Part shown: positions 1 to 64,000 of the stretch, in pieces | Layout: each line of letters begins with the position of its first letter | How positions within the stretch are numbered: position 1 is the stretch's first letter | Source: an uncultured delta proteobacterium | GTDB lineage: Bacteria; Desulfobacterota; RBG-13-43-22 | Assembly (NCBI GenBank): GCA_963790475.1 | Contig: CAWBOS010000015.1 | Coordinates: 320,001-384,000 of the forward strand | Direction of reading: 5' to 3' | DNA length: 64,000 nucleotides | Position numbers and translations under genes: made by a program | The notes under the pieces: generated by a model | What the model was told of the DNA's origin: nothing | The model's input: the letters and a program-made list of their open reading frames with translations, nothing else | The model's database searches: none

Positions 1-43
1 CAGATTTACAGTCTGTTCCCTTTGACCGCTCGGGAACCCCTCC
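1..43 (-). tRNA. tRNA-Tyr(GTA), truncated by the window edge
   Basis: Reverse complement reads GGAGGGGTTCCCGAGCGGTCAAAGGGAACAGACTGTAAATCTG: acceptor 5' strand, D-arm and anticodon arm with GTA; lies downstream of tRNA-Thr as in the Thr-Tyr-Gly-Thr cluster. Confidence 0.93.
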
Positions 44-61
44 CAATGTGGATTCAAATAA

Positions 62-215
62 GATGGACTCGTAAAAAGTCCATCAACAGGCCGAGGACGA
101 ATAAGTCAGGCCTGGGGTGAAGGTGGAACCACTTGAATTCACTTCAAGTGGCGGGAGAGGGGAAGCCCTTTCCCGCCTCGTGAAAAGTCGTTTTCTGACT
201 TTTTACGAGGTTATC
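62..215. mobile_element. MITE-like element in the tRNA spacer
   Basis: Imperfect terminal inverted repeats GATGGACTCGTAAAAAGTC / GACTTTTTACGAGGTTATC (16/19) and two internal hairpins. Confidence 0.6.
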
Positions 216-280
216 AACTAAAAATGTGTTACAGAAAAAAAATATCAACCTGTATGCTTTTGTTACCGAAACACCCTTCC

Positions 281-357
281 TGGAGCCAGCGAAGGGATTC
301 GAACCCCCGACCAACTGATTACAAATCAGTCGCTCTACCGGACTGAGCTACGCTGGC
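281..357 (-). tRNA. tRNA-Thr(TGT)
   Basis: Reverse complement GCCAGCGTAGCTCAG...CTGATTTGTAATCAG...GGTTCGAATCC...GCTGGCTCCA; complete cloverleaf with CCA. Confidence 0.97.
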
Positions 358-608
358 CGAATAGCCTGAAGTTAAGCTTTTTATTGTAACTTATTGAAAA
401 TGATATTCAACAAATTTTTTTTCGGTGTTTTCCTGATAAAAAATCTCGTTTTCACATAAAGCAGGAAAAAACAGAAACCGAACCCCTATAAATTTATTTA
501 TTTATTAAATTCGGCAGGTTAGTGATTGAATGGGTATATTTTTCCGGCTTGTAAATTAATTATTATATATCTTTTTCCTCAAACTTCAATAAAAAAATTA
601 AAGCTCGA

Positions 609-1451
609 TTATTTTTCCCCCCAGACACGCCGGCTGCGATCGATTTTTTTTCTGACAATATCCCAGGTAGGTGTTTTCAGAAATGATTCCGTCCAGCGCG
701 AAACCATCCGGCGAAACATTTCAAAGGGGACCGTGAAGGAAATTTCATCCGGTTTCATGAACTTACGATCCGAAGGGTCCCATCCTCCCAAAACCGCTTT
801 AAGTTTTCCTTCCGCCTGATACTTCAAGGGCCAGGTCACAATATTGGTACATCCGGCCCCAAACGGGGAAGAAACCGCTTCGAAATCATTGGTGACAAAG
901 ACGGCCAATTGATTAAATCCGCAAATGATTTCTCCGCGGGCAAAAAAGATGACCAGTTCAGGCTCTTCCGAAGAAGCAAATTGACTTAAGGGTTTAAAAA
1001 CACAATAACGGGCCGGCGCCGGTCTGGGGTCCACCTCCTGAAAGAATCTCCGGGATACATCGGCTGATTCCAGATAATGTTCACCCTGGATTTGATTGGG
1101 GATACCGGAGGAGATATAATGAGCAATGAACTCCAGTTGCGGTTTTAAGAAACCCAGATAAAAGGCCCCGCCCAGGCAACCAAACCTTTCCCGGTCAAAA
1201 TAGGCCGCAGTCTTCATTCTCCTGGCCCGCCAGATATTGCCCATAACACAGGAAAAGTCTCCCCAAATAGAACCCCAGTTGATTTCTCCTCTTTTCTCCA
1301 TCTCGCTGGTCGGCAGATTACCCGGATTGGGAGAATACCCTTTTACTGGTTCCTGATCGGTATAAAACATCCCAAAAGGTTCTTCCGGCAACCCCAGCCG
1401 CTCAAAAAAATCCTTCATGCCCTCAGTTATCTTTTTATCCATGATCGGCAC
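609..1451 (-). CDS. DUF169 family protein
   Basis: 280-aa ORF; FSCV, FGCLGG, PFGAGC and LGGWDPSDRK motifs recalled for DUF169. Confidence 0.75.
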   Translation of the reverse strand: MPIMDKKITEGMKDFFERLGLPEEPFGMFYTDQEPVKGYSPNPGNLPTSEMEKRGEINWGSIWGDFSCVMGNIWRARRMKTAAYFDRERFGCLGGAFYLGFLKPQLEFIAHYISSGIPNQIQGEHYLESADVSRRFFQEVDPRPAPARYCVFKPLSQFASSEEPELVIFFARGEIICGFNQLAVFVTNDFEAVSSPFGAGCTNIVTWPLKYQAEGKLKAVLGGWDPSDRKFMKPDEISFTVPFEMFRRMVSRWTESFLKTPTWDIVRKKIDRSRRVWGEK

Positions 1452-1543
1452 CCCTTTGATTATTTAATGATTTCATCATAACAGATTCCTAACCCAAATG
1501 GCCAGACTTATCATAGCATTTTATCCCTAAAATCTACAAACCC

Positions 1544-1576
1544 TTGACAATCCCGAACTACACGTATAATATACGT
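1544..1576 (+). promoter_or_regulatory. sigma70 promoter with overlapping palindromic operator of the TA operon
   Basis: TTGACA at 1544; TATAAT/TAATAT at 1565-1572; perfect palindrome ACGTATA-A-TATACGT at 1562-1576; SD AGGAGG follows. Confidence 0.7.
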
Positions 1577-1590
1577 ATAGGAGGTGTGTC

Positions 1591-1821
1591 ATGCAAAAGA
1601 AATTAACAATAACCGTTGACGAAGAAGTATATAACGGTCTTCGCAAAACAATCGGACCTCGTAAAATTAGTAGATTCGTTCAAGAGATAGTCCGACCCCA
1701 TGTTGTCAGACCTAATCTGGAAGCGGCCTACGCAGAAATGGCGAAAGATGAAAAACGGGAGAAGGAAGCCGCCAAGTGGGCCGAAATAACCTTTCAGGAC
1801 CAGGCTCATGAAACGGCGTGA
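1591..1821 (+). CDS. Antitoxin of a type II TA pair
   Basis: 76 aa, [12 protein letters not shown] ribbon-helix-helix-like start, acidic tail, overlaps the toxin start. Confidence 0.8.
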
Positions 1822-2131
1822 AGTTTGGTGGGTTAACTTTGATCCCTCAATAGGCGGGGAGATAAGAAAAAAGCGTCCGGCCGTCATCGTCAGTAATGAT
1901 GCTTCAAACCGATTCCTTAATCGGGTACAGGTGGTTCCCCTTACCAGCAACATGGATAAGCTTTATCCCAGTGAGGCGGCAGTAGTTTTTGAAGGTAAAG
2001 AAAGTAAAGCTATGGCTGACCAGTTGGCGACGGTCAGCAAAGAGAGACTTTTTTTGCGGGCGGGCACTTTATCTCAAAGTGATATGCGAAAAGTGGAAAA
2101 AGCCATCAAGATCCAACTGGATATTCCTTAA
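1808..2131 (+). CDS. mazF: PemK/MazF family endoribonuclease toxin
   Basis: [32 protein letters not shown] and DQLATV motifs. Confidence 0.92.
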
Positions 2132-2136
2132 GGCAC

Positions 2137-2454
2137 GTGAAGGTGCTGTTCAGTGCTGACTGGCGGAGTTTCGGTGTGTTTGGCCCCTATGCCTACTACT
2201 ATGATTCGGAAAGTGTACGTTCTGAATCCAATGGGATTAATGTATGGGTCAGATATGTCGTAACAAGTGAAGAAAGTAGAAACTGGGTTTTTCAGAATAG
2301 AAAAAAACAAAGCGTGTCCACAAAAGGGTATGACGGTTATGCCCAGAGTCTTGCCCTATGGGTTATAGAATGTTCGAATGGTAAGTTGGGCGTTTTGAAA
2401 GGAAATGATTATGACAGTAATGGTTTTTATAGCCGAGTCTACTTTCGGAGATGA
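2137..2454 (+). pseudogene. Fragment of a secreted surface-adhesin-E-like protein
   Basis: ADW..G..YYYDSESV..VWV..IEC pattern; no signal peptide or SD; 3' end runs into the next ORF. Confidence 0.4.
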
Positions 2455-3322
2455 ACGAGTCACCGACACGTTCTTCGATAAAACCGGCTTCTCTGATCTC
2501 GCCCGTGAACAGGGTATTGAGTTAATTAATCTGAACCGCTCAAGAGTCGTCGAGGTAAAAGTAGAACACCCTCTTGTGTTGGAGACGTTACATATTGCCG
2601 AAGAGGCCTATGAGGCCGATAGGATCATCAATCTGCCCAATATGAAAGTTCACTATGCAACCGGAATTACTCTATCCCTGAAAAATATGAAAGGCATTGT
2701 GGCGGGCAATGAGAAGAAGCGTTTTCACGAAGTGGGATTGGACAAAGCCATAGTAGACTTGAACAATACCATCAAGCCTTGTCTCAACATAGTGGACGGA
2801 ATCGTGTGCATGGAAGGAATGGGACCGCGGGGTGGAGATATGGTGAACTTGGGTCTGATTCTCGCTGGTGGCGTGGCAGCGGAGGTGGATTATGCTGGTA
2901 GTCTCATCATGGGATATGCCCTCTCTGAAGTAAGACATCTGGAGCTGTATCTTGCAAACAATCAGGTTGATCTAGATCAGGTGGAGGTTGCTGGGGAGCC
3001 GATAGAGAAGGTGCGTTACCCTTTCAAGAAAGTGAATCTGTCGAAGATTCTGCCGCAGACATTTCGAGTCCATAACAAGAAGGCCTGCAGTTCTTGTGAG
3101 AACGCTTTCCTCCTGTCTTGCCAGCTTCTTGAGCGAACGCCTTTCCGGAGAATTGAGATATACATGGGAGAACTGATAGAGGAGCCAGATTCTGCGGAAG
3201 GGATCAAAATAGCCTTTGGGAATTGTTGTCCCGGCAAGATAAACTTTGATAAAACAATTAAGGGATGCCCCCCTTATCCTTTTGCACTGAAGGATTATCT
3301 AAAGAGTATAGGGATTACCTAA
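2405..3322 (+). CDS. DUF362 domain Fe-S protein, probably 5'-truncated
   Basis: IINLPNMKVH, TLSLKN, DGIVCMEGMGP, ACSSC, FGNC and GCPP motifs; the usual N-terminal KPN segment is missing. Confidence 0.75.
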   Translation: MIMTVMVFIAESTFGDERVTDTFFDKTGFSDLAREQGIELINLNRSRVVEVKVEHPLVLETLHIAEEAYEADRIINLPNMKVHYATGITLSLKNMKGIVAGNEKKRFHEVGLDKAIVDLNNTIKPCLNIVDGIVCMEGMGPRGGDMVNLGLILAGGVAAEVDYAGSLIMGYALSEVRHLELYLANNQVDLDQVEVAGEPIEKVRYPFKKVNLSKILPQTFRVHNKKACSSCENAFLLSCQLLERTPFRRIEIYMGELIEEPDSAEGIKIAFGNCCPGKINFDKTIKGCPPYPFALKDYLKSIGIT

Positions 3323-3372
3323 TCAATCGTTCCACCGGATCGCTTACGCTTCCGGTGAACTTCGTGTTCAAC
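3317..3372 (+). other. Integron attC-like recombination site
   Basis: ACCTAAT (contains the upstream stop) ... TTCCACCGGA / TCCGGTGAA arms with one extra base ... GTTCAAC. Confidence 0.6.
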
Positions 3373-3383
3373 TGGGGTAGGCT

Positions 3384-3545
3384 ATGAACAAACTCTGTAT
3401 TTTTATTGGCATGACAGTTTTTGGTTGGATTGGGTGGTGGATAGGCGACACCATTGGATTCATGACTGCTTTCTTGGTTAGCAGCATCGGCAGCATGGTT
3501 GGGGTCTACGTTGGCTGGCGTATCAACCGTGATTACTTAGGCTGA
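3384..3545 (+). CDS. Small Gly/Trp-rich membrane protein (53 aa), not in the ORF track
   Basis: Manual translation MNKLCIFIGMTVFGWIGWWIGDTIGFMTAFLVSSIGSMVGVYVGWRINRDYLG; two hydrophobic segments. Confidence 0.7.
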   Translation: MNKLCIFIGMTVFGWIGWWIGDTIGFMTAFLVSSIGSMVGVYVGWRINRDYLG

Positions 3546-3766
3546 AAGCTCGTTGAATGATCCTTGGGAAAAAGAGGACAGATTTTTTTATTGTTTTTTC
3601 AATCCTCCGTTTCATTCAGAACCTTCTTTAATCGGTATCTCCTGTCATACGGCCCTGTCTTTGCAAATCCTTGCCTTAAGAAAGAGCCATATTGCATTTA
3701 TTAATGGTAAAAAGGACGTCATTCAAGAAATTTTCAACTTTCCCGGCACAGGACGTTAATCCCTGA

Positions 3767-5566
3767 TCAATCGCTAAATAGAGATTTATCCATGAAAGCC
3801 GTCAGCCCATCGCTTTCTTTCAACCGCTGGAGCAATCCTTTGATCTTGGGCAACTCATAATGAAAGAAAAAGCGAAGGGTATAGAACTTCCCCTGATAAA
3901 ATTGTTTTTCCAGTTCGGAGAGGTCGGAACTAAATGCTTTTTGTATAGCCAGTCCCTGGAGGAGCCATTGCCAGGCCACGGTGATTATTCCAAAAAGTTC
4001 CAGATATAAAGTCGAATCGGCCAGGAAAACTTCAATTTTTCCCTCCAGGGCCAATGCGGCCAGGTGGGCGGTGATCTCTTTTAAAGAGGCCAGGGCTTCA
4101 CTCAAGGTTCGGCCATAAGGCACCAGCGCTGGAATAGTTTCGGCCTCGAGGATTGTCTTTTTAACCTCATCCGTAAAGAAGGTAAAGGCTTTTCCATCTT
4201 TCATTATTACTTTTCGTCCCAAAAGATCCAGGCCCTGGATCCCGGTCGTCCCTTCATGAATCGGGTGTATCCGGGCATCCCGGTAGAATAGTTCCAGGAG
4301 GAATTCATCACAATAACCGTACCCTCCCAGGCACTGAAGCCCCTGGCTGATGGACAGGATTCCCATTTCCGAAGGGTAGGTCTTGGCCACCGGAGTCAGC
4401 AAATCCAGCAGTAGTTCATACCGCTCTTTCTCCTCCCCTTCCTTAATTTTCGATTGGTCCACGTACTCCGAGCATTGCATCAGGAGGGACAAGGAGCCTT
4501 CGACCACTGCCCTTTGAAAAAGAAGCATCCGTTTCACATCGGCGTGTTCGATGATCGGGATTTGAGGGGTGGCCGGGTCTTTGGCATTAATTTTTCTTCC
4601 CTGTAAACGTTCACGAGAATACTCCAAAGAGGTATAATAGGCGGCCGAGGCGATTCCGGCTGCTCCCAGGCCGACATTGATCCTTTCTTCATTCATCATC
4701 TGAAACATGTAAGGCAGGCCCTGATGCGGTTGGCCGACGAGGTATCCCCGACAATCGTTATTTTCTCCCATGCTCAATTGGGTAATCGGGGCTCCCCGGT
4801 AGCCGAGTTTATGATAGACACCGGCCACCTGGAGATCGTTGAAAATGAGTTGACCGGCTTCGACCCTTTTTTTTGGAACTACAAAGAGGGAAATGCCCTT
4901 AGCTCCCGGTGGTGCTCCCTTGATCTTAGCCAGCATTAAATGGACGATATTATCCACCCCGTCATGATCTCCGGCGGATATAAAAATCTTTTGACCCCTG
5001 ATCTGATAAAATCCCTCATCAGTGGGCAGGGCTACAGTGAGGATATCCGACAAGGAGCTGCCGGCCTGGGGTTCGGTTAAGGCCATGGTCCCCTGCCAAT
5101 CGCCGGAAAACATCTTGGGGAGGTATTGTTCCTTAAGCTCTTCGGAGCCGAAGGATAAAATCAGATTGGCCGCCCCGGTGGTCAGTTGAGGGTAGACACT
5201 GGCCGAGTAATTGGCGGCTGAGAAAATAAACTGGCCTGCTGAGGCCACCAATTGGGGAAGCTGCTGTCCTCCCCAGTCGAAAGGAAAGAGGGCGGAAATC
5301 CACCCCCCTTCTCCGGACAACTTCATAAAGGTCCTGACCAGGGGATGGACCTTGACTTCTCCCCCAACAAGGGCCGGAGGGGTCTGATCCATCTCCTTCA
5401 AGGCCGGGCGCAGGAGATCCTGCCCCATCTTCAAGGCCGTCTCCAGGGTCAGATCGAAAATCTCCCGGCCGTGTTCCTGGAAATAAGGATATTGACAGAG
5501 GTCTTCTATCTGAAAGACCTCATAGAGTAGAAATTTTAAATTTCGCAGGCTGACGAATTGGTCCAT
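3767..5566 (-). CDS. Acyl-CoA dehydrogenase (long, about 600 aa type)
   Basis: GTMALTEPQAGS, GQKIFIS, LGGYGY and IHEGTTGIQ motifs; start moved to the ATG at 5566, which has a GGAGGAG SD. Confidence 0.92.
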   Translation of the reverse strand: MDQFVSLRNLKFLLYEVFQIEDLCQYPYFQEHGREIFDLTLETALKMGQDLLRPALKEMDQTPPALVGGEVKVHPLVRTFMKLSGEGGWISALFPFDWGGQQLPQLVASAGQFIFSAANYSASVYPQLTTGAANLILSFGSEELKEQYLPKMFSGDWQGTMALTEPQAGSSLSDILTVALPTDEGFYQIRGQKIFISAGDHDGVDNIVHLMLAKIKGAPPGAKGISLFVVPKKRVEAGQLIFNDLQVAGVYHKLGYRGAPITQLSMGENNDCRGYLVGQPHQGLPYMFQMMNEERINVGLGAAGIASAAYYTSLEYSRERLQGRKINAKDPATPQIPIIEHADVKRMLLFQRAVVEGSLSLLMQCSEYVDQSKIKEGEEKERYELLLDLLTPVAKTYPSEMGILSISQGLQCLGGYGYCDEFLLELFYRDARIHPIHEGTTGIQGLDLLGRKVIMKDGKAFTFFTDEVKKTILEAETIPALVPYGRTLSEALASLKEITAHLAALALEGKIEVFLADSTLYLELFGIITVAWQWLLQGLAIQKAFSSDLSELEKQFYQGKFYTLRFFFHYELPKIKGLLQRLKESDGLTAFMDKSLFSD

Positions 5567-5940
5567 TGTAATCTCCTCCCCAACATTTATGACCTGGTTC
5601 GAGGGATAGGCAACAACCTCGGATTGTGGAAATTTAATATGGCCGACTATAATTAGGGCACGAATGGGAGTCAAGTGCAAAGGCGGTATTCGAGGTATTC
5701 AAAGATGCACAAACAATCCCTTCCGCTGGATGTCATATCTTAAGATGAATAGCTCAACTGTTTATTCAGGTCGCCAAAAAAGATTTGCCAGGAAATTATT
5801 TATCTTTTATAAAAGGTCGCAGGGAATCAGGTGATTTTGAAATAGAAAAATCATCAGAGTTATCTTTCCCGGCAAGTTTTTTTTTGAATAGCCGTCCCCT
5901 TTTCCATAAGCAGGCGGAGAACTAGAAAGAAGGCAAAATC

Positions 5941-6729
5941 ATGAATCCTTACAAATCAATAGCGATTGAAGTGGCCAGGAAAGCCGGCGCGGTCTTGAAG
6001 AAAAAAATGGGATTCAAAAGAACGATAGGGTTTAAAGGGGCTATCAACCTCGTTACCGAAATGGACATCCTCTCCGAAAAAATCATTGTCGATGAGATCG
6101 AAAGACATTTCCCCAAGCATGCCATCCTGGCCGAGGAGCGACCTGCGGTAGAAAAATCTTCCCGGTTCCTGTGGATTATCGACCCCCTCGACGGTACTAC
6201 CAATTATGCCCATGGGTATCCCATCTTTTCCGTATCCATTGCTTTGGCAAAAGACAGGGAGATCGTTCTTGGAGTGGTTTATGATCCCACCCGCGACGAA
6301 CTCTTCACTGCCGAGAGAGGAAAGGGGGCCGGACTCAACGATCGCAAAATCCAGGTCTCCTCAGAATCCAACCTTTCCCGCAGTCTTCTGACCACGGGTT
6401 TTCCGTACGATCTAAGGGAAACCAATGTCAACAACTTTGACCACTTTCGCAATTTTGCCCTCCGGGCTCAGGGCGTGCGCCGCGGCGGTTCGGCGGCGCT
6501 CGATCTTTGTTATGTTGCAGCGGGGCGCTTGGACGGGTTCTGGGAAATGAAGCTCGGTCCCTGGGATATAGCCGCCGGAAGCCTGATAGTTACTGAAGCC
6601 GGGGGCAAGGTAACCGATTTTTTGGGTAAGCCTCTTAATCTGAGCGGGAAGCACATCCTGGCCAGCAACGGGAAAATCCACTCAGCCATGCGCAGGATTG
6701 TTAAACAGGGGAAATTTTTGAAATCCTAA
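5941..6729 (+). CDS. suhB: Inositol monophosphatase family protein
   Basis: WIIDPLDGTTNY, GSAALDL and PWDIAAG motifs. Confidence 0.92.
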   Translation: MNPYKSIAIEVARKAGAVLKKKMGFKRTIGFKGAINLVTEMDILSEKIIVDEIERHFPKHAILAEERPAVEKSSRFLWIIDPLDGTTNYAHGYPIFSVSIALAKDREIVLGVVYDPTRDELFTAERGKGAGLNDRKIQVSSESNLSRSLLTTGFPYDLRETNVNNFDHFRNFALRAQGVRRGGSAALDLCYVAAGRLDGFWEMKLGPWDIAAGSLIVTEAGGKVTDFLGKPLNLSGKHILASNGKIHSAMRRIVKQGKFLKS

Positions 6730-6837
6730 TAAAAAAGCCGGGGACGGTCCATAATATAGTGCCAAGCACATTGGCGCTCCTTGGGCTACAAGGACTACTG
6801 CCTCACCCTGGAGGTCGTGCCCTAAAGGATGAAAGTT

Positions 6838-8901
6838 CTATACCTCCAAGGCCCTTTTCAACTCCTCCACATCCGTTATGGGCGATTGGCAGGCGTATTG
6901 GCTGCAAAGGAAAACCGTTGGCCGGTTATTCACAGGGCGTAGAGGTTCTAAGAAACGGGAAAGCTGAAAGTATTTTTGTGCTTCTCTTTCTTCTTGTGGC
7001 CGCAACAACAAGACTTTATTGGGTAAAAAACTCCTTTGAATTATCGAAACCATTTCCCTGGTAGTGCCCTCAGCCGGGTCGCCTGCCACCACGATCTCCT
7101 GACCGGGTCCGAATCCGAAGTCCAAGGCATTGAGGAACTGGGTATAGCCCATCGGATAAGCGGCCACAGCTCCGGAAAAATGATGGAACAGTTGATCGGC
7201 TTTTTGCTCTAAATCGGTGTTGCCGGTCATTCGGCCCAGTCGTAAAAAATTAAGGGCCGTAACCGAATTTCCGGATGGAGTCGCCCCGTCATAAAGGTCT
7301 TTTTCCCGGAAAATTAGTTTTTCTCCTTCTGCGGCCGTAAAATAACAGCCGCCCTTGTCCTGGTCCCAGAACAAATCGATCAAACGCTCATTCAAGGCAA
7401 CGGCTTCCTCCAGGAAACGGATATCAAAAAGGGTTTCATACAATTCAATCAATCCCCAGATGAAAAAGGCATAATCGTCCAGGAAACCCGGATAGGCCAC
7501 CTGCCCTTCCCGGAATCGGCGATAGAGTCCGCCTTCGGCAGTGCGCATGTTTTCCAGAATAAACCGGGCCGCCTTTCCCGCCGCCTGGGCATAGACCGGA
7601 TCACCCAGGGCCTGAGTCCCTTTGGCCAAACTGGCGATCATCAATCCATTCCAGGAGGTCAAAATTTTATCATCCTTTAGGGGATGAACCCGTTTCTCCC
7701 GGACCGAAAAAAGCATCTCGCGCGCATTACTTAATCGGGTTTCCAGTTCCCCAAGCCCCATCTTTTCTTTTTGGGCAAACTCCTCCGCTGAAACGGAAAT
7801 ATGTGGGATATTTTTCCCCTCTTCAAAATTGCCGGTCGGGGTGATGTTATAGAAACGACAAAAAAGATCGGCCGAATCCCGACCCAAAACGTCCTTGACC
7901 TGCTGATAGGTCCAGAGATAAAAAAGCCCTTCTTCACCCTCGCTGTCGGCATCTTCGGCGGAATAAAAACCCCCCTCCGGTGAAGTCATGTCCCTTAAAA
8001 CATATTTAAAAATCTCCCGGCTCACCTGAGCATGAAAGGGATTTTTCAGGGCCTGATAGGCTTCGGTGTAGGCCATAGCCAGCAGGGCCTGATCGTAAAG
8101 CATCTTTTCAAAATGGGGAACCAGCCACTTTTCATCCACCGAATAGCGGTGGAAACCCCAACCGATGTGGTCAAAAATACCACCGAAACGCATGGCCTGA
8201 AGGGTCTTTTCGATGATCGTATGGTCCTGCGAGGCCGGGTGTCTTCTAAAGTTTCGTAATAGGAAGGTCAGATGATGAGGTGTTGGGAATTTGGGAGCGG
8301 CTCCGAACCCGCCCCATGTGATATCAAAGGCTTTTTGGAGCTGCTCCTGTCCAAGATTTAGGGTCTGATCGTTCAAGGTTATCCCGTCCGGAACAGGTGT
8401 GGTCTTTGGCTGAATCCCCTGAATGGTTTGCTCTGCAGCCGATAAAATGCGCTCCCGATCGCGCCGCCAAAGAGCGGCAATCTGGGTTAACAATTCAGTA
8501 AATCCGGACATCCCCAGACGGCTTGTTTTAGGAAAATAAGATCCGGCAAAGAAGGGTTTTGCCTCCGGGGTCATAAAAATGGATAACGGCCAGCCTCCCC
8601 GGCCGGTCAAGGCCTGGCAGACCGACATATAAACCTGATCAATGTCCGGCCGTTCTTCCCGATCCACTTTGATGGACACAAAGGATTGGTTTAGTTGTCG
8701 GGCCACTGTTTCATCCTCAAAGGATTCATGGGCCATGACATGGCACCAGTGACAGGTGGCATAACCGACGGAAAGAAAAATAGGTTTGTTTTCTTTCTTG
8801 GCTTTTTCAAAAGCTTCCCGGCCCCAGGGATACCAGTCTACAGGATTATGGGCATGTTGGAGGAGATAGGGACTTTTTTCGGCGATTAAATGATTGGGCA
8901 T
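6838..8901 (-). CDS. Thioredoxin-domain YyaL/SSP411 (DUF255) family protein
   Basis: [21 protein letters not shown] and [10 protein letters not shown] motifs. Confidence 0.93.
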
Positions 8902-9131
8902 TTTTCCACCTTTTTTGGGGTTATTAACCTAAAGCCTGGGGCCTCCTAAAACCCCAAGGGTCTTTTGGGATTATTTAATTTAAGTTAAAACAGCTTACAG
9001 GTAACTACAAGGGGGTTTTACCTTTCTTTTAAAAGAATCGGGGGCCCATTGATCTCCCAAACTTTACTGCTAACCTGTTTTTCCTTGCTCCCTTCATCCG
9101 CGCCAACTATTTTTTTTTACCCACTTTCAAG

Positions 9132-9349
9132 GTCAGGGGCGAGAGGGCTTTTTTCAGGGTTGCCAACTTCCGGACTCCTTGCAATTTTCCGAAGATAAAT
9201 TTTGAAAAATTATTAAATAGCAGGCCGATAGAAAAACTCCCAACCGGCAGGGATAATAATCTTTTTTCAGATCGACATAAACATTAGGGCCGGTATTTGG
9301 CGGCAGGTGACCTTTTGGACAATTCTAAAAAAAGCGCTCTCGCCCCTGA
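9132..9349. repeat. 218-bp element bounded by a long inverted repeat
   Basis: GTCAGGGGCGAGAGGGCTTTTTT / AAAAAAGCGCTCTCGCCCCTGAC (22/23); related to 36317-36535. Confidence 0.7.
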
Positions 9350-9487
9350 CAAAACAGATCTGGCAATTGAATTTGTCTAAAGTGAGGGGGGCAAGGTTGC
9401 TTTTCCCCTTGACTCGCATTTCCCGCCCGCTTAAAATTCTCTTCATAGACGATTGACTATTCATCATTGGAAAAGAAGGAGGGAATC

Positions 9488-10150
9488 ATGGAAACAACCG
9501 ATTTGGTAACTTTGATCAAAGGCCGCCGGTCCATTCGTTTGTGGCAGGATAAGCCGGTTCCGGAAGACCAACTCCTGAAGGCCATCGAAGTGGCTACCTA
9601 TGCCCCGAACGCCGGGAACCAGCAAAACTGGCATTTTTACCTCATCTTAAACAAAAAGACGATTTTGTCGATCGCCGATGCCGTACAAGATAGTGCCGAT
9701 TACGTGGCCTCTTTGCCTGAGGCGGCAGGCTTCAATGAAACGGCCCTCAGAATGATAAAAGGGGCCGCTTTCTTTCGTAATGCGCCGGCCGGCATCGCCG
9801 TGGCCTGCAGCCAATACCAATCTCCGGTAGATACCATCTTGTCGGTTAGGGAAAAAAGTGATCCTAACGATACCAGGGTCACCCAGATGCGCCAGTGGCG
9901 TAATACCTCCAATGCCAGGATTCAATCGGCTGCCTCAGCCATTGGCTGTCTGCTCTTAATATTGCATCAAATGGGACTGGGTGCGGTATGGATGACCGGC
10001 CCAATGCAGGCCAAGGGGGCCATAGAAAAGATCCTCAAAGTCCCGGCGGAAATGGATCTGATCGCCTATATCCCGGTCGGTTATCCGGCGGAAACCCCGG
10101 CCCTTCGAGTCAGAAAACCCGTCCAGGAGGTTTGCGAGGTTATCAAGTAG
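9488..10150 (+). CDS. Nitroreductase family protein
   Basis: RRSIR, APNAGNQQNW, GLGAVW and IPVGYP motifs; SD AAGGAGG before the ATG at 9488. Confidence 0.9.
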   Translation: METTDLVTLIKGRRSIRLWQDKPVPEDQLLKAIEVATYAPNAGNQQNWHFYLILNKKTILSIADAVQDSADYVASLPEAAGFNETALRMIKGAAFFRNAPAGIAVACSQYQSPVDTILSVREKSDPNDTRVTQMRQWRNTSNARIQSAASAIGCLLLILHQMGLGAVWMTGPMQAKGAIEKILKVPAEMDLIAYIPVGYPAETPALRVRKPVQEVCEVIK

Positions 10151-10321
10151 CTTTCATCCGGAAATTCAAGATTTGCGATAATCTCTCAGCAGCCGCGGTG
10201 AGCCGATAGCTAAGGCAGAATCATCAAAGGATTCTACTGAAAACAAAAAGCCGATAGCTGGAGAGACCTGACAAAAAGTCCGTAATCGTCCGCCTGTTTC
10301 CGCGGCCAAAATTTATTCCGC

Positions 10322-12193
10322 TTAACCGGCCGCCTTCTCCGGCTCCGGAGAATCGGTGAAGGGGATGACCAGGTGATAAACACCGGAGTTCAGGTTGGAG
10401 GTGAAGGGGTATGGGCCTTTTTTAAATACCCGGAGCATTCCGGTATTGGTGGGCAGCACATCAGCGGTAAATCCCTCTATCCCGTTTTTCCTGGCCACAT
10501 CAATAAGCATTTGGTACAAATAAGAAGCGATCCCTTTGCCCTGGTATTCTTCATCTACGATAAAGGCCACATCGGCGAATTTCCCCTGTTCGCGTACATA
10601 TCTGGCCTCAGCCACAATCCGGGTTTCGCCCTTAGTCCCTACCATCCCCACAATGGACATGGTATTCCGGTAATCGATATTAACATAGGATTGCATTTTG
10701 TTATGAGGCATGGTCTGGACGGGACTGAAATAGCGGTAGTAAACATCCTCATCGGAGAAACGATAGAACAGCTTGCGCATCTGGTCTTCATCCGAAGGCT
10801 TTATGGCCCGAAAACGGAGACTTAACTTATCCTTAAAAGAATGGGAATGTTCCAGGTCTCCCGGATAGAAATGACCCGCCTCAGGAAGGGATATCTGGTC
10901 GGGATAGATCATGTTGGCCTCTTTGGCCTGCCGGACCAGTTCAGACCTATCATCGGGATGGGCAATGTCGATCAGGGCCAAGGCCCGCTCGCGCACACTA
11001 ATGCCTTTGAGATAAGCAATCCCGTATTCGGTGACCACCATGTCCAGCACCTCTCGGACACTGAACTGATTCGGGTATTCCTCGATGGAGATCTTAATAT
11101 TTGATTGCTGCTTCAGATTTCGGCTGGGCAGGGCACAGATGGTCCGGCCGCCTTTAGAAAGTTCAACACCGGTCAGGAAACCCTGGGCCTCTCCCATGCT
11201 GTAGGCTACGTTGCTCAGCCCTATATGCATGGCCACTCCACCGGTCAGATCCACCTTCCGGGCCGGGATAATCAGGGTGAACCGGTCATGGGACCCTATG
11301 ATCCTGGGATCTCCCACCACGTCAATCCCCTGAAACTCGATCATCGGATTTCGATCCAGCCAGTGCATAAGTTCTGCCGTTCCCAGGGCGTAAGAGACCA
11401 CGCTTTTCCCCCGGTAAATGGTCTTGAATTTATTGGTGACTGCGCCGCAACGAATAAGGTCCATGAGAGGATCGGTGATAAAAAGGGAATGCACACTTAG
11501 ATTTTTTTTCTTTCTCAAGTGGGGGGCCAAGGCCTCGAACAAGCTTCCGGTGGCAAAGGACAGGCAGCATCCGTTTTCCACCAGAAGCGCCACATTCGCC
11601 GCTACTTTGTCCATAACCGGATCTGTGGGCCAGCGGTCGAAGGTGATGGGAGGCAGTTCGGCGGCAACCAGATAATCAAACTCCCGGGCATTGATCAGGG
11701 TATCCCCAAGGGTCCGAGGCACCTGGGAATTAATCTCCCCGACCACCACAGAAGCCTGTTCCATAGCCTGTCTGGCGACGTCCACGGTCACACCCAGGGT
11801 GGCCCAGCCATTTTCATCGGGCTCGGTGATTTGAATAAAAGCCACATTGATCCTGATGGCGCCGGATTCTATCAGACCGGGAATCCGGGTGAACCGGCAG
11901 GGGATCAGGTCCACATGCCCCATCCGGACGGCCTCACTGGCCACCCAGCCCGAGTAAAAGGTTTTAAGGCGATATTTTCTGACATACCGCTCTTCCAGGG
12001 GGATTGTGTCTCCCAGACTGATGAGTTGAAGGACCTCCAGATCTCTCAGATTGGGTAAATCGGAGGAAAGGAGATATTTTATTAGAGTCCTGGGTTCGGC
12101 CGCTCCGGTCCCCACAAAGATGCTCATGCCCGGTTCTATTTTTTCCAAAACCTTTTCCGGGGTGCCTATTTTGTCCCGCCAAGAATCCGTCAT
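10322..12193 (-). CDS. Acetyl-CoA hydrolase/CoA-transferase fused to a GNAT acetyltransferase
   Basis: VVTEYGIA and LIDIAHPDDR motifs, followed by a GNAT domain with YQGKGIA. Confidence 0.88.
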   Translation of the reverse strand: MTDSWRDKIGTPEKVLEKIEPGMSIFVGTGAAEPRTLIKYLLSSDLPNLRDLEVLQLISLGDTIPLEERYVRKYRLKTFYSGWVASEAVRMGHVDLIPCRFTRIPGLIESGAIRINVAFIQITEPDENGWATLGVTVDVARQAMEQASVVVGEINSQVPRTLGDTLINAREFDYLVAAELPPITFDRWPTDPVMDKVAANVALLVENGCCLSFATGSLFEALAPHLRKKKNLSVHSLFITDPLMDLIRCGAVTNKFKTIYRGKSVVSYALGTAELMHWLDRNPMIEFQGIDVVGDPRIIGSHDRFTLIIPARKVDLTGGVAMHIGLSNVAYSMGEAQGFLTGVELSKGGRTICALPSRNLKQQSNIKISIEEYPNQFSVREVLDMVVTEYGIAYLKGISVRERALALIDIAHPDDRSELVRQAKEANMIYPDQISLPEAGHFYPGDLEHSHSFKDKLSLRFRAIKPSDEDQMRKLFYRFSDEDVYYRYFSPVQTMPHNKMQSYVNIDYRNTMSIVGMVGTKGETRIVAEARYVREQGKFADVAFIVDEEYQGKGIASYLYQMLIDVARKNGIEGFTADVLPTNTGMLRVFKKGPYPFTSNLNSGVYHLVIPFTDSPEPEKAAG

Positions 12194-12247
12194 GCCAATG
12201 ACCCCGCCATGTCCTTAATGGTTCTTCCTTCAATTCGAAAGACTTCA

Positions 12248-12326
12248 GTTTGGAATTCGGAGTTCGGAGTTCGGAGTCGGGAGTCGGGAGTTAGAAGGTT
12301 TTTCTCCGAACTCGTAACTCCGAACT
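12248..12326. repeat. Inverted heptamer array (TTCGGAG)n / (CTCCGAA)n
   Basis: About six 7-nt units followed by about three reverse-complement units. Confidence 0.85.
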
Positions 12327-12399
12327 TTTATCTCTTATCCTTAAATAGCCCAACAAACCCTTCTGCACCCGTGACCTTTTCTGGATTTGAGGGAAAAGG

Positions 12400-14070
12400 T
12401 CAATGCACACTCCGTTTTTTGCGGCTTAGATAATCCACCAGCAGATATTTGCCAAGCTGGTTCGGAGCGGTGAAGAAGGCCCGGCCCTTGTTGATCTTGG
12501 TAACCTCATTCACGAAGCTCACCAGCATAGGCGAACGGTCAAGCATGAAAGTGTTTATGGTCGCTCCGGAGCGGGTGAAGGCCCGGACCTCTTTGAGGGT
12601 TTCCCGGATGGCCGTGGGGCTGATCCCGAAGGTGGGCCATTCAATATGTAATTGGCCGTTCATGGTAAAGGCGGTCGGTTGACCGTCGGTAATCATGATG
12701 ACTTGGTGCCGGGCATCCGGGTGCTGACCGAGCAAGCGGTGGGCCATACGCAACCCATCCTGAATATTGGTAAAGACGTCGTCCCCGAAACTGCCCACGG
12801 CTTCCAGAAGCTGTTTACGGTTGAGCCGGTGCGCCTGGGTGGCGAATCCGACCATATAAAACTTATCGGTCGGGTAGCGGGTACGAATCAAATGTTCCAG
12901 GGCCAGGGCCACTTTTTTTGCAGCAGTGAAGCGGTCATTCTGGAACATGCTGTAACTCATGTCCAGCATGAGAACGGTGGCAGTAGAGGTATTGAACTCG
13001 GTTTTAAAGACTTCGAAGTCTTCCGGTTTCAGCCGAACCCTGCTCTTTCCCGAGCGTAAGGCTTCGGCCTTCAGACCGCTGCCGGCTTCTCGAAAGACCG
13101 CGTTGGATAAGGTCTTCGGCAAATGCAACTGGAAAGGATCTCCGAAAGCAAAAGGCCGGCTCTCGTCCGGCAGGGCCTCGCCCGGTCCATGAAAGGACGT
13201 ACTGTGGGCCCCGAAGGCACCGCGGCCGACCATGGAATAAATATCACGGAGGGCTTTCTGGGCAATCAGGCGCATGGCCTTGGGTGTTAGCACCAGCCGG
13301 CCTTCCTCAGCAGCCACAAAACCGGACTCACGCAGAAAGTTCATGAACTGCAAAAAAGTCTGGATTGAGCGGCTGGCCTCTTCCCCCAGGTACCGGGCCA
13401 GGTCTTCAAGATTCATGCCCTGCAAATCTCCGCGCTCGAGGGCCTGGATCAGCTCGTCCAAACGTCGCAGCTGCTCGGCCAAGGCCATGGCCTGTTCCAG
13501 GGTCATGGACTGGCCGCCTTGGGACAAATTTTGGGCCGCCATTTGTTGGAGTTGACTCAGGGTTTTAAGAAACTCCTGAAACTCCGCCTCGGCTTCCTTG
13601 TCCAGAAAATCATAATTTCTCAGCTGCTTTACTGCCTCACCGAGATTCTGGGGCAGCCCGTGTAATCCTGCCTCGCGTTGAAATAATTCCTCGATTTTTT
13701 TCCGGGCCTGCCCCGATCCGGTAACGGAAAGCTCCTGGCTGGCCCGCTCTTCCGCCTGTTGGACCGCTTTCAGTTCTTTTTGCACGATCTGGTCCAGTCG
13801 TTTTCGGAGCTCTTCGCTTAAGCCCTTGGGGTTGAACTGTTTAAGCATTTGCCCCCGCTGCTCACTTAATCGTTTGGCCAGTCGGTCCAAACCTTCAAGT
13901 CGAAAGTTCTGGGAATCGAAGGAAAGTCCCTCACGCAGCATCCATTCCAGGGCAAAAGCGGCGTCCCCCGTCTCGAGGAATTTTTCAAGAAAGTCGTCGG
14001 TCATGGCCTTGAACTCCAAGTCGACGACCTGGCTGCCGTCCCATCGGCTATAACGAAATACTTTAGACAT
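12400..14070 (-). CDS. vWA domain protein
   Basis: RYSRWDGSQ start, DMSYS MIDAS motif, TNIQ and ITDGQPT. Confidence 0.88.
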   Translation of the reverse strand: MSKVFRYSRWDGSQVVDLEFKAMTDDFLEKFLETGDAAFALEWMLREGLSFDSQNFRLEGLDRLAKRLSEQRGQMLKQFNPKGLSEELRKRLDQIVQKELKAVQQAEERASQELSVTGSGQARKKIEELFQREAGLHGLPQNLGEAVKQLRNYDFLDKEAEAEFQEFLKTLSQLQQMAAQNLSQGGQSMTLEQAMALAEQLRRLDELIQALERGDLQGMNLEDLARYLGEEASRSIQTFLQFMNFLRESGFVAAEEGRLVLTPKAMRLIAQKALRDIYSMVGRGAFGAHSTSFHGPGEALPDESRPFAFGDPFQLHLPKTLSNAVFREAGSGLKAEALRSGKSRVRLKPEDFEVFKTEFNTSTATVLMLDMSYSMFQNDRFTAAKKVALALEHLIRTRYPTDKFYMVGFATQAHRLNRKQLLEAVGSFGDDVFTNIQDGLRMAHRLLGQHPDARHQVIMITDGQPTAFTMNGQLHIEWPTFGISPTAIRETLKEVRAFTRSGATINTFMLDRSPMLVSFVNEVTKINKGRAFFTAPNQLGKYLLVDYLSRKKRSVH

Positions 14071-14221
14071 AGGTTTCTTTCCTAAATCTTTCTTCTAAAA
14101 ATAAGTATCAAGAGTTCCAAGATTCGAGGTCCAATGAATTCATCGGTTCAAGGTGTAAGGTCTACGGTTTCCTCGGACCTTCCTGCCTGCCCGCAGGCCT
14201 CGGACCTTAAACCTTTCTTTT

Positions 14222-15679
14222 TTAATGAAATCCTTCCCCCCGCTCACGCTTAATGGTCGGCTTGGGTTTGGGCGCCTGAGGTGATATTTTATAGACCGTC
14301 TTGTCCTTGCGCAGTTCCTTGTTCAGTTTCTGGTTCAGATGCAGCCCTTCCAGGACAAACTCCGCGGCCGAGGCCAGTTGTGCCGGAGAATCGCTTAAGC
14401 CCAGCGTTTTCAGTGCCTCCCGCAGGACCGGCACCTGTTTAAAAAAATCCTTGTATTGCGCTGACGGGGAGTCGGCTGAAACTTCCATGGAGGCCCCGGC
14501 CTCAAAAATCCGCGTCACCGGCTCCAGATCTTCAACCCGGAAATGTTGGTCAAAAATACCCCGGATCGCGCGGCGGAGCAGGCGATCCACGATCTCCACT
14601 TCGGTCTGATCCTCACCGGCATATTCGATCTCAATCTTGCCCCGTGAGCTGGCAAAAACGGCCGGCAAATCGGAAATACGCGGTACCACCTCCGGTTCAC
14701 CCAGGCGAATCGCCCGCTTATGGGCGCTGGCCAACACGCTTTCAAAGTTCGAAATGCTCATACGTACCGAGACACCGGAGGATTGATTGATTTCCGGGCA
14801 CTGCCGGGCCTCAAAGGTCAACCCGGCAATAATCTCTTTAACATAATCCGGCACTAGAACCCGGCGATCAGGGGCGACCTTCACTTGGGCCTCCTGCTCG
14901 ACGATAGCCATTTCGATCTCCCGTTTCATAGGATAGTGGGTGCGCACCTGGGAGGAATAACGGTCCTTGAGGGGGGTAATGATGCGCCCCCGGTGGGTGT
15001 AATCTTCCGGGTTGGCCGTGGCCACAATCAACATATCCAGGGGCAGGCGCACCTTGAAACCCTTAATCTGCACATCGCCTTCTTCAAGGATGTTGAACAG
15101 GCTGACCTGGACTTTTTCGGAAAGGTCGGGCAATTCATTGATAGCAAAAATTCCCCGGTTGGTTCGGGGCAAAATCCCGAAGTGGATAACGCGTTCGTCG
15201 GAGAGATATCGTCCCTCGGCCACCTTGATCGGATCCACATCCCCGATCAGGTCCGAGACCGAGACATCGGGCGTGGCCAGTTTCTCACCGAAGCGCTCTT
15301 CCCGCGGGACCCAAACAATGGGAAGACGGTCACCCATTTCGACGGCCCGGATCCGGCATTCGTGACAGATGGGGGCAAAAGGATTATCCAGGATTTCACA
15401 ACCGGCTACTGCCGGCATCCACTCGTCCAGGAGCTGGACCAGAGTCCGGATCAGCCGGCTTTTGGCCTGACCCCGCTCGCCCAGGATGAGAATATCATGG
15501 CCCGAAAGGATAGCGTTCTCCATTTCCGGGATCACGGTCTCATCATACCCGAGGATGCCGGGAAAGAGAGGTTTTCCTGCCTTCATCCTCTCGACCATAT
15601 TTTCCATTAGTTCTTGCTTGACCGAGCGATAACACCACCCGGAGGCACGCAATTCACCTAAGGTTTGACTTTTATTCAC
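14222..15679 (-). CDS. Mg-chelatase ChlI/MoxR-like AAA+ ATPase
   Basis: LGERGQAKS Walker A variant, FAINELPDL and ANPEDYT motifs. Confidence 0.88.
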   Translation of the reverse strand: MNKSQTLGELRASGWCYRSVKQELMENMVERMKAGKPLFPGILGYDETVIPEMENAILSGHDILILGERGQAKSRLIRTLVQLLDEWMPAVAGCEILDNPFAPICHECRIRAVEMGDRLPIVWVPREERFGEKLATPDVSVSDLIGDVDPIKVAEGRYLSDERVIHFGILPRTNRGIFAINELPDLSEKVQVSLFNILEEGDVQIKGFKVRLPLDMLIVATANPEDYTHRGRIITPLKDRYSSQVRTHYPMKREIEMAIVEQEAQVKVAPDRRVLVPDYVKEIIAGLTFEARQCPEINQSSGVSVRMSISNFESVLASAHKRAIRLGEPEVVPRISDLPAVFASSRGKIEIEYAGEDQTEVEIVDRLLRRAIRGIFDQHFRVEDLEPVTRIFEAGASMEVSADSPSAQYKDFFKQVPVLREALKTLGLSDSPAQLASAAEFVLEGLHLNQKLNKELRKDKTVYKISPQAPKPKPTIKRERGEGFH

Positions 15680-15865
15680 AGTGTTTCTTCTCCCTTCATT
15701 AATTCAAGGTATTCTAAATTGCCCTATTTACACCCTCCGGGACCGATCCCGAAGCCTAATCGACTTTTTTGATTACTATAGTACCGTTTCATCCGGACTT
15801 CGTCAAAAGGAAAATGTAAGGATGGTTGGGAGGGAAAAAAGGGCCTGGCAACAATTAAAACAAAA

Positions 15866-17232
15866 TTAAAACAATATCCCCAGGCATTCCTGAAGGGACC
15901 CGATTCCGATCAATTCCATAGAAGGAGTCTTAACGGTTTGTTCAAGATTGTTTTTCGGCAGCAGGCAACGGGTGAAACCCAGCTTCTGGGCCTCCTTGAC
16001 CCGCAGCAACGATTGACTGACGGCCCGGATTTCCCCGGTCAATCCCACTTCACCGAATAAGACCGTCTGGGCCGATATCGGACGATCCAGGAAACTGCCG
16101 GCCAGGGAGGCGGCGATACCCAGATCGACGGCCGGTTCATCAATCCGTATGCCTCCGGCCACATTCAGAAAGATATCCTGATTTAAAAGATTGAGTCCGG
16201 CCTTTTTTTCCAGAACAGCCACCAGGAGGGAAACCCGGTTGTGATCCACCCCCATAGCCGTCCGCCGGGGCACCCCGAAATTGGTCTGGCTGACCAGGGC
16301 CTGGAGTTCCACCAGGATAGGCCGGGACCCTTCCAGGCTGGGCACGACCACCGACCCGGGGACATTCAGGGGGCGTTCGGAGAGAAAGAGCTGGGAGGGG
16401 TCTTTGACCTCTGCCAATCCCGAATCTTTCATTTCGAAGACTCCGATTTCATTGGTCGACCCGAAGCGGTTTTTAACCGCCCGGAGGATGCGGTAGGCAT
16501 GACCCCGTTCCCCCTCAAAATATAAAACCGTATCGACCATATGTTCCAGTACCCGGGGGCCGGCGATGATCCCTTCTTTGGTGACATGGCCGATCAGAAA
16601 CAAGGAGGTGTCCGACTTTTTGGCCCAGACCATCAATCGACCGGCTACCTCCCGAACCTGGGAGACACTGCCGGGGGCGGAGCTCATCTCTCCTGAATAA
16701 ATGGTCTGGATGGAATCTATGGCCACAAATCGGGGCTGGAAGTCCTTCAGGATTTTAAAGATGGCTTCCAGGGAGGTTTCGGAAACAACCAGGACCTGAC
16801 TGTTGCCCGGCCCCCAGCCGTTCGCCCCTCATCTTGATCTGCTGAACCGATTCCTCCCCGGAAATAACCATGGATTTATGACCCAAGGCGGCCAACCGGT
16901 CCAGGACCTGGAGGATCAGGGTGGATTTCCCGATCCCGGGATCACCGCCGACCAGGACAGCCGATCCTGGAACCACCCCGCCCCCGAGCACCCGGTCCAG
17001 TTCATCGATCCCGATCAGGTGCCTCTGCTCCCCTTGATTGGAAATTTCTTTCAGAGGTTGGGGGAGAGACTTCCGGACGGGGCCTCTCCTCCCAGGGATG
17101 GGCCTTCAGCGGTGTGGAAAATGATTCTTCGAGAAGACTGTTCCAGGTTCCGCAATCCGGACAACGTCCCAGCCATTTAGGACTTTGAAACCCGCAGGAT
17201 TGGCAGGCATATATTGATTTGTCGGTTTTCAT
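15866..17232 (-). pseudogene. radA: DNA repair protein RadA/Sms, split by two apparent single-base frameshifts (may be sequence error)
   Basis: CQSC..CPDC zinc finger, GDPGIGKST, IDSIQT and KNRFG motifs spread over three reading segments; shifts near 17060-17066 and 16806-16815. Confidence 0.9.
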
Positions 17233-17415
17233 GTTTTTCCCATTGTAATGCAAAAAAAAATAACTTCCAGGGTTTATTTTCTTGAATCAGACTCTATTTT
17301 CTTAACTATTTAAAAATAGGTGTATATTATGACTAAACAGGATTAACTCTCGTCCAAAGGCCAGGCTTCTATCCCGCCGCTTTCTAAAGAAGATACCGCC
17401 CTGAAAAAATTTAGA

Positions 17416-17444
17416 TTGACATTATCTCCTGTTTTCATTATAAT
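17416..17444 (+). promoter_or_regulatory. sigma70 promoter of tRNA-Gly/rimP operon
   Basis: TTGACA-17 nt-TATAAT, a perfect consensus. Confidence 0.88.
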
Positions 17445-17456
17445 ATTATTTTTTAA

Positions 17457-17532
17457 GCGGGCATAGCTCAGCTGGTAGAGTACAAGCTTCCCAAGCTTGG
17501 TGTCGCGGGTTCGAATCCCGTTGCCCGCTCCA
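17457..17532 (+). tRNA. tRNA-Gly(CCC)
   Basis: GCGGGCATAGCTCAG...AAGCTTCCCAAGCTT...GGTTCGAATCCC...GCCCGCTCCA, 76 nt. Confidence 0.97.
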
Positions 17533-17674
17533 ACTTGGTTGGAGCGGTAGTTCCCTTTTTGAGGTGGGTCTTGGCCCTTAGTCGATTCAGGGTAGGCCAT
17601 GTCTTCGAATAGCGGATGAGTTGATATTTTTTAAATTTTTTGCAACACCAATATCAATTACTGTTCTGCGTTAC

Positions 17675-17701
17675 GAAGTGGGCCTCGGCCCATTTTTTTT
17701 T
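17675..17701 (+). promoter_or_regulatory. rimP leader hairpin / attenuator
   Basis: GAAGTGGGCCTCGGCCCATTTTTTTTT directly before the rimP start. Confidence 0.7.
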
Positions 17702-17708
17702 GGCTTAT

Positions 17709-18179
17709 ATGAGTACCTTCTCTAGAGTAGAACTGGATCGAATGGAACCAATGGTCGAGTCCCTTCTGAAAGCCGAAGGGCTGGAACTGGTTGATCTGGA
17801 GTTTCGTAAAGAAGCTCGGGGATGGGTGCTTCGAATTTTTATGGATAAACCGGGGGGGGTGACCCTGGACGATTGTTCGGAAATAAGCCGGGAAATTGGT
17901 GATCAGATCGAGGTCAACGAGTTGATACCTCATTCTTATACGTTGGAAGTCTCTTCCCCCGGATTGGATCGTCCTTTAAAAAAAGAAAAAGATTTTCTTG
18001 GCAGTATTGGAAAATTGATTCAACTTTCAACAAGCGCCCCTCTGGAGGGGCAGACCTTTTTCAAAGGAATCCTTTTGGATTTTCAGGCTTTTGGTAGTCT
18101 GCGTCTGGCCGAAACTAAAAAAACCTGGGAGATCCCGGCTGGACTAATTTCCAAAGCCCGATTGGTTTTTGAGGGTTGA
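17709..18179 (+). CDS. rimP: Ribosome maturation factor RimP
   Basis: GVTLDDC and YTLEVSSPGLDRPL motifs; start taken at ATG 17709. Confidence 0.95.
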   Translation: MSTFSRVELDRMEPMVESLLKAEGLELVDLEFRKEARGWVLRIFMDKPGGVTLDDCSEISREIGDQIEVNELIPHSYTLEVSSPGLDRPLKKEKDFLGSIGKLIQLSTSAPLEGQTFFKGILLDFQAFGSLRLAETKKTWEIPAGLISKARLVFEG

Positions 18180-18319
18180 AGCTGTTTTTTGCATCAGGAT
18201 ATAAATTTTCAGGCTATCGAATGGGTATTCAGGACAAAACCCGCCTAGCCCGGGCTTGAGCGACTTAACGCCGTACGCGATCTTATTAGTAGTAGTATTA
18301 TCTTAAAGGAGTCAAAACG

Positions 18320-19708
18320 ATGGCTTTGATTCAGAAAAAAGAAAAAGAGTTAGCTGGAATTCCTCCCTTGGAACTGAAGAGAGTTATTGATCAAGTCAGC
18401 AGGGACAAAGGAATTAATAAAGAGGTCCTGATCTCCACCCTGGTGGAAGCCATAGCATCGGCCGCCAAGAAAAAATTAGGCCTGAAAACTGAGATCGAGG
18501 TCAATTACAACGAAGACCTGGGAGAGATCGAGGTTTTTGAATTCAAGGAAGTGGCCGACAAAGTCAAGGACCCCAACACGCAGATTTCTCTCGAGGAGGG
18601 GAAAAGGATGGATCCCGAATGCGAGGTTGGAGACAGCCTCGGGATTAAGATGGAGACCAGCTCTTTCGGTCGGATTGCCGCCCAATCAGCTAAACAGGTC
18701 ATCATTCAACGGATGAAGGACGTGGAACGGGATATTGTCTTTGAAGATTTTAAAGATCGAAAGGGAGAGGTGATCAATGGGATCATTCAACGGTTTGACA
18801 AAGGGGCGGCCATTATCAACCTGGGCCGAACAGAAGCGATCCTGCCGATCCCCGAACAGATTCCCACAGAAACTTACAAGCAGGGGGATCGGGTCCGGGC
18901 GTATGTGCTGGAGGTGAAAAAAATCAGCAAAGGCCCTCAGATCATCCTTTCCAGAACCCATCCCCAGTTTCTGGCCGCCCTTTTTGAAATGGAGGTTCCG
19001 GAAATTTCACAAAAAATCGTCCGAATTGTCAATGTGGTTCGGGAACCGGGAGGACGATCTAAAATCGCCGTCGTCAGTGAAGATAAAGATGTCGATCCGG
19101 TCGGAGCCTGTGTGGGGATGAAAGGAAACCGCGTTCAATATGTCGTTCAGGAGCTTAGGGGTGAAAAGATCGATATCATCTCCTGGAATCCGGATCCGGC
19201 CAAGTTTATCTGTAATGCCCTGGCCCCGGCTGAGATCATTCGGGTGATCATTGATGAAGTTAATCGTTCCATGGAAGTAGTAGTGCCCGATGAACAATTG
19301 TCTTTGGCCATAGGGAAGAGAGGGCAGAATGTCCGCCTGGCTTCCCGTTTGACTGGATGGAAAATTGATGTCAAAAGTGAATCGAAATATACCAAATCCA
19401 TGCGGGACGGATACCAATCCTTACTTCAGATAACCGGGGTAGGGGAAGCCACGGCTGACTCCTTATACAAAGGAGGTTTTGGTTCAGCCAAAGAGGTGGC
19501 CGAATCCAACATCAATGAATTGATGCAGATTTCCGGAATTACCTCCAAAAAGGCAGAGAAATTGCTGGATGCCGCCAACGAATTTTTAAAAATTACTCAA
19601 CCTAAGGATCCCCTGGCTGAAAATCAGGAAACTGAAAAAGAAAAAACAGCCCAAGATGAGGGTTTGGGGGAGACCCCCTTAATGGAAAAAGAGGCTCCCG
19701 CTGAATGA
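18320..19708 (+). CDS. nusA: Transcription termination factor NusA
   Basis: FGRIAAQSAKQVI, DPVGACVG and AIGKRGQNVRLA motifs. Confidence 0.98.
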   Translation: MALIQKKEKELAGIPPLELKRVIDQVSRDKGINKEVLISTLVEAIASAAKKKLGLKTEIEVNYNEDLGEIEVFEFKEVADKVKDPNTQISLEEGKRMDPECEVGDSLGIKMETSSFGRIAAQSAKQVIIQRMKDVERDIVFEDFKDRKGEVINGIIQRFDKGAAIINLGRTEAILPIPEQIPTETYKQGDRVRAYVLEVKKISKGPQIILSRTHPQFLAALFEMEVPEISQKIVRIVNVVREPGGRSKIAVVSEDKDVDPVGACVGMKGNRVQYVVQELRGEKIDIISWNPDPAKFICNALAPAEIIRVIIDEVNRSMEVVVPDEQLSLAIGKRGQNVRLASRLTGWKIDVKSESKYTKSMRDGYQSLLQITGVGEATADSLYKGGFGSAKEVAESNINELMQISGITSKKAEKLLDAANEFLKITQPKDPLAENQETEKEKTAQDEGLGETPLMEKEAPAE

Positions 19709-19980
19709 TAAGGCAAAGGACTTGTCGCGCCTGCCGAAAAAAAAAAGACAAGAAAGAATTATTGAGGCTGATATTTTTGGATAAAAAAACTTTAGAGGTT
19801 GATCCCGGGCAAATCATGCCTGGGAGAGGGTGGTATCTGTGTCCGGAAGAGACCTGCCTGTTTTGTCTGAAGGCCGCAAAAAGCCGGCATAAGTCCTTTG
19901 GCCGTGATTTTGAGATCGGTCCGGGGTTGAACAACTTAATGATGATTCCGCCGGCAGGGGGGGTACATGGCCAAAATTAG
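19705..19980 (+). CDS. ylxR: YlxR/RnpM (DUF448) family RNA-binding protein
   Basis: [12 protein letters not shown] and PGRGWYLC motifs; lies between nusA and infB. Confidence 0.85.
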
Positions 19981-22594
19981 AGTCTATGAATTAGCCAAAG
20001 AACTGCAAATGGAAAATAAGGTCCTGGTGGATCTTATTCGTGAACTGGGGATTGAAATCAAAAGTCATTCCTCGTCCCTGACTGAAGAACAGATTTCTTT
20101 GATCAAAGGTCATTTGAAAGGGACTAAATCCTTAGTCGTTGAAGAACAGCGGATTAAATCCACAGTCATCCGGCGGCGAAAAAAGATCGTGGAGGTCGAA
20201 CCGGTCATTGAACCCCCTGCAGAAGAACCGATCCTGGAAACACAGCCGGAACCCGAAATCAAGGAGGAAACTCCTGCTGTTCCTGAACCAAAACGGCCCA
20301 AGATAACGGTAGTTGAAAAGGAACCCTCAGCGGAACCAATTACCGAGACAATTGTTGAGGCGCAAGCCGCACCGGGGGAAGAAGAAAAAAAGGAAGGAGA
20401 AACGGAGATCGCCCAACCCGCACCACTTCCCAAACCTCTTCCGGGTAAGCCTCTTAAGCCGGCGAAAGAAGTCCCGGCTAAGGTGATTCGACGAGCGGAG
20501 GCACCGGCCCGAGTGATCCGACCGGCAGAACCGATTGTTAAATTGGTTCAACCTATCAGGCCGCCCACCCCCCAGGTCAAACCGGAAGAAAAAAAGCCCG
20601 ACAAGTTAGAAAAAGAGGCCCCCAAGGATAAAATATCTTCCAGAAAGAAGCCGAAAGCAGGTAAGACCGCGGCCGAGGAAGAAGCCGCCAAGGCCAAAAT
20701 ATTCAAAAAGAAAAGGGAGATCTTAGAGCGTGCGGATTTATATGATGATTCGGGGAAAGAGGCCAGGGCTTACCGGGCCGGTAAGGGGGGAAAATTACCG
20801 GTCAAGAAATTCAAAAAGACGGAAATCACCACCCCTAAGGCGATCAAACGCCGATTAAAGGTCTCCGAGTTTATTAATGTCAGTGAACTGGCCAAGAGAA
20901 TGGGCATCAAATCGGGGGAACTCATCAAAAAGATGATCGCCTTAGGACTTATGGTCACATTAAATCAATCGGTTGATTTTGATACGGCCGCTTTGGCGGC
21001 TTCCGAATTCGGCTTCGAGGTGGAAAAAGTTCACCTTGAGGAAGAGCAAATATTAAACCTTCATACCGATCTTCAGGAAGAACTCCAGACCCGGCCTCCG
21101 GTGGTCACCATCATGGGACATGTGGACCACGGCAAGACCTCTTTATTGGATGTTATTCGAAAAACCAACGTCACCGCCGGCGAGGCCGGAGGAATCACCC
21201 AGCACATCGGGGCCTATCATGTCCATCTGGATAAGGGGGAGATTGTTTTCCTGGATACCCCCGGTCATGAGGCCTTTACGGCCATGAGGGCCAGAGGGGC
21301 TCAGATAACGGATATCGTCATCCTGGTGGTGGCCGCCGACGATGGGATGATGCCACAAACCAAAGAGGCCATTGATCATGCCCGGGCGGCCGGGGTCCCC
21401 ATCATCGTTGCCATTAACAAAATAGACAAACCCAATGCCAATCCGGAACGGGTCAAAAGGCAATTGGCCGAATACGGGTTGTCCCCTGAGGAATGGGGGG
21501 GAGACACCATTTTTGCCGAGGTGTCGGCCAAGACGGGCGCTGGAGTCGATGCCCTTCTGGAATTAATCCTCTTGCAGTCCGAGGTCCTGGAGTTAAAGGC
21601 CAATCCCAATAAATTAGCGACAGGAAGGATCGTCGAAGCCCGGCTGGATAAAGGCCGGGGGCCTATTGCCACCGTGCTTATTTCCGGGGGCGTGTTAAAA
21701 ACAGGAGACCCCTTTATCTGCGGGATCCATTTTGGAAAGGTCCGGGCCCTTTATAACGATTGGGGTCAGAAAGTGAATCAGGCCCTGCCCTCCATCCCGG
21801 TCGAAGTTCATGGGTTTAACGGTGTTCCCCAGGCTGGAGATGAATTTGTCGTGGTTGAAGATGAAAAAACCGCCAGACAGATCGGGGTATTCCGCCTCCA
21901 GAAAAAGCGGGAGGCCGAACTTTCCAAAACCAGCAAAGTCACCCTGGAAAAGCTCTATGAACAAATCCAGGAAGGACAGGTCAAGGAACTCAACATCATT
22001 CTTAAGGCTGATGTCCAGGGGTCCATTGAAGCCATTAGCGAAGCCCTGAATAAGTTGAGCACTCCGGTCATCAAGGTCAATGTCATCCATAGCTCCCCGG
22101 GGGCGATCACCGAGACCGACATCATGCTGGCCTCGGCCTCCAAAGCCATTATCATCGGATTCAACGTCCGGCCAAACCATAAAGTGCAGGAAATGGCAGA
22201 ACAGGAGCTGGTCGACGTTCGGTTTTACGATATCATCTATCAACTGGTTTCCGATGTCAAAGATGCCATGGTGGGGATGCTGGAGCCTGTTCATAAAGAG
22301 GTGGTTCACGGGCACGCCGAAATCAGGGAGATTTTTCATGTCCCCAAGGTCGGTGCCATCGCCGGAAGTTTTGTGATCGATGGGACCATTGAAAGAAATG
22401 CCAAGGCCCGTCTTCTGAGGGACCATGTGGTGATCTATGATGGTCGAATAGCTTCTCTGCGGCGACTCAAAGACGATGTTAAAGAGGTGGCTGCCGGTTA
22501 TGAATGCGGTATCCGGCTGGAAGATTATAATGATCTCAAGGTGGGGGATGTAGTGGAATCGTATATCCTCGAAGAAGTTAAGCCGGAACTTTGA
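19967..22594 (+). CDS. infB: Translation initiation factor IF-2
   Basis: [14 protein letters not shown] and NKID GTPase motifs. Confidence 0.99.
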
Positions 22595-22601
22595 TAAACG
22601 A

Positions 22602-22738
22602 TACAAGGTATACAGAGGGTACAAGGTTAACGGCATAAGGTGCTCGGTTTTCCGGGGTTTTTGATTTTTATTTAGGATTTGCCTTGAACCTCCTGCCCCT
22701 GCGGGCCTGCAGGCGCAGGCCTTATCCTTTGCGCCTTT
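22602..22738. repeat. Degenerate inverted heptamer array with an internal GC palindrome
   Basis: TACAAGG-like units, then CCTTGAA/CCTTATC-like units around CCTGCCCCTGCGGGCCTGCAGGCGCAGG. Confidence 0.55.
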
Positions 22739-22750
22739 ATTTTAGGAATT

Positions 22751-23041
22751 ATGATGGTCATCGGTATCCTGGAAATGATTCTTTATCTGCCGGAATCTCA
22801 TTCTCTGAAGGAAAAGCGCCAGGTCGTCAAAAGCATAAAGGACAAAGTCCACAACCGGTTTAACGTGGCCATTGCCGAGATCGACGACCTCGATCTGTGG
22901 CAAAAGGCCCATTTGGGGATTTGCAGTCTGGGAAACGATCGAAGCCAGGTCAATGGCCGCCTGGATGTGGTCATCAATTTCATTGAAAGGCTGCAGCTTG
23001 CGGTTGATATTGATACCCAGATAGAATTGTTAGACTATTAA
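22751..23041 (+). CDS. DUF503 / YlxP family protein
   Basis: SHSLKEKR and FNVAIAE..D.WQ motifs; lies between infB and rbfA. Confidence 0.9.
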   Translation: MMVIGILEMILYLPESHSLKEKRQVVKSIKDKVHNRFNVAIAEIDDLDLWQKAHLGICSLGNDRSQVNGRLDVVINFIERLQLAVDIDTQIELLDY

Positions 23042-23069
23042 CTGACGAGGACTGAATGAGGAAATTTTA

Positions 23070-23127
23070 GTTCGGAGTTAATAGTTCGGAGTAAAATCTC
23101 TCAACTCCGAACTCCGAACTCGAAACT
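23070..23127. repeat. Inverted heptamer array (TTCGGAG / CTCCGAA)
   Basis: Same unit as 12248-12326. Confidence 0.75.
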
Positions 23128-23157
23128 GCATTTTAATGATTCTCAGATCCCAAGAAA

Positions 23158-23541
23158 ATGATAATGCACGCTACACCATCTAAACCGAAAAGGACTATTC
23201 AAGTCGGGGGATTGATCCAGCAGGAAATCTCGGAGCTGTTAGTGAGGAAAATAAAAGACCCCCGACTGGAATTGGTGACCATCACCGGCGTCGAGGTCTC
23301 ACCCGACCTGAAGTTGGCCCGGGTCTATTTCAGCCGGTTTGGGGATCCTGAAGAGGTCCGGCGGGGCCTGGAAGGCTTACAAAGTGCTACTGGATTCATC
23401 AAACGGGAATTGGGGCAGCGCCTGAAACTGCGCCGTGTCCCTGATTTGGAATTTGCCCACGATACCTCTTTTGAATACGGAGACCGGATCGAATCCTTAT
23501 TAAAAGATTTGTTCCCAGTCAAAGAACCTGAGGAATCATGA
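23158..23541 (+). CDS. rbfA: Ribosome-binding factor A
   Basis: IKDPRL, VSPDL..A and LRRVPDLEF..D motifs. Confidence 0.96.
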   Translation: MIMHATPSKPKRTIQVGGLIQQEISELLVRKIKDPRLELVTITGVEVSPDLKLARVYFSRFGDPEEVRRGLEGLQSATGFIKRELGQRLKLRRVPDLEFAHDTSFEYGDRIESLLKDLFPVKEPEES

Positions 23542-24494
23542 GAGCCATACATTCTAAGATAGCCCCTTCTGGTTTTTCCGAACCATCGGACTGGGAGGGA
23601 ATTTTAGTGGTGAACAAATCGGCTGGAATGACCTCCAACCGGGTAATCCAATGCCTTCGGAAGACCGCCGCTATTCAAAAAATGGGCTACCTGGGCACGC
23701 TGGACCCGATCGCTACCGGGGTTTTGCCCGTTTGTATCGGGTGGGCGACCAAGATCATCCCTTTTATTCCCGACCATCCCAAGGGATATCGGGCGGTCAT
23801 GCTTTTGGGGGGGAAAACGGACACCCAGGATGTTACCGGTCAGGTGATCAGCACTTTCCAGGGCCCTCTCCCTGATCGTAAACGGATTGAGGAGGTTTTT
23901 AAGGAATTTATCGGTCTTCAGGAACAGGTCCCCCCTTCTTTTTCGGCCCTGAAATATAAAGGCAAACCCTTGTATCACTGGGCCAGACGGGGCATAGCGA
24001 TTGTCAAACCGCCGAGGCGTATTACTATTGATTCGATTGAGGTCCTGAGCATGGAAGGGGAACGGGTGACTTTTGAAGTGTTTTGTTCTCCGGGGACCTA
24101 TGTCCGGACGATTTGCAACGATGTTGGAGACCGCCTGGGCTGCGGTGCCTATTTGGAGGAACTTAAAAGGATTCAAAGCGGACCTTTTATCCTTTCTCAA
24201 GCCCTGACCCTGGAAAGAATCCAGGAAGCTTCCAACCGGGGAGAAATCGGAACCCTTAAAATTCCGGTGGAGAAGATCCTCCATCATCTGCCTCAGATCT
24301 GGGTGGAAGGGCAATGGAAAGACAAGATCAAGCAAGGAAGATTTCTGAATCAGGCCCCGGGTATTTCCCCCTGGCCTCAAGTTGAACCCGGGGTGCCGGT
24401 TTGTGTGAAAGGCCCCAAAGATGAATTATGGGCCATTTATCAAAGAGAAGAGAATCCCAAACTGACTTTTAAACCCATTCGGGTAATTATTTGA
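23538..24494 (+). CDS. truB: tRNA pseudouridine(55) synthase
   Basis: GTLDPIATGVL, TDTQD, PPSFSALK and GTYVR motifs. Confidence 0.96.
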   Translation: MRAIHSKIAPSGFSEPSDWEGILVVNKSAGMTSNRVIQCLRKTAAIQKMGYLGTLDPIATGVLPVCIGWATKIIPFIPDHPKGYRAVMLLGGKTDTQDVTGQVISTFQGPLPDRKRIEEVFKEFIGLQEQVPPSFSALKYKGKPLYHWARRGIAIVKPPRRITIDSIEVLSMEGERVTFEVFCSPGTYVRTICNDVGDRLGCGAYLEELKRIQSGPFILSQALTLERIQEASNRGEIGTLKIPVEKILHHLPQIWVEGQWKDKIKQGRFLNQAPGISPWPQVEPGVPVCVKGPKDELWAIYQREENPKLTFKPIRVII

Positions 24495-24548
24495 TAACAT
24501 TATACATGCCCTATATGGGTATGAATATTTATTTAAAGGAGGTATATC

Positions 24549-24818
24549 GTGGGATTATATGCGGAACAAAAAAAGGAAATTCTGGGTAAATTCGGGGTAC
24601 ACCCCACAGACACCGGTTCCCCAGAGATTCAAATCGCCTTGTTAAGTGAACGGATCAAATATCTGACTGAACACTTCAAAACCCACCAGAAGGATCACCA
24701 CTCCCGACGGGGGCTGCTCAAACTGGTGGGCCAGCGTAAACGGATGCTGAGTTATTTAAAAAAGAAAGATGCCGAACGGTATCGAACCCTCATACAAGAG
24801 TTGGGAATTCGTAAATAG
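24549..24818 (+). CDS. rpsO: 30S ribosomal protein S15
   Basis: [10 protein letters not shown] and KDHHSRRGL motifs. Confidence 0.99.
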
Positions 24819-24854
24819 GGCTTAGCGCCTTCCCAATATAAGGAGCATACAGTA

Positions 24855-26951
24855 ATGGTTCAAGTAGTGACAACCGAAATAAACGGGAGGACCTTAAGTA
24901 TTGAAACCGGACGGGTGGCCAAACAGGCCGGCGGTGCAGTTCTGGTGCAATACGGTGAGACCATCGTCTTGGTTACGGTGGTGTCCTCCAATGAAATACG
25001 CGAGGGGATCGATTTTCTGCCTTTGACCGTGGATTATCAGGAGATGGCTTATGCTGCCGGAAAAATTCCGGGCAGTTTTTTCAGGCGGGAAATCGGCCGG
25101 CCGAGCGAAAAAGAAACCCTGACCTCCCGTTTGATCGACCGACCCTTGCGGCCCCTTTTTCCCAAAGGGTATCGCAATGAAACTCAGGTCATCGCCACAG
25201 TCCTTTCCGTGGATCAGGAGAACGATCCCGATGTCCTGGCCATGGTTGGGGCTTCGGCCGCCCTGGAAGTCTCGGATATCCCCTTTAACGGACCGATCGC
25301 CGGGATCCGGGTCGGCCGGGTGAACGGAGAATTGATATTAAACCCCACCAGTACCCAGTTGATGGACAGCGATATCAACCTGATCGTGGCCGGTTCACGG
25401 GAGGCCGTGGTCATGGTGGAAGGCGGGGCCAAAGAGGCTTCCGAAGAAGATCTGGTGCAGGCTGTTTTTTATGGCCATCAAGGGATTCAGGAAATCCTGG
25501 ATCTCCAGAAAAAGCTGGGCCAGGCCGTTGGGAACACCAAAAAGACCTTTCCTGTCCCGGTAGAAGATGAGGCCTTAAAGGCCCGGGTCTTCGATCTGGC
25601 CCGGACACCTTTCCTGGAGGCTTTAGCTCTCAACGCGAAAATAGAACGCCAGAATCGGATCCATGCCATCCAGGAGGATCTGGTCCAAAAGTTGACTGCG
25701 GATAACCCGGACCTGAAAAAAGGAACCCTAAAGTTTTTAGAGGACCTGGAACGACAACTGATACGCGACATGATCGTCAAAGAAAAAACCAGGATCGGGG
25801 GAAGGGCCTATAATGAGGTCCGGCCTATTTCCTGTGATATAGCCATATTGCCGAGGACCCACGGATCGGCCCTTTTTACCCGGGGGGAAACCCAGGCCCT
25901 GGCCGTGACCACTCTGGGGACGTCTTCGGACGAACAACGGATCGATTCATTGAACGGGGAATCCTTCAAGTCCTTTATGCTTCACTATAACTTTCCACCC
26001 TTTTCGGTGGGAGAGGCCCGGATGCTGCGCGGTCCCGGCCGGCGTGAAATCGGACACGGGGCCCTGGCCGAAAGGGCCTTGAAACCGTTGCTGCCTTCCA
26101 GTGAGGATTTTCCCTATACGATCCGCATCGTTTCCGAAATCCTGGAATCCAACGGCTCATCCTCTATGGCCACGGTCTGCGGGGCGAGCCTTTCCCTGAT
26201 GGATGCCGGCGTGCCCATCAAATCCCATGTGGCCGGCGTAGCCATGGGCCTGATTATGGAACAAGGCCAGGTGGCCGTCCTGACCGATATCCTGGGGGAT
26301 GAAGATCACTGCGGGGATATGGATTTCAAGGTCACCGGCACGGGAAACGGGGTTACGGCCCTGCAAATGGACATCAAGATCCAAGGGGTGACCCAGGAAA
26401 TCATGGGCCAGGCCCTTCGCCAGGCCCGGGAGGGACGATTGTCCATCCTCCAACTGATGGATCAAACCATCCGGGAGCCGCGGACCAGCATCTCCGAATA
26501 TGCCCCCAAGATCGTTACCATCGAAATCAATCCGGAAAAAATCCGGGAGGTGATCGGCCCGGGCGGCAAGGTGATTCGTTCCATCGTCGCTGAAACCGGG
26601 GCCAAGATCGAGGTGGAGGATTCGGGAAAGGTAATCATCGCCTCCTCCGACAGCAAGAGCGTGGATCGGGCCATCGCCATGATCAAAGAGATCGTTCAGG
26701 AGGTGGAGATCGGTCAGCTTTATATGGGCAAGGTGATCAAGATCATGGACTTCGGGGCCTTTGTCGAGATCTTACCCGGCACCGAAGGACTGGTCCATAT
26801 TTCCCAGTTGGATAACCAGCATGTCAAGAAAGTCACCGATGTGCTCAAAGAAGGCGATGAGGTCCTGGTCAAGGTCCTGGAAGTGGACCGCCAGGGCAAG
26901 ATCAGGTTGAGCCGCAAGGCCGCCCTGGGTCAGAGCCTTCCCCCCAGGTGA
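24855..26951 (+). CDS. pnp: Polyribonucleotide nucleotidyltransferase
   Basis: [15 protein letters not shown] and GDMDFK motifs; KH and S1 domains. Confidence 0.99.
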
Positions 26952-28213
26952 TGACCATGATCAACAAAACCATATTGCCCAATGGACTCCGGATCGTCAC
27001 CGAGACCCTGCCTTATTTGTATTCGGTCTCGGTGGGTATCTGGGTGGACATCGGTTCCCGTGATGAAAACCCCGAGGAAAACGGGATCTCCCATTTTATC
27101 GAACACATGATCTTCAAGGGCACCCACAAGCGGACCGCCCTGGACATTGCCAAGGAGATGGATGCCATCGGCGGCATGTCCAATGCCTTCACCTCCAAAG
27201 AACAGACCTGTTTTTATACCCGGGTCCTGGACAATCATCTGGAACAGGGGGTGGCGATCCTTTTGGATATCTTTCTGAACTCCCTGTTCGATCCCGAAGA
27301 ATTGGAACGGGAACGGCTGGTGGTCCTTCAGGAAATCGGCATGGTCGAAGACACCCCGGACGAGTTCACCCATGTCCTTCTGGGCGAAACGGCCTATCAG
27401 GGAAACTCCCTGGCCCAGCCGATCCTGGGGACCCCGGAAACCGTCCAGGCCATCAATCAGGATAAAATACTGAATTACCTCAAACGGACTTATGGTCCGG
27501 AAAAAATTGTAGTGGCCGCTGCCGGAAAAGTAGAGCACGAGGCCTTTGTCAATCTGGTAGCCCCGGAATTAAATAAGATCCAGCCGATTACTCCGGAAAA
27601 TAACCGGAAGGGTCCGGTCCTGTGTTCAAAATCAAAGGTAGTTACCAAGGATCTGGAACAGGTCCACGTGGCCTGGGCTACCAAGGCCCCGAACGCCGAT
27701 GACCCCAAAAGATATGTCAGCACCCTGCTGAATGTCATCATGGGTGGAAACATGAGCTCCCGTTTGTTTCAAGAGGTCCGGGAAAAGAGGGGACTGGCCT
27801 ATTCCATCTATTCCTTTCTCTCCGCTTACCGGGATTCCGGGATGTGGGGGATTTATACCGCCGTGGCCAAGGAGACCCTGACCCAGACCCTGGAAGTGAT
27901 CGGACAGGAGCTCCGGAAATTAAAGCAGGTGGAATTTCCCGCCTCTGAACTGGAAGCCGCTAAGGAATTTGTCAAGGGCGGGATTCTCCTGGGCGCTGAA
28001 AGCAGCGATAACCGCATGACCCGCATTGCTAAAAATGAGATAACCTTCGGCCGCGACGTTCCCTTTGAAGAAGTCCTGGAAGACCTGAACAAGGTCACCG
28101 GCCGCGAGATTGTCGCTTTGGCCGAAGAAATCCTTCAGCCCGATCAATTTTCCTTAGTCTCCCTGGGGCCGGTCGGCGAAGAAGACCTTCCCCATCCGGC
28201 CATTGCCTTATGA
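26948..28213 (+). CDS. M16 family zinc peptidase
   Basis: HFIEH inverted zinc motif, NAFTS and [16 protein letters not shown]. Confidence 0.95.
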
Positions 28214-28668
28214 CGGAATCTTTGATCCTTCAAATCCGCCGCTTGAACCCGCAAAGAGACCGGGACCTTCCCGTCCCCGAATATATGAGTCCCGGGGCCT
28301 CGGGTCTGGATCTACCGGCGGCCATTGAGAGTGAAATCACCCTGGCCCCCGGTGAAATCCGACTGATCCCTACCGGTCTGGCCCTGGCCATACCGCCTGG
28401 ATTTGAAGGGCAGGTCCGACCCCGAAGCGGCCTGGCCTTAAAGCATGGGATCAGCCTGATCAACAGCCCGGGCACCATCGACTCCGATTACCGGGGAGAG
28501 CTCGGATTGGCGATCATTAATCAGGGACAAAACCCCTATACCATACGCCGGGGAGACCGCCTGGCCCAACTGGTAATCCAAAAAGTCTATCAAGCCGCTA
28601 TTCAGGTGGTCGACGATCTGGATAACACCAACCGGGCCGCCGGCGGCTTCGGCCACAGCGGAATTTAG
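28210..28668 (+). CDS. dut: dUTPase
   Basis: RPRSGLA, GTIDSDYRGE and GGFGHSG motifs. Confidence 0.97.
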   Translation: MTESLILQIRRLNPQRDRDLPVPEYMSPGASGLDLPAAIESEITLAPGEIRLIPTGLALAIPPGFEGQVRPRSGLALKHGISLINSPGTIDSDYRGELGLAIINQGQNPYTIRRGDRLAQLVIQKVYQAAIQVVDDLDNTNRAAGGFGHSGI

Positions 28669-28704
28669 TCCTTCCTTTATTTTTCCGCCACCTTTCGTAT
28701 AGGC

Positions 28705-28784
28705 TATGAGCTTTGAGCTTTTTTTCTCCGAACTCCGAAATCCCAACTGCCAACTTTCTTTTAGCCTCATGCCTCATGCCTCAA
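28705..28784. repeat. Heptamer array of mixed units
   Basis: TATGAGC/TTTGAGC, CTCCGAA x2, GCCTCAT x3. Confidence 0.65.
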
Positions 28785-28866
28785 CCCATTTTCTTTAATC
28801 TTTTTCTCCTTGACGAAAAAGACTGCTGTTTCATATAATTTAAAAAACATACGGGATCATACTAAT

Positions 28867-29202
28867 ATGCCCACTGCTTTTTTATCTTTATTGGAAAAAA
28901 GAAAAAAGAAACAGAAGATCTCAAAAAAGGAAGCGGTTGATGAAGTTCAACGACTCGCTTCCCTTTTAAGGAAAAAGTTTCGCTTTGAATCCCTCTACCT
29001 TGCCGGTTCTCTCACAAATGATACTTTCCACGGGCATTCCGACCTCGATCTGATTATTAAAGGGATGAGCATAAAAGATTTTTTCAAGGCTTATGCCCTG
29101 CTTCTGAAAGAAAGCCGCCGCCCTATTGATTTCAAACCCTTCGAGGATCTTACTCCTGATTTTCAAAAGAAAATTTTTGAAGGAGGAATGAGGATTGGAT
29201 AA
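28867..29202 (+). CDS. Minimal nucleotidyltransferase (MntA-like antitoxin)
   Basis: GS-x10-DLD motif (GSLTNDTFHGHSDLD); overlaps the HEPN gene; TTGACG..TATAAT promoter at 28810-28839. Confidence 0.85.
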   Translation: MPTAFLSLLEKRKKKQKISKKEAVDEVQRLASLLRKKFRFESLYLAGSLTNDTFHGHSDLDLIIKGMSIKDFFKAYALLLKESRRPIDFKPFEDLTPDFQKKIFEGGMRIG

Positions 29203-29668
29203 AAATATTTTAAGGAGTATCGTTGCTGAGATTGAAAGGGAATTGGAAAACCTGGAAGAACTTAGAAAAGAAATGAAGGAGATCCACTTTCAGGAATCCA
29301 TAATCATGCGGCGCTCCACCGGGTCAATCCTGCACGATTTTTATAACGGGGCTGAAAGGATATTTAAAAAGATTGCCGTGGATATCAATGGGGGATATGA
29401 AGATTCCGAGAAATGGCATAAGGCCTTGCTTTTTAAGATGACCATAGCGGTTAGAGGCCTCAGACCGGTGGTCTTGTCCGAGGAATTGGCTGCGGAAATG
29501 GACGAATATCTCGCCTTCCGGGACCTTTTCAGAAATATTTATGGCTTTGAACTCAAAGGGGAAAGAATCAGCTATCTGGCTAAAAAATTTGATTTGGTGG
29601 CTAAAAGGTTTATTAAGGAGATAAAAATTTTCCTCGGTCATTTAGAAAACGAGCTGAAGAAAAAATAA
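29195..29668 (+). CDS. HEPN / HepT-like ribonuclease toxin
   Basis: LHDFYNG.ERIF, WHKALL and FRDLFRNIY motifs. Confidence 0.82.
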   Translation: MDKNILRSIVAEIERELENLEELRKEMKEIHFQESIIMRRSTGSILHDFYNGAERIFKKIAVDINGGYEDSEKWHKALLFKMTIAVRGLRPVVLSEELAAEMDEYLAFRDLFRNIYGFELKGERISYLAKKFDLVAKRFIKEIKIFLGHLENELKKK

Positions 29669-29744
29669 ATCCATGGCCACCAGGAAAAATAATATACAAC
29701 GTTTTTAAAAATTTAGGAAGATGAAGAAACCTCAGTTAAAAGGA

Positions 29745-30143
29745 CCAGGGTCAGGTCTATACTGTTGGACTTTTGATGACGGCATTGGGGGGTACAAACA
29801 AAACGGGCCAAGTCTGCTTTTGACTCTTTTTGAAAGGTAGGCCCCAAAGGGCGTTATCCATTTTGATTTCGACGGAAAGACAAACGGCCCTTCAAGCCAT
29901 CAGAATTTACCGTCTCCAAGATGCATAAATTCCGATTACTCTTCTGCAAAAATTTCAGCGACGGGAGAGGAAGATCGGACTGCCTCCCGTTCCGTTCTCT
30001 CTTGAACTTGGAGCATGGTCAATACGGCGGCCAAAGCTAATATCCCCAAGGCGACTAAAGCAGCCCACCAGGCTTTATAAGTATGATAGGCGTCAAAAAT
30101 CCATCCGGCCAGGGGCGGGGATATAGTGTTTCTTGCCGCAATA
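29745..30143. repeat. Diverged duplicate of 31206-31785
   Basis: Collinear similarity over about 400 bp, including the 3' end of the MFS gene. Confidence 0.9.
29936..30143 (-). pseudogene. 3' remnant of an MFS transporter paralog
   Basis: Encodes ISPPLAGWIFDAYHTYKAWWAALVALGILALAA...; the rest of the gene is absent. Confidence 0.88.
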
Positions 30144-30566
30144 GTAAAGAGGTCAAGTCGCCGTTTGACTTATCTATAGTCCGGGACGGTTGATTCCAAG
30201 CAACTCTTTTCCCCCCGGCGAGTCGATTTTTGGTTTAAATCTACTCTTGACCCTTTTTGAAAAATTGGACCCAATAAGCGTTATCTTCTTCGTTTTCAAC
30301 GGAAGACAAAATAAAAAAAACCTATCCATTCAGCACGTTGACACCAAAATACAGACTTTTTCTTCGTAAAATAGAATATTCACCTTATTTACCTCTCAAA
30401 TCATGTTGATAGACTGAAAACAAAAAATTTGTTTCTTTCTAAAATGAAAGCGCCAGAAAATAAGGTCCCCACGATCAAAGCCAAGTTAGTTAGGGGGATT
30501 GAAGAACACGGTCCAATTTATTCTGTTGCTCAAATTTTAGAACTGTTCCAAAGGAGGTGAAAGAAA

Positions 30567-31085
30567 ATGATTCAGGTTTGTTGTTACAAAGGTTGTGGAG
30601 TTGTTTATGGTGAAAAAGAGCCTTTAACAGACAAGACAGAAACGCATGGTTTATGCCCGAAGCACTTCGAGACCTCCGTAGTTGAGATTAGAGCTGAGAT
30701 GGAAAGAATCATGCGGAGAAGCTGTCCCAAGATACTGATTGTCGAGGATAGTACTCTTTTTCGGCAATTGCTCAAAGGGGCGTTGCAGGATCGATTCCCA
30801 TCAATCGAAATTCTCGAAGCGGGTGATGGGGAAAAGGCAGTTCAAGAAATTGAGACTTCACTCCCTGATCTTGTCTTTATGGACATTAGATTGCCCGGAG
30901 AAAACGGTCTTGAGTTGACAAAAAAGATAAAAGCCCAATATCCGAATATAATTGTTGTTATCCTTACAGGTTATGATTTACCAGAATACCGAGAATTTTC
31001 AAAACAGTACGCTGATTATTTCTTTTCAAAAGATACATTAACTAAGGAGAACATATTCACGGCTGTTCAATCCATGTTACGATGA
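30567..31085 (+). CDS. Response regulator receiver fused to an N-terminal Cys/His (zinc-finger-like) domain
   Basis: CCYKGC...HGLCPKH, then LIVED, VFMD, LTG and FSK; SD AAGGAGGTG. Confidence 0.8.
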   Translation: MIQVCCYKGCGVVYGEKEPLTDKTETHGLCPKHFETSVVEIRAEMERIMRRSCPKILIVEDSTLFRQLLKGALQDRFPSIEILEAGDGEKAVQEIETSLPDLVFMDIRLPGENGLELTKKIKAQYPNIIVVILTGYDLPEYREFSKQYADYFFSKDTLTKENIFTAVQSMLR

Positions 31086-31238
31086 AAATCGTCCAAGTTA
31101 CTCAACATTCCCCTGATAAAAAGAGAAAAGACAGCTCCTATCGGCCTCTCCTTTCCCTTTGTATATAAATTCCCATTAATCTTTTTCAAACAATAGAGCA
31201 TAGGGCCAGGGTCAGGTCTATGCAGTTGGACTTTTAGT

Positions 31239-31418
31239 TAGTTTCCATCCGGAAACGGTTCTTTTTTCCCCTGGCGGTGTCAATACGCGGGATCTCTTGT
31301 GCGGCGTACTCCTGTACGCCTCCGCGCAATCCCTTGATTTCCTAGCCATGACAAAAAATTCCTCGTTTCCGAATTGGAAACGCCTAGTTTTACATCCGGT
31401 ATTTCCGGATGAAAACTA
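31239..31418. mobile_element. MITE (about 180 bp)
   Basis: TIRs TAGTTTCCATCCGGAAA / TTTCCGGATGAAAACTA; internal hairpin GGCGTAC-TCCT-GTACGCC; absent from the paralogous copy near 29775. Confidence 0.82.
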
Positions 31419-31577
31419 GTTAGGATTTGGGGGGGACACAAAAAACGGAGCGAGTCTGCTGTTGACTCTTTCTGAGAAATTGGATCCGACGGGCGTTATC
31501 CTTTTTGATTTTGACGGAAAGACAAACGGCCCTTTCAGGCCATCAAAATTTACCCCCCCACAATGCATAAATTCCAA

Positions 31578-32888
31578 TTACTCTTCCGCAAGAACTTCAG
31601 AGACAGGAGAGGGAGATCGGACTGGCTCCGGTTCCGTTCTCTCTTGGACTTGGGGCATAGTCAATATGGCGGCTAAGGCTAATATCCCCAAGGCGACTAA
31701 AACAGCCCACCAGGCTTTATAAGTATGATAGGTGTCAAAAATCCATCCGGCCAGGGGCGGGGAGATAATGTTTCCTGCGGCAATAAAAACACTCGTCAGG
31801 CCGAATATGGTCCCGAAGTTTTTGATGCCAAAATACTCCGCTAAGATTGGGGCCCTGAGAGGCATGACCCCGCTTACTCCGAAACCATAGGGGATAGCAA
31901 ATAACAATATGAACCAGAGCGGACTCGCCCCGTTCATTTGATTATAAAAGAGCAGGCCGATAATCAGCAAGACGATAGAGAAGGCAATCACATAGCTCTT
32001 TCTGAAAATGTCAGCCAACATGCCGAAGGGTACACGTCCAAAAAGGCTGAAAAAAGTGTACAGCATTATGGTGGTGCCGGCGGTCTTTCTGGTCATGCCC
32101 AGGTTGGTCAGGTAGGGTATGGCGTACAGCATGACGGTGCTCAGGGTGGCATTTTGGAATAAAGTCACCACGGCCAAATGCCAGAAAGCCCGCATCTTAA
32201 GCGCTTCTTTGACACTGGTGCCGAAATCAGCAGCGGGGGGGGATTCAGACTTGTCGGGTTTATTGGGAGTCTTTCCATCCGGCTCTAATCCATAATCAGC
32301 GGGACGACTTCGGAAGATAAATGACAGCGACAGGCCAAGTACCAAAAAACCAATGGCCGTATATAGAAGAGTGGTCCGCCAGCTTAATTTGTCAATCAGG
32401 GTTACCACTAAAGGAACTGCCACCCCACCTACTCCCGTCCCCATAAAGAACAGTCCATTGGCCTTGCCGATATCCTTCCTGAACCACCTGGATATCACCA
32501 CCAGAGGGAGCATCCCGGTAACAAGGGAACTGCCCACGCCGGCTAAAAGGAACCCGAGATAGTACATCGCTAAATGGTGCATTTGGCTCAGGATAAATAG
32601 TCCCAGGGAAGCACAAACCACACCGATTCTCATGAGACTTTTGGGAGAGTAGCGGTCAACCGCAGGCCCCCAGAGGGGATTGAATACCCCTATCTCAAGA
32701 CTGCGAAGGGAAGAAGCCAGGGATACTTGAGCCATGCTCCAGCCAAAGGTGGCGATCATCGGACCGACGAAAGCGGTCCATCCGTAGCCGACGATCGAAC
32801 TGAAAACAAAACTCAGCACCGCGCCTGAAATGACTATATACCAGCCATAAAACAACTTTGGCTTCACGTTTAATACCCTCTCAATCAC
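31578..32888 (-). CDS. MFS transporter
   Basis: About 12 TM segments; FYGW start; G.AVDRY and GMLADIF loop motifs. Confidence 0.92.
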   Translation of the reverse strand: MIERVLNVKPKLFYGWYIVISGAVLSFVFSSIVGYGWTAFVGPMIATFGWSMAQVSLASSLRSLEIGVFNPLWGPAVDRYSPKSLMRIGVVCASLGLFILSQMHHLAMYYLGFLLAGVGSSLVTGMLPLVVISRWFRKDIGKANGLFFMGTGVGGVAVPLVVTLIDKLSWRTTLLYTAIGFLVLGLSLSFIFRSRPADYGLEPDGKTPNKPDKSESPPAADFGTSVKEALKMRAFWHLAVVTLFQNATLSTVMLYAIPYLTNLGMTRKTAGTTIMLYTFFSLFGRVPFGMLADIFRKSYVIAFSIVLLIIGLLFYNQMNGASPLWFILLFAIPYGFGVSGVMPLRAPILAEYFGIKNFGTIFGLTSVFIAAGNIISPPLAGWIFDTYHTYKAWWAVLVALGILALAAILTMPQVQERTEPEPVRSPSPVSEVLAEE

Positions 32889-32955
32889 TTTTATTTAATT
32901 TTTTTCAAATCAGACCTTTTGTAAAAGCCGAACACCGAAAGGTTTTGACCGGGAC

Positions 32956-33207
32956 TCAAACTCCGGCATTCCCGTTTAATTTGATGCCATGCAGACTTCC
33001 CCAAGGCACCCTGCTCTCTGTTTCCGCTAATTCTTTAGGACCTTCTATCAAGGAAGAATCATAGTAATATTCGTCTTTAATGACGTTTAACAGGATAATT
33101 TCTTCAGTACCCAGCTCTTTTAATTCTTTTACATATTCCAGAGCCTTCATGGATACGGTGGAAAAGTCCGTAGGGAATAAAACCTTTTTGAACATTTTTT
33201 CTTTCAT
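32956..33207 (-). pseudogene. Universal stress protein, 3'-truncated
   Basis: MFKKVLFPTDFS..S.KAL start; no C-terminal GS...GS motif. Confidence 0.7.
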
Positions 33208-33275
33208 TGCTTCCCCCCTTTTGAAAAAGAACACGTTTTGACTCTTTCCCTGCGTTGCCAAAAGTTTAACTCAAA

Positions 33276-33370
33276 GGTCGTCGGTGCAAACAGGGTTTGA
33301 TTTTCTATTAAATCCCGTCGCCGTATATGGGAAGGCTTTCCTGTAATTTTCCCAACTTCAACGCCGGCGG
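33276..33370 (-). ncRNA. Candidate structured leader RNA (riboswitch-like)
   Basis: Two tandem hairpins UGGGAA/UUCCCA and GACGGG/CCUGUU upstream of the USP gene; family not verified. Confidence 0.35.
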
Positions 33371-33718
33371 TTCTTAAGGCGAAAATCGGATGGATTGGAT
33401 CAAAATTTTAATGGGGGAGCCCGGTAGCTAAAAAATGACAAAAATGAAGAAATTTCAAAGGGCGCTTTTTCAAAAATTTCATCAAAATAAAAACCAGTTA
33501 TTAATCTTAGAGTTCGGAAAAATTATTGTCATCGAACGCCCGATCATAAAAACCTGTAGCCAGAATGCAAAACAGGACAAAAATTAAAAATAGAATTCCT
33601 TCCCTTTTTCCTCTGATCATTGACGCCAATCTCTTTACAAAAATATAATAAAGATATAATAATATTGAATAAGCTTTTTGTCAACACAGGTTGTCCCCAA
33701 TATGAAAGGAGCGAAAAA

Positions 33719-34858
33719 ATGGACTTTGAATTGACCGAAGAACTAAGAATGTTAAAAGAAATGGCTTACAAATTTGCCCTCACCGAATTCAAACCCGTTT
33801 CACAGGAATGCGATGAAAAGGAAAAGTACACACCGGAGATCCGGAAAAAGGCCGGGGAAAACGGGCTGGTCGGCTCTTGGATCCCGGAAGAGTATGGGGG
33901 GGCCGGGGCCGGTATCCTGGGCAATGCTATCATCACTGAAGAATTCTCCAAGATCGACATGGGCATAGGGCTGAATATCGTGGCTGCCAGTTTCGGCTGT
34001 GAATCCATCTTGCACTATGGAACGGAAGAACAAAAAAAGACCTATCTGCCCCTGGTCTGCTCGGGCGAAAAAGTCTCTGCCGGGGCCTATACCGAGCCCA
34101 ATGCCGGCACCGATGTGGCGGGGTACAAGACCAAGGCGGTTAAAGACGGCGGGGATTATATCATCAATGGGAACAAGATGTTCATCACCAACGGATCGGT
34201 CTGTGATTTCATGGTGGCCCAGTGCATCACCAATCCACAGGAGAAGAAACACAACAGCTTCAGCCTCATCATTGTTCCGGCCGATGCCAAAGGGATAAGC
34301 CGAAATAAGATCAAAGGGAAAATGGGGATTCGCTCCAGTGATACGGCCGAGATCGCCTTTGAAGACGTTCGGGTTCCTCAGATCAACCTTTTGGGCATAG
34401 AAGGACGGGGTTTTATGGAGCTGATGCACTTTTTTGATACCACACGGGTTATGATAGCCGCCCAGGGTCTGGGACTCAGCGAGGCCTGTCTGGAAGCAAG
34501 CATCCGCTATGTCAAGGAGAGGACTGTTTTTGGGGCTCCTTTGGGGACCTTTCAACTTACCCAAAAGAAATTGACGGAAATGGCCATCATGATCGAAGCC
34601 CTGCGGGGTTTGGCTTACAAGGCGGCCTGGTTGATTGATGTGGGTCGCCCCGATTATCATCTGGCGGCCATGGCCAAATTTTTCAGCGGTCAAACCGCGG
34701 TCTTTTGTGCTAATTACGCCGTAGAGCTTCATGGCGGGTATGGCTATATCGAGGAATATCCCGTTCAAAAATGGTATCGCGACGCCAAGATTCTGGAGAT
34801 TTACGAAGGGACCAAAGAAGCGGAAATTATGACCATCGGCCGCAAGTTGCAGGCCTGA
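33719..34858 (+). CDS. Acyl-CoA dehydrogenase
   Basis: TEPNAGTD, GNKMFITNG, HGGYGY and IYEGT motifs; start MDFEL after SD AAGGAG. Confidence 0.95.
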   Translation: MDFELTEELRMLKEMAYKFALTEFKPVSQECDEKEKYTPEIRKKAGENGLVGSWIPEEYGGAGAGILGNAIITEEFSKIDMGIGLNIVAASFGCESILHYGTEEQKKTYLPLVCSGEKVSAGAYTEPNAGTDVAGYKTKAVKDGGDYIINGNKMFITNGSVCDFMVAQCITNPQEKKHNSFSLIIVPADAKGISRNKIKGKMGIRSSDTAEIAFEDVRVPQINLLGIEGRGFMELMHFFDTTRVMIAAQGLGLSEACLEASIRYVKERTVFGAPLGTFQLTQKKLTEMAIMIEALRGLAYKAAWLIDVGRPDYHLAAMAKFFSGQTAVFCANYAVELHGGYGYIEEYPVQKWYRDAKILEIYEGTKEAEIMTIGRKLQA

Positions 34859-34890
34859 TTGTTTTGAATAGTAGATTGCAGGTTGGACCG

Positions 34891-34931
34891 GATGGCCCGG
34901 ACCATTTCCAATAAAAATGGTCCGGGCCATC
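34891..34931. terminator. 17-bp stem hairpin between convergent genes
   Basis: GATGGCCCGGACCATTT / AAATGGTCCGGGCCATC; no clear U tract. Confidence 0.6.
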
Positions 34932-35096
34932 AAACAGGTTTCCGCAGGAGGGGAGTCTATACTGTGGGACTTTTAAATTGACCCATAGGCTGTTAACCAT
35001 ATTAAAAACTTTTGACGAATTTGCGTATCGGGGGAAACAGACTATCCAACGTACCCTTTAGCAGTATTCGGCCCCTCCCGGTAAGGAAATCTCCGG

Positions 35097-35969
35097 CTAT
35101 TTTCCCAAGATCTCTTTCAGAAATTTCTTAAGCTCATCCCAGGATTGTTTGTCGGCCTGGGCGTTGTATCCGATGGGCATGTTAAACTTTTTCGCTAAGG
35201 CATCGGCTTCAGGATTGGTAAAGCTGTGTAAGGCCCCCGGATAGGTGATAAACTGGAAATCGGCACCGGCAGCGGCCATTTCTTTCTTAAAGGCCTCAAT
35301 CTGTTCCGGGGTGGAAAACTTATCGTCTCCGCCATGGAGGACCAGGATCCTGGCTTTGATTGAGCCCGGTTGAGCCGGCTTAACAGCGCTTAAATTTCCG
35401 TGAAAGCTGGCCACTCCTCTTAGATTAACCCCTTGCCGGGCCATATTGAGGACAATGCCGCCTCCGAAACAATAGCCGATTGCCGCCATCCGGATGGTAT
35501 CGACCGTGGGCTGCTTTTTAAGGAAATCCATCCCGGCCAGAAAACGCGCCTTGGCCAGGTCGAAATTCTTCATCAAGGCCGATGAAAATTTTTGAGCGTC
35601 CTCAGGATGGGCCGCCACCCGGTCCCCCCCATACATATCCAGGGCCAGCGCCGTATATCCCAGTTCGGCCAGCATGCGGGCCCGCATCCGCACATAATCA
35701 TTGAGCCCCCACCACTCATGGACCACTAGCACGGCCGGTCGCCGTCCTTGGATGTTCTTATCATAGGCCAGATAACCGATCATCTCCACACCACCGGCGG
35801 TGTAGCGGACATTCGACCCTTCGATTTTAGGCTGGGCCACGGCTTGCCCTATGATTCCTAACAACAAAAAGAAAACAAAGAAAACGGTGGTGATAATCAA
35901 TATTTTTTTCATCGCACCATCTTCGACTTCATCATTAAATCCTAACCATTTAACTTTTTGATAAAACAT
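35097..35969 (-). CDS. Dienelactone hydrolase family protein with signal peptide
   Basis: HEWWG, GYCFGG and HSFTNP motifs; true start likely MKKIL near 35912. Confidence 0.92.
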   Translation of the reverse strand: MFYQKVKWLGFNDEVEDGAMKKILIITTVFFVFFLLLGIIGQAVAQPKIEGSNVRYTAGGVEMIGYLAYDKNIQGRRPAVLVVHEWWGLNDYVRMRARMLAELGYTALALDMYGGDRVAAHPEDAQKFSSALMKNFDLAKARFLAGMDFLKKQPTVDTIRMAAIGYCFGGGIVLNMARQGVNLRGVASFHGNLSAVKPAQPGSIKARILVLHGGDDKFSTPEQIEAFKKEMAAAGADFQFITYPGALHSFTNPEADALAKKFNMPIGYNAQADKQSWDELKKFLKEILGK

Positions 35970-36316
35970 TTCGGATTCCCTCCAATCTTTTTATTTTAAC
36001 CCCTCAGGCCCTCGATAGGGCGCCAACGAAGGATGAAAATGGACTGACGGCGAACGTTGAACTTTGAACACTGAATAGCATTTTCTATAATCAGGCTATT
36101 GACTTTTAGGCTTTTATTTGATTTTTTATTTTATTAGCAATGAATACCTATTGGGAATAGGGGAAAGAAGGTATTTTTATGGAGAAAAGTCTGTATTTGA
36201 AAAGCGTTTTTGCGGAAGGCAGGAGATCCCTGGATCGAAGTGTCAAGAGGCAATCCCGCAGTTATTAATGGTCTCATAGTAGTTTTGACATGAAACGTTT
36301 TAGTTCGCATTAGCTT

Positions 36317-36535
36317 AAGGACCGAGGGGTTTTATTTTTGGGGTTGTCCACCTTGAACCTGGAGCCTTCTTTGACGGGCCAATTATTTAATCCCGTTGGC
36401 GGGACAGGCCTTCACCAGTGCACAAAACAGGCTGCTGTGTATGCCCTGCCTCAAATTAAACTTCGCTGGACTGGCCGGGATAGGGCGATAAGTTACCTTT
36501 TGGACAAACCCCAAAAATAAAACCCCTCGGTCCTT
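36317..36535. repeat. 219-bp element bounded by a 34/35-bp inverted repeat
   Basis: AAGGACCGAGGGGTTTTATTTTTGGGGTTGTCCA / TGGACAAACCCCAAAAATAAAACCCCTCGGTCCTT. Confidence 0.8.
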
Positions 36536-36700
36536 TTTAGTCGATATTACTTTGAGACCCTTAATAATTGGAGGCCGCACCCTTCACTGCCTTAGCAAAA
36601 GCTTGGTCGTCTCCGATGAATGAGAAATGAAAGATAGGAAAGGTTTTTGAAACTAAACCAATTTCAAAAACCTTTCAAGTAGTTAATCATAAAAAATCGG

Positions 36701-37822
36701 TCATTTGAACTTGGCCAGTTCAGCGGCCACATCTTTCATGCGCTCCGGAATTTCAATCTTCTGGGGGCATTTATCCAGACATTCGCCGCATTCTATGCAA
36801 AATTCCGCCGCCTCTTCATCGGGGACCAGGCGTTTGTGGTAGAGCTGGACAAAACCGTCCTTGAAATTCTGCTGCGACCCGTAAATCCGGATGTAGTTCA
36901 GGAGCAGCAAATTGGTGGGAATATCCACCTTGCTGGGACAGGGCATGCAGTAGCTGCAGCCGGTGCAGTACAGATCTTCAAGACCTTTAATCTGGCCCAG
37001 CATGGCGTTTATATCTTCACCTTCGATCTGAGACAGGGGCTCGTCATGATCAGCAATCCTTACGTTTTCCTCGATCATTTCCATGGTGTTCATGCCGGAC
37101 AGGGCAGCCCCCACATTGGGATTTGAAAAAACGAATCTTAAACAAAGGTCGGCCAGACTTCTTCCTTCCCTGGGTTTGAGTTGACTCAAGAAGGTGATCC
37201 GGCCTCCGCCCACCGGTCCCATGACGGTGACCCCCATTCCTTTTTCCACAGCCCTGGCGATGGCGGATTCGTTGTACCGGTGCAGAAGATTATACTGAAC
37301 CAGCATGGATTCAAATTCACCGGTATCGATGATTTTCATGATATTGGCAGGAGTGTCGTGGCATGAAAAGCTGATATGCCGGATCAGCCCTTCTTTTTTG
37401 GCCTTTCGCAAGTCGTCCATATAGCCTTTGGGCTCGGCCTTATGCTGATAAACGTTCCAGTTCAGCCCGTGGATGTGATAGAAATCAATATAGTCGGTCT
37501 TGAGTTTTTTAAGCTGAAGATCCAGTCTTTTTCGATATTCCGCCGGCTCTGTATTCATAGGGTTTTTGGTGGAGACATAGAGCCCGCTCCGATCTCTTCC
37601 TGTAATGGCTTCTCCAACAGCCCTCTCGCTGGTTTCATTCAGATAAGCCCAGGCCGTGTCGACATAATTTATACCGGAATCCAGTCCTTTCTGAATCATG
37701 GGGACACTTTTGTCCAGATCCACCTGCTGGTTTTCACCCTCACCCATCATGGGCAGCCGCATGGCCCCGAATCCCAGAATGGAAACTCTTGCTCCGGTAT
37801 TTCCGAATTTTCGGTATTTCAT
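36701..37822 (-). CDS. Aldo/keto reductase with C-terminal 4Fe-4S domain
   Basis: LGFGAMR, DTAW.Y, CTGCSYC..CP and CIECGEC...CP motifs. Confidence 0.93.
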   Translation of the reverse strand: MKYRKFGNTGARVSILGFGAMRLPMMGEGENQQVDLDKSVPMIQKGLDSGINYVDTAWAYLNETSERAVGEAITGRDRSGLYVSTKNPMNTEPAEYRKRLDLQLKKLKTDYIDFYHIHGLNWNVYQHKAEPKGYMDDLRKAKKEGLIRHISFSCHDTPANIMKIIDTGEFESMLVQYNLLHRYNESAIARAVEKGMGVTVMGPVGGGRITFLSQLKPREGRSLADLCLRFVFSNPNVGAALSGMNTMEMIEENVRIADHDEPLSQIEGEDINAMLGQIKGLEDLYCTGCSYCMPCPSKVDIPTNLLLLNYIRIYGSQQNFKDGFVQLYHKRLVPDEEAAEFCIECGECLDKCPQKIEIPERMKDVAAELAKFK

Positions 37823-37994
37823 TTTTTTAACTCCTTTTCCTGTGTTACTGTTAAGTGCTAAACGGCAGATGCCATCGACGGATGGATAGGGGTGATAATC
37901 CCTTTTATCGTTCTCAACCTGTCATAACAATAGCTAAGGTATCATAGCCATGGCAACATAAATATTATAGACTAATTTTGCCTCCCGGTAATCT

Positions 37995-39589
37995 TTATGT
38001 CCTGGGAATAACCGGCAGCAGCAAATGTGAGTTGAACGATCCTCCGGTGTGGATCGAGTTGGTACCGCTCCGAATGCGATCTCTGGGGTCCGCGTGAATA
38101 AAGTAAAATCCCGTGGAATCATCATCCTTCGATCCGACTTCAAGTACCAGCCGATCCCCCGGTTCAAACACAATGCTGGTGGGCCAAATCTCAATCTCAA
38201 CCGTAAGAACCTCCCCGGACTTTACTTTCTGAAGTTCATCGTGAGTATGGTAGGGGCGATAAGGTTTTGAACGCTGGGGGTCCAGTTTTCGATGAGAAAC
38301 CCGCAACCAGCCATAAGCGGCAGCCACCACACTCCCCGTAGGGCTCGGCCCTACAAAAGTCACTTCTTTCCCGTCAGGTCCGAATTTGCGAAGGATAACG
38401 AACAGGTCGGCGTCATCAATGCTTGAAGACACCCAAAGGTGGAGATTGATGGGGCCGGTGATCTCGGTATCTTGCTCAAAAGGGGCCGTTGAAAAGGTGA
38501 CCCGCGTTTTCGCGGCATCCGGGTCCCCTTCAAAGTTGACCGAGTTTTCCTCTTTGGGCTGCTTGGTTACCAGAGAACTTTTGGAGGCATCGAGATAATA
38601 TTCCGTCCAATGGGTCCTGGCAATAGGCCACTCGTTTTCGTAACGCCACACATAGCGGTCATGGCCGTAGCGGATGGCCAGCTTGACCGGAGGCTCCCGG
38701 GTAATGCCAGTATCGGTACTTTTCAGCCATTGCTCCAGGAATCTCTTTTGCGTCAAACGCCCTTCGAGCGAATAGAAAGGGCCGACATGGTCGCCGACAT
38801 GGATTTGCAGATATTTGTTTTTTGAACCGGCCCCGACATAACCCTCGACATTCCCTCTCAAGTGAAGGCCGGCCCCCCCCAGTTGCCGGCAGATAACAGC
38901 GGCACCTGAATATCGGCAATATTAGGGTTATTCTGCTCCAGGGCCGGGGTTAAAAGCTCAGGATAAATGGGGGGCAGGTCCTGCCTAATGGGCTCGTCGA
39001 CAGGCTCTTTGCCTTTATCGGACCGATATTTACTGACATTTTTTGCCCAGGCTTGAGTGAAACCGCTGGAGTATATACCTCCATGGCGATTGGCGTCGCG
39101 GTAACCGTCAGCCGCCCCCTCCCAGGGGACAATGGCCGCCAGGTGAGGCGGCTGCAGAGCCGCCACTCGCCAGGAATTCATGGCGAAATAGGAAACCCCC
39201 ATCACCGCCACTTTTCCGTTGCTCCACTCCCGGGTCCCGGCCCATTCCACAGCATCATAGAAGTCCTCGGCCTCCTGACGGGAAAGCACGCTAAGCCTTC
39301 CGGGTGATTTTCCGGAACCCCGGGCATCGATGCGAATGACCACATATCCCTGGGGCACCCACCATTCCGGATTCACCGTTTCCCAGTGCATGTAGGGGCC
39401 TTTTTCCTTTAGGTTGGCATAGGCGTCGGGGACCCATTTGCTGAAATGAATATCCTTGGGATAAGGGCCCAGGGTCATGATAACCGGAAATTTGCTTGAA
39501 TCCGCCGGACGAAAGACGTTGGCAATGAGGTTAGCGCCGTCCCGGATTTTGATGGATACATCCTTTTCAACGATGAGTTGATAAAACAT
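37995..39589 (-). pseudogene. CocE/NonD family hydrolase, split by a single-base frameshift in a G8 run
   Basis: GVSY nucleophile motif in the 5' ORF; adding one G at 38873-38880 restores GNWGGAGLHLRGN and joins the two ORFs. Confidence 0.88.
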
Positions 39590-39622
39590 AACCTGTTTCT
39601 CCTTTATACCGAGGATAGATTC

Positions 39623-40150
39623 TTACAAGCGCAAGGAAACCTTTCTAATCGTTTTTGCCTGGAGTCCGCGGCTTACCTTTTCCAGAAGCTTGATCAAAAC
39701 CAGTTGTTCTTTTTCAGTCAGATTCGGCACCAAAAGCCCAAGCTCACCCGTATAATAAGGCAAAAAAGCGTCTAATCGTTTACGACCTTTATCCGTCAGT
39801 CGAACCACCAACTTTCGACGATCCCCTTTATGTTGAAGACGTTGTATATGTCCATCCTTGGCCAGGGTATCCAATAACCCGGTCATCGTCGCCCGGGTTA
39901 CCCCTATTTTTTCGGATAACCCGGAGGGGGTAACCTCTTCCTCCGGATCGCGATTAAGTACCGCAATGATCAAAAATCCGCCTTGAGACAAACCGGCCTT
40001 CCTGAAAAGTTTATCCGCCATGACCAGCAGGTCACTGCCGGTGCGAAGCAACATGAGACAAGACCTCATGGCCGATGGTTTAAGAGTCGGATAGCGGTCC
40101 TTCAATAAGGATAGTGTGTTCAACGTTGGGATATCTCGCAATAGAAACAT
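39623..40150 (-). CDS. MarR family transcriptional regulator
   Basis: GVTRATMTGLLD.L and DRRK..V.LT..G motifs. Confidence 0.92.
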   Translation of the reverse strand: MFLLRDIPTLNTLSLLKDRYPTLKPSAMRSCLMLLRTGSDLLVMADKLFRKAGLSQGGFLIIAVLNRDPEEEVTPSGLSEKIGVTRATMTGLLDTLAKDGHIQRLQHKGDRRKLVVRLTDKGRKRLDAFLPYYTGELGLLVPNLTEKEQLVLIKLLEKVSRGLQAKTIRKVSLRL

Positions 40151-40174
40151 CGGCCTTCACTCCTGGGCTATTTG

Positions 40175-40188
40175 ATTAGTCCACTAAT
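40175..40188. promoter_or_regulatory. Putative MarR operator
   Basis: Palindrome ATTAGT-CC-ACTAAT about 25 bp upstream of the MarR gene. Confidence 0.55.
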
Positions 40189-40448
40189 TATCTGTGGCCT
40201 TATTATAAATGTCAATAATCTTTTTAGACCGAGTTTTGAATTTCAAGGTACCGTATCGAAGCCCAAAACCCCCCTTGACACTCAGGTTCCTCGTTCTTAT
40301 AATTTTAAAAGAAAGCAGAAATTTCTTATCAGCTTTATCCAAACTCTTTTTAAAATTACCCGCTGTAAACAATGAATTAGGCAGATCAGCCAACAAATAG
40401 GAAACAAATCTTTTTAAAGGTTAATTTTTTCAAAAGGAGGAACGAAAC

Positions 40449-40955
40449 ATGGCATCTCCAGAAGGCGCGAAATTGGCGCAATTGATTCGGGAGAAGGTGG
40501 CAGAAATGAACCGGCTTTGTAAGGGATTGGACGAGGGCACGGCCTCCCGGGCTCCCGAGGGAAGATGGACTCCCAAGGAGATCATCTCCCATCTGTCCGG
40601 TCCTGAAGGCATCGGTTATGGGCCGGCCCTCCAGGCCATCCTGAAGCAGGATACTCCCCTAATAGAGATTGAAGCTGCCAACCCCTATTATACGGGGAAG
40701 CGCCCCCAAATGAAATTTTCTGAACTTTTATCCGAGCTTCAAAGAGAATACGGCCGAATGGCGGACGTGGTCGAATCTTTATCCGATGAGCAGTTGGCCC
40801 GGAAGGCCCATGTCCCCTTATTCAAGGATTTACCAATAGGAGAATATCCGACCCTGATGGTGTTTGTTCAGGCCTTAGCCGGATATCACATGGGTGATCA
40901 TCTCAACCACATGAAGGAGATTCTCCAAGGTCTGGGGGTCGCCCTTCCCTCTTAA
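40449..40955 (+). CDS. DinB-like family protein
   Basis: WTPKEIISHL motif and C-terminal H...H...H. Confidence 0.8.
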   Translation: MASPEGAKLAQLIREKVAEMNRLCKGLDEGTASRAPEGRWTPKEIISHLSGPEGIGYGPALQAILKQDTPLIEIEAANPYYTGKRPQMKFSELLSELQREYGRMADVVESLSDEQLARKAHVPLFKDLPIGEYPTLMVFVQALAGYHMGDHLNHMKEILQGLGVALPS

Positions 40956-41202
40956 AGGTCACGATAATCCCCCTAATTAACCCTGTCCGCTTCAAGCGGG
41001 CCAAAGCGGATAGGGACTTTTATAGAAGGAGATAGGGATAAGTCCGGTCGGGCTTGGAGTTGATCGTTAGCCTTTTCCTGGAAGGAAACATTCGTTCTAA
41101 GCTGCACGTCTAAAATGGAGGAGACCGGCATCACCCCTGGGGCCTCATCCTGCGAGACTAAGGGGACTTAGTTTATTGTAAAAGTAATCGTTTTCCATGG
41201 TT

Positions 41203-41242
41203 GTCATTCCGGACTTGATCCGGAATCCAGTCTTTTCAACCT
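41203..41242. repeat. REP-like palindrome, left part (interrupted by the IS)
   Basis: GTCATTCCGGACTTGATCCGGAATCCAG...; pairs with 42775-42799. Confidence 0.85.
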
Positions 41243-41343
41243 AGACATAATGGCTGACAATTAAAAAAGCGACCTGCCCCTTATCGTCGTGGGTTATATT
41301 AGGGAGTGATCCCAATACAGAGCCAAGAATAAGGAGGCAGGTC

Positions 41344-42456
41344 ATGAAACATTTTATCACAGTTGTCGGTATGGATGTACACAAAGATTCCATAGAGATT
41401 GTAATCGCCGAAACCACGGGAACTGAAGAAGTTCGGCATTACGGAAAAATTAACGGCGACATGGCCTCATTGGACAAAGCAGTCAGAAAACTCAAAAGCA
41501 CCAGTAGGGAACTGCACTTTGTCTATGAAGCTGGGCCATGCGGCTATGAGATTTACCGTCACCTATCCTCGCAGGGGTTTACTTGTGTGGTCGTTGCCCC
41601 CTCGAAGACTCCCAGACGGAGCGGCGACCGAGTCAAGAACGACCATCGCGATGCCCAGACACTGGCCCGGCTTTATCGGGCCGGGGAGTTAACCCCGGTC
41701 TATGTCCCTCGACCGGACGACGAAGCCATGAGAGATTTGACCCGCGCCCGGGAAGATGCGGTCAAGGCCTTGCGCACTGCTCGTCAACACTTAGGGGCTT
41801 TTCTGCTTCGGTATGGCCATAGGTACCCCGGTAAAACATCCTGGACGCCTGCTCATAGGCGTTGGCTATCGGACGTCACCATGCCCCACCCCGCCCAGCA
41901 GATTACCCTTCAGGAATATATCCACACGGTAAACGAGGGCACCCTGCGAGTCGGTCGTTTAGTTGACCAGAGTCTGAAGCTGTTGCCCCAATGGAGCCTG
42001 GCCCCAGTGGTTGAAGCCCTCCAGGCCCTCAGAGGGGTGGCTCCTATTGTGGCTATAACCACCGTCTCTGAGATCGGCGATATCACTCGTTTTGAGAACC
42101 CCCGGCAGTTCATGGCCTATCTGGGTCTGGTTCCCTCGGAACACTCCAGCGGCCAGTCCGTCAAACGGGGCAGCATCACCAAAACCGGCAATGGCCACGT
42201 AAGGCGCGTTCTCGTTGAAGCGGCGCATGCTTATAGCTATCCGGCCCGGATAAGCAGGTTTCTGCTCAAACGACAACAGGGACTGCCGCAGCCCATCCGG
42301 GAGATCGCCTGGAAGGCCCAGGTTAGACTCTGCGGCCGGTTCCGTAGGCTTATGGCCCAAGGAAAAATGAAAACCAAAGTGGTAACCGCCATCGCCCGCG
42401 AGCTCTCCGGCTTCATATGGGCGATTGCCAGGGAAGTTCAGTTACGAAACGTGTAG
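41344..42456 (+). CDS. IS110 family DEDD transposase/recombinase
   Basis: GMDVHK, YEAG and KNDHRDA (DEDD); YLGLVPSEHSSG serine motif. Confidence 0.97.
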   Translation: MKHFITVVGMDVHKDSIEIVIAETTGTEEVRHYGKINGDMASLDKAVRKLKSTSRELHFVYEAGPCGYEIYRHLSSQGFTCVVVAPSKTPRRSGDRVKNDHRDAQTLARLYRAGELTPVYVPRPDDEAMRDLTRAREDAVKALRTARQHLGAFLLRYGHRYPGKTSWTPAHRRWLSDVTMPHPAQQITLQEYIHTVNEGTLRVGRLVDQSLKLLPQWSLAPVVEALQALRGVAPIVAITTVSEIGDITRFENPRQFMAYLGLVPSEHSSGQSVKRGSITKTGNGHVRRVLVEAAHAYSYPARISRFLLKRQQGLPQPIREIAWKAQVRLCGRFRRLMAQGKMKTKVVTAIARELSGFIWAIAREVQLRNV

Positions 42457-42512
42457 CCTAGGTCAAAAAACAAACCTTCTTAAAGGAGTATAGAGACCAC
42501 CCATTATATCCT

Positions 42513-42704
42513 ATCCAGGGGACCAGCAGAGACGCGACCCCGTTGGGAGAATCCTCGAGGAATCCAAGGAATAAGGTCATCCGAATTTCCGATCCTAGAG
42601 CGAGGCAGCTCCTGTGACGAAGTCAAGTCAGGCGTTCAAAATACGCGAATATCAGAATGATCAAACGTCGCTAAATCGGTCCCGTCTCTGCTTGTGCCCT
42701 GGAT
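42513..42704 (+). ncRNA. Putative bridge/seek RNA
   Basis: 27-bp closing stem (24/27) enclosing two stem-loops with 8-nt matches to target and donor junction. Confidence 0.75.
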
Positions 42705-42774
42705 TAAACTGACAGTCTAACCCTCTACTAGGGCCAGGAAAAATCTTTTCCTCTTGACAACTGTCAGCCATATC

Positions 42775-42799
42775 GGATTCCGGCTTTCGCAGGAATGAC
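42775..42799. repeat. REP-like palindrome, right part
   Basis: GGATTCCGGCTTTCGCAGGAATGAC. Confidence 0.85.
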
Positions 42800-42942
42800 G
42801 GATTAAGACTATTGTAAACCCATTACTAAGAAACTACACTAAGGGTCGATTCTTTTTTTTTCATAAAACATGAGCTAAATCGCCTATCGATAACAAGAAA
42901 ATTCGCAAACGAATAACCTTTGACCGGATTTCTACTCCGGTT

Positions 42943-43545
42943 TTATTGATAACGGATCACAATCCCACCAAACACACTTGTGGCTTCAATTAACAAATAA
43001 TTCTGGTTCTCATCGAAATTTTTGCTTTGATAAGTAGAGGTTCCAAAAGCGCCGGTAACATTCTCCGGTAATTGTACCCCGCCAAAAACAGCCTCCGCTT
43101 TAATGCGAACGGGTGTTGTTTCACTTAAAATGACCTCCGCGCCACCAAAGACGACCTTGATCTTTATTGGGGTAACTCTTTCCTTAAGTTCGACACCTCT
43201 CAAATCAATAAAGGCCTTCCCGAATAAGGCATTATACTCTTTTGAATCTCCGGAGAGGCCTCGGTAAGTCCTCTCCTGAAATAGGACATTTCCGGCTTTT
43301 CCCTGACAGGAAGGGAAAGAAATACAACTACCAAAAATAATTTTCAGACCGATAAAAATGAGAATCAAACCGAAAAGGACCTTGAATATCGGAATGTGGA
43401 TATTGAAAATAACATTGACAATGATTCCCAAACCTAAAAGAATAATTAAAATTCCAATGAACAGTCCCAGTCCCATTTTCATAACCTCCTCCTCATTTTT
43501 AATATCGGATTTCCTTTGGGGATGGAAAGAGTATAAGATAGGCAT
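42943..43545 (-). CDS. LiaF/DUF2154-like membrane protein
   Basis: Two TM helices, then repeated (V/L)FG(G) beta-repeats; true start likely MKMGLG near 43482. Confidence 0.75.
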   Translation of the reverse strand: MPILYSFHPQRKSDIKNEEEVMKMGLGLFIGILIILLGLGIIVNVIFNIHIPIFKVLFGLILIFIGLKIIFGSCISFPSCQGKAGNVLFQERTYRGLSGDSKEYNALFGKAFIDLRGVELKERVTPIKIKVVFGGAEVILSETTPVRIKAEAVFGGVQLPENVTGAFGTSTYQSKNFDENQNYLLIEATSVFGGIVIRYQ

Positions 43546-43727
43546 AATGAGGGATCAAGGAGAAAAATACAATAGGGGCAAACCGGAGGAAAGGGGCGTG
43601 AATAAGGGGGGCAAAGGATTCTAGGCCCGGCGGAATCCGTATTTGACAATTCTTTTCAGAAACGGTAGCTTGACCTTACTCTATTAAGATGAATAGATTC
43701 TTTAGTAATACTTTCAGATAAGGAAGA

Positions 43728-44399
43728 ATGAATATGAGCGATCAGGTCAGAAAAAATAATCTCGAAGAATGGGATGCCCTTTTGATCAATCTATTCCAAG
43801 GCCGGATTCCTGAAAGCCGCTCCTGGACAGAAAAAAAAGATATTATGAAGACCCTTCAATTATTAGGCGGTAAGCCAAACCTTAGTCGGGTATTTTTCCC
43901 TGACGGAGGCGGCCTTGATTTAAAGGGGGCTGCCGACTCGGCTGAGCCGGATTGCATCGCACTTCATTTTGTTGAAAACCCGCCAGGTATTGTAAAACCT
44001 AAGGTTTTGATCTTTCAATCTTTCGATAAGCCTTACGAATGGGCCTATTTTCGATTGGAAACCAAAGGTCTTGATCCCAGTGGTTGGTATGAGAATTTGA
44101 CGGGAATAAAGGAGGAGCTGACTGAACTCCGCCCCGGAGAATATATTCATCGATCCTATTGGGATGCGGGCTATTACGAATTTGATGAAACCGGTAGGGA
44201 ACTACCCTTGCCCGGCACGGCAAGAATCGTATTTCGATATCTTTCAGGTTCTTTTTTGTTTTTCGCCAAGGCCTCTCCTTATAATGAAGTCCTTTCAACG
44301 GATGACGAACCCCATTTAAAAATGACCCAAGAGGAGTTTAAGGAGTACATCGGCGGTAAGGCAAAGACGCTTAAAAAGAAGTCGGGTGGGTTATGTTAA
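43728..44399 (+). CDS. Hypothetical protein
   Basis: 223-aa ORF with SD; FPDGGGLDL, IVKPK and EWAYFRLE motifs recalled from the C-terminal domain of some Ser/Thr kinases. Confidence 0.7.
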   Translation: MNMSDQVRKNNLEEWDALLINLFQGRIPESRSWTEKKDIMKTLQLLGGKPNLSRVFFPDGGGLDLKGAADSAEPDCIALHFVENPPGIVKPKVLIFQSFDKPYEWAYFRLETKGLDPSGWYENLTGIKEELTELRPGEYIHRSYWDAGYYEFDETGRELPLPGTARIVFRYLSGSFLFFAKASPYNEVLSTDDEPHLKMTQEEFKEYIGGKAKTLKKKSGGLC

Positions 44400-45307
44400 A
44401 AATCGTGGATATAAAAAAAGAATCCCCTGTCCGGACAAAACCGGCCTCAACCGTTGTTCTTGTCCGGGATCATGACCAGGAACTCCAAGTCTACTTGCTC
44501 AAACGAAGCACGGGGAGTGGGTTTTTCCCTGGCAGTTATGTCTTTCCCGGAGGCGCCCTGAATCCGGATGATGGAGATTCCGAATTCTGGCAACCGCATA
44601 TCGATTTGTCATCAGAAGATCTCCTAAAGGTTTTTGGTCCCGGACAGAATATGGCAGAAATCATTGCCTACGGGCTGGCCGCCATACGAGAGACCTTTGA
44701 AGAGGCCGGGGTTTTTTTGGCCCGAAAAAAGGCAGATAGAAATGAGTTTGGGGGAAGCATCAGCGAGAGACCTTCCGCCGAAAAGCTCGATGAGCGATGG
44801 TTTCGCAGGAAAGTCTCAGAGGAAGGCTGGAGTCTTTCCTTTTCGAACCTTTTCCCCTGGTCCCGCTGGATTACTCCCGAGCCCATGCCCAAACGATTTG
44901 ATACCCGTTTTTTTGCAGCCCTCATGCCTGAAGGCCAGGAGTGTGTCCCGGATAACCATGAAACCGTTCATGGGCTTTGGGTCAGCCCGATTAAGGGCCT
45001 CCAGGGAAATATACGGGGGGAGATTCCTCTCAGTCCCCCAACCTTGGTCACCCTACACGAGTTGTTGAAGTTTGGAACGTTGGCAAGCCTTACCCAGACT
45101 AATCGATCCCTATCCTGGGGGGAGCCGCGCCAGCCGATCCAAATAAGATTGGATAGGGGGGTTGTCATTGTGCAACCTTGGGACCTTCATTATGGAAAAC
45201 CGATTGAAATCGATCCGGAGGGCCTGCCCCGGAAGGTGATCCCTGCCGGCGAACCCTTCTCTCGTCTCTGGCTGGATCAGGGAATCTGGCGACCGGTGAG
45301 GGCTTGA
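44393..45307 (+). CDS. NUDIX hydrolase (NUDT19-like)
   Basis: YVFPGG, AIRETFEEAG and RWITP...RFDTRFF motifs. Confidence 0.9.
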   Translation: MLKIVDIKKESPVRTKPASTVVLVRDHDQELQVYLLKRSTGSGFFPGSYVFPGGALNPDDGDSEFWQPHIDLSSEDLLKVFGPGQNMAEIIAYGLAAIRETFEEAGVFLARKKADRNEFGGSISERPSAEKLDERWFRRKVSEEGWSLSFSNLFPWSRWITPEPMPKRFDTRFFAALMPEGQECVPDNHETVHGLWVSPIKGLQGNIRGEIPLSPPTLVTLHELLKFGTLASLTQTNRSLSWGEPRQPIQIRLDRGVVIVQPWDLHYGKPIEIDPEGLPRKVIPAGEPFSRLWLDQGIWRPVRA

Positions 45308-45341
45308 AAACCCCCTTCATTTTCAGTCAACAAGAAAACCC

Positions 45342-45785
45342 TTAGAGACCTATAGGAGTGATTTGGTATTTAAACTCATAGCCGAATGAATTGGACAAGG
45401 CTTCTATCCTTTTCCTTATTTCCTGAAAATCAAACTTATAAGAATAGTCTTTCCCGAGGAGACGGGATTGTTCTTCTATGGTCCCCTCTCGTCCTCCGGT
45501 GCCACTTTTGTAAACTTCTTTTTTAAAACCAAACCCTGAGGATATCTCTCCGTCAAATCCCCCCCCGGCCGAAAGCCCAGCCCCTGATTCTTTCAGCATT
45601 TCGGTGAATTTTATCTCCTTTAGCTGATCATCAACTCGAAGTTTAGCTGTGTACTGGAGCTTCTTTTTGGTTAGAAAGGCTTTTCTTTCGGCTATGACTA
45701 ATGAAAGACCCAAGACCCCTTTCTTCTCTGTTATTTCCGCCTGGATCGTTGAGGCATAATTTTTTATTTCGTCAAGTAAAGTCAT
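45342..45785 (-). CDS. Hypothetical protein
   Basis: 147-aa ORF with GGGGAG SD; no recognised function. Confidence 0.7.
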   Translation of the reverse strand: MTLLDEIKNYASTIQAEITEKKGVLGLSLVIAERKAFLTKKKLQYTAKLRVDDQLKEIKFTEMLKESGAGLSAGGGFDGEISSGFGFKKEVYKSGTGGREGTIEEQSRLLGKDYSYKFDFQEIRKRIEALSNSFGYEFKYQITPIGL

Positions 45786-45906
45786 TTTCTCCCCCCTTTT
45801 TTGAATTATTCCAGGTCACCATCCCCCAAAATTTTCTTTCCAGGAATTTCCTCCCCTTACTGGAGAGACCTTATCTTGATTATTCCGGTAAATGTTGATC
45901 TCTTCT

Positions 45907-47550
45907 CTACCAGGGGTCGACAAAGGCGTGCCCTTCTCCCGATGTTCGTTCAACCGGAACAGATCTAAAGCCCTGCATAATCCATTGGCGGGTATCCGCT
46001 GGATCGATGACCGAATCAATTTCCAGGTATGAAGCCACATTGATGGCCTTTCCCCTTTCATAGGAAAGAGCGACCAATTTATTGTAGAGGGCTTCACGCC
46101 CCTGCGTATCTTTAACGGCCTCCAGCTCCTTTTTAAATCCGGCCTTGACCGCCCCTTCCAGCCCCATTCCTCCGAATTCTCCCGTCGGCCAGGAAGCCGT
46201 AAAGAAAGATTCATGGAATCCGCCCTTGCTCATGGCCATGACCCCGAGACCATAGGCTCTTCGCAATATGACCGTAAAATAAGGTACCGTTATATGAGCA
46301 CCGACTACAAACATCCGGCAGACATGGCGGACCTGGGCGCGTTTTTCGATCTCCGGCCCCACCATGAACCCCGGGGTATCGCACAGAGATAGAATCGGCA
46401 GACCATGGGCGTCGCACAGTTGCATCAGCCTCGCGGCCTTGTCCGCATCTTCCGCTTCAATAGCCCCGGCCGTGTGCATGCAGTTGTTGGCGATAAGACC
46501 GAAAGGTCTTCCTTCGATGCGGACCAGGCCCGTAACCATACCGGGGCCGAATTGGGGCCGAAGCTCAAGAAAGGAGCCTTTATCGGCCAGTGTTTTAATC
46601 ACCTTTCGCACGTCATAAACACGGCGCCGGTTTTCCGGAATCAAATCGCGCAACAAGCGCTGGTCGGCGGCCTCCCATTCAGAAGTCGTTCCCTGAAAGT
46701 AGCCAAGATATTGTTTGGCCACAGCGACCATCTCCATATCATCCGCTACGGCAATATCGACGACGCCGTTTTTAGTCTGCACATCCATCGGGCCGACCTC
46801 CTCCGGTTTGAAGACACCGAGACCGCCGCCTTCGATCATCACCGGCCCGCCCATGCCGATGTTGGAATTCTTGGCGGCGATGATGACATCGCAGCAGCCC
46901 AGTAGGGCGGCATTGCCTGCAAAGCAATAACCCGAAACCAGGCCGACCACCGGGACCCGGCCGCTGAGTCTGGCGAAGGAAGCAAAGGTAGACAAATCCA
47001 GACCCGCCACCATAACACTCCCTTCAGCATCTACATCACCCGGCCTTCCCCCGCCGCCTTCTCCGAAGAAAATCAGGGGCAGGCGTTCCTCATAAGCCAA
47101 TTTCAGCATGCGATCCTTCTTCTTGTGATTAAAAAAACCCTGAGTGCCGGCCAGAACGGTATAATCATAAGCCAAAATCATGCAGCGTCCTTTGTCGTCT
47201 CCGAAAAGCGAGCCGTTGACCGAGCCGATACCGGCAATCATTCCATCGCCGGGGGTCTTGCTGATGAGATCATCCAGGGAACGACGCTTGCGTTGGGCGG
47301 CCAGGGTTAGGGCTCCGTATTCAATGAAGCGGCCGGGGTCGCAGAGATCCATAACGTTGGCCCGGGTCGTGCGCTGGTTTTTTTTCTGCCGTCGTGCCAC
47401 CGCCTCCGGGCGATTCTCGTCCAAACCAAAAGAATGCCGATGGATCACCTCGGCCAGTTCAGGGCGCAGGGGATGAATGCCCTTCTCTTTATCATCGGGT
47501 CGGGAGCTATCGACTGCCGCCCCTCTTTCTTTATCTTTAGATGTTTTCAT
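45907..47550 (-). CDS. Acyl-CoA carboxylase, carboxyltransferase domain
   Basis: YDYTVLAGTQG, GGGGRPGD and DTPGFMVGP motifs. Confidence 0.92.
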   Translation of the reverse strand: MKTSKDKERGAAVDSSRPDDKEKGIHPLRPELAEVIHRHSFGLDENRPEAVARRQKKNQRTTRANVMDLCDPGRFIEYGALTLAAQRKRRSLDDLISKTPGDGMIAGIGSVNGSLFGDDKGRCMILAYDYTVLAGTQGFFNHKKKDRMLKLAYEERLPLIFFGEGGGGRPGDVDAEGSVMVAGLDLSTFASFARLSGRVPVVGLVSGYCFAGNAALLGCCDVIIAAKNSNIGMGGPVMIEGGGLGVFKPEEVGPMDVQTKNGVVDIAVADDMEMVAVAKQYLGYFQGTTSEWEAADQRLLRDLIPENRRRVYDVRKVIKTLADKGSFLELRPQFGPGMVTGLVRIEGRPFGLIANNCMHTAGAIEAEDADKAARLMQLCDAHGLPILSLCDTPGFMVGPEIEKRAQVRHVCRMFVVGAHITVPYFTVILRRAYGLGVMAMSKGGFHESFFTASWPTGEFGGMGLEGAVKAGFKKELEAVKDTQGREALYNKLVALSYERGKAINVASYLEIDSVIDPADTRQWIMQGFRSVPVERTSGEGHAFVDPW

Positions 47551-47778
47551 GGGCTACACCTTTCCTACGGTTGATGTTCATCTTTTTGATAATTTATACA
47601 ATAATCCGGTAAGCATATCAAGAAAACGATTAGGTCAATAGGTGTGGACCGAAGACCCCTGAATCTTCCCCGAGAAATTGTTGTTGCCTGGAAGATCAGA
47701 CCCTGCTTATAATATTTTCGAAGGGGCTCTCCCTGAGTTGCTTCCCTTTTCCTAATAACGACAGAAATGGAGAAATAA

Positions 47779-48063
47779 ATGGAAAACACAAAAAATGAAC
47801 CGCAACCGGTTCAAATAAATACCGGCGACGAGCTGTCCAGGGGCCGGTACAGCAATACCATGCTGGTCACCCACGGGCCGGAGGAGTTCATGATAGATTG
47901 GTTGCTTCATTCGCCCAACGGGGCGCATCTGGTATCGCGGATCATAGTTTCTCCCAGCCATATGAAACGGATTGTAAAGGCCCTCCAGGAAAATCTCGAT
48001 AAATTTGAACAAAATTTCGGAGAAATAAAAATTGCCGATCCACCGACAACGATGATGCAATAG
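47779..48063 (+). CDS. DUF3467 family protein
   Basis: GRYSN...HGPEEF.ID and SRIIVSP.H.KR...FGEI motifs. Confidence 0.85.
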   Translation: MENTKNEPQPVQINTGDELSRGRYSNTMLVTHGPEEFMIDWLLHSPNGAHLVSRIIVSPSHMKRIVKALQENLDKFEQNFGEIKIADPPTTMMQ

Positions 48064-48287
48064 AGATTATTGACCCCAAAATTATAAAAAAATCCCCCTG
48101 AGAATAATTTTTCTTGCGATGGGGGCTTGATTTGTGGTTTAATTCTTCTTAAAGTATACAAAACTAGTCCACCAACCATCTCTCTTCCGGTGGAGATTTT
48201 TAACCCTGACAGAAATTTTTCTGGACAGCGGCAAGATATAAAAAAAGATAAAAATTGACTGACATTTTTTCTTAGGAAGGAGGGACT

Positions 48288-48734
48288 ATGATCCAGACTA
48301 AAGTTCTTCTTGTGGATGACGAACGGGAGAATATTCGCTATTTGACCACCATCCTTGAGGAAAACGGTTTTAAAAACATTTTCAGTGCAGCCAATGGCGA
48401 GGAGGGTCTTAAACAGGTGGAGGCCGTAAACCCCGGTCTGATCGTGCTTGATATCCGCATGCCCAGGAAAAGCGGTATCCAGATGTTTAATGATTTGAAA
48501 ACGGTTTCGAGGTTTAAGGATATCCCGATTATCGTTTTGACCGGAGAAGGGGAATTTTTAAAACGCCTGCATGCCTTGCGCACCTTCCACGAAGGGGATG
48601 AAGTCAAGTTGGATAAACCGGCTGAAGAAGCCTTGGCCCGATTAATTGATGATCGTCCGCAAGCCTTTCTGGAAAAACCTATAGAACCGGAAGCCTTTAT
48701 GGAAACGGTTCGGAAGGTTCTATCCAAGGGATGA
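48288..48734 (+). CDS. Single-domain response regulator
   Basis: LLVDD, VLDIRMP, LTG and EKP motifs, with an insertion before the KP. Confidence 0.9.
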   Translation: MIQTKVLLVDDERENIRYLTTILEENGFKNIFSAANGEEGLKQVEAVNPGLIVLDIRMPRKSGIQMFNDLKTVSRFKDIPIIVLTGEGEFLKRLHALRTFHEGDEVKLDKPAEEALARLIDDRPQAFLEKPIEPEAFMETVRKVLSKG

Positions 48735-48865
48735 AAAGGATACCCGGGACCTCATTCGGCCGTTGGGCAGACCGACAGGTCAAGGAGTCAGGTGATCAAT
48801 TTGGAGTTCTTTCTCTTAGCCTTAAAATCTACTTTTCAAAGTAGATTGAGAGGAGTTCCGCTTTA

Positions 48866-50452
48866 ATGCCGCCAGAGGATTATAATCAGGGGAAAAAATC
48901 TGCCGCGAATCATTCGGCCGTCGAAAGTTCAGCAGGTCCGGTGATCCGCCGCGGCACTCAAGCCCGGCTCCCACTTAAAATGGGGATTATCGGAGGAGGG
49001 AAGGCTTGTGACGACCTTCTGACACTTCTTGTCGAGGAGCATGTAAGCCCCCTGAATATTGAAATTTTAGGGGTGTCCGACCCTAATCCCGAGGCCCCGG
49101 GTTTGATTCATGCCCGCCGCTTGTCAATTTATACCACGCCGGATTTTCAACAATTATACAATCTCCCCGGTCTCAACTTTCTAATCGAACTGACAGGTTC
49201 CAACGCGGTTCGGAAACAGGTCATTGAAACCAAACCTTTTGAAATCAGCTTTATGGACCACCGCAGCTCCCGCCTGTTATGGGACCTCCTGCAAATCAAT
49301 ACCGAGAAATACCAATTACAGTTGGGGGAGATCGCCCTTCAGGAAGAAGTGCGACGGCACAAAGAGTATTTGGAAAACATAGTTATCAACTCCTCAGATA
49401 TGATTATCACCACCGATTTGGAGCGGAATATCGTCACTTTTAATCCCGCCGGACAACGGATGTTGGGTTATTCTCCGGTGGAGATGCGGGGCAAAAAGGT
49501 GGAAGACATTTGGGTCAATCCGGAAGAAAGGGAACGGCTGCTTTCCTTGGTTTTCTCCCAGGGAGCAGTTGACAATTTTCCCACCACCTTGATGGCCAAA
49601 AACGGGCAAGGGGTTGACATCAGCCTTTCCTTATCCCTTTTAAGGGACAATACCGGCCAGGTTATTGGGACCGTTGGCATCAGTAAGGACGTGACCGAGG
49701 AAAACCGTCTTCGGCGTCAATTAATTGAAAATGAACGATTGGCGGCCATTGGGCAGACCGTAGCCGAATTGGCCCATTGTATTAAGAATATTTTAAACGG
49801 CCTGAAGGGAGGGTCTTACCTGATCAATGTTGGGCTCAAGCGAAAGGAAAACGGGTTGGTTGCTGAAGGTTGGCAAACCGTACAAAAAGGGATTTCCCGG
49901 ATCAGCCGTCTGAGCTTGGATATGCTCAATTATTCTCACGACCGGAAACCGGATTTACAACCGGTCGACCCCTTTCTATTGGCCAAAGAAGCCACAGATA
50001 TGGTTTTTCAAGCTGCTCTTCTGGAGGGGATTGAGGTCAACCTCAACGGTCAGGAAGGACCACTCGTGCTTTTGGATTCAACGCAAATAGGAAGAGCCCT
50101 GATGAATTTAATCGATAATGCCATCGATGCCTGCCGGGAGAAGGACTATTTAGACAATGAAAAACCTCGGGTAGAAGTTACGGTGGACCGGGGGGATAAT
50201 GAGGTCCAGTTTATTGTCCGGGACAATGGAACGGGGATGGATGCCGAAGTACAAGGCCAGTTATTTAAACGGTTTTACAGCACCAAGGATTCCGGAGGAA
50301 CCGGACTTGGGCTCCCGGTAACCCAAAAAATCGTCAACGAACATCGAGGCATCTTGAAATGGGTATCAGGTCCCGGAAAGGGATCGGCCTTTTCTCTCGT
50401 TTTACCTATTTACTTACCGGACTCTTCAAATGGAAAAACCTCGAAACAGTAA
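48866..50452 (+). CDS. PAS sensor histidine kinase with N-terminal Rossmann-like domain
   Basis: GIIGGG start, PAS domain, LAHCIKN H-box, N/G1/F/G2 boxes. Confidence 0.92.
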   Translation: MPPEDYNQGKKSAANHSAVESSAGPVIRRGTQARLPLKMGIIGGGKACDDLLTLLVEEHVSPLNIEILGVSDPNPEAPGLIHARRLSIYTTPDFQQLYNLPGLNFLIELTGSNAVRKQVIETKPFEISFMDHRSSRLLWDLLQINTEKYQLQLGEIALQEEVRRHKEYLENIVINSSDMIITTDLERNIVTFNPAGQRMLGYSPVEMRGKKVEDIWVNPEERERLLSLVFSQGAVDNFPTTLMAKNGQGVDISLSLSLLRDNTGQVIGTVGISKDVTEENRLRRQLIENERLAAIGQTVAELAHCIKNILNGLKGGSYLINVGLKRKENGLVAEGWQTVQKGISRISRLSLDMLNYSHDRKPDLQPVDPFLLAKEATDMVFQAALLEGIEVNLNGQEGPLVLLDSTQIGRALMNLIDNAIDACREKDYLDNEKPRVEVTVDRGDNEVQFIVRDNGTGMDAEVQGQLFKRFYSTKDSGGTGLGLPVTQKIVNEHRGILKWVSGPGKGSAFSLVLPIYLPDSSNGKTSKQ

Positions 50453-51137
50453 TAACTGTCGAATGGCTGAAGGACCAAACATTGAAAAGAAGGATTTTTC
50501 GCTTCCCAGAGGAGAAAGGTCCTTCCCCCGGAATCTGTCGCTTTAGCCCAATTGGAGAGTTGAAGACTTACCTTTTGCCCTACCTCTTCGTTCCTAAAAA
50601 GCAGATTCCTTTTCTGCCAGAGAGAACCTCTAATAACTCCTTGTCTCTCCAGTTCCATTACTTCTATGACTTGAACGGTGGTCAATGGGAAGGCTGTGGA
50701 CATAGTATAATCATTAATCGACAGGATGTTATCCTAATCCCTGGCGTTATGGACGGTCTTCGGGATTCCCTTTCTGATAGAAGGCAGAAAAAGATCCGAC
50801 GAGTTCGATTTATAGAGGATTCTCCCTAAATATTGTCCATCCCTATATAAAAAAATCCCCTGGATGTTGTTCCAATTTACTTTTTTTGGGTCCGGACGTC
50901 AATCTGATTTTGTTAGAGGCCCCCTTCCGCACCTCTCCTACCCTGGGCAATCGACCGGGAAGGTCTGGTTCTACTTTAGGCCATTACTACAGATAAGTCC
51001 TTTCAGGCGACTCCAGTGTCATCTTAAAGCTTCTCTTTTGGGGTTTTCTTTCTGAATCATGGTCATTTCTTTAATATAACCTTATGATATTAATTAATTT
51101 AAAGAACAGCAGCTCCTTTTCAAATTCTTTAATATTT

Positions 51138-51153
51138 TGGCATACTATTTGAA
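51138..51153 (+). promoter_or_regulatory. Putative sigma54 promoter
   Basis: TGGCATACTATTTGAA; GG-N10-GA, a variant at -12. Confidence 0.5.
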
Positions 51154-51228
51154 GAACATTAATTGTTGCACCTGATCGACCTGATTAAAGCTTGGGTGTA
51201 TCTCACAGCATCCCGGATTAAATAACCG

Positions 51229-52290
51229 ATGGCTTTCCCATTAAAAACGGACAAACTTAGATCCCTTTTCTGGAGAATATTCCTTTTTGTGGCCGGGTCG
51301 GCCCCCCTTTTTTTTCTGATAGGGTATACCAAGCCGCCTCAGGAAAATCTTTCTTGGGTTTTACTTTTTGGAGTGGTCTATATTCTCTTTTTATTCTTCC
51401 TTTTTTTCTATTTGCAAACGGTTTTTTCCAGGGAACACATCAATAAGATGGTTGAAATAAGCTCCATGGCCGAAGAAATCCAAGCCGAAAAACTGGCTTC
51501 CCTGGGGCTGGTGTCGGCCGGGATTGCTCATGAGATTAATAATCCCTTGGGAATTATATTAGGCTATTGTGGGTTGCTCTTAGAAAAAATTGAACCGGAA
51601 ACGCAGCTCTATAACGACCTGAAAACCATTGAACGCCAGGGCCTGAACTGCAAACTTGTGGTTGACAATTTATTGAATTTTACCAGGTTGGGCGGAAACC
51701 CCGATGACAAGGTCAACCTTAAGGAAATCATCGAAAAAATAATGACCGTTGTTGGACCGGGGTTGAAGGCCCAGGGTATAATTTGTGAGTGTTCTTTTTC
51801 TTCCCAATTGCCTCCGGCCCGTGGAAATGTTCAAAAATGGCAGCAGGTGATTTTAAACCTAGTCAATAATGCTAAAACGGCCATGCCTGGTGGGGGGAGT
51901 CTTAAGATCTGGGCCTCGAGTCAACACCACCCCAAAACCATAGAAATTGGCATTCAAGATTCAGGAAATGGTATCCCCCCCAAAAACCTAAAGAGGATAT
52001 TCGAACCCTTTTTCACCACGAAAAACGAAGGGCGTGGAATTGGTTTGGGACTTTCCGTCACTTATGGTATTATTATTAATTATGGAGGGACCATAAGCTG
52101 CGAGAGTGAAACCAAGGATGCACCCGGCCGCCCCAAAGGTACAACCTTCATCATTTCCGTTCCCACGGCATCAGTTAAGAGCTTCGGCGTTGCGGGGAGT
52201 CAATTTGCGGCCTCATCAGTGCCCCATATCCATTATAATTTAATAAAAAATAGGTTCGACAAGGAAGCAATATGGCCGAAAGAATATTGA
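51229..52290 (+). CDS. Membrane histidine kinase with minimal sensor region
   Basis: Two TM helices, AHEINNPL, DSGNG, FEPFFTTK and GIGLGL motifs. Confidence 0.92.
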   Translation: MAFPLKTDKLRSLFWRIFLFVAGSAPLFFLIGYTKPPQENLSWVLLFGVVYILFLFFLFFYLQTVFSREHINKMVEISSMAEEIQAEKLASLGLVSAGIAHEINNPLGIILGYCGLLLEKIEPETQLYNDLKTIERQGLNCKLVVDNLLNFTRLGGNPDDKVNLKEIIEKIMTVVGPGLKAQGIICECSFSSQLPPARGNVQKWQQVILNLVNNAKTAMPGGGSLKIWASSQHHPKTIEIGIQDSGNGIPPKNLKRIFEPFFTTKNEGRGIGLGLSVTYGIIINYGGTISCESETKDAPGRPKGTTFIISVPTASVKSFGVAGSQFAASSVPHIHYNLIKNRFDKEAIWPKEY

Positions 52291-53672
52291 TCGTGGACGA
52301 TGAAATCGACATGCTTGAATTACTCAAGCGGATTATTGAAGATAAAACTAATTATCAGGTGGTTATCACCCCTGACCCCCTGGCGGTCCCCCAGATTCTT
52401 GAAGAAAATATTTTTGACCTGGTAATTACCGATTTGCGGATGCCTGCCCAAAGCGGTCTGGAGCTGCTCGAAATCATCCGGGAAAAAGATGATCAAATCC
52501 CGATCGTCATCCTGACCGCCTATGGAACCATTGAATCGGCCGTGGAGGCCATGCAAAAAGGGGCTTTCAGTTTTATCACCAAGCCTTTTAAAAAAGAAGA
52601 AATCCTTTTAACCATTGATAAGGCATTTAACTTTCAACGCTTGACCAAAGAGAATATCAGCCTGAGAAATGAGCTGGAAGAAAAACTGAAATTTCCCTTT
52701 CTGATCGGCAAAAGCCCTCTCATGGAGAAGGTCTACCAGCGCATTATACAGGTGGCCAGGACTTCAGCGACGATTCTGATCACCGGCGAATCAGGGACCG
52801 GGAAAGAATTGGCGGCCAAAACCCTCCACTTTCACAGCCAGAGAAAAGAAAGAAATTTTGTGGCCGTCAATTGTTCGGCCATCCCGGAGACCCTCATTGA
52901 AAGCGAATTATTCGGTCATTTAAAAGGTTCCTTTACCGGAGCCATCCGGGATAAAAAAGGACTGGTGGACGAAGCGGATCGCGGGACCTTGTTCCTTGAC
53001 GAAATCGGGGACTTGAACCTGATCATGCAGACCAAATTGCTGCGTCTGCTTCAGGAAGGGGAATATAAACCGGTCGGAAGTTCCAAAACTTTAATCGCCG
53101 ATCTTAGGTTTGTCGCCGCCACCAACCAGGATTTAATGGGAAAAATCCATAAGAAAGAATTTCGGGAGGATTTGTTTTATCGATTGAATGTGATTCAGAT
53201 TCTGTTACCCCCCTTAAGAGATCGTAAAGAGGATATCCCGATCCTGGCCCGGCATTTCCTCGAAAAATATAGCCGACTCAATCAAAAAGAAATCAAGGGA
53301 ATTGAATCTGAAGCCCTGGAGGTGCTGATGACCCGGGACTGGCCCGGAAATATCAGAGAATTAGAGAATGTCCTCGAACGAGGGGTTATTTTAACCAGGA
53401 CCGATCTCCTCCAGGTATCCGACTTGTTTCCGGAGAATCAGCCGGCATCTTTTCCATTCAGGATTCAGGAAAATATCTTCATGTCCCCTTTTAAAGAGGC
53501 CAAGGAAAATATTATCAATAATTTTCATATCGAATATATCCGCAGGGTCCTGGCTAAACACGGCGGGAACGTTTCCCTGGCAGCTAAGGAATGTGGTCTT
53601 AAACGGCCTTATCTCCACCGCCTGATGCGGGACAACGATATCAAATCTAAAACCTATCGTCATTCCGGTTAG
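52272..53672 (+). CDS. NtrC-family sigma54 response regulator
   Basis: Receiver domain, GESGTGKE, GSFTGA, LFLDEIG and C-terminal HTH. Confidence 0.96.
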   Translation: MAERILIVDDEIDMLELLKRIIEDKTNYQVVITPDPLAVPQILEENIFDLVITDLRMPAQSGLELLEIIREKDDQIPIVILTAYGTIESAVEAMQKGAFSFITKPFKKEEILLTIDKAFNFQRLTKENISLRNELEEKLKFPFLIGKSPLMEKVYQRIIQVARTSATILITGESGTGKELAAKTLHFHSQRKERNFVAVNCSAIPETLIESELFGHLKGSFTGAIRDKKGLVDEADRGTLFLDEIGDLNLIMQTKLLRLLQEGEYKPVGSSKTLIADLRFVAATNQDLMGKIHKKEFREDLFYRLNVIQILLPPLRDRKEDIPILARHFLEKYSRLNQKEIKGIESEALEVLMTRDWPGNIRELENVLERGVILTRTDLLQVSDLFPENQPASFPFRIQENIFMSPFKEAKENIINNFHIEYIRRVLAKHGGNVSLAAKECGLKRPYLHRLMRDNDIKSKTYRHSG

Positions 53673-53815
53673 AATTTTCTTAACAATTGACTCTGAGGTC
53701 TTTATGTATAAAATAGGTGACATCCTGTATCTTGAAAAGCATCTAAACCTGATCCAGGTAAAGAATTTAGGCGAAAAAACTTTTTAAAAATACCTAATTG
53801 CAACCATTGAACCAT

Positions 53816-53831
53816 TGGCACATTATTTGAA
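53816..53831 (+). promoter_or_regulatory. Putative sigma54 promoter of the TauE operon
   Basis: TGGCACATTATTTGAA; GG-N10-GA. Confidence 0.6.
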
Positions 53832-54058
53832 TTCATAAAACTGTTTACGATTGAGTCTCTTGTCTTACTCACAAATTCGGTCTCCCCGGAATATTCCGGT
53901 TAAGTCCGGGGCAGCTGACGCCGAGGTTCGGCAAAAAGGAACGTTTTTCAAAGCGCTCTCCAGGAAAGAATAAGGAGGCGGGATGAGGACAAAAGACTTT
54001 AACAAGGTGCTCTCTTATTAAATGTATGCCATTTTCAATAAAGAAGGAGGCTTAAGTT

Positions 54059-55315
54059 ATGAGCGTAGGCAGACAAGTCTTTGAATTTTTAAAGGCCGGG
54101 GCCATAGCCCATGCCCAATGGGACATCGAGGTCTCCTTGAGCATTTTGAGGGACAGGAAAAAGCTTCTGATTCTCCTATGTATGTTGCTGCCCATTTTTG
54201 CGGTGGCTATTTGTGAAGGGGCTAATATTTTGGGAGGCAAGGACGCTTATGCCCCGTCTCACTATACTACCACCATCTTTCTGGCTTCCGTTGCCATCGG
54301 GCTTTGCGCCGGTTTAATCACCGGGTGTATCGGGGCTGGAGGGGGGTTTATCGTCACCCCGGCCTTGATGGCCGCGGGGGTGAAGGGGATCCTGGCCGTG
54401 GGGACCGATCTCTTCCATATTTTCGCCAAGGCGATTATGGGCACCGCGGTCCACAAGAAATTGGGCAACGTTTCCGTTAAGCTGGCCATTGCCTTTCTGG
54501 CCGGTTCCGGTGTGGGAACGTTTATCGGAGGCTACATCAACAAGGCCCTCTATAATATCGATCCTCTGCTCAGCGACACTTTTATCAGTGTCATTTATGC
54601 CGTCCTCCTGGGATTCCTGGGTTTTTATGCCCTGTTCGATTTTATCAAATCATCCAGAGAGGAATCGTCTGCTTCCTCCGGAGGAGGCCATGATGCCCAT
54701 GGGGGACCCGCCGGGGTAACCGGTGTGGCCGTTAAAGTGCAGAATTTGAACCTTCCTCCCATGATCGGTTTTGATGAAGACCTGGGTGGACGAAAAATCT
54801 CCGGGGTGATCGTGGCCCTGGGGGGGGTTGTGGTTGGTTTGCTGGCGGCTCTGATGGGGGTGGGAGGCGGATTCGTTACCTTTCCCATGTTTGTCTATAT
54901 CTTCGGTGTTTCTTCCATGACTACCGTGGGTACTGACATCTTACAGATCATCTTTACCGCAGGATTGGCAGCTATAGCCCAGTATGCCATTTACGGTTAT
55001 GTTTTCTATTCGCTGGCCATGGGCATGTTGATCGGCTCCTTAGTTGGAATCCAAGTGGGCGCCTTAACCACTAAGGTGGTCAAGGGGATTCATATCCGGG
55101 GATTTTATGCAGTTTCCATCCTGGCCGGCTTTATCAATCGGGTAGCGACCCTGCCTAAGAAGTTTACTGAAATGGAAGTGATCAATATTCCCAAATCAAT
55201 AAGCGGGCCTATCGATTTTGCCGGGGCGATCATCTTCTGGGTCGTGGTGGGTTTTTTCGGCCTCTGGGTCTTTAGCAAGTTCTTTGGAAATTTAAAAGTA
55301 TTGAGGGAGGGATAA
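54059..55315 (+). CDS. TauE/SafE family membrane transporter
   Basis: GAGGGF..P, AVGTDL and GVGGGF internal repeat. Confidence 0.9.
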   Translation: MSVGRQVFEFLKAGAIAHAQWDIEVSLSILRDRKKLLILLCMLLPIFAVAICEGANILGGKDAYAPSHYTTTIFLASVAIGLCAGLITGCIGAGGGFIVTPALMAAGVKGILAVGTDLFHIFAKAIMGTAVHKKLGNVSVKLAIAFLAGSGVGTFIGGYINKALYNIDPLLSDTFISVIYAVLLGFLGFYALFDFIKSSREESSASSGGGHDAHGGPAGVTGVAVKVQNLNLPPMIGFDEDLGGRKISGVIVALGGVVVGLLAALMGVGGGFVTFPMFVYIFGVSSMTTVGTDILQIIFTAGLAAIAQYAIYGYVFYSLAMGMLIGSLVGIQVGALTTKVVKGIHIRGFYAVSILAGFINRVATLPKKFTEMEVINIPKSISGPIDFAGAIIFWVVVGFFGLWVFSKFFGNLKVLREG

Positions 55316-55318
55316 GCC

Positions 55319-56032
55319 ATGGTGATTCGTAATAAAGGACCTTTTATCATGGGGTTGTTTTTGGCCATTTCCTTTATTGGGGTCTGGATTCTTATTTTTT
55401 CTCCGATTTACGGGGGAGGCATGAACGGTCTCGATTTTGCCGATGACCTTTTTAATAAGTTATCCAAGGGTTCCTCCTATTTTATTCCTGATTTAAAGGA
55501 AGCCAATAAAGAATTCCAGGGAAAATCTTTTGCGGTAAGTATCACCCTGGAAAAACCCAAGGAAGCGGAGCAGATCAGCAAACTGTTTGTAGCTGCCGGG
55601 GCTAAAGTTGATGTCCAGGGCACCAATTTAAAGATTGAAGGGGACTTTGGTAAAACCATAGACCTGGTTTTAAAGGATTCCGACCTGATGTTTCATAATC
55701 AGGGAAAAGAGTTGATGACCGCCTACGGTTTTGATGAAAAAGAAGTGATGAAAGGTTGGTGGACCGCCTTATCCAAGATGGAAAAATTCTTTAAAAAGAA
55801 CTTCAAGATCGAGGAAGCCAATCATATTTCGGAAATAAGCAAAAAAGGGATCGAACCGGCCTATAATTTTTACAAGATTGAACCTCAGCGGGTGATCGAT
55901 CGGGCCGGCCTGATGACTTTTTTGCTGGTTTTTTATTTATTCTATACCATTTGGTGGGGTTATGGCATCTTTTATATTTTTGACGGCGTCGGGCTGACCA
56001 TGAAAAAGGCCAAGATCAAGAAAGAAGTTTAA
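55319..56032 (+). CDS. Membrane protein associated with the TauE gene
   Basis: N- and C-terminal TM helices; FNKLSKGSSYF and EPAYNFY motifs; tightly coupled to the upstream gene. Confidence 0.8.
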   Translation: MVIRNKGPFIMGLFLAISFIGVWILIFSPIYGGGMNGLDFADDLFNKLSKGSSYFIPDLKEANKEFQGKSFAVSITLEKPKEAEQISKLFVAAGAKVDVQGTNLKIEGDFGKTIDLVLKDSDLMFHNQGKELMTAYGFDEKEVMKGWWTALSKMEKFFKKNFKIEEANHISEISKKGIEPAYNFYKIEPQRVIDRAGLMTFLLVFYLFYTIWWGYGIFYIFDGVGLTMKKAKIKKEV

Positions 56033-56143
56033 AAAAAGTTGCGAGTTGCGAGTTGTTCTCAAGGGTGGACAACCCTGCATCTTGTTTTTCTGTAATTCTG
56101 TTTTTTATTCCGCAATCCGAAATCGGAAATCCGCAATCAAACG

Positions 56144-56587
56144 ATGGGGGTAACAATGAAAATACTGGTGGCCATAGATGGTTCGAAGGATTCCGGGAAA
56201 GGTTCTGAGTTGGCCCTGAATATAGCCAAAGCCCAGGGGGCTGAGGTAACGCTTTTGGCGGTAATCCCCGTTTATCCGGGTATTGATCTGGAGATCACGG
56301 CCCGGGCCCGAGATTCCCTGGACAACAAGTTGAGCGCTCAGGCCGAGTTGGACTTAGGCAAGGCGAAAGATTTATTCCAGTCGGAAGGCATTACCCCCAA
56401 AGCCATATTGGTCAGTTCGGGGGCAATTGCCGATGAGATCATCACCATGGCGGAACAGGATAAAATGGATCTGATTGTTATCGGCAGCCGGGGCCTAGGG
56501 GCCACCGGGCGTTTCAGTCTGGGGGGAACGGCTATGAAAATAATCAGTCAGGCCCCTTGTTCTGTGCTAGTAGCCAAGGCGGAATAA
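56144..56587 (+). CDS. Universal stress protein
   Basis: KILVAIDGS, LIVIGSRG..LGG and APCSVLV motifs. Confidence 0.92.
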   Translation: MGVTMKILVAIDGSKDSGKGSELALNIAKAQGAEVTLLAVIPVYPGIDLEITARARDSLDNKLSAQAELDLGKAKDLFQSEGITPKAILVSSGAIADEIITMAEQDKMDLIVIGSRGLGATGRFSLGGTAMKIISQAPCSVLVAKAE

Positions 56588-56698
56588 AGAATGACAAGGG
56601 GAGGGGGCGATACGGAGACTCGGGGAAATGGGGGAATAATATAACAAACTCCTCTCGCTTATTCTCCGCGTCACCGTATCACCGTGTCCCCGCGTCTT

Positions 56699-57814
56699 TT
56701 ATTTGGACGGATCGAATTCGTAATTCCCCCGCAGGAAAGCTTCGACGTGCCAGGAAACAATTGATTCATCATTCATGACCATGTCTCGTTGACGGGAGCA
56801 GCCCATTAATCTTCCGATCAGATCCAGATTTTTTTCCGTACAAGCACGATCCCGGTGCAGGAGCCGGGCGTTAACCCAATCCTTTTGGACGACCACTTCA
56901 AAGTCAAGTTTTTCCAAGACAGCCCCGATAAATCGGGCCCTACGGGCCCGGCGCACATCGTCGGCCGCTCCGCCTTTGAACATAAACCGGATATGATTAT
57001 TATCCCGGTTGTCAGAGATATAGGAATCCACCGAGGTGTAATGGTAGCCCAGACGGGAATTGTAATTCATATATTCTCCAGTCAGCAAGGCATAGGTCTT
57101 ATCCCAGAAATCTTCTTCCGGGCGGCTGGTACTCTGGGCCATGATCACCATCAGACCTTTTAAATTGACTCCAATCGGTCCGGACCAGGATATTCCCTGG
57201 CAATACATACCCTTGAACATGGCCAGCATGGGTTCGGAAAGGATTTCCTCCTTGCGAACCAACTTCTTTTCTGTGCCCGAAAACAGCCCCCCACCCAGGT
57301 CAATGACGTGAAGATTGATCGGCAGCCCGGTTTGAACCCTTATGGCCTTGGACCAGCTCGGATCAAAGCGATCCAAAAGGTCAAACATTTCTTCAACCGC
57401 CAGTTCATGGGTATAGTCCAGAAGGTCCTCCAGACCATGCAATTCTTTGACCGGAAAAGGTCCTGGATTGGGCCTGATTTGATTCTGAAACATAGAAAGA
57501 TAAAGGCTGTCTGATCCTCTCCAGGGGTTTTGACAAAGCCCATCTTGAATGTCCTGAAATTTTTTCACCTGGTCCAGGGAGCATTGATTGGAGATCATGT
57601 TCAATGACCCGATAATCGTCCCAATCGTTTGGGAAAGGTCCTGGGACATTTCAGGATCTTGCCCCCGGATTATTTCCAGGGCCTTGGCCCTGGCCTCCAT
57701 CAGGGCTCGAAAATGGTTGTAAATGGCCTGAAAATTTTCAAGCAGGGAATTTTTTGATTTGGAATCCGGATGGATCAGTTTTTTTAACCAGGTTTTCATG
57801 CCAATGGCCAGCAA
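56699..57814 (-). CDS. Paralog of the PEP-synthase-like protein with only N- and C-terminal domains
   Basis: VIDLGGG, SRLGYH, FKGGAAD and RQRDM shared with 59184-61787; no ATP-grasp or His domain. Confidence 0.8.
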   Translation of the reverse strand: MLAIGMKTWLKKLIHPDSKSKNSLLENFQAIYNHFRALMEARAKALEIIRGQDPEMSQDLSQTIGTIIGSLNMISNQCSLDQVKKFQDIQDGLCQNPWRGSDSLYLSMFQNQIRPNPGPFPVKELHGLEDLLDYTHELAVEEMFDLLDRFDPSWSKAIRVQTGLPINLHVIDLGGGLFSGTEKKLVRKEEILSEPMLAMFKGMYCQGISWSGPIGVNLKGLMVIMAQSTSRPEEDFWDKTYALLTGEYMNYNSRLGYHYTSVDSYISDNRDNNHIRFMFKGGAADDVRRARRARFIGAVLEKLDFEVVVQKDWVNARLLHRDRACTEKNLDLIGRLMGCSRQRDMVMNDESIVSWHVEAFLRGNYEFDPSK

Positions 57815-57889
57815 CTTTTTTTCAAGCTTGATGAATATCCTTTTTTACTTTATTATCCTTTCATCTTCAAGATAAAAAGAGGAGTTTTC

Positions 57890-58075
57890 ATGGGAGTCCT
57901 GGAATACCTGATTAAAATGGCCGTTGATGCCGCCCCGCAACGTCCCGGATTTCAAACCCGGACCCTTTATATTCTCATTAATCTGGCCCTTCCCATTTTG
58001 CTGGGGATTGTTCTGGCCTGGATAACCCGGGTTATGGAAAAAGGCTTGCTCCGCCTGCTGGGCGAGAAACGCTGA
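57890..58075 (+). CDS. Small membrane protein
   Basis: 61 aa, SD GAGGAG, one TM helix, coupled to the next gene. Confidence 0.65.
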   Translation: MGVLEYLIKMAVDAAPQRPGFQTRTLYILINLALPILLGIVLAWITRVMEKGLLRLLGEKR

Positions 58076-58077
58076 TC

Positions 58078-59034
58078 ATGGACACCCCCTTTTCTTTTTT
58101 CCCGATAGCCTCTTACTGGGCTCAGATCCAGGGCCTTCAAATTCATCCGAATCTGACAGGCCTGATCGTTCTTGGTTTTCTTGTCGGAGGGATAACCGGC
58201 TTTTTCGGCGTTGGGGGCAGATTGTTAACCTCGCCTTTGCTAAATGCCCTGTTTAATATTCCCTATAATGTAGCCGTAGGCAGCGACCTCTGTCAGATGC
58301 TGGGCACCTCGACCTTGAATATCCTCCGGTTTAAAAGAATGAGCCGTATCGATTATACGCTGGGAGGCTGGATGCTGGCCGGAACGATCATCGGTGTGGA
58401 AGGGGGAACAAGACTTCTGGAAATCCTGAAACAGGCCGGGAAGTTCAGCCTCAGGGGAACATCCATCGCTTATCTGCCTCTGGTTATGAGTTTGGTTTAC
58501 AGTGCCCTGCTGCTCTGGATTGGAATGATCATCTATCGGGAAGCCAGGGCGGCTGAGAAGGAAGAAGCGGCTGAGGGACTGATTGCCCCCCTTCAACCGG
58601 CCATGACCGCCAAACTTCAACATATGCATTTGGCTCCGATGATATCGCTTCCGGTATCCGGGATAGAGGCCATTTCTCTCTGGGTGATCCTCGGCGTCGG
58701 TATGACCACCGGCTTGCTGGTCGGCTTTTTAGGGGCCGGGGGCGGATTTATCCGCATGCCGGCCTTGATTTACGTCATCGGATGTCCCATGGTGGTAGCT
58801 ATCGGAACGGACCTCTTGGAAAGTATTTTTTCTCTGGGCTATGGGACCATAACCCACTCCTTAAAAGGCAATATAGATCTGATCCTGGTGGTCATTCTTC
58901 TAATCACCGGCAGCCTGGGAAATCAGATAGGCGCGGTTTTAGCTAAAAGGCTCACTAATCCCAACCTGCGGCAGATTTTCGCCTTTATCGCCTTCGCGGT
59001 TGTAATTTTGCTGGTAGTCAAACTGATTATATAA
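58078..59034 (+). CDS. Second TauE/SafE family transporter
   Basis: GFFGVGG, AVGSDL, GAGGGF and AIGTDL motifs. Confidence 0.88.
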   Translation: MDTPFSFFPIASYWAQIQGLQIHPNLTGLIVLGFLVGGITGFFGVGGRLLTSPLLNALFNIPYNVAVGSDLCQMLGTSTLNILRFKRMSRIDYTLGGWMLAGTIIGVEGGTRLLEILKQAGKFSLRGTSIAYLPLVMSLVYSALLLWIGMIIYREARAAEKEEAAEGLIAPLQPAMTAKLQHMHLAPMISLPVSGIEAISLWVILGVGMTTGLLVGFLGAGGGFIRMPALIYVIGCPMVVAIGTDLLESIFSLGYGTITHSLKGNIDLILVVILLITGSLGNQIGAVLAKRLTNPNLRQIFAFIAFAVVILLVVKLII

Positions 59035-59183
59035 TTATAATTAATTCAGATGTCGAAACCAAAGAATTTTTTTTTTGTTTCGAGTTGCGGGTTAGTTAAT
59101 CAAATGTTCTCTTATGAATCATGCCTTGAAACCCGCAATCCGTAATGAGGTCTTAGTCTACAGGGCATGGTCAGGACTATCGC

Positions 59184-61787
59184 ATGTTGGATTTAAAAGG
59201 ATTTTTGAAAAGACGACAGGAAGGAAAAATCCGGAAGGCCGAGAAGGCCCGGGACCAAATTCGTCTGTCCTTTACCCAGCGGTATTTGAATTTTAAAACC
59301 CTCCTCAGCCTTAATGACAAAGTTTTAGAGATCATCAATGAAATGGAACAGGCCCTGGAAAGTGATCAGGGCTTTGGAATGGCCTTTGTCCGAGCCCATT
59401 GCACCGCCCTTTCGGTTAACCTGTTTAAGATAATTCAAAGCCTCAATGCCATTACTGATAGTAGAAACAAGATCCTCTTCCCGGTCTTCGATGGGATCTG
59501 GGCCAAAATCGATCAGGAATTGAAAAGGAAAAAAACCTCGACCCAGGGAGAGTGGATCCTTCCCCTGAAAGCAGTGAACAAAACCATGGCCGACCAAACA
59601 GGGAATAAAATGGCTAATCTTGGGGAGGTAAAGAATCAGGTGGGCCTGCCTGTTCCCGAGGGATTTGTAATTACAGCCTCGGCTTATGATTTTTTTCTGG
59701 AGAAAAACCTTTTGCAGGATGAGATCAACCGGCGGATTCAATTTCTGGAACCTTCCGATATTGCCCAGCTCCATGAAACCAGTTCGGAAATCCAGAAATT
59801 AATCACCAATGCCGTCCTCCCTCCCGAATTGGAAGAAGCCATTATGTCCGCCTATCAGGACTTAATAAAAAATACTGACCAGGGGACGCGTGTTTCCATG
59901 CGCAGCAGCGCCTTGGGAGAAGACGCCCAGGAGGCCTCTTTTGCCGGTCAGTATCGTTCCCTCCTCAATGTAAGCCCGGACTACCTGATCCTGTCTTACA
60001 AAGAAATTCTGGCCAGCAAATATTCGGTTCCCGCTATAGCCTACCGCCTCAACAAAGGATTCCTGGATGAAGACATCGTTATGTGTGTCGGGTGTATGGC
60101 TATGATCCAGGCCGAGGCTGCGGGGGTAATGTATTCCGCCGACCCGGGGGACAGACAGAAACAAGGGATCATCATCAACGCCGTCTTAGGACTGGGCAAA
60201 TCCGTGGTCGATGGAAGCCTGATACCCGACCTGTTTATCGTTGACAGAAAAAATACCCATCACCTGACCAAAAAAGAAATACAGAAGAAAACAAAGAAAT
60301 TTATCTGTGATCCGGAAGAGGGGGTCTGCCTGGAAACTCTGGTTGAAACCGGAGAACAGCACCCGGCCATCACCGATGAACAGGCCGGGAGTTTGGCCGA
60401 AATGGCCCTCCGTCTGGAATCCCATTTCAACTGCCCCCAGGATATCGAATGGGCTATTCAAACCGACGGGTCTTTTCAGATTCTCCAGGCCCGACCCCTT
60501 TTGATCCTTGGGAAAGAAACCCCTCCGGCAGAAGCGGTTTCGACGCCCCCGATAGAACAGCCGCTGATCCTGGAAGGGGGGATAACGGCCAGTCCCGGTG
60601 CGGCCAGCGGCCCGGCCTTTTTAATTGAAACAACCGTTGACATGCTGCAGTTTCCTTCCGGTGCGGTGCTGGTGGCCAGAAACCCCTTGCCCCAATGGGC
60701 AGCCCTTTTAACCCATTCCGCAGCCGTGGTAACCGATCAGGGGGCACTGACCGGTCACCTGGCGGCCGTTGCCCGGGAATTCAAGGTTCCAGCCCTGATG
60801 GGTACACAGAAGGCCTTTCAAACGATTCAGCGGGGAGATTTGATTACTGTCGATGCCACGGGTCATAAGATCTATGCCGGAAGAGTGGATGCCCTTCTCG
60901 CCGGATCAATAAAAAAATCAAGCCCCATGAAAGACAGCCCGGTTTATCGTTCCTTGGAAAAAATCCTTAAGTATATCGCTCCTCTGAACCTGACCGATCC
61001 CGAAGGCGGAACTTTCACCCCGGAGGCTTGTCAAACCCTTCATGACATCATACGATATGCCCATGAAATGTCCCTGAGAGCGCTTTTTGATGACCGGAAA
61101 GAAATATCTATCTCTGAAAAAGTGGCCAAAAAGCTGGTTTCCGAGATCCCCATGGAATGGTGGGTGATTGATTTGGACGGAGGAGTCCGGGAAGGAATTG
61201 ACGGCCCTACCCTTCAACTGGAAGATATCCACTCGGTTCCCTTATTGGCTTTGTGGAAAGGGCTGGCGGCTGTTCCCTGGAAAGGCCCGCCACCGGTGGA
61301 CGCTCGCGGCTTTCTTTCCATCCTGGCCGAATCCACTATGGACCCCTCTCTGGAATACGGACAAGATTCAGAAATGTCAGCCAAAAACTTTGCCATCATT
61401 TCTGAGAATTTTTGTCATTTAAGTACCCGGCTGGGATTTCATTTCTCGACGGTGGAAGCCTATCTGGGGGATCAAGCCGCAGAAAACTATGTCTGGTTCT
61501 ATTTTAAAGGAGGGGCAGCCGATCGGGTTCGCAAGGAACAGAGGAGCCGTCTAATCCAGATTATCCTGGAAGGATTCCATTTTTGGGTGCAAACGAAAGG
61601 AGATTTGATTTCGGCACGGTTGGAACGGCAAGAAAAAGAAATTTTAGCAGACCGATTAAAGGTCCTGGGCTATTTGATCCTCCACACCCGGCAGTTGGAT
61701 ATGGTCCTTTCCAATCCCGGAAAAGTTAATCAGTACATTGAAAAAATGCTCGCAGAAATAAGTACGTTTGTAAATATTCCAGCTTAA
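59184..61787 (+). CDS. PEP-synthase-like protein (ATP-grasp + phospho-His domain + uncharacterised C-terminal domain)
   Basis: GNKMANLGE, RSSA..ED, SFAGQY, DIEWA, LQARP and LTGHLAAVARE motifs; no pyruvate-binding barrel. Confidence 0.88.
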   Translation: MLDLKGFLKRRQEGKIRKAEKARDQIRLSFTQRYLNFKTLLSLNDKVLEIINEMEQALESDQGFGMAFVRAHCTALSVNLFKIIQSLNAITDSRNKILFPVFDGIWAKIDQELKRKKTSTQGEWILPLKAVNKTMADQTGNKMANLGEVKNQVGLPVPEGFVITASAYDFFLEKNLLQDEINRRIQFLEPSDIAQLHETSSEIQKLITNAVLPPELEEAIMSAYQDLIKNTDQGTRVSMRSSALGEDAQEASFAGQYRSLLNVSPDYLILSYKEILASKYSVPAIAYRLNKGFLDEDIVMCVGCMAMIQAEAAGVMYSADPGDRQKQGIIINAVLGLGKSVVDGSLIPDLFIVDRKNTHHLTKKEIQKKTKKFICDPEEGVCLETLVETGEQHPAITDEQAGSLAEMALRLESHFNCPQDIEWAIQTDGSFQILQARPLLILGKETPPAEAVSTPPIEQPLILEGGITASPGAASGPAFLIETTVDMLQFPSGAVLVARNPLPQWAALLTHSAAVVTDQGALTGHLAAVAREFKVPALMGTQKAFQTIQRGDLITVDATGHKIYAGRVDALLAGSIKKSSPMKDSPVYRSLEKILKYIAPLNLTDPEGGTFTPEACQTLHDIIRYAHEMSLRALFDDRKEISISEKVAKKLVSEIPMEWWVIDLDGGVREGIDGPTLQLEDIHSVPLLALWKGLAAVPWKGPPPVDARGFLSILAESTMDPSLEYGQDSEMSAKNFAIISENFCHLSTRLGFHFSTVEAYLGDQAAENYVWFYFKGGAADRVRKEQRSRLIQIILEGFHFWVQTKGDLISARLERQEKEILADRLKVLGYLILHTRQLDMVLSNPGKVNQYIEKMLAEISTFVNIPA

Positions 61788-61882
61788 GATAAGAGCTCAC
61801 AGTTCATTGCTCATTGCGCAAAGGAAAAGCCTTTGCCATGAGCTATCAGCTACGAGCTGTCAGCTAAATAGGGAGGTGTTCA

Positions 61883-62269
61883 ATGGAAGGAATCCGGTTA
61901 TTACTCGCCGACGACGAGGAAGATTTTCGAACGACCTTGACCAGCCGTCTGAGAAAAAGAAGGTTGGAAGTCGTGGATGTGGAAGACGGTTATAAGGCGG
62001 TCGAAGTTGTGAAATCAAAGCCGATCGATGTCGCGGTGGTCGATGTCAAGATGCCGGGAATGGATGGACTGGAGACTTTGAAGCAGATCAAGCAGATCAA
62101 TCCATTGATCGAAGTGATCTTGCTGACCGGTCACGCCTCAGTGGAATCGGGGATTGAAGGGATGCGTCTGGGGGCCTTTGATTACCTCATGAAACCCTGT
62201 GACATCAATGAACTGATGCTGAAAATCGAAGATGCCTATCAAAGGAAACTGGTGCAGGAAAAGGCCTAA
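61883..62269 (+). CDS. Single-domain response regulator
   Basis: LADDE, VVDVKMPG, LTGH and MKP motifs. Confidence 0.93.
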   Translation: MEGIRLLLADDEEDFRTTLTSRLRKRRLEVVDVEDGYKAVEVVKSKPIDVAVVDVKMPGMDGLETLKQIKQINPLIEVILLTGHASVESGIEGMRLGAFDYLMKPCDINELMLKIEDAYQRKLVQEKA

Positions 62270-62314
62270 GGACCAGAATTAGGATAAAAAATTGCTGGCC
62301 GATGTCCAGGCTTC

Positions 62315-62545
62315 TTAATCGTTTTGATAGGAAGAGTCAGCCACATGAACCAGACCACGCCCGAAATTCTCCCCCCGGAACAGACCGCAAAAAGCCCGGG
62401 GGGCGTTTGCTAAACCTTCAACAATGTGCTCGCGAACAACCAATTGTTTGTTCTTGATCCAATCCGCCATTGTCCGTCGCGCTTCATTAAAAAATTCCGC
62501 ATGATCCAGCACCACAAATCCGCGCATATCAAGTCGTTTAGCAGG
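62315..62545 (-). pseudogene. C-terminal fragment of an NADP-dependent oxidoreductase (CurA/prostaglandin reductase-like)
   Basis: KRLDMRGF...GLANAPRAF.GLF.G.NFG motif; N-terminal three-quarters absent. Confidence 0.75.
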
Positions 62546-62595
62546 GCATTCACCTATCTTAGGTTAGATTTTTTCCGGGTTTGCCTGCTACCAGA

Positions 62596-64000
62596 CTATT
62601 GAGTCGCCAGAGCGACCTTCATCTGCTGTTCCCCGGATATGACCTGATCCGCCCTGGCCGGCGCCAGGTCGATCTGAACCCAGTTTACCCGTCCGCTAAA
62701 ATGGTTGCCTGACACCCGAAAATCTGGACAGATGGGTCCCCCGGTTTTGTTGCCGACCATCAATCGGGCATCCCCCGCAAAAGCTACCGGAACGGTCCGT
62801 TCAATCCTTCCCTCGGCCACCTTCTTGGCATCGACGAAAAGCGTAACCATCCCCCCTTTGCCTATTCCACCACCGTCATAGGCGAACTCCATCCGGATCA
62901 GATGGCTGCCGGGAGTCAGCAGCCCCGGGTCCTGCACCGTGTAGAGCTCCATGCCGGCGCAATTATAGACATAGGTGAGCTTGCCGTCCTTCATGTAAAG
63001 CCCCCATCCGCCAAAATTGGCGCCTTCGGCAACGATTACTCCACGGACGCCGGCAGCAGGAACTTCAACTTCCGCCGTGACCGAATGGGTCCGGTTCTTA
63101 ACACTGACCACCGAGTGAACGTTCAAGGCGCTGCCCGGCAACAGGCGCTGAGAACGACCTTGAATCAGTCTGGGTCTTCCGGATATCCTGGGGCTGAATC
63201 GCTCTCCGCGCCGATCGTCTAAGGGCAGCACATTGTGGCGGGCGGCCTCTATCAACCACAACCTCTGCAGTTGGTGAAGTTTTTCCGGGTATTTCTTGGC
63301 CAGGTCCTCGGCCTGGGTCCAATCTTTCGTCGTATCGTAGAGTTCCCAGTTATCGTCATCGAAAGCCGGTGGTTTGGTTTGAACCCAGGGCAGACCATGC
63401 CTGGTCACCGCGGTCCAGCCTTTGTAATAGATCCCCCGGTTACCGAACATCTCGAAATATTGAACTTCATGTCGGTCCGGGGCTTCGCCCTCGTCGAAGG
63501 AATAGAGCATACTGACCCCTTCCAGGGGCTTCTGCTGAACGCCATCAACGGAGATCGGTTCAGGGATTCCGGCCGCCTCTAAAATGGTAGGGAATATATC
63601 GATGACATGATGGAATTGAGCGCGTATCTGCCCTTTGGCCTGAATCCCTTTGGGCCAATGCACCACCGTTCCATTGCGGGTGCCGCCCCAATGGGAAGCG
63701 ATCTGTTTGGTCCACTGATAGGGCGTGTCCATGGCATGGGCCCAGCCTACAGCGTAGTGATTGTAGGAGTCGGGCCCCCCTATATCCTCCAGACGCTTGA
63801 TCAAATACTCCGGGGTCTCTATGTCCTGCATATTATTGAAGTGGAGCATCTCAGAAAAAGTGCCGTTGAGACCGCCCTCTGCCGAAGCGCCGTTATCGCC
63901 GATGACGTAGTAGACCAGGGTGTTCTCTAAAGCCCCGAGCGCGGTGATCGCCTCCACCAGCCTGCCGATATGGAAGTCGGTGTATTCGAAAAAATCCCGC
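62596..64000 (-). CDS. Arylsulfatase, 5' end outside the window
   Basis: GDNGASAEG, GWAHAMDTP, GGTRNG, HHVID and QYFEM motifs. Confidence 0.92.
   Translation of the reverse strand, partial: RDFFEYTDFHIGRLVEAITALGALENTLVYYVIGDNGASAEGGLNGTFSEMLHFNNMQDIETPEYLIKRLEDIGGPDSYNHYAVGWAHAMDTPYQWTKQIASHWGGTRNGTVVHWPKGIQAKGQIRAQFHHVIDIFPTILEAAGIPEPISVDGVQQKPLEGVSMLYSFDEGEAPDRHEVQYFEMFGNRGIYYKGWTAVTRHGLPWVQTKPPAFDDDNWELYDTTKDWTQAEDLAKKYPEKLHQLQRLWLIEAARHNVLPLDDRRGERFSPRISGRPRLIQGRSQRLLPGSALNVHSVVSVKNRTHSVTAEVEVPAAGVRGVIVAEGANFGGWGLYMKDGKLTYVYNCAGMELYTVQDPGLLTPGSHLIRMEFAYDGGGIGKGGMVTLFVDAKKVAEGRIERTVPVAFAGDARLMVGNKTGGPICPDFRVSGNHFSGRVNWVQIDLAPARADQVISGEQQMKVALATQ

Follow-up and report, generated by a model that had tools for sequence, protein, structure and literature searches.

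An apparently intact IS1111-type insertion sequence, very probably with its own guide RNA, at the foot of a REP-like hairpin in an uncultured delta proteobacterium

The stretch of 64,000 nucleotides analysed here (the window; contig CAWBOS010000015.1 of assembly GCA_963790475.1) contains an insertion sequence at the foot of a REP-like hairpin. We propose, with high confidence, that the locus is an intact IS1111-type insertion sequence of the IS110 family carrying its own guide RNA (seekRNA or bridge RNA) in the 3' non-coding region. As such it is an expected member of the IS1111 seekRNA / bridge RNA system published in 2024, with no new mechanism. It provides a cleanly bounded and apparently intact RNA-guided recombinase for which the guide, the target, the ends and the uninterrupted sites are found in one genome. 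Furthermore, its very large environmental subfamily amounts to a natural atlas of guides and their targets for the IS1111-type systems, less studied than IS621.

Both ends of the element were fixed by uninterrupted paralogous sites in the same genome. These empty sites read ...CAACCT|GGATTCC..., and thus the insertion sequence occupies exactly 41243-42774 (+ strand, 1532 bp), with T^GGATTCC as the target and without target duplication, which bears out the target reconstructed in the preliminary description. The same sites fix the terminal extensions outside the repeats, one of 7 nt at the left end and one of 3 nt at the right. The left one, AGACATA (41243-41249, +), was defined by the empty sites and by comparison of the ends, and is followed by the left sub-terminal inverted repeat ATGGCTGACA (41250-41259, +), which is perfect over 10 nt against the right repeat and matches it at 12 of 16 positions. 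The right sub-terminal inverted repeat TGTCAGCCAT (42762-42771, +) is followed by the extension ATC (42772-42774). By motif scan the inverted repeat is kept in 65 of 81 loci. Partridge and Hall, in 2003, reportedly described IS elements with sub-terminal repeats, terminal extensions and a fixed target. The extensions of such elements are 7 and 3 nt long. The present element likewise has sub-terminal repeats with terminal extensions, but the IS5075 transposase is only 28% identical to its protein, over 75% of the length. For the IS1111 group, passages of PMC11187229 give a left extension of 7 bp and passages of PMC11208160 give sub-terminal inverted repeats of 7-17 bp. The non-coding sequence amounts to 318 nt downstream of the gene (42457-42774), the length claimed beforehand, against 101 nt upstream.

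The recombinase gene (41344-42456, +) is an open frame of 370 amino acids with a DEDD RuvC-like N-terminal domain and a C-terminal domain, and the ribosome-binding site AAGGAGG (41331-41337, +), as read from the sequence, lies 6 nt ahead of the ATG. The protein matches PF01548 (DEDD_Tnp_IS110) at residues 8-157 with 6.2e-20 and PF02371 (Transposase_20) with 8.5e-24, and scores 268.2 bits, against a cut-off of 140, with the NCBIfam model NF033542, 'IS110 family RNA-guided transposase'. All 14 aligned homologues retain residues D11, E62, D100, D103 and G270; position 269 is Ser in 12 of the 14 and Thr in the other 2, and forms part of the C-terminal motif GLVPSEHSSG (residues 261-270), of the G..P....S/T-G type. 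An intact DEDD and serine recombinase had been claimed for this locus, and the open frame, the domain matches and the retained catalytic residues confirm it. At 370 residues the protein exceeds the 330-350 amino acids quoted for IS1111 transposases in passages of PMC11187229. Among the 8000 homologues scored, the best 120 are at least 71% identical. The closest named relatives found were ISSfr2 (55.7% identity) and ISSso6 (48.6%), over 96-99% of the protein, and the similarity to solved transposases is distant (ISCro4, 7.1e-10; IS621, 1.2e-07), being confined to the C-terminal domain in the case of IS621.

The insertion is hosted by a repeated palindromic MITE-like unit of about 150 bp, the left half of which (41169-41242) was recognised by its match to uninterrupted copies elsewhere in the genome. 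This half includes a REP-like hairpin at 41206-41226 and ends with CCT (41240-41242), the last three bases of the left flank and those read by the second guide segment described below. On the right, genome copies define a REP-like hairpin GGATTCCGGC-TTTC-GCAGGAATGAC (42775-42799); it is the opening 7 bases of this hairpin that the first guide segment reads. The unit extends to about 42846. The genome contains 109 sites reading CCTGGATTCC, only 3 of which are occupied. The three copies of the element are in the same orientation and nearly identical, differing at 2 of 1532 bases, and each of them adjoins a REP-like GGATTCC...GGAAT hairpin. Their flanks are unrelated just beyond the REP unit, indicating that the copies are separate insertions and not segmental duplications. 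Two copies with 97% identity (L031 and L032) are found in a relative's genome at other GGATTCC sites, where the flanks have only CCT|GGATTCC in common. A study by Choi from 2003 is said to deal with IS621 and REP sequences.

The comparative set comprised 81 loci, namely 80 loci of relatives and the one in the window. Sixteen of the 81 were left out since no repeat pair was found by motif within 520 nt; these have frameshifted genes, longer non-coding regions or cut contigs, and the 8 of them that were inspected contain the same RNA scaffold. Another 6 were left out for a non-coding region outside 260-360 nt. The 59 loci kept correspond to 46 distinct non-coding regions, and 41 of these 46 entered the structure alignment, with omission of L076 (internal duplication), L088 (long insertion) and the near-duplicates L077, L085 and L091.

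Folding and comparative alignment place the structured RNA core, in its long guide-RNA form, at 42513-42704 (+). A 27-bp stem enclosing two stem-loops had been claimed, and this architecture was confirmed: in the outer stem (42513-42539 / 42678-42704) 24 of 27 positions pair, and the stem is part of the minimum-free-energy fold, which for the single sequence has -103.6 kcal/mol and z = -4.39, with 0 of 100 shuffles as stable. Across the 41 sequences 94.9% of the cells are paired, against 34.8-49.2% with the partners slid. Compensatory changes occur in the scaffold, with 24 of 48 pairs changed on both sides (17 of 23 in the outer helix), and the observed covariation score was reached by 0 of 500 shuffles. 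The target-binding stem-loop, defined by the predicted fold and covariation, spans 42546-42612 (+) and is formed by the stems GGAG/CUCC (42546-49 with 42609-12) and CCUCG/CGAGG (42553-57 with 42601-05), with an inner hairpin at 42567-42591. The second stem-loop, a putative donor-binding loop, lies at 42614-42671 (+) and has a closing stem and an inner GCG/CGC hairpin. The two motifs that had been assigned to these stem-loops are present in them, GGAATCCA at 42559-42566 and ATATCAGA at 42649-42656. A permissive Rfam scan of 40900-43100 with E up to 1 gave no match inside the element; its only match, to a CRISPR repeat at 41059-41089, is sub-threshold and outside the element, and was rejected.

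Loop 1 contains two segments whose sequence follows the insertion site. The first guide segment, A+GGAAUCCA (42558-42566, +), consists of the 9 nt after the CCUCG stem and is complementary to the top strand T|GGATTCC, in which T closes the left flank and the other 7 bases open the right one. Its covariation with the right flank is evident from 27 distinct guides, which match at 121 of 162 variable positions; permuted assignments gave a mean of 54.7 and a maximum of 80, and 0 of 20,000 reached the observed count. For the 54 usable insertions, pairing with the own flank extends to 9 of 9 positions in 2, 8 in 28, 7 in 13, 6 in 7, 5 in 2, 4 in 1 and 3 in 1, so that it is weak (at most 5 of 9 positions) in 4 of 54, L047 being an example. 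The mean is 7.26 of 9 with the own flank versus 4.19 with the flanks of other elements. The base pairing with the first right-flank base also varies, being C here, where the target has G, and U in most relatives, where the target has A.

The second guide segment, AUCCU+AGA (42592-42599, +), is of top-strand sense, which would let it pair with the left flank CCT, and the bases beyond, on the bottom strand. It tracks both the left flank and the first bases of the element: AUCCU (42592-42596) follows the end of the left flank, its CCU corresponding to CCT, and AGA (42597-42599) repeats the three bases with which the element begins. Here 22 distinct guides match the left flank at 68 of 110 positions, a value reached by 0 of 20,000 permutations (mean 37.1, maximum 54). 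The segment is informative at positions -1 to -3 only, as matches fall from 47/50 at -1 to 43/50 at -2, 30/50 at -3, 19/50 at -4 and 16/50 at -5. The order of the two, with the first segment on the 5' side, and their overlap in the target are those published for IS1111 seekRNAs in passages of PMC11187229.

The scaffold is nearly constant in the subfamily, and a 9-nt and a 3-5-nt segment vary with the insertion site. The preliminary description had proposed an RNA-guided choice of target, together with a comparison of homologues at other targets; when this comparison was run, loop 1 was found to differ with the flank, in 27 guide classes, and the covariation of both of its segments with the flanks supports the proposal. 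The weak second guide segments noted in each loop fared differently, as the one in loop 1 is supported by its 22 guide classes and none was found in loop 2. A different explanation would be that the recombinase protein itself recognises the REP hairpin and that the loop matches are a by-product, consistent with the three copies and those in relatives lying at the hairpin foot; REP targeting is reportedly common among several IS families, to judge from the title of a 2006 study by Tobes and Pareja. We regard this explanation as highly improbable, given that relatives with 62-70% identical recombinases sit at unrelated, non-palindromic flanks which match their own loops, and that CCT|GGATTCC is all that the flanks of L031 and L032 share.

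The weight of matches within one sequence was estimated by 5000 mononucleotide shuffles of the non-coding region. An antisense match of at least 8 nt across the target join arose in 134 of them and a sense match of at least 8 nt across the end-to-end join in 194, with both in 5. Single-sequence motif matches are therefore suggestive only, and it is the comparative flank test, a test on sequences, and not such matches that decides for the guide reading. One further match, the 8-nt sense target sequence CCTGGATT at about 42698-42705, falls within the 3' strand of the outer stem; relatives that have different targets keep this segment, and the match was thus taken as coincidence.

Loop 2 contains AUAUCAGA (42649-42656, +), which spells out the right end ATATC followed directly by the left end AGA. 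Within it AUAUCAG is invariant in 41 of 41 sequences and matches the joined ends without a difference over all 7 nt. Since the ends of the element are nearly invariant as well, a donor-junction reading fits, and AUAUCAG probably holds the joined ends. The same invariance admits another reading, in which loop 2 is no donor guide, AUAUCAG is kept for folding or for binding of the recombinase, and the protein recognises the ends through the sub-terminal inverted repeats. We consider this reading doubtful but deserving of serious weight. Motif and ends are both nearly invariant, so that pairing is without support from covariation; moreover, L035 (GGACAT) and L050 (CGACAT), with altered first bases, still have CAGA, and with an unchanged left end AGA the base following AUAUCAG can be any of A, G, U and C. 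The RNAalifold consensus pairs AUCA of the motif with a downstream UGAU in the loop and, according to passages of PMC11187229, a short seekRNA of 82 nt is enough for ISEc11, the role of the long form not being established there. Against it stand the exact 7-nt identity in 41 of 41 sequences and the behaviour of L072, L077, L085 and L099, whose left end is AGC and which have C both in loop 2 (CAGC) and in the second target segment (UAGC). Donor-binding loops were also predicted for IS1111 members by Durrant et al., in passages of PMC11208160. A second donor segment complementary to the left end was not found in loop 2 either by eye or by script, the longest antisense match across the joined ends being 4 nt in this search. 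The 5' side of the loop, AAGUCAAGUCA, shares 5-6 nt with the sub-terminal repeat region and was rejected as too weak.

Joining of the ends has a predicted consequence for expression. The circle junction is predicted to read ...CCATATC|AGACATAATGG..., which brings the -35-like hexamer TTGACA near the right end (42754-42759, +) to 18 nt from the -10-like hexamer CATAAT (41246-41251, +), a spacing that exists only with the ends joined. TTGACA-N18-CATAAT matches the consensus at 11 of 12 positions, and a promoter-like site spans the join in 46 of 49 distinct joins of the family; a scan of the linear element for sigma-70-like promoters found none. Among the assembled contigs of four public runs, none joins 42774 to 41243. 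Where contigs connect about 41230 with 42775, the letters between are different, and these contigs were set aside as uninterrupted REP pairs from other loci or other organisms. Contigs from RNA libraries lie over parts of the gene and over 42321-42576; being 90-99% alike, they may stem from relatives or from carried-over DNA and do not imply transcription of this copy.

The element is likely active, judging only by the three near-identical intact copies. It might instead be a resident and immobile relic, its three copies derived from duplication of a larger segment or inserted long ago. Such a view is in line with neither a circle junction nor a new insertion site appearing in the assemblies of the public runs, with the 3 occupied sites versus 109 reading CCTGGATTCC, and with a linear element devoid of a promoter-like site. 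We nonetheless find it unlikely in view of the 2 differences in 1532 bases between copies whose flanks are unrelated outside the REP unit, the intact reading frame and catalytic residues, and the 97%-identical copies L031 and L032 at other GGATTCC sites in a relative's genome.

For the preferred explanation, an intact element with its own guide RNA, published relatives suggest the following course of events. The element would excise as a circle with abutted ends (...ATATC|AGACAT...), and the join would create the TTGACA-N18-CATAAT promoter, from which a single transcript would cover both the recombinase gene and the RNA. The guide RNA may then be trimmed and bound by the recombinase. In the reading of the target, which the sequence comparison shows, A+GGAAUCCA pairs with the target top strand T|GGATTCC, and AUCCU+AGA can pair on the bottom strand with the left flank CCT and the bases after it; jointly the two segments place the element between CCT and GGATTCC, in a single orientation, at the foot of a REP-like hairpin abundant in the genome. 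Strand exchange without target duplication would be performed by the serine of the SSG motif together with the DEDD domain.

The use of such RNAs by IS110/IS1111 elements and the presence of IS621 in REP sequences, both asserted in the preliminary description, are found in print in passages of PMC11187229 and PMC11208160. By the description in passages of PMC11187229 (Siddiquee et al. 2024), the element resembles the IS1111 seekRNA elements ISEc11, ISPa11, ISKpn4 and ISPst6 in the sub-terminal repeats, the 7-nt left extension, the absence of target duplication, the long non-coding region downstream and the promoter, predicted here, at the joined ends. The likeness extends to a top-strand match 5' of the bottom-strand match, in one loop and overlapping in the target, and to natural retargeting among relatives. 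It differs from this group, as far as the same passages describe it, in its protein of 370 versus about 340 amino acids, in its target, and in the two bases after the join, which are GG in the target and AG in the element of this lineage. With IS621, as presented in passages of PMC11208160 (Durrant et al. 2024) and PMC11208158 (Hiraizumi et al. 2024), it shares the DEDD/Ser recombinase, REP insertion, a circular intermediate (predicted here) and one RNA with separate target and donor loops, the donor loop being putative here; according to these passages, IS621 differs in having the RNA in the left end, sub-terminal repeats of 2-3 bp only and the reversed order of strand matches. REP sequences are likewise occupied by the IS110-family elements ISPpu9 and ISPpu10 of Pseudomonas putida, by the description in passages of PMC12288879, which also report a small-RNA gene downstream of the ISPpu9 transposase. 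Orphan copies of that RNA exist in P. putida. In contrast, an RNA-core profile search for orphan RNA genes in the present genome matched only the three element-attached copies. ISSfr2 and ISSso6 (names taken from RefSeq plasmid records) carry parts of the same RNA scaffold in their 3' regions, namely the GGAGAACCCTCG and CAACCCGCG blocks in ISSfr2 and CCAACCCGCGAATATCAG in ISSso6, which has the right end CATATC; they differ in their guides and flanks.

Insertions at which the bases beside the join are not the same in target and element are informative on the position of strand exchange. In this lineage the second segment has one mismatch to the target, AG against GG, and so target and element do not have in common the two bases at the join that they share in most relatives. 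Within the subfamily, identity of target and element beside the crossover is thus not required. Target positions +1 and +2 are set by the first guide segment alone (GG here, AC in L067, AA in L088 and AG elsewhere). The last bases of the second segment are always those with which the element begins (AGA), and the segment thus spells the left junction of the inserted copy rather than the empty target. We tentatively suggest, while holding considerable doubt, that exchange takes place at one fixed phosphodiester bond in both strands, with one RNA segment serving excision, through recognition of the junction between flank and element, as well as the hand-over step in insertion. This suggestion departs from the shared-core model drawn from IS621. 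At GGATTCC sites the right junction keeps GG in 9 of 9 cases (the three copies here together with L031, L032, L035, L036, L037 and L038), and the left end is AG in 9 of 10, L034 being the tenth and L035, with GG, the exception. These junction counts are unlike those expected from a 2-nt staggered exchange with random segregation.

The element, an insertion sequence at 41243-42774, occurs in three copies in the genome holding the window (G000), which differ at two bases, 42047 (I235 in the window, T in the other two) and 42444 (synonymous). The left flanks of these copies are unrelated apart from a terminal CT, and all three right flanks start GGATTCC(G/C)GC...GGAATGAC. Several uninterrupted paralogous sites, in which ...GGAATCCAGTCTTTTCAACCT is directly joined to GGATTCCTGC...GGAATGAC, read straight through, and therefore the element is exactly 41243-42774. 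It starts AGACATA-ATGGCTGACA and terminates in TGTCAGCCAT-ATC; its sub-terminal inverted repeats are 10 nt long and offset by 7 nt from the left end and by 3 nt from the right, and its insertion duplicates no base; offset sub-terminal repeats and the lack of a target duplication are hallmarks stated for IS1111-family elements in two reports (PMC11187229; PMC11208160). The group of 97-100% identity comprises five insertions, with a left flank of CCT in four and TCT in one and a right flank of GGATTCC in all five.

The insertion site lies mid-way in a repeated unit of ~150 bp, whose halves surround the element at 41169-41242 and 42775-42846. Uninterrupted copies are found in G000 on contigs C10 (1448560-1448740), C12 (798000-798175, minus strand) and C6 (346820-346945, minus strand). 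In this 6.34-Mb genome TGGATTCC occurs 637 times versus 193 expected from base composition and CCTGGATTCC 109 times versus 11.5, and a GGATTCC...GGAAT palindrome begins at 145 of the sites. The unit itself is MITE-like, with inverted ends TAGTGTA...TACACTA and two oppositely oriented REP-like hairpins; one copy (C10:207340-207650) is split by ~170 bp with further hairpins, and in another (C12:1482920-1483075) the central part is tandemly duplicated. Just left of the unit, at 41059-41089 on the minus strand, a single-copy sub-threshold match to the Rfam CRISPR direct repeat RF01370 (22.9 bits versus a gathering score of 39, E = 0.049) is probably due to chance.

The sole open frame of the element, at 41344-42456 (+), is preceded by an AAGGAGG ribosome-binding site, and encodes 370 amino acids; the 318 nt beyond it contain no long frame. 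Among Pfam models the protein matches PF01548 (DEDD_Tnp_IS110, 6.2e-20) and PF02371 (Transposase_20, 8.5e-24), and passes the NCBI model NF033542, 'IS110 family RNA-guided transposase', with 268.2 bits versus a cut-off of 140. Alignment with 13 homologues of 72-90% identity shows that D11, E62, D100, D103 and G270 are invariant and that position 269 is S or T, residues 269-270 fitting the motif G..P....S/T-G published for such enzymes (PMC11187229).

The minimum-free-energy fold of the non-coding region (-103.6 kcal/mol, z = -4.39, with 0/100 shuffles as stable) contains an outer stem formed by 42513-42539 with 42678-42704, paired at 24 of 27 positions, and two stem-loops inside it. The preliminary description had reported an intact DEDD+Ser recombinase, this stem with its two stem-loops, and the motifs GGAATCCA at 42559-42566 and ATATCAGA at 42649-42656; the open frame, the non-coding region, the stem and both motifs were checked against the sequence and all proved to be as described.

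Relatives provided the comparative evidence. Searching with the protein returned 8000 scored homologues, the best 120 of which share at least 71% identity and are mostly metagenomic, and a scan of one genome per species gave 592 confirmed places, from which 80 loci of 61-97% identity were kept. The same sub-terminal repeats were found by motif search in 65 of 81 loci (these 80 and the window), and placing the ends 7 and 3 nt outside them gives AGACATAATGG...CCATATC in nearly all. The non-coding regions align well, and RNAalifold on 41 distinct sequences recovers the outer stem, both stems of loop 1 (the target-binding stem-loop), and the closing stem and inner hairpin of loop 2, the putative donor-binding stem-loop. 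On this structure, with the inner hairpin of loop 1 added, standard pairs occupy 94.9% of cells versus 34.8-49.2% after displacement of the 3' partners by 1-3 columns; double-sided changes affect 24 of 48 pairs (17 of 23 in the outer helix alone), and the covariation score was reached by none of 500 shuffles. In several of the loci L041-L046, L048, L063, L105-L108 and L110, 130-170 additional bases separate the stop codon from the scaffold or lie 3' of the scaffold, so that the non-coding end accommodates insertions outside the structured core. At L076 (1537-1749) the stem and first guide segment are tandemly duplicated inside the target loop (CCCTCGAGAGCACTA twice).

Within this otherwise constant scaffold two short stretches of loop 1 are hypervariable. 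The first guide segment (42558-42566, A+GGAAUCCA) comprises the 9 nt directly 3' of the CCUCG stem, and in element after element its reverse complement equals the final base of the left flank joined to 7-8 bases from the start of the right flank. Right flanks are diverse among relatives, with GGATTCC, AGGTTGA, AGGGTCA, AGTGCCT, AGTGTCC, AGCAGGC, AGTTTTC, AGCCTTC, AACGCCC and ACGAGTT among many classes. Over 54 usable insertions an element's own flank pairs with the segment at 7.26 of 9 positions on average, compared with 4.19 when the flanks are taken from elements whose guides differ; pairing is 9/9 in 2 insertions, 8 in 28, 7 in 13, 6 in 7, 5 in 2, 4 in 1 and 3 in 1. In a permutation test restricted to one insertion per distinct guide (27) and to positions +3 to +8, 121 of 162 positions match (permuted mean 54.7, maximum 80; reached in 0/20,000 permutations). 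The second segment (42592-42599, AUCCU+AGA), on the 3' side of loop 1 and immediately 5' of the CGAGG stem, is of top-strand sense; bases 1-5 track the left flank, and the final three are identical to the first three bases of the element. Here 68 of 110 positions match over 22 distinct guides (permuted mean 37.1, maximum 54; 0/20,000), with agreement of 47/50 at -1, 43/50 at -2 and 30/50 at -3, and near chance beyond. This comparison of loop 1 with insertion sites had been proposed in the preliminary description; for either segment its outcome favours the guide reading, and the RNA-guided interpretation is thereby supported. The data support CCT|GGATTCC as the site that the element's guide would specify. 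The seekRNAs of ISEc11, ISPa11 and ISKpn4 are reported with the same segment order, the top-strand match 5' of the bottom-strand match, and the same target overlap (PMC11187229). In the DNA that encodes the first segment, the complementary strand must contain the target word TGGATTCC; this near-target (42553-42569, bottom strand), preceded by CTT instead of CCT, is present in all three copies and occupied in none.

In most relatives the right flank starts AG, as does the element, so the boundary could be shifted by two bases in either direction, as is the case for the IS621 shared core. The target differs from AG in the window's lineage (GG), in L067 (AC) and in L088 (AA), and in each of these the first segment changes with the target, AG being retained in both the second segment and the element. 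At GGATTCC sites the right junction is GG in 9/9 and the left end AG in 9/10, the exception being L035; this uniformity suggests that both strands are exchanged at one and the same bond, immediately 5' of the mismatching bases. A further suggestion is that the flank-to-element junction is what the second segment recognises, which would fit the need for correct flanks during excision described in one report (PMC11187229). L035, which occupies a GGATTCC target, starts GGACAT and thus carries the target's GG, and L050 starts CGACAT, instead of AGACAT; these left ends could be a trace of how the join bases are resolved.

The AUAUCAG of loop 2 is invariant in 41/41 sequences and is identical to the sequence formed when the right end ATATC abuts the left end AG. 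The element ends are equally constant (CATATC in 59/59 rows, AG in 57/59), and therefore the match is consistent with donor binding and beyond the reach of covariation. One group with the left end AGC has the matching C in both loop 2 and the second target segment; L035 and L050, single elements with altered first bases, show no matching change in loop 2, and the base after AUAUCAG varies freely. A search of the element's loop 2 for a segment complementary to the left end found none. Since no such segment was found, and since a short seekRNA is enough for ISEc11 in a report that leaves the role of the long form open (PMC11187229), we regard a donor-binding loop 2 holding the joined ends as moderately probable.

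A simple scan of the linear element for a sigma-70-like site found none. Joining the ends in silico brings together TTGACA (42754-42759) and CATAAT (41246-41251) with 18 nt between them, in agreement with consensus at 11 of 12 positions, and a promoter-like site spans the join in 46 of the 49 distinct joins of the family. We infer a junction promoter, such as has been demonstrated experimentally at the joined ends of ISEc11 and ISEc21 (PMC11187229), and current activity of the element is plausible. In a search of public runs the 41243-42774 stretch was found mostly in sediment and soil metagenomes. A contig with joined ends was sought in four run assemblies and not seen; the contigs recovered represent REP pairs that lack an insertion, and relatives of 90-99% likeness, two of these from RNA libraries, and have no bearing on activity. 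In one run (X2) a single metagenome contig, with 52 letters on its shorter side, joins 41486 to 42503, lacking 1016 bases of the recombinase gene and keeping the RNA region, and may have arisen from a relative by deletion.

By the features tested, the element is classed as an IS1111-type member of the IS110 family with a predicted seekRNA or bridge RNA, its recombinase having been compared with relatives other than IS1111 itself. Durrant et al. (PMC11208160) predicted RNAs of this kind at the right end for 93.0% of the IS1111 entries in ISfinder; the 370-residue recombinase exceeds the length range quoted for the IS1111 family (PMC11187229). The closest named relatives found are transposases of the ISSfr2 (55.7% identity) and ISSso6 (48.6%) families, whose 3' regions hold parts of the same RNA scaffold. 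The IS5075 transposase is only 28% identical, and the solved ISCro4 and IS621 proteins match in the C-terminal domain only. The element is a further example of an already described RNA-guided system, and its overall interest is modest; what makes it valuable is its clean anatomy, the many guide-target pairs that occur naturally, and the instances of a difference between target and element beside the join. Four more distant IS110-family matches of 27-33% identity are present in G000, two spanning ~290 residues and two shorter (C1:240682-241551, C13:479468-480337, C12:171633-172190 and C12:1483202-1483663), one of them ~130 bp from the duplicated REP unit on C12.
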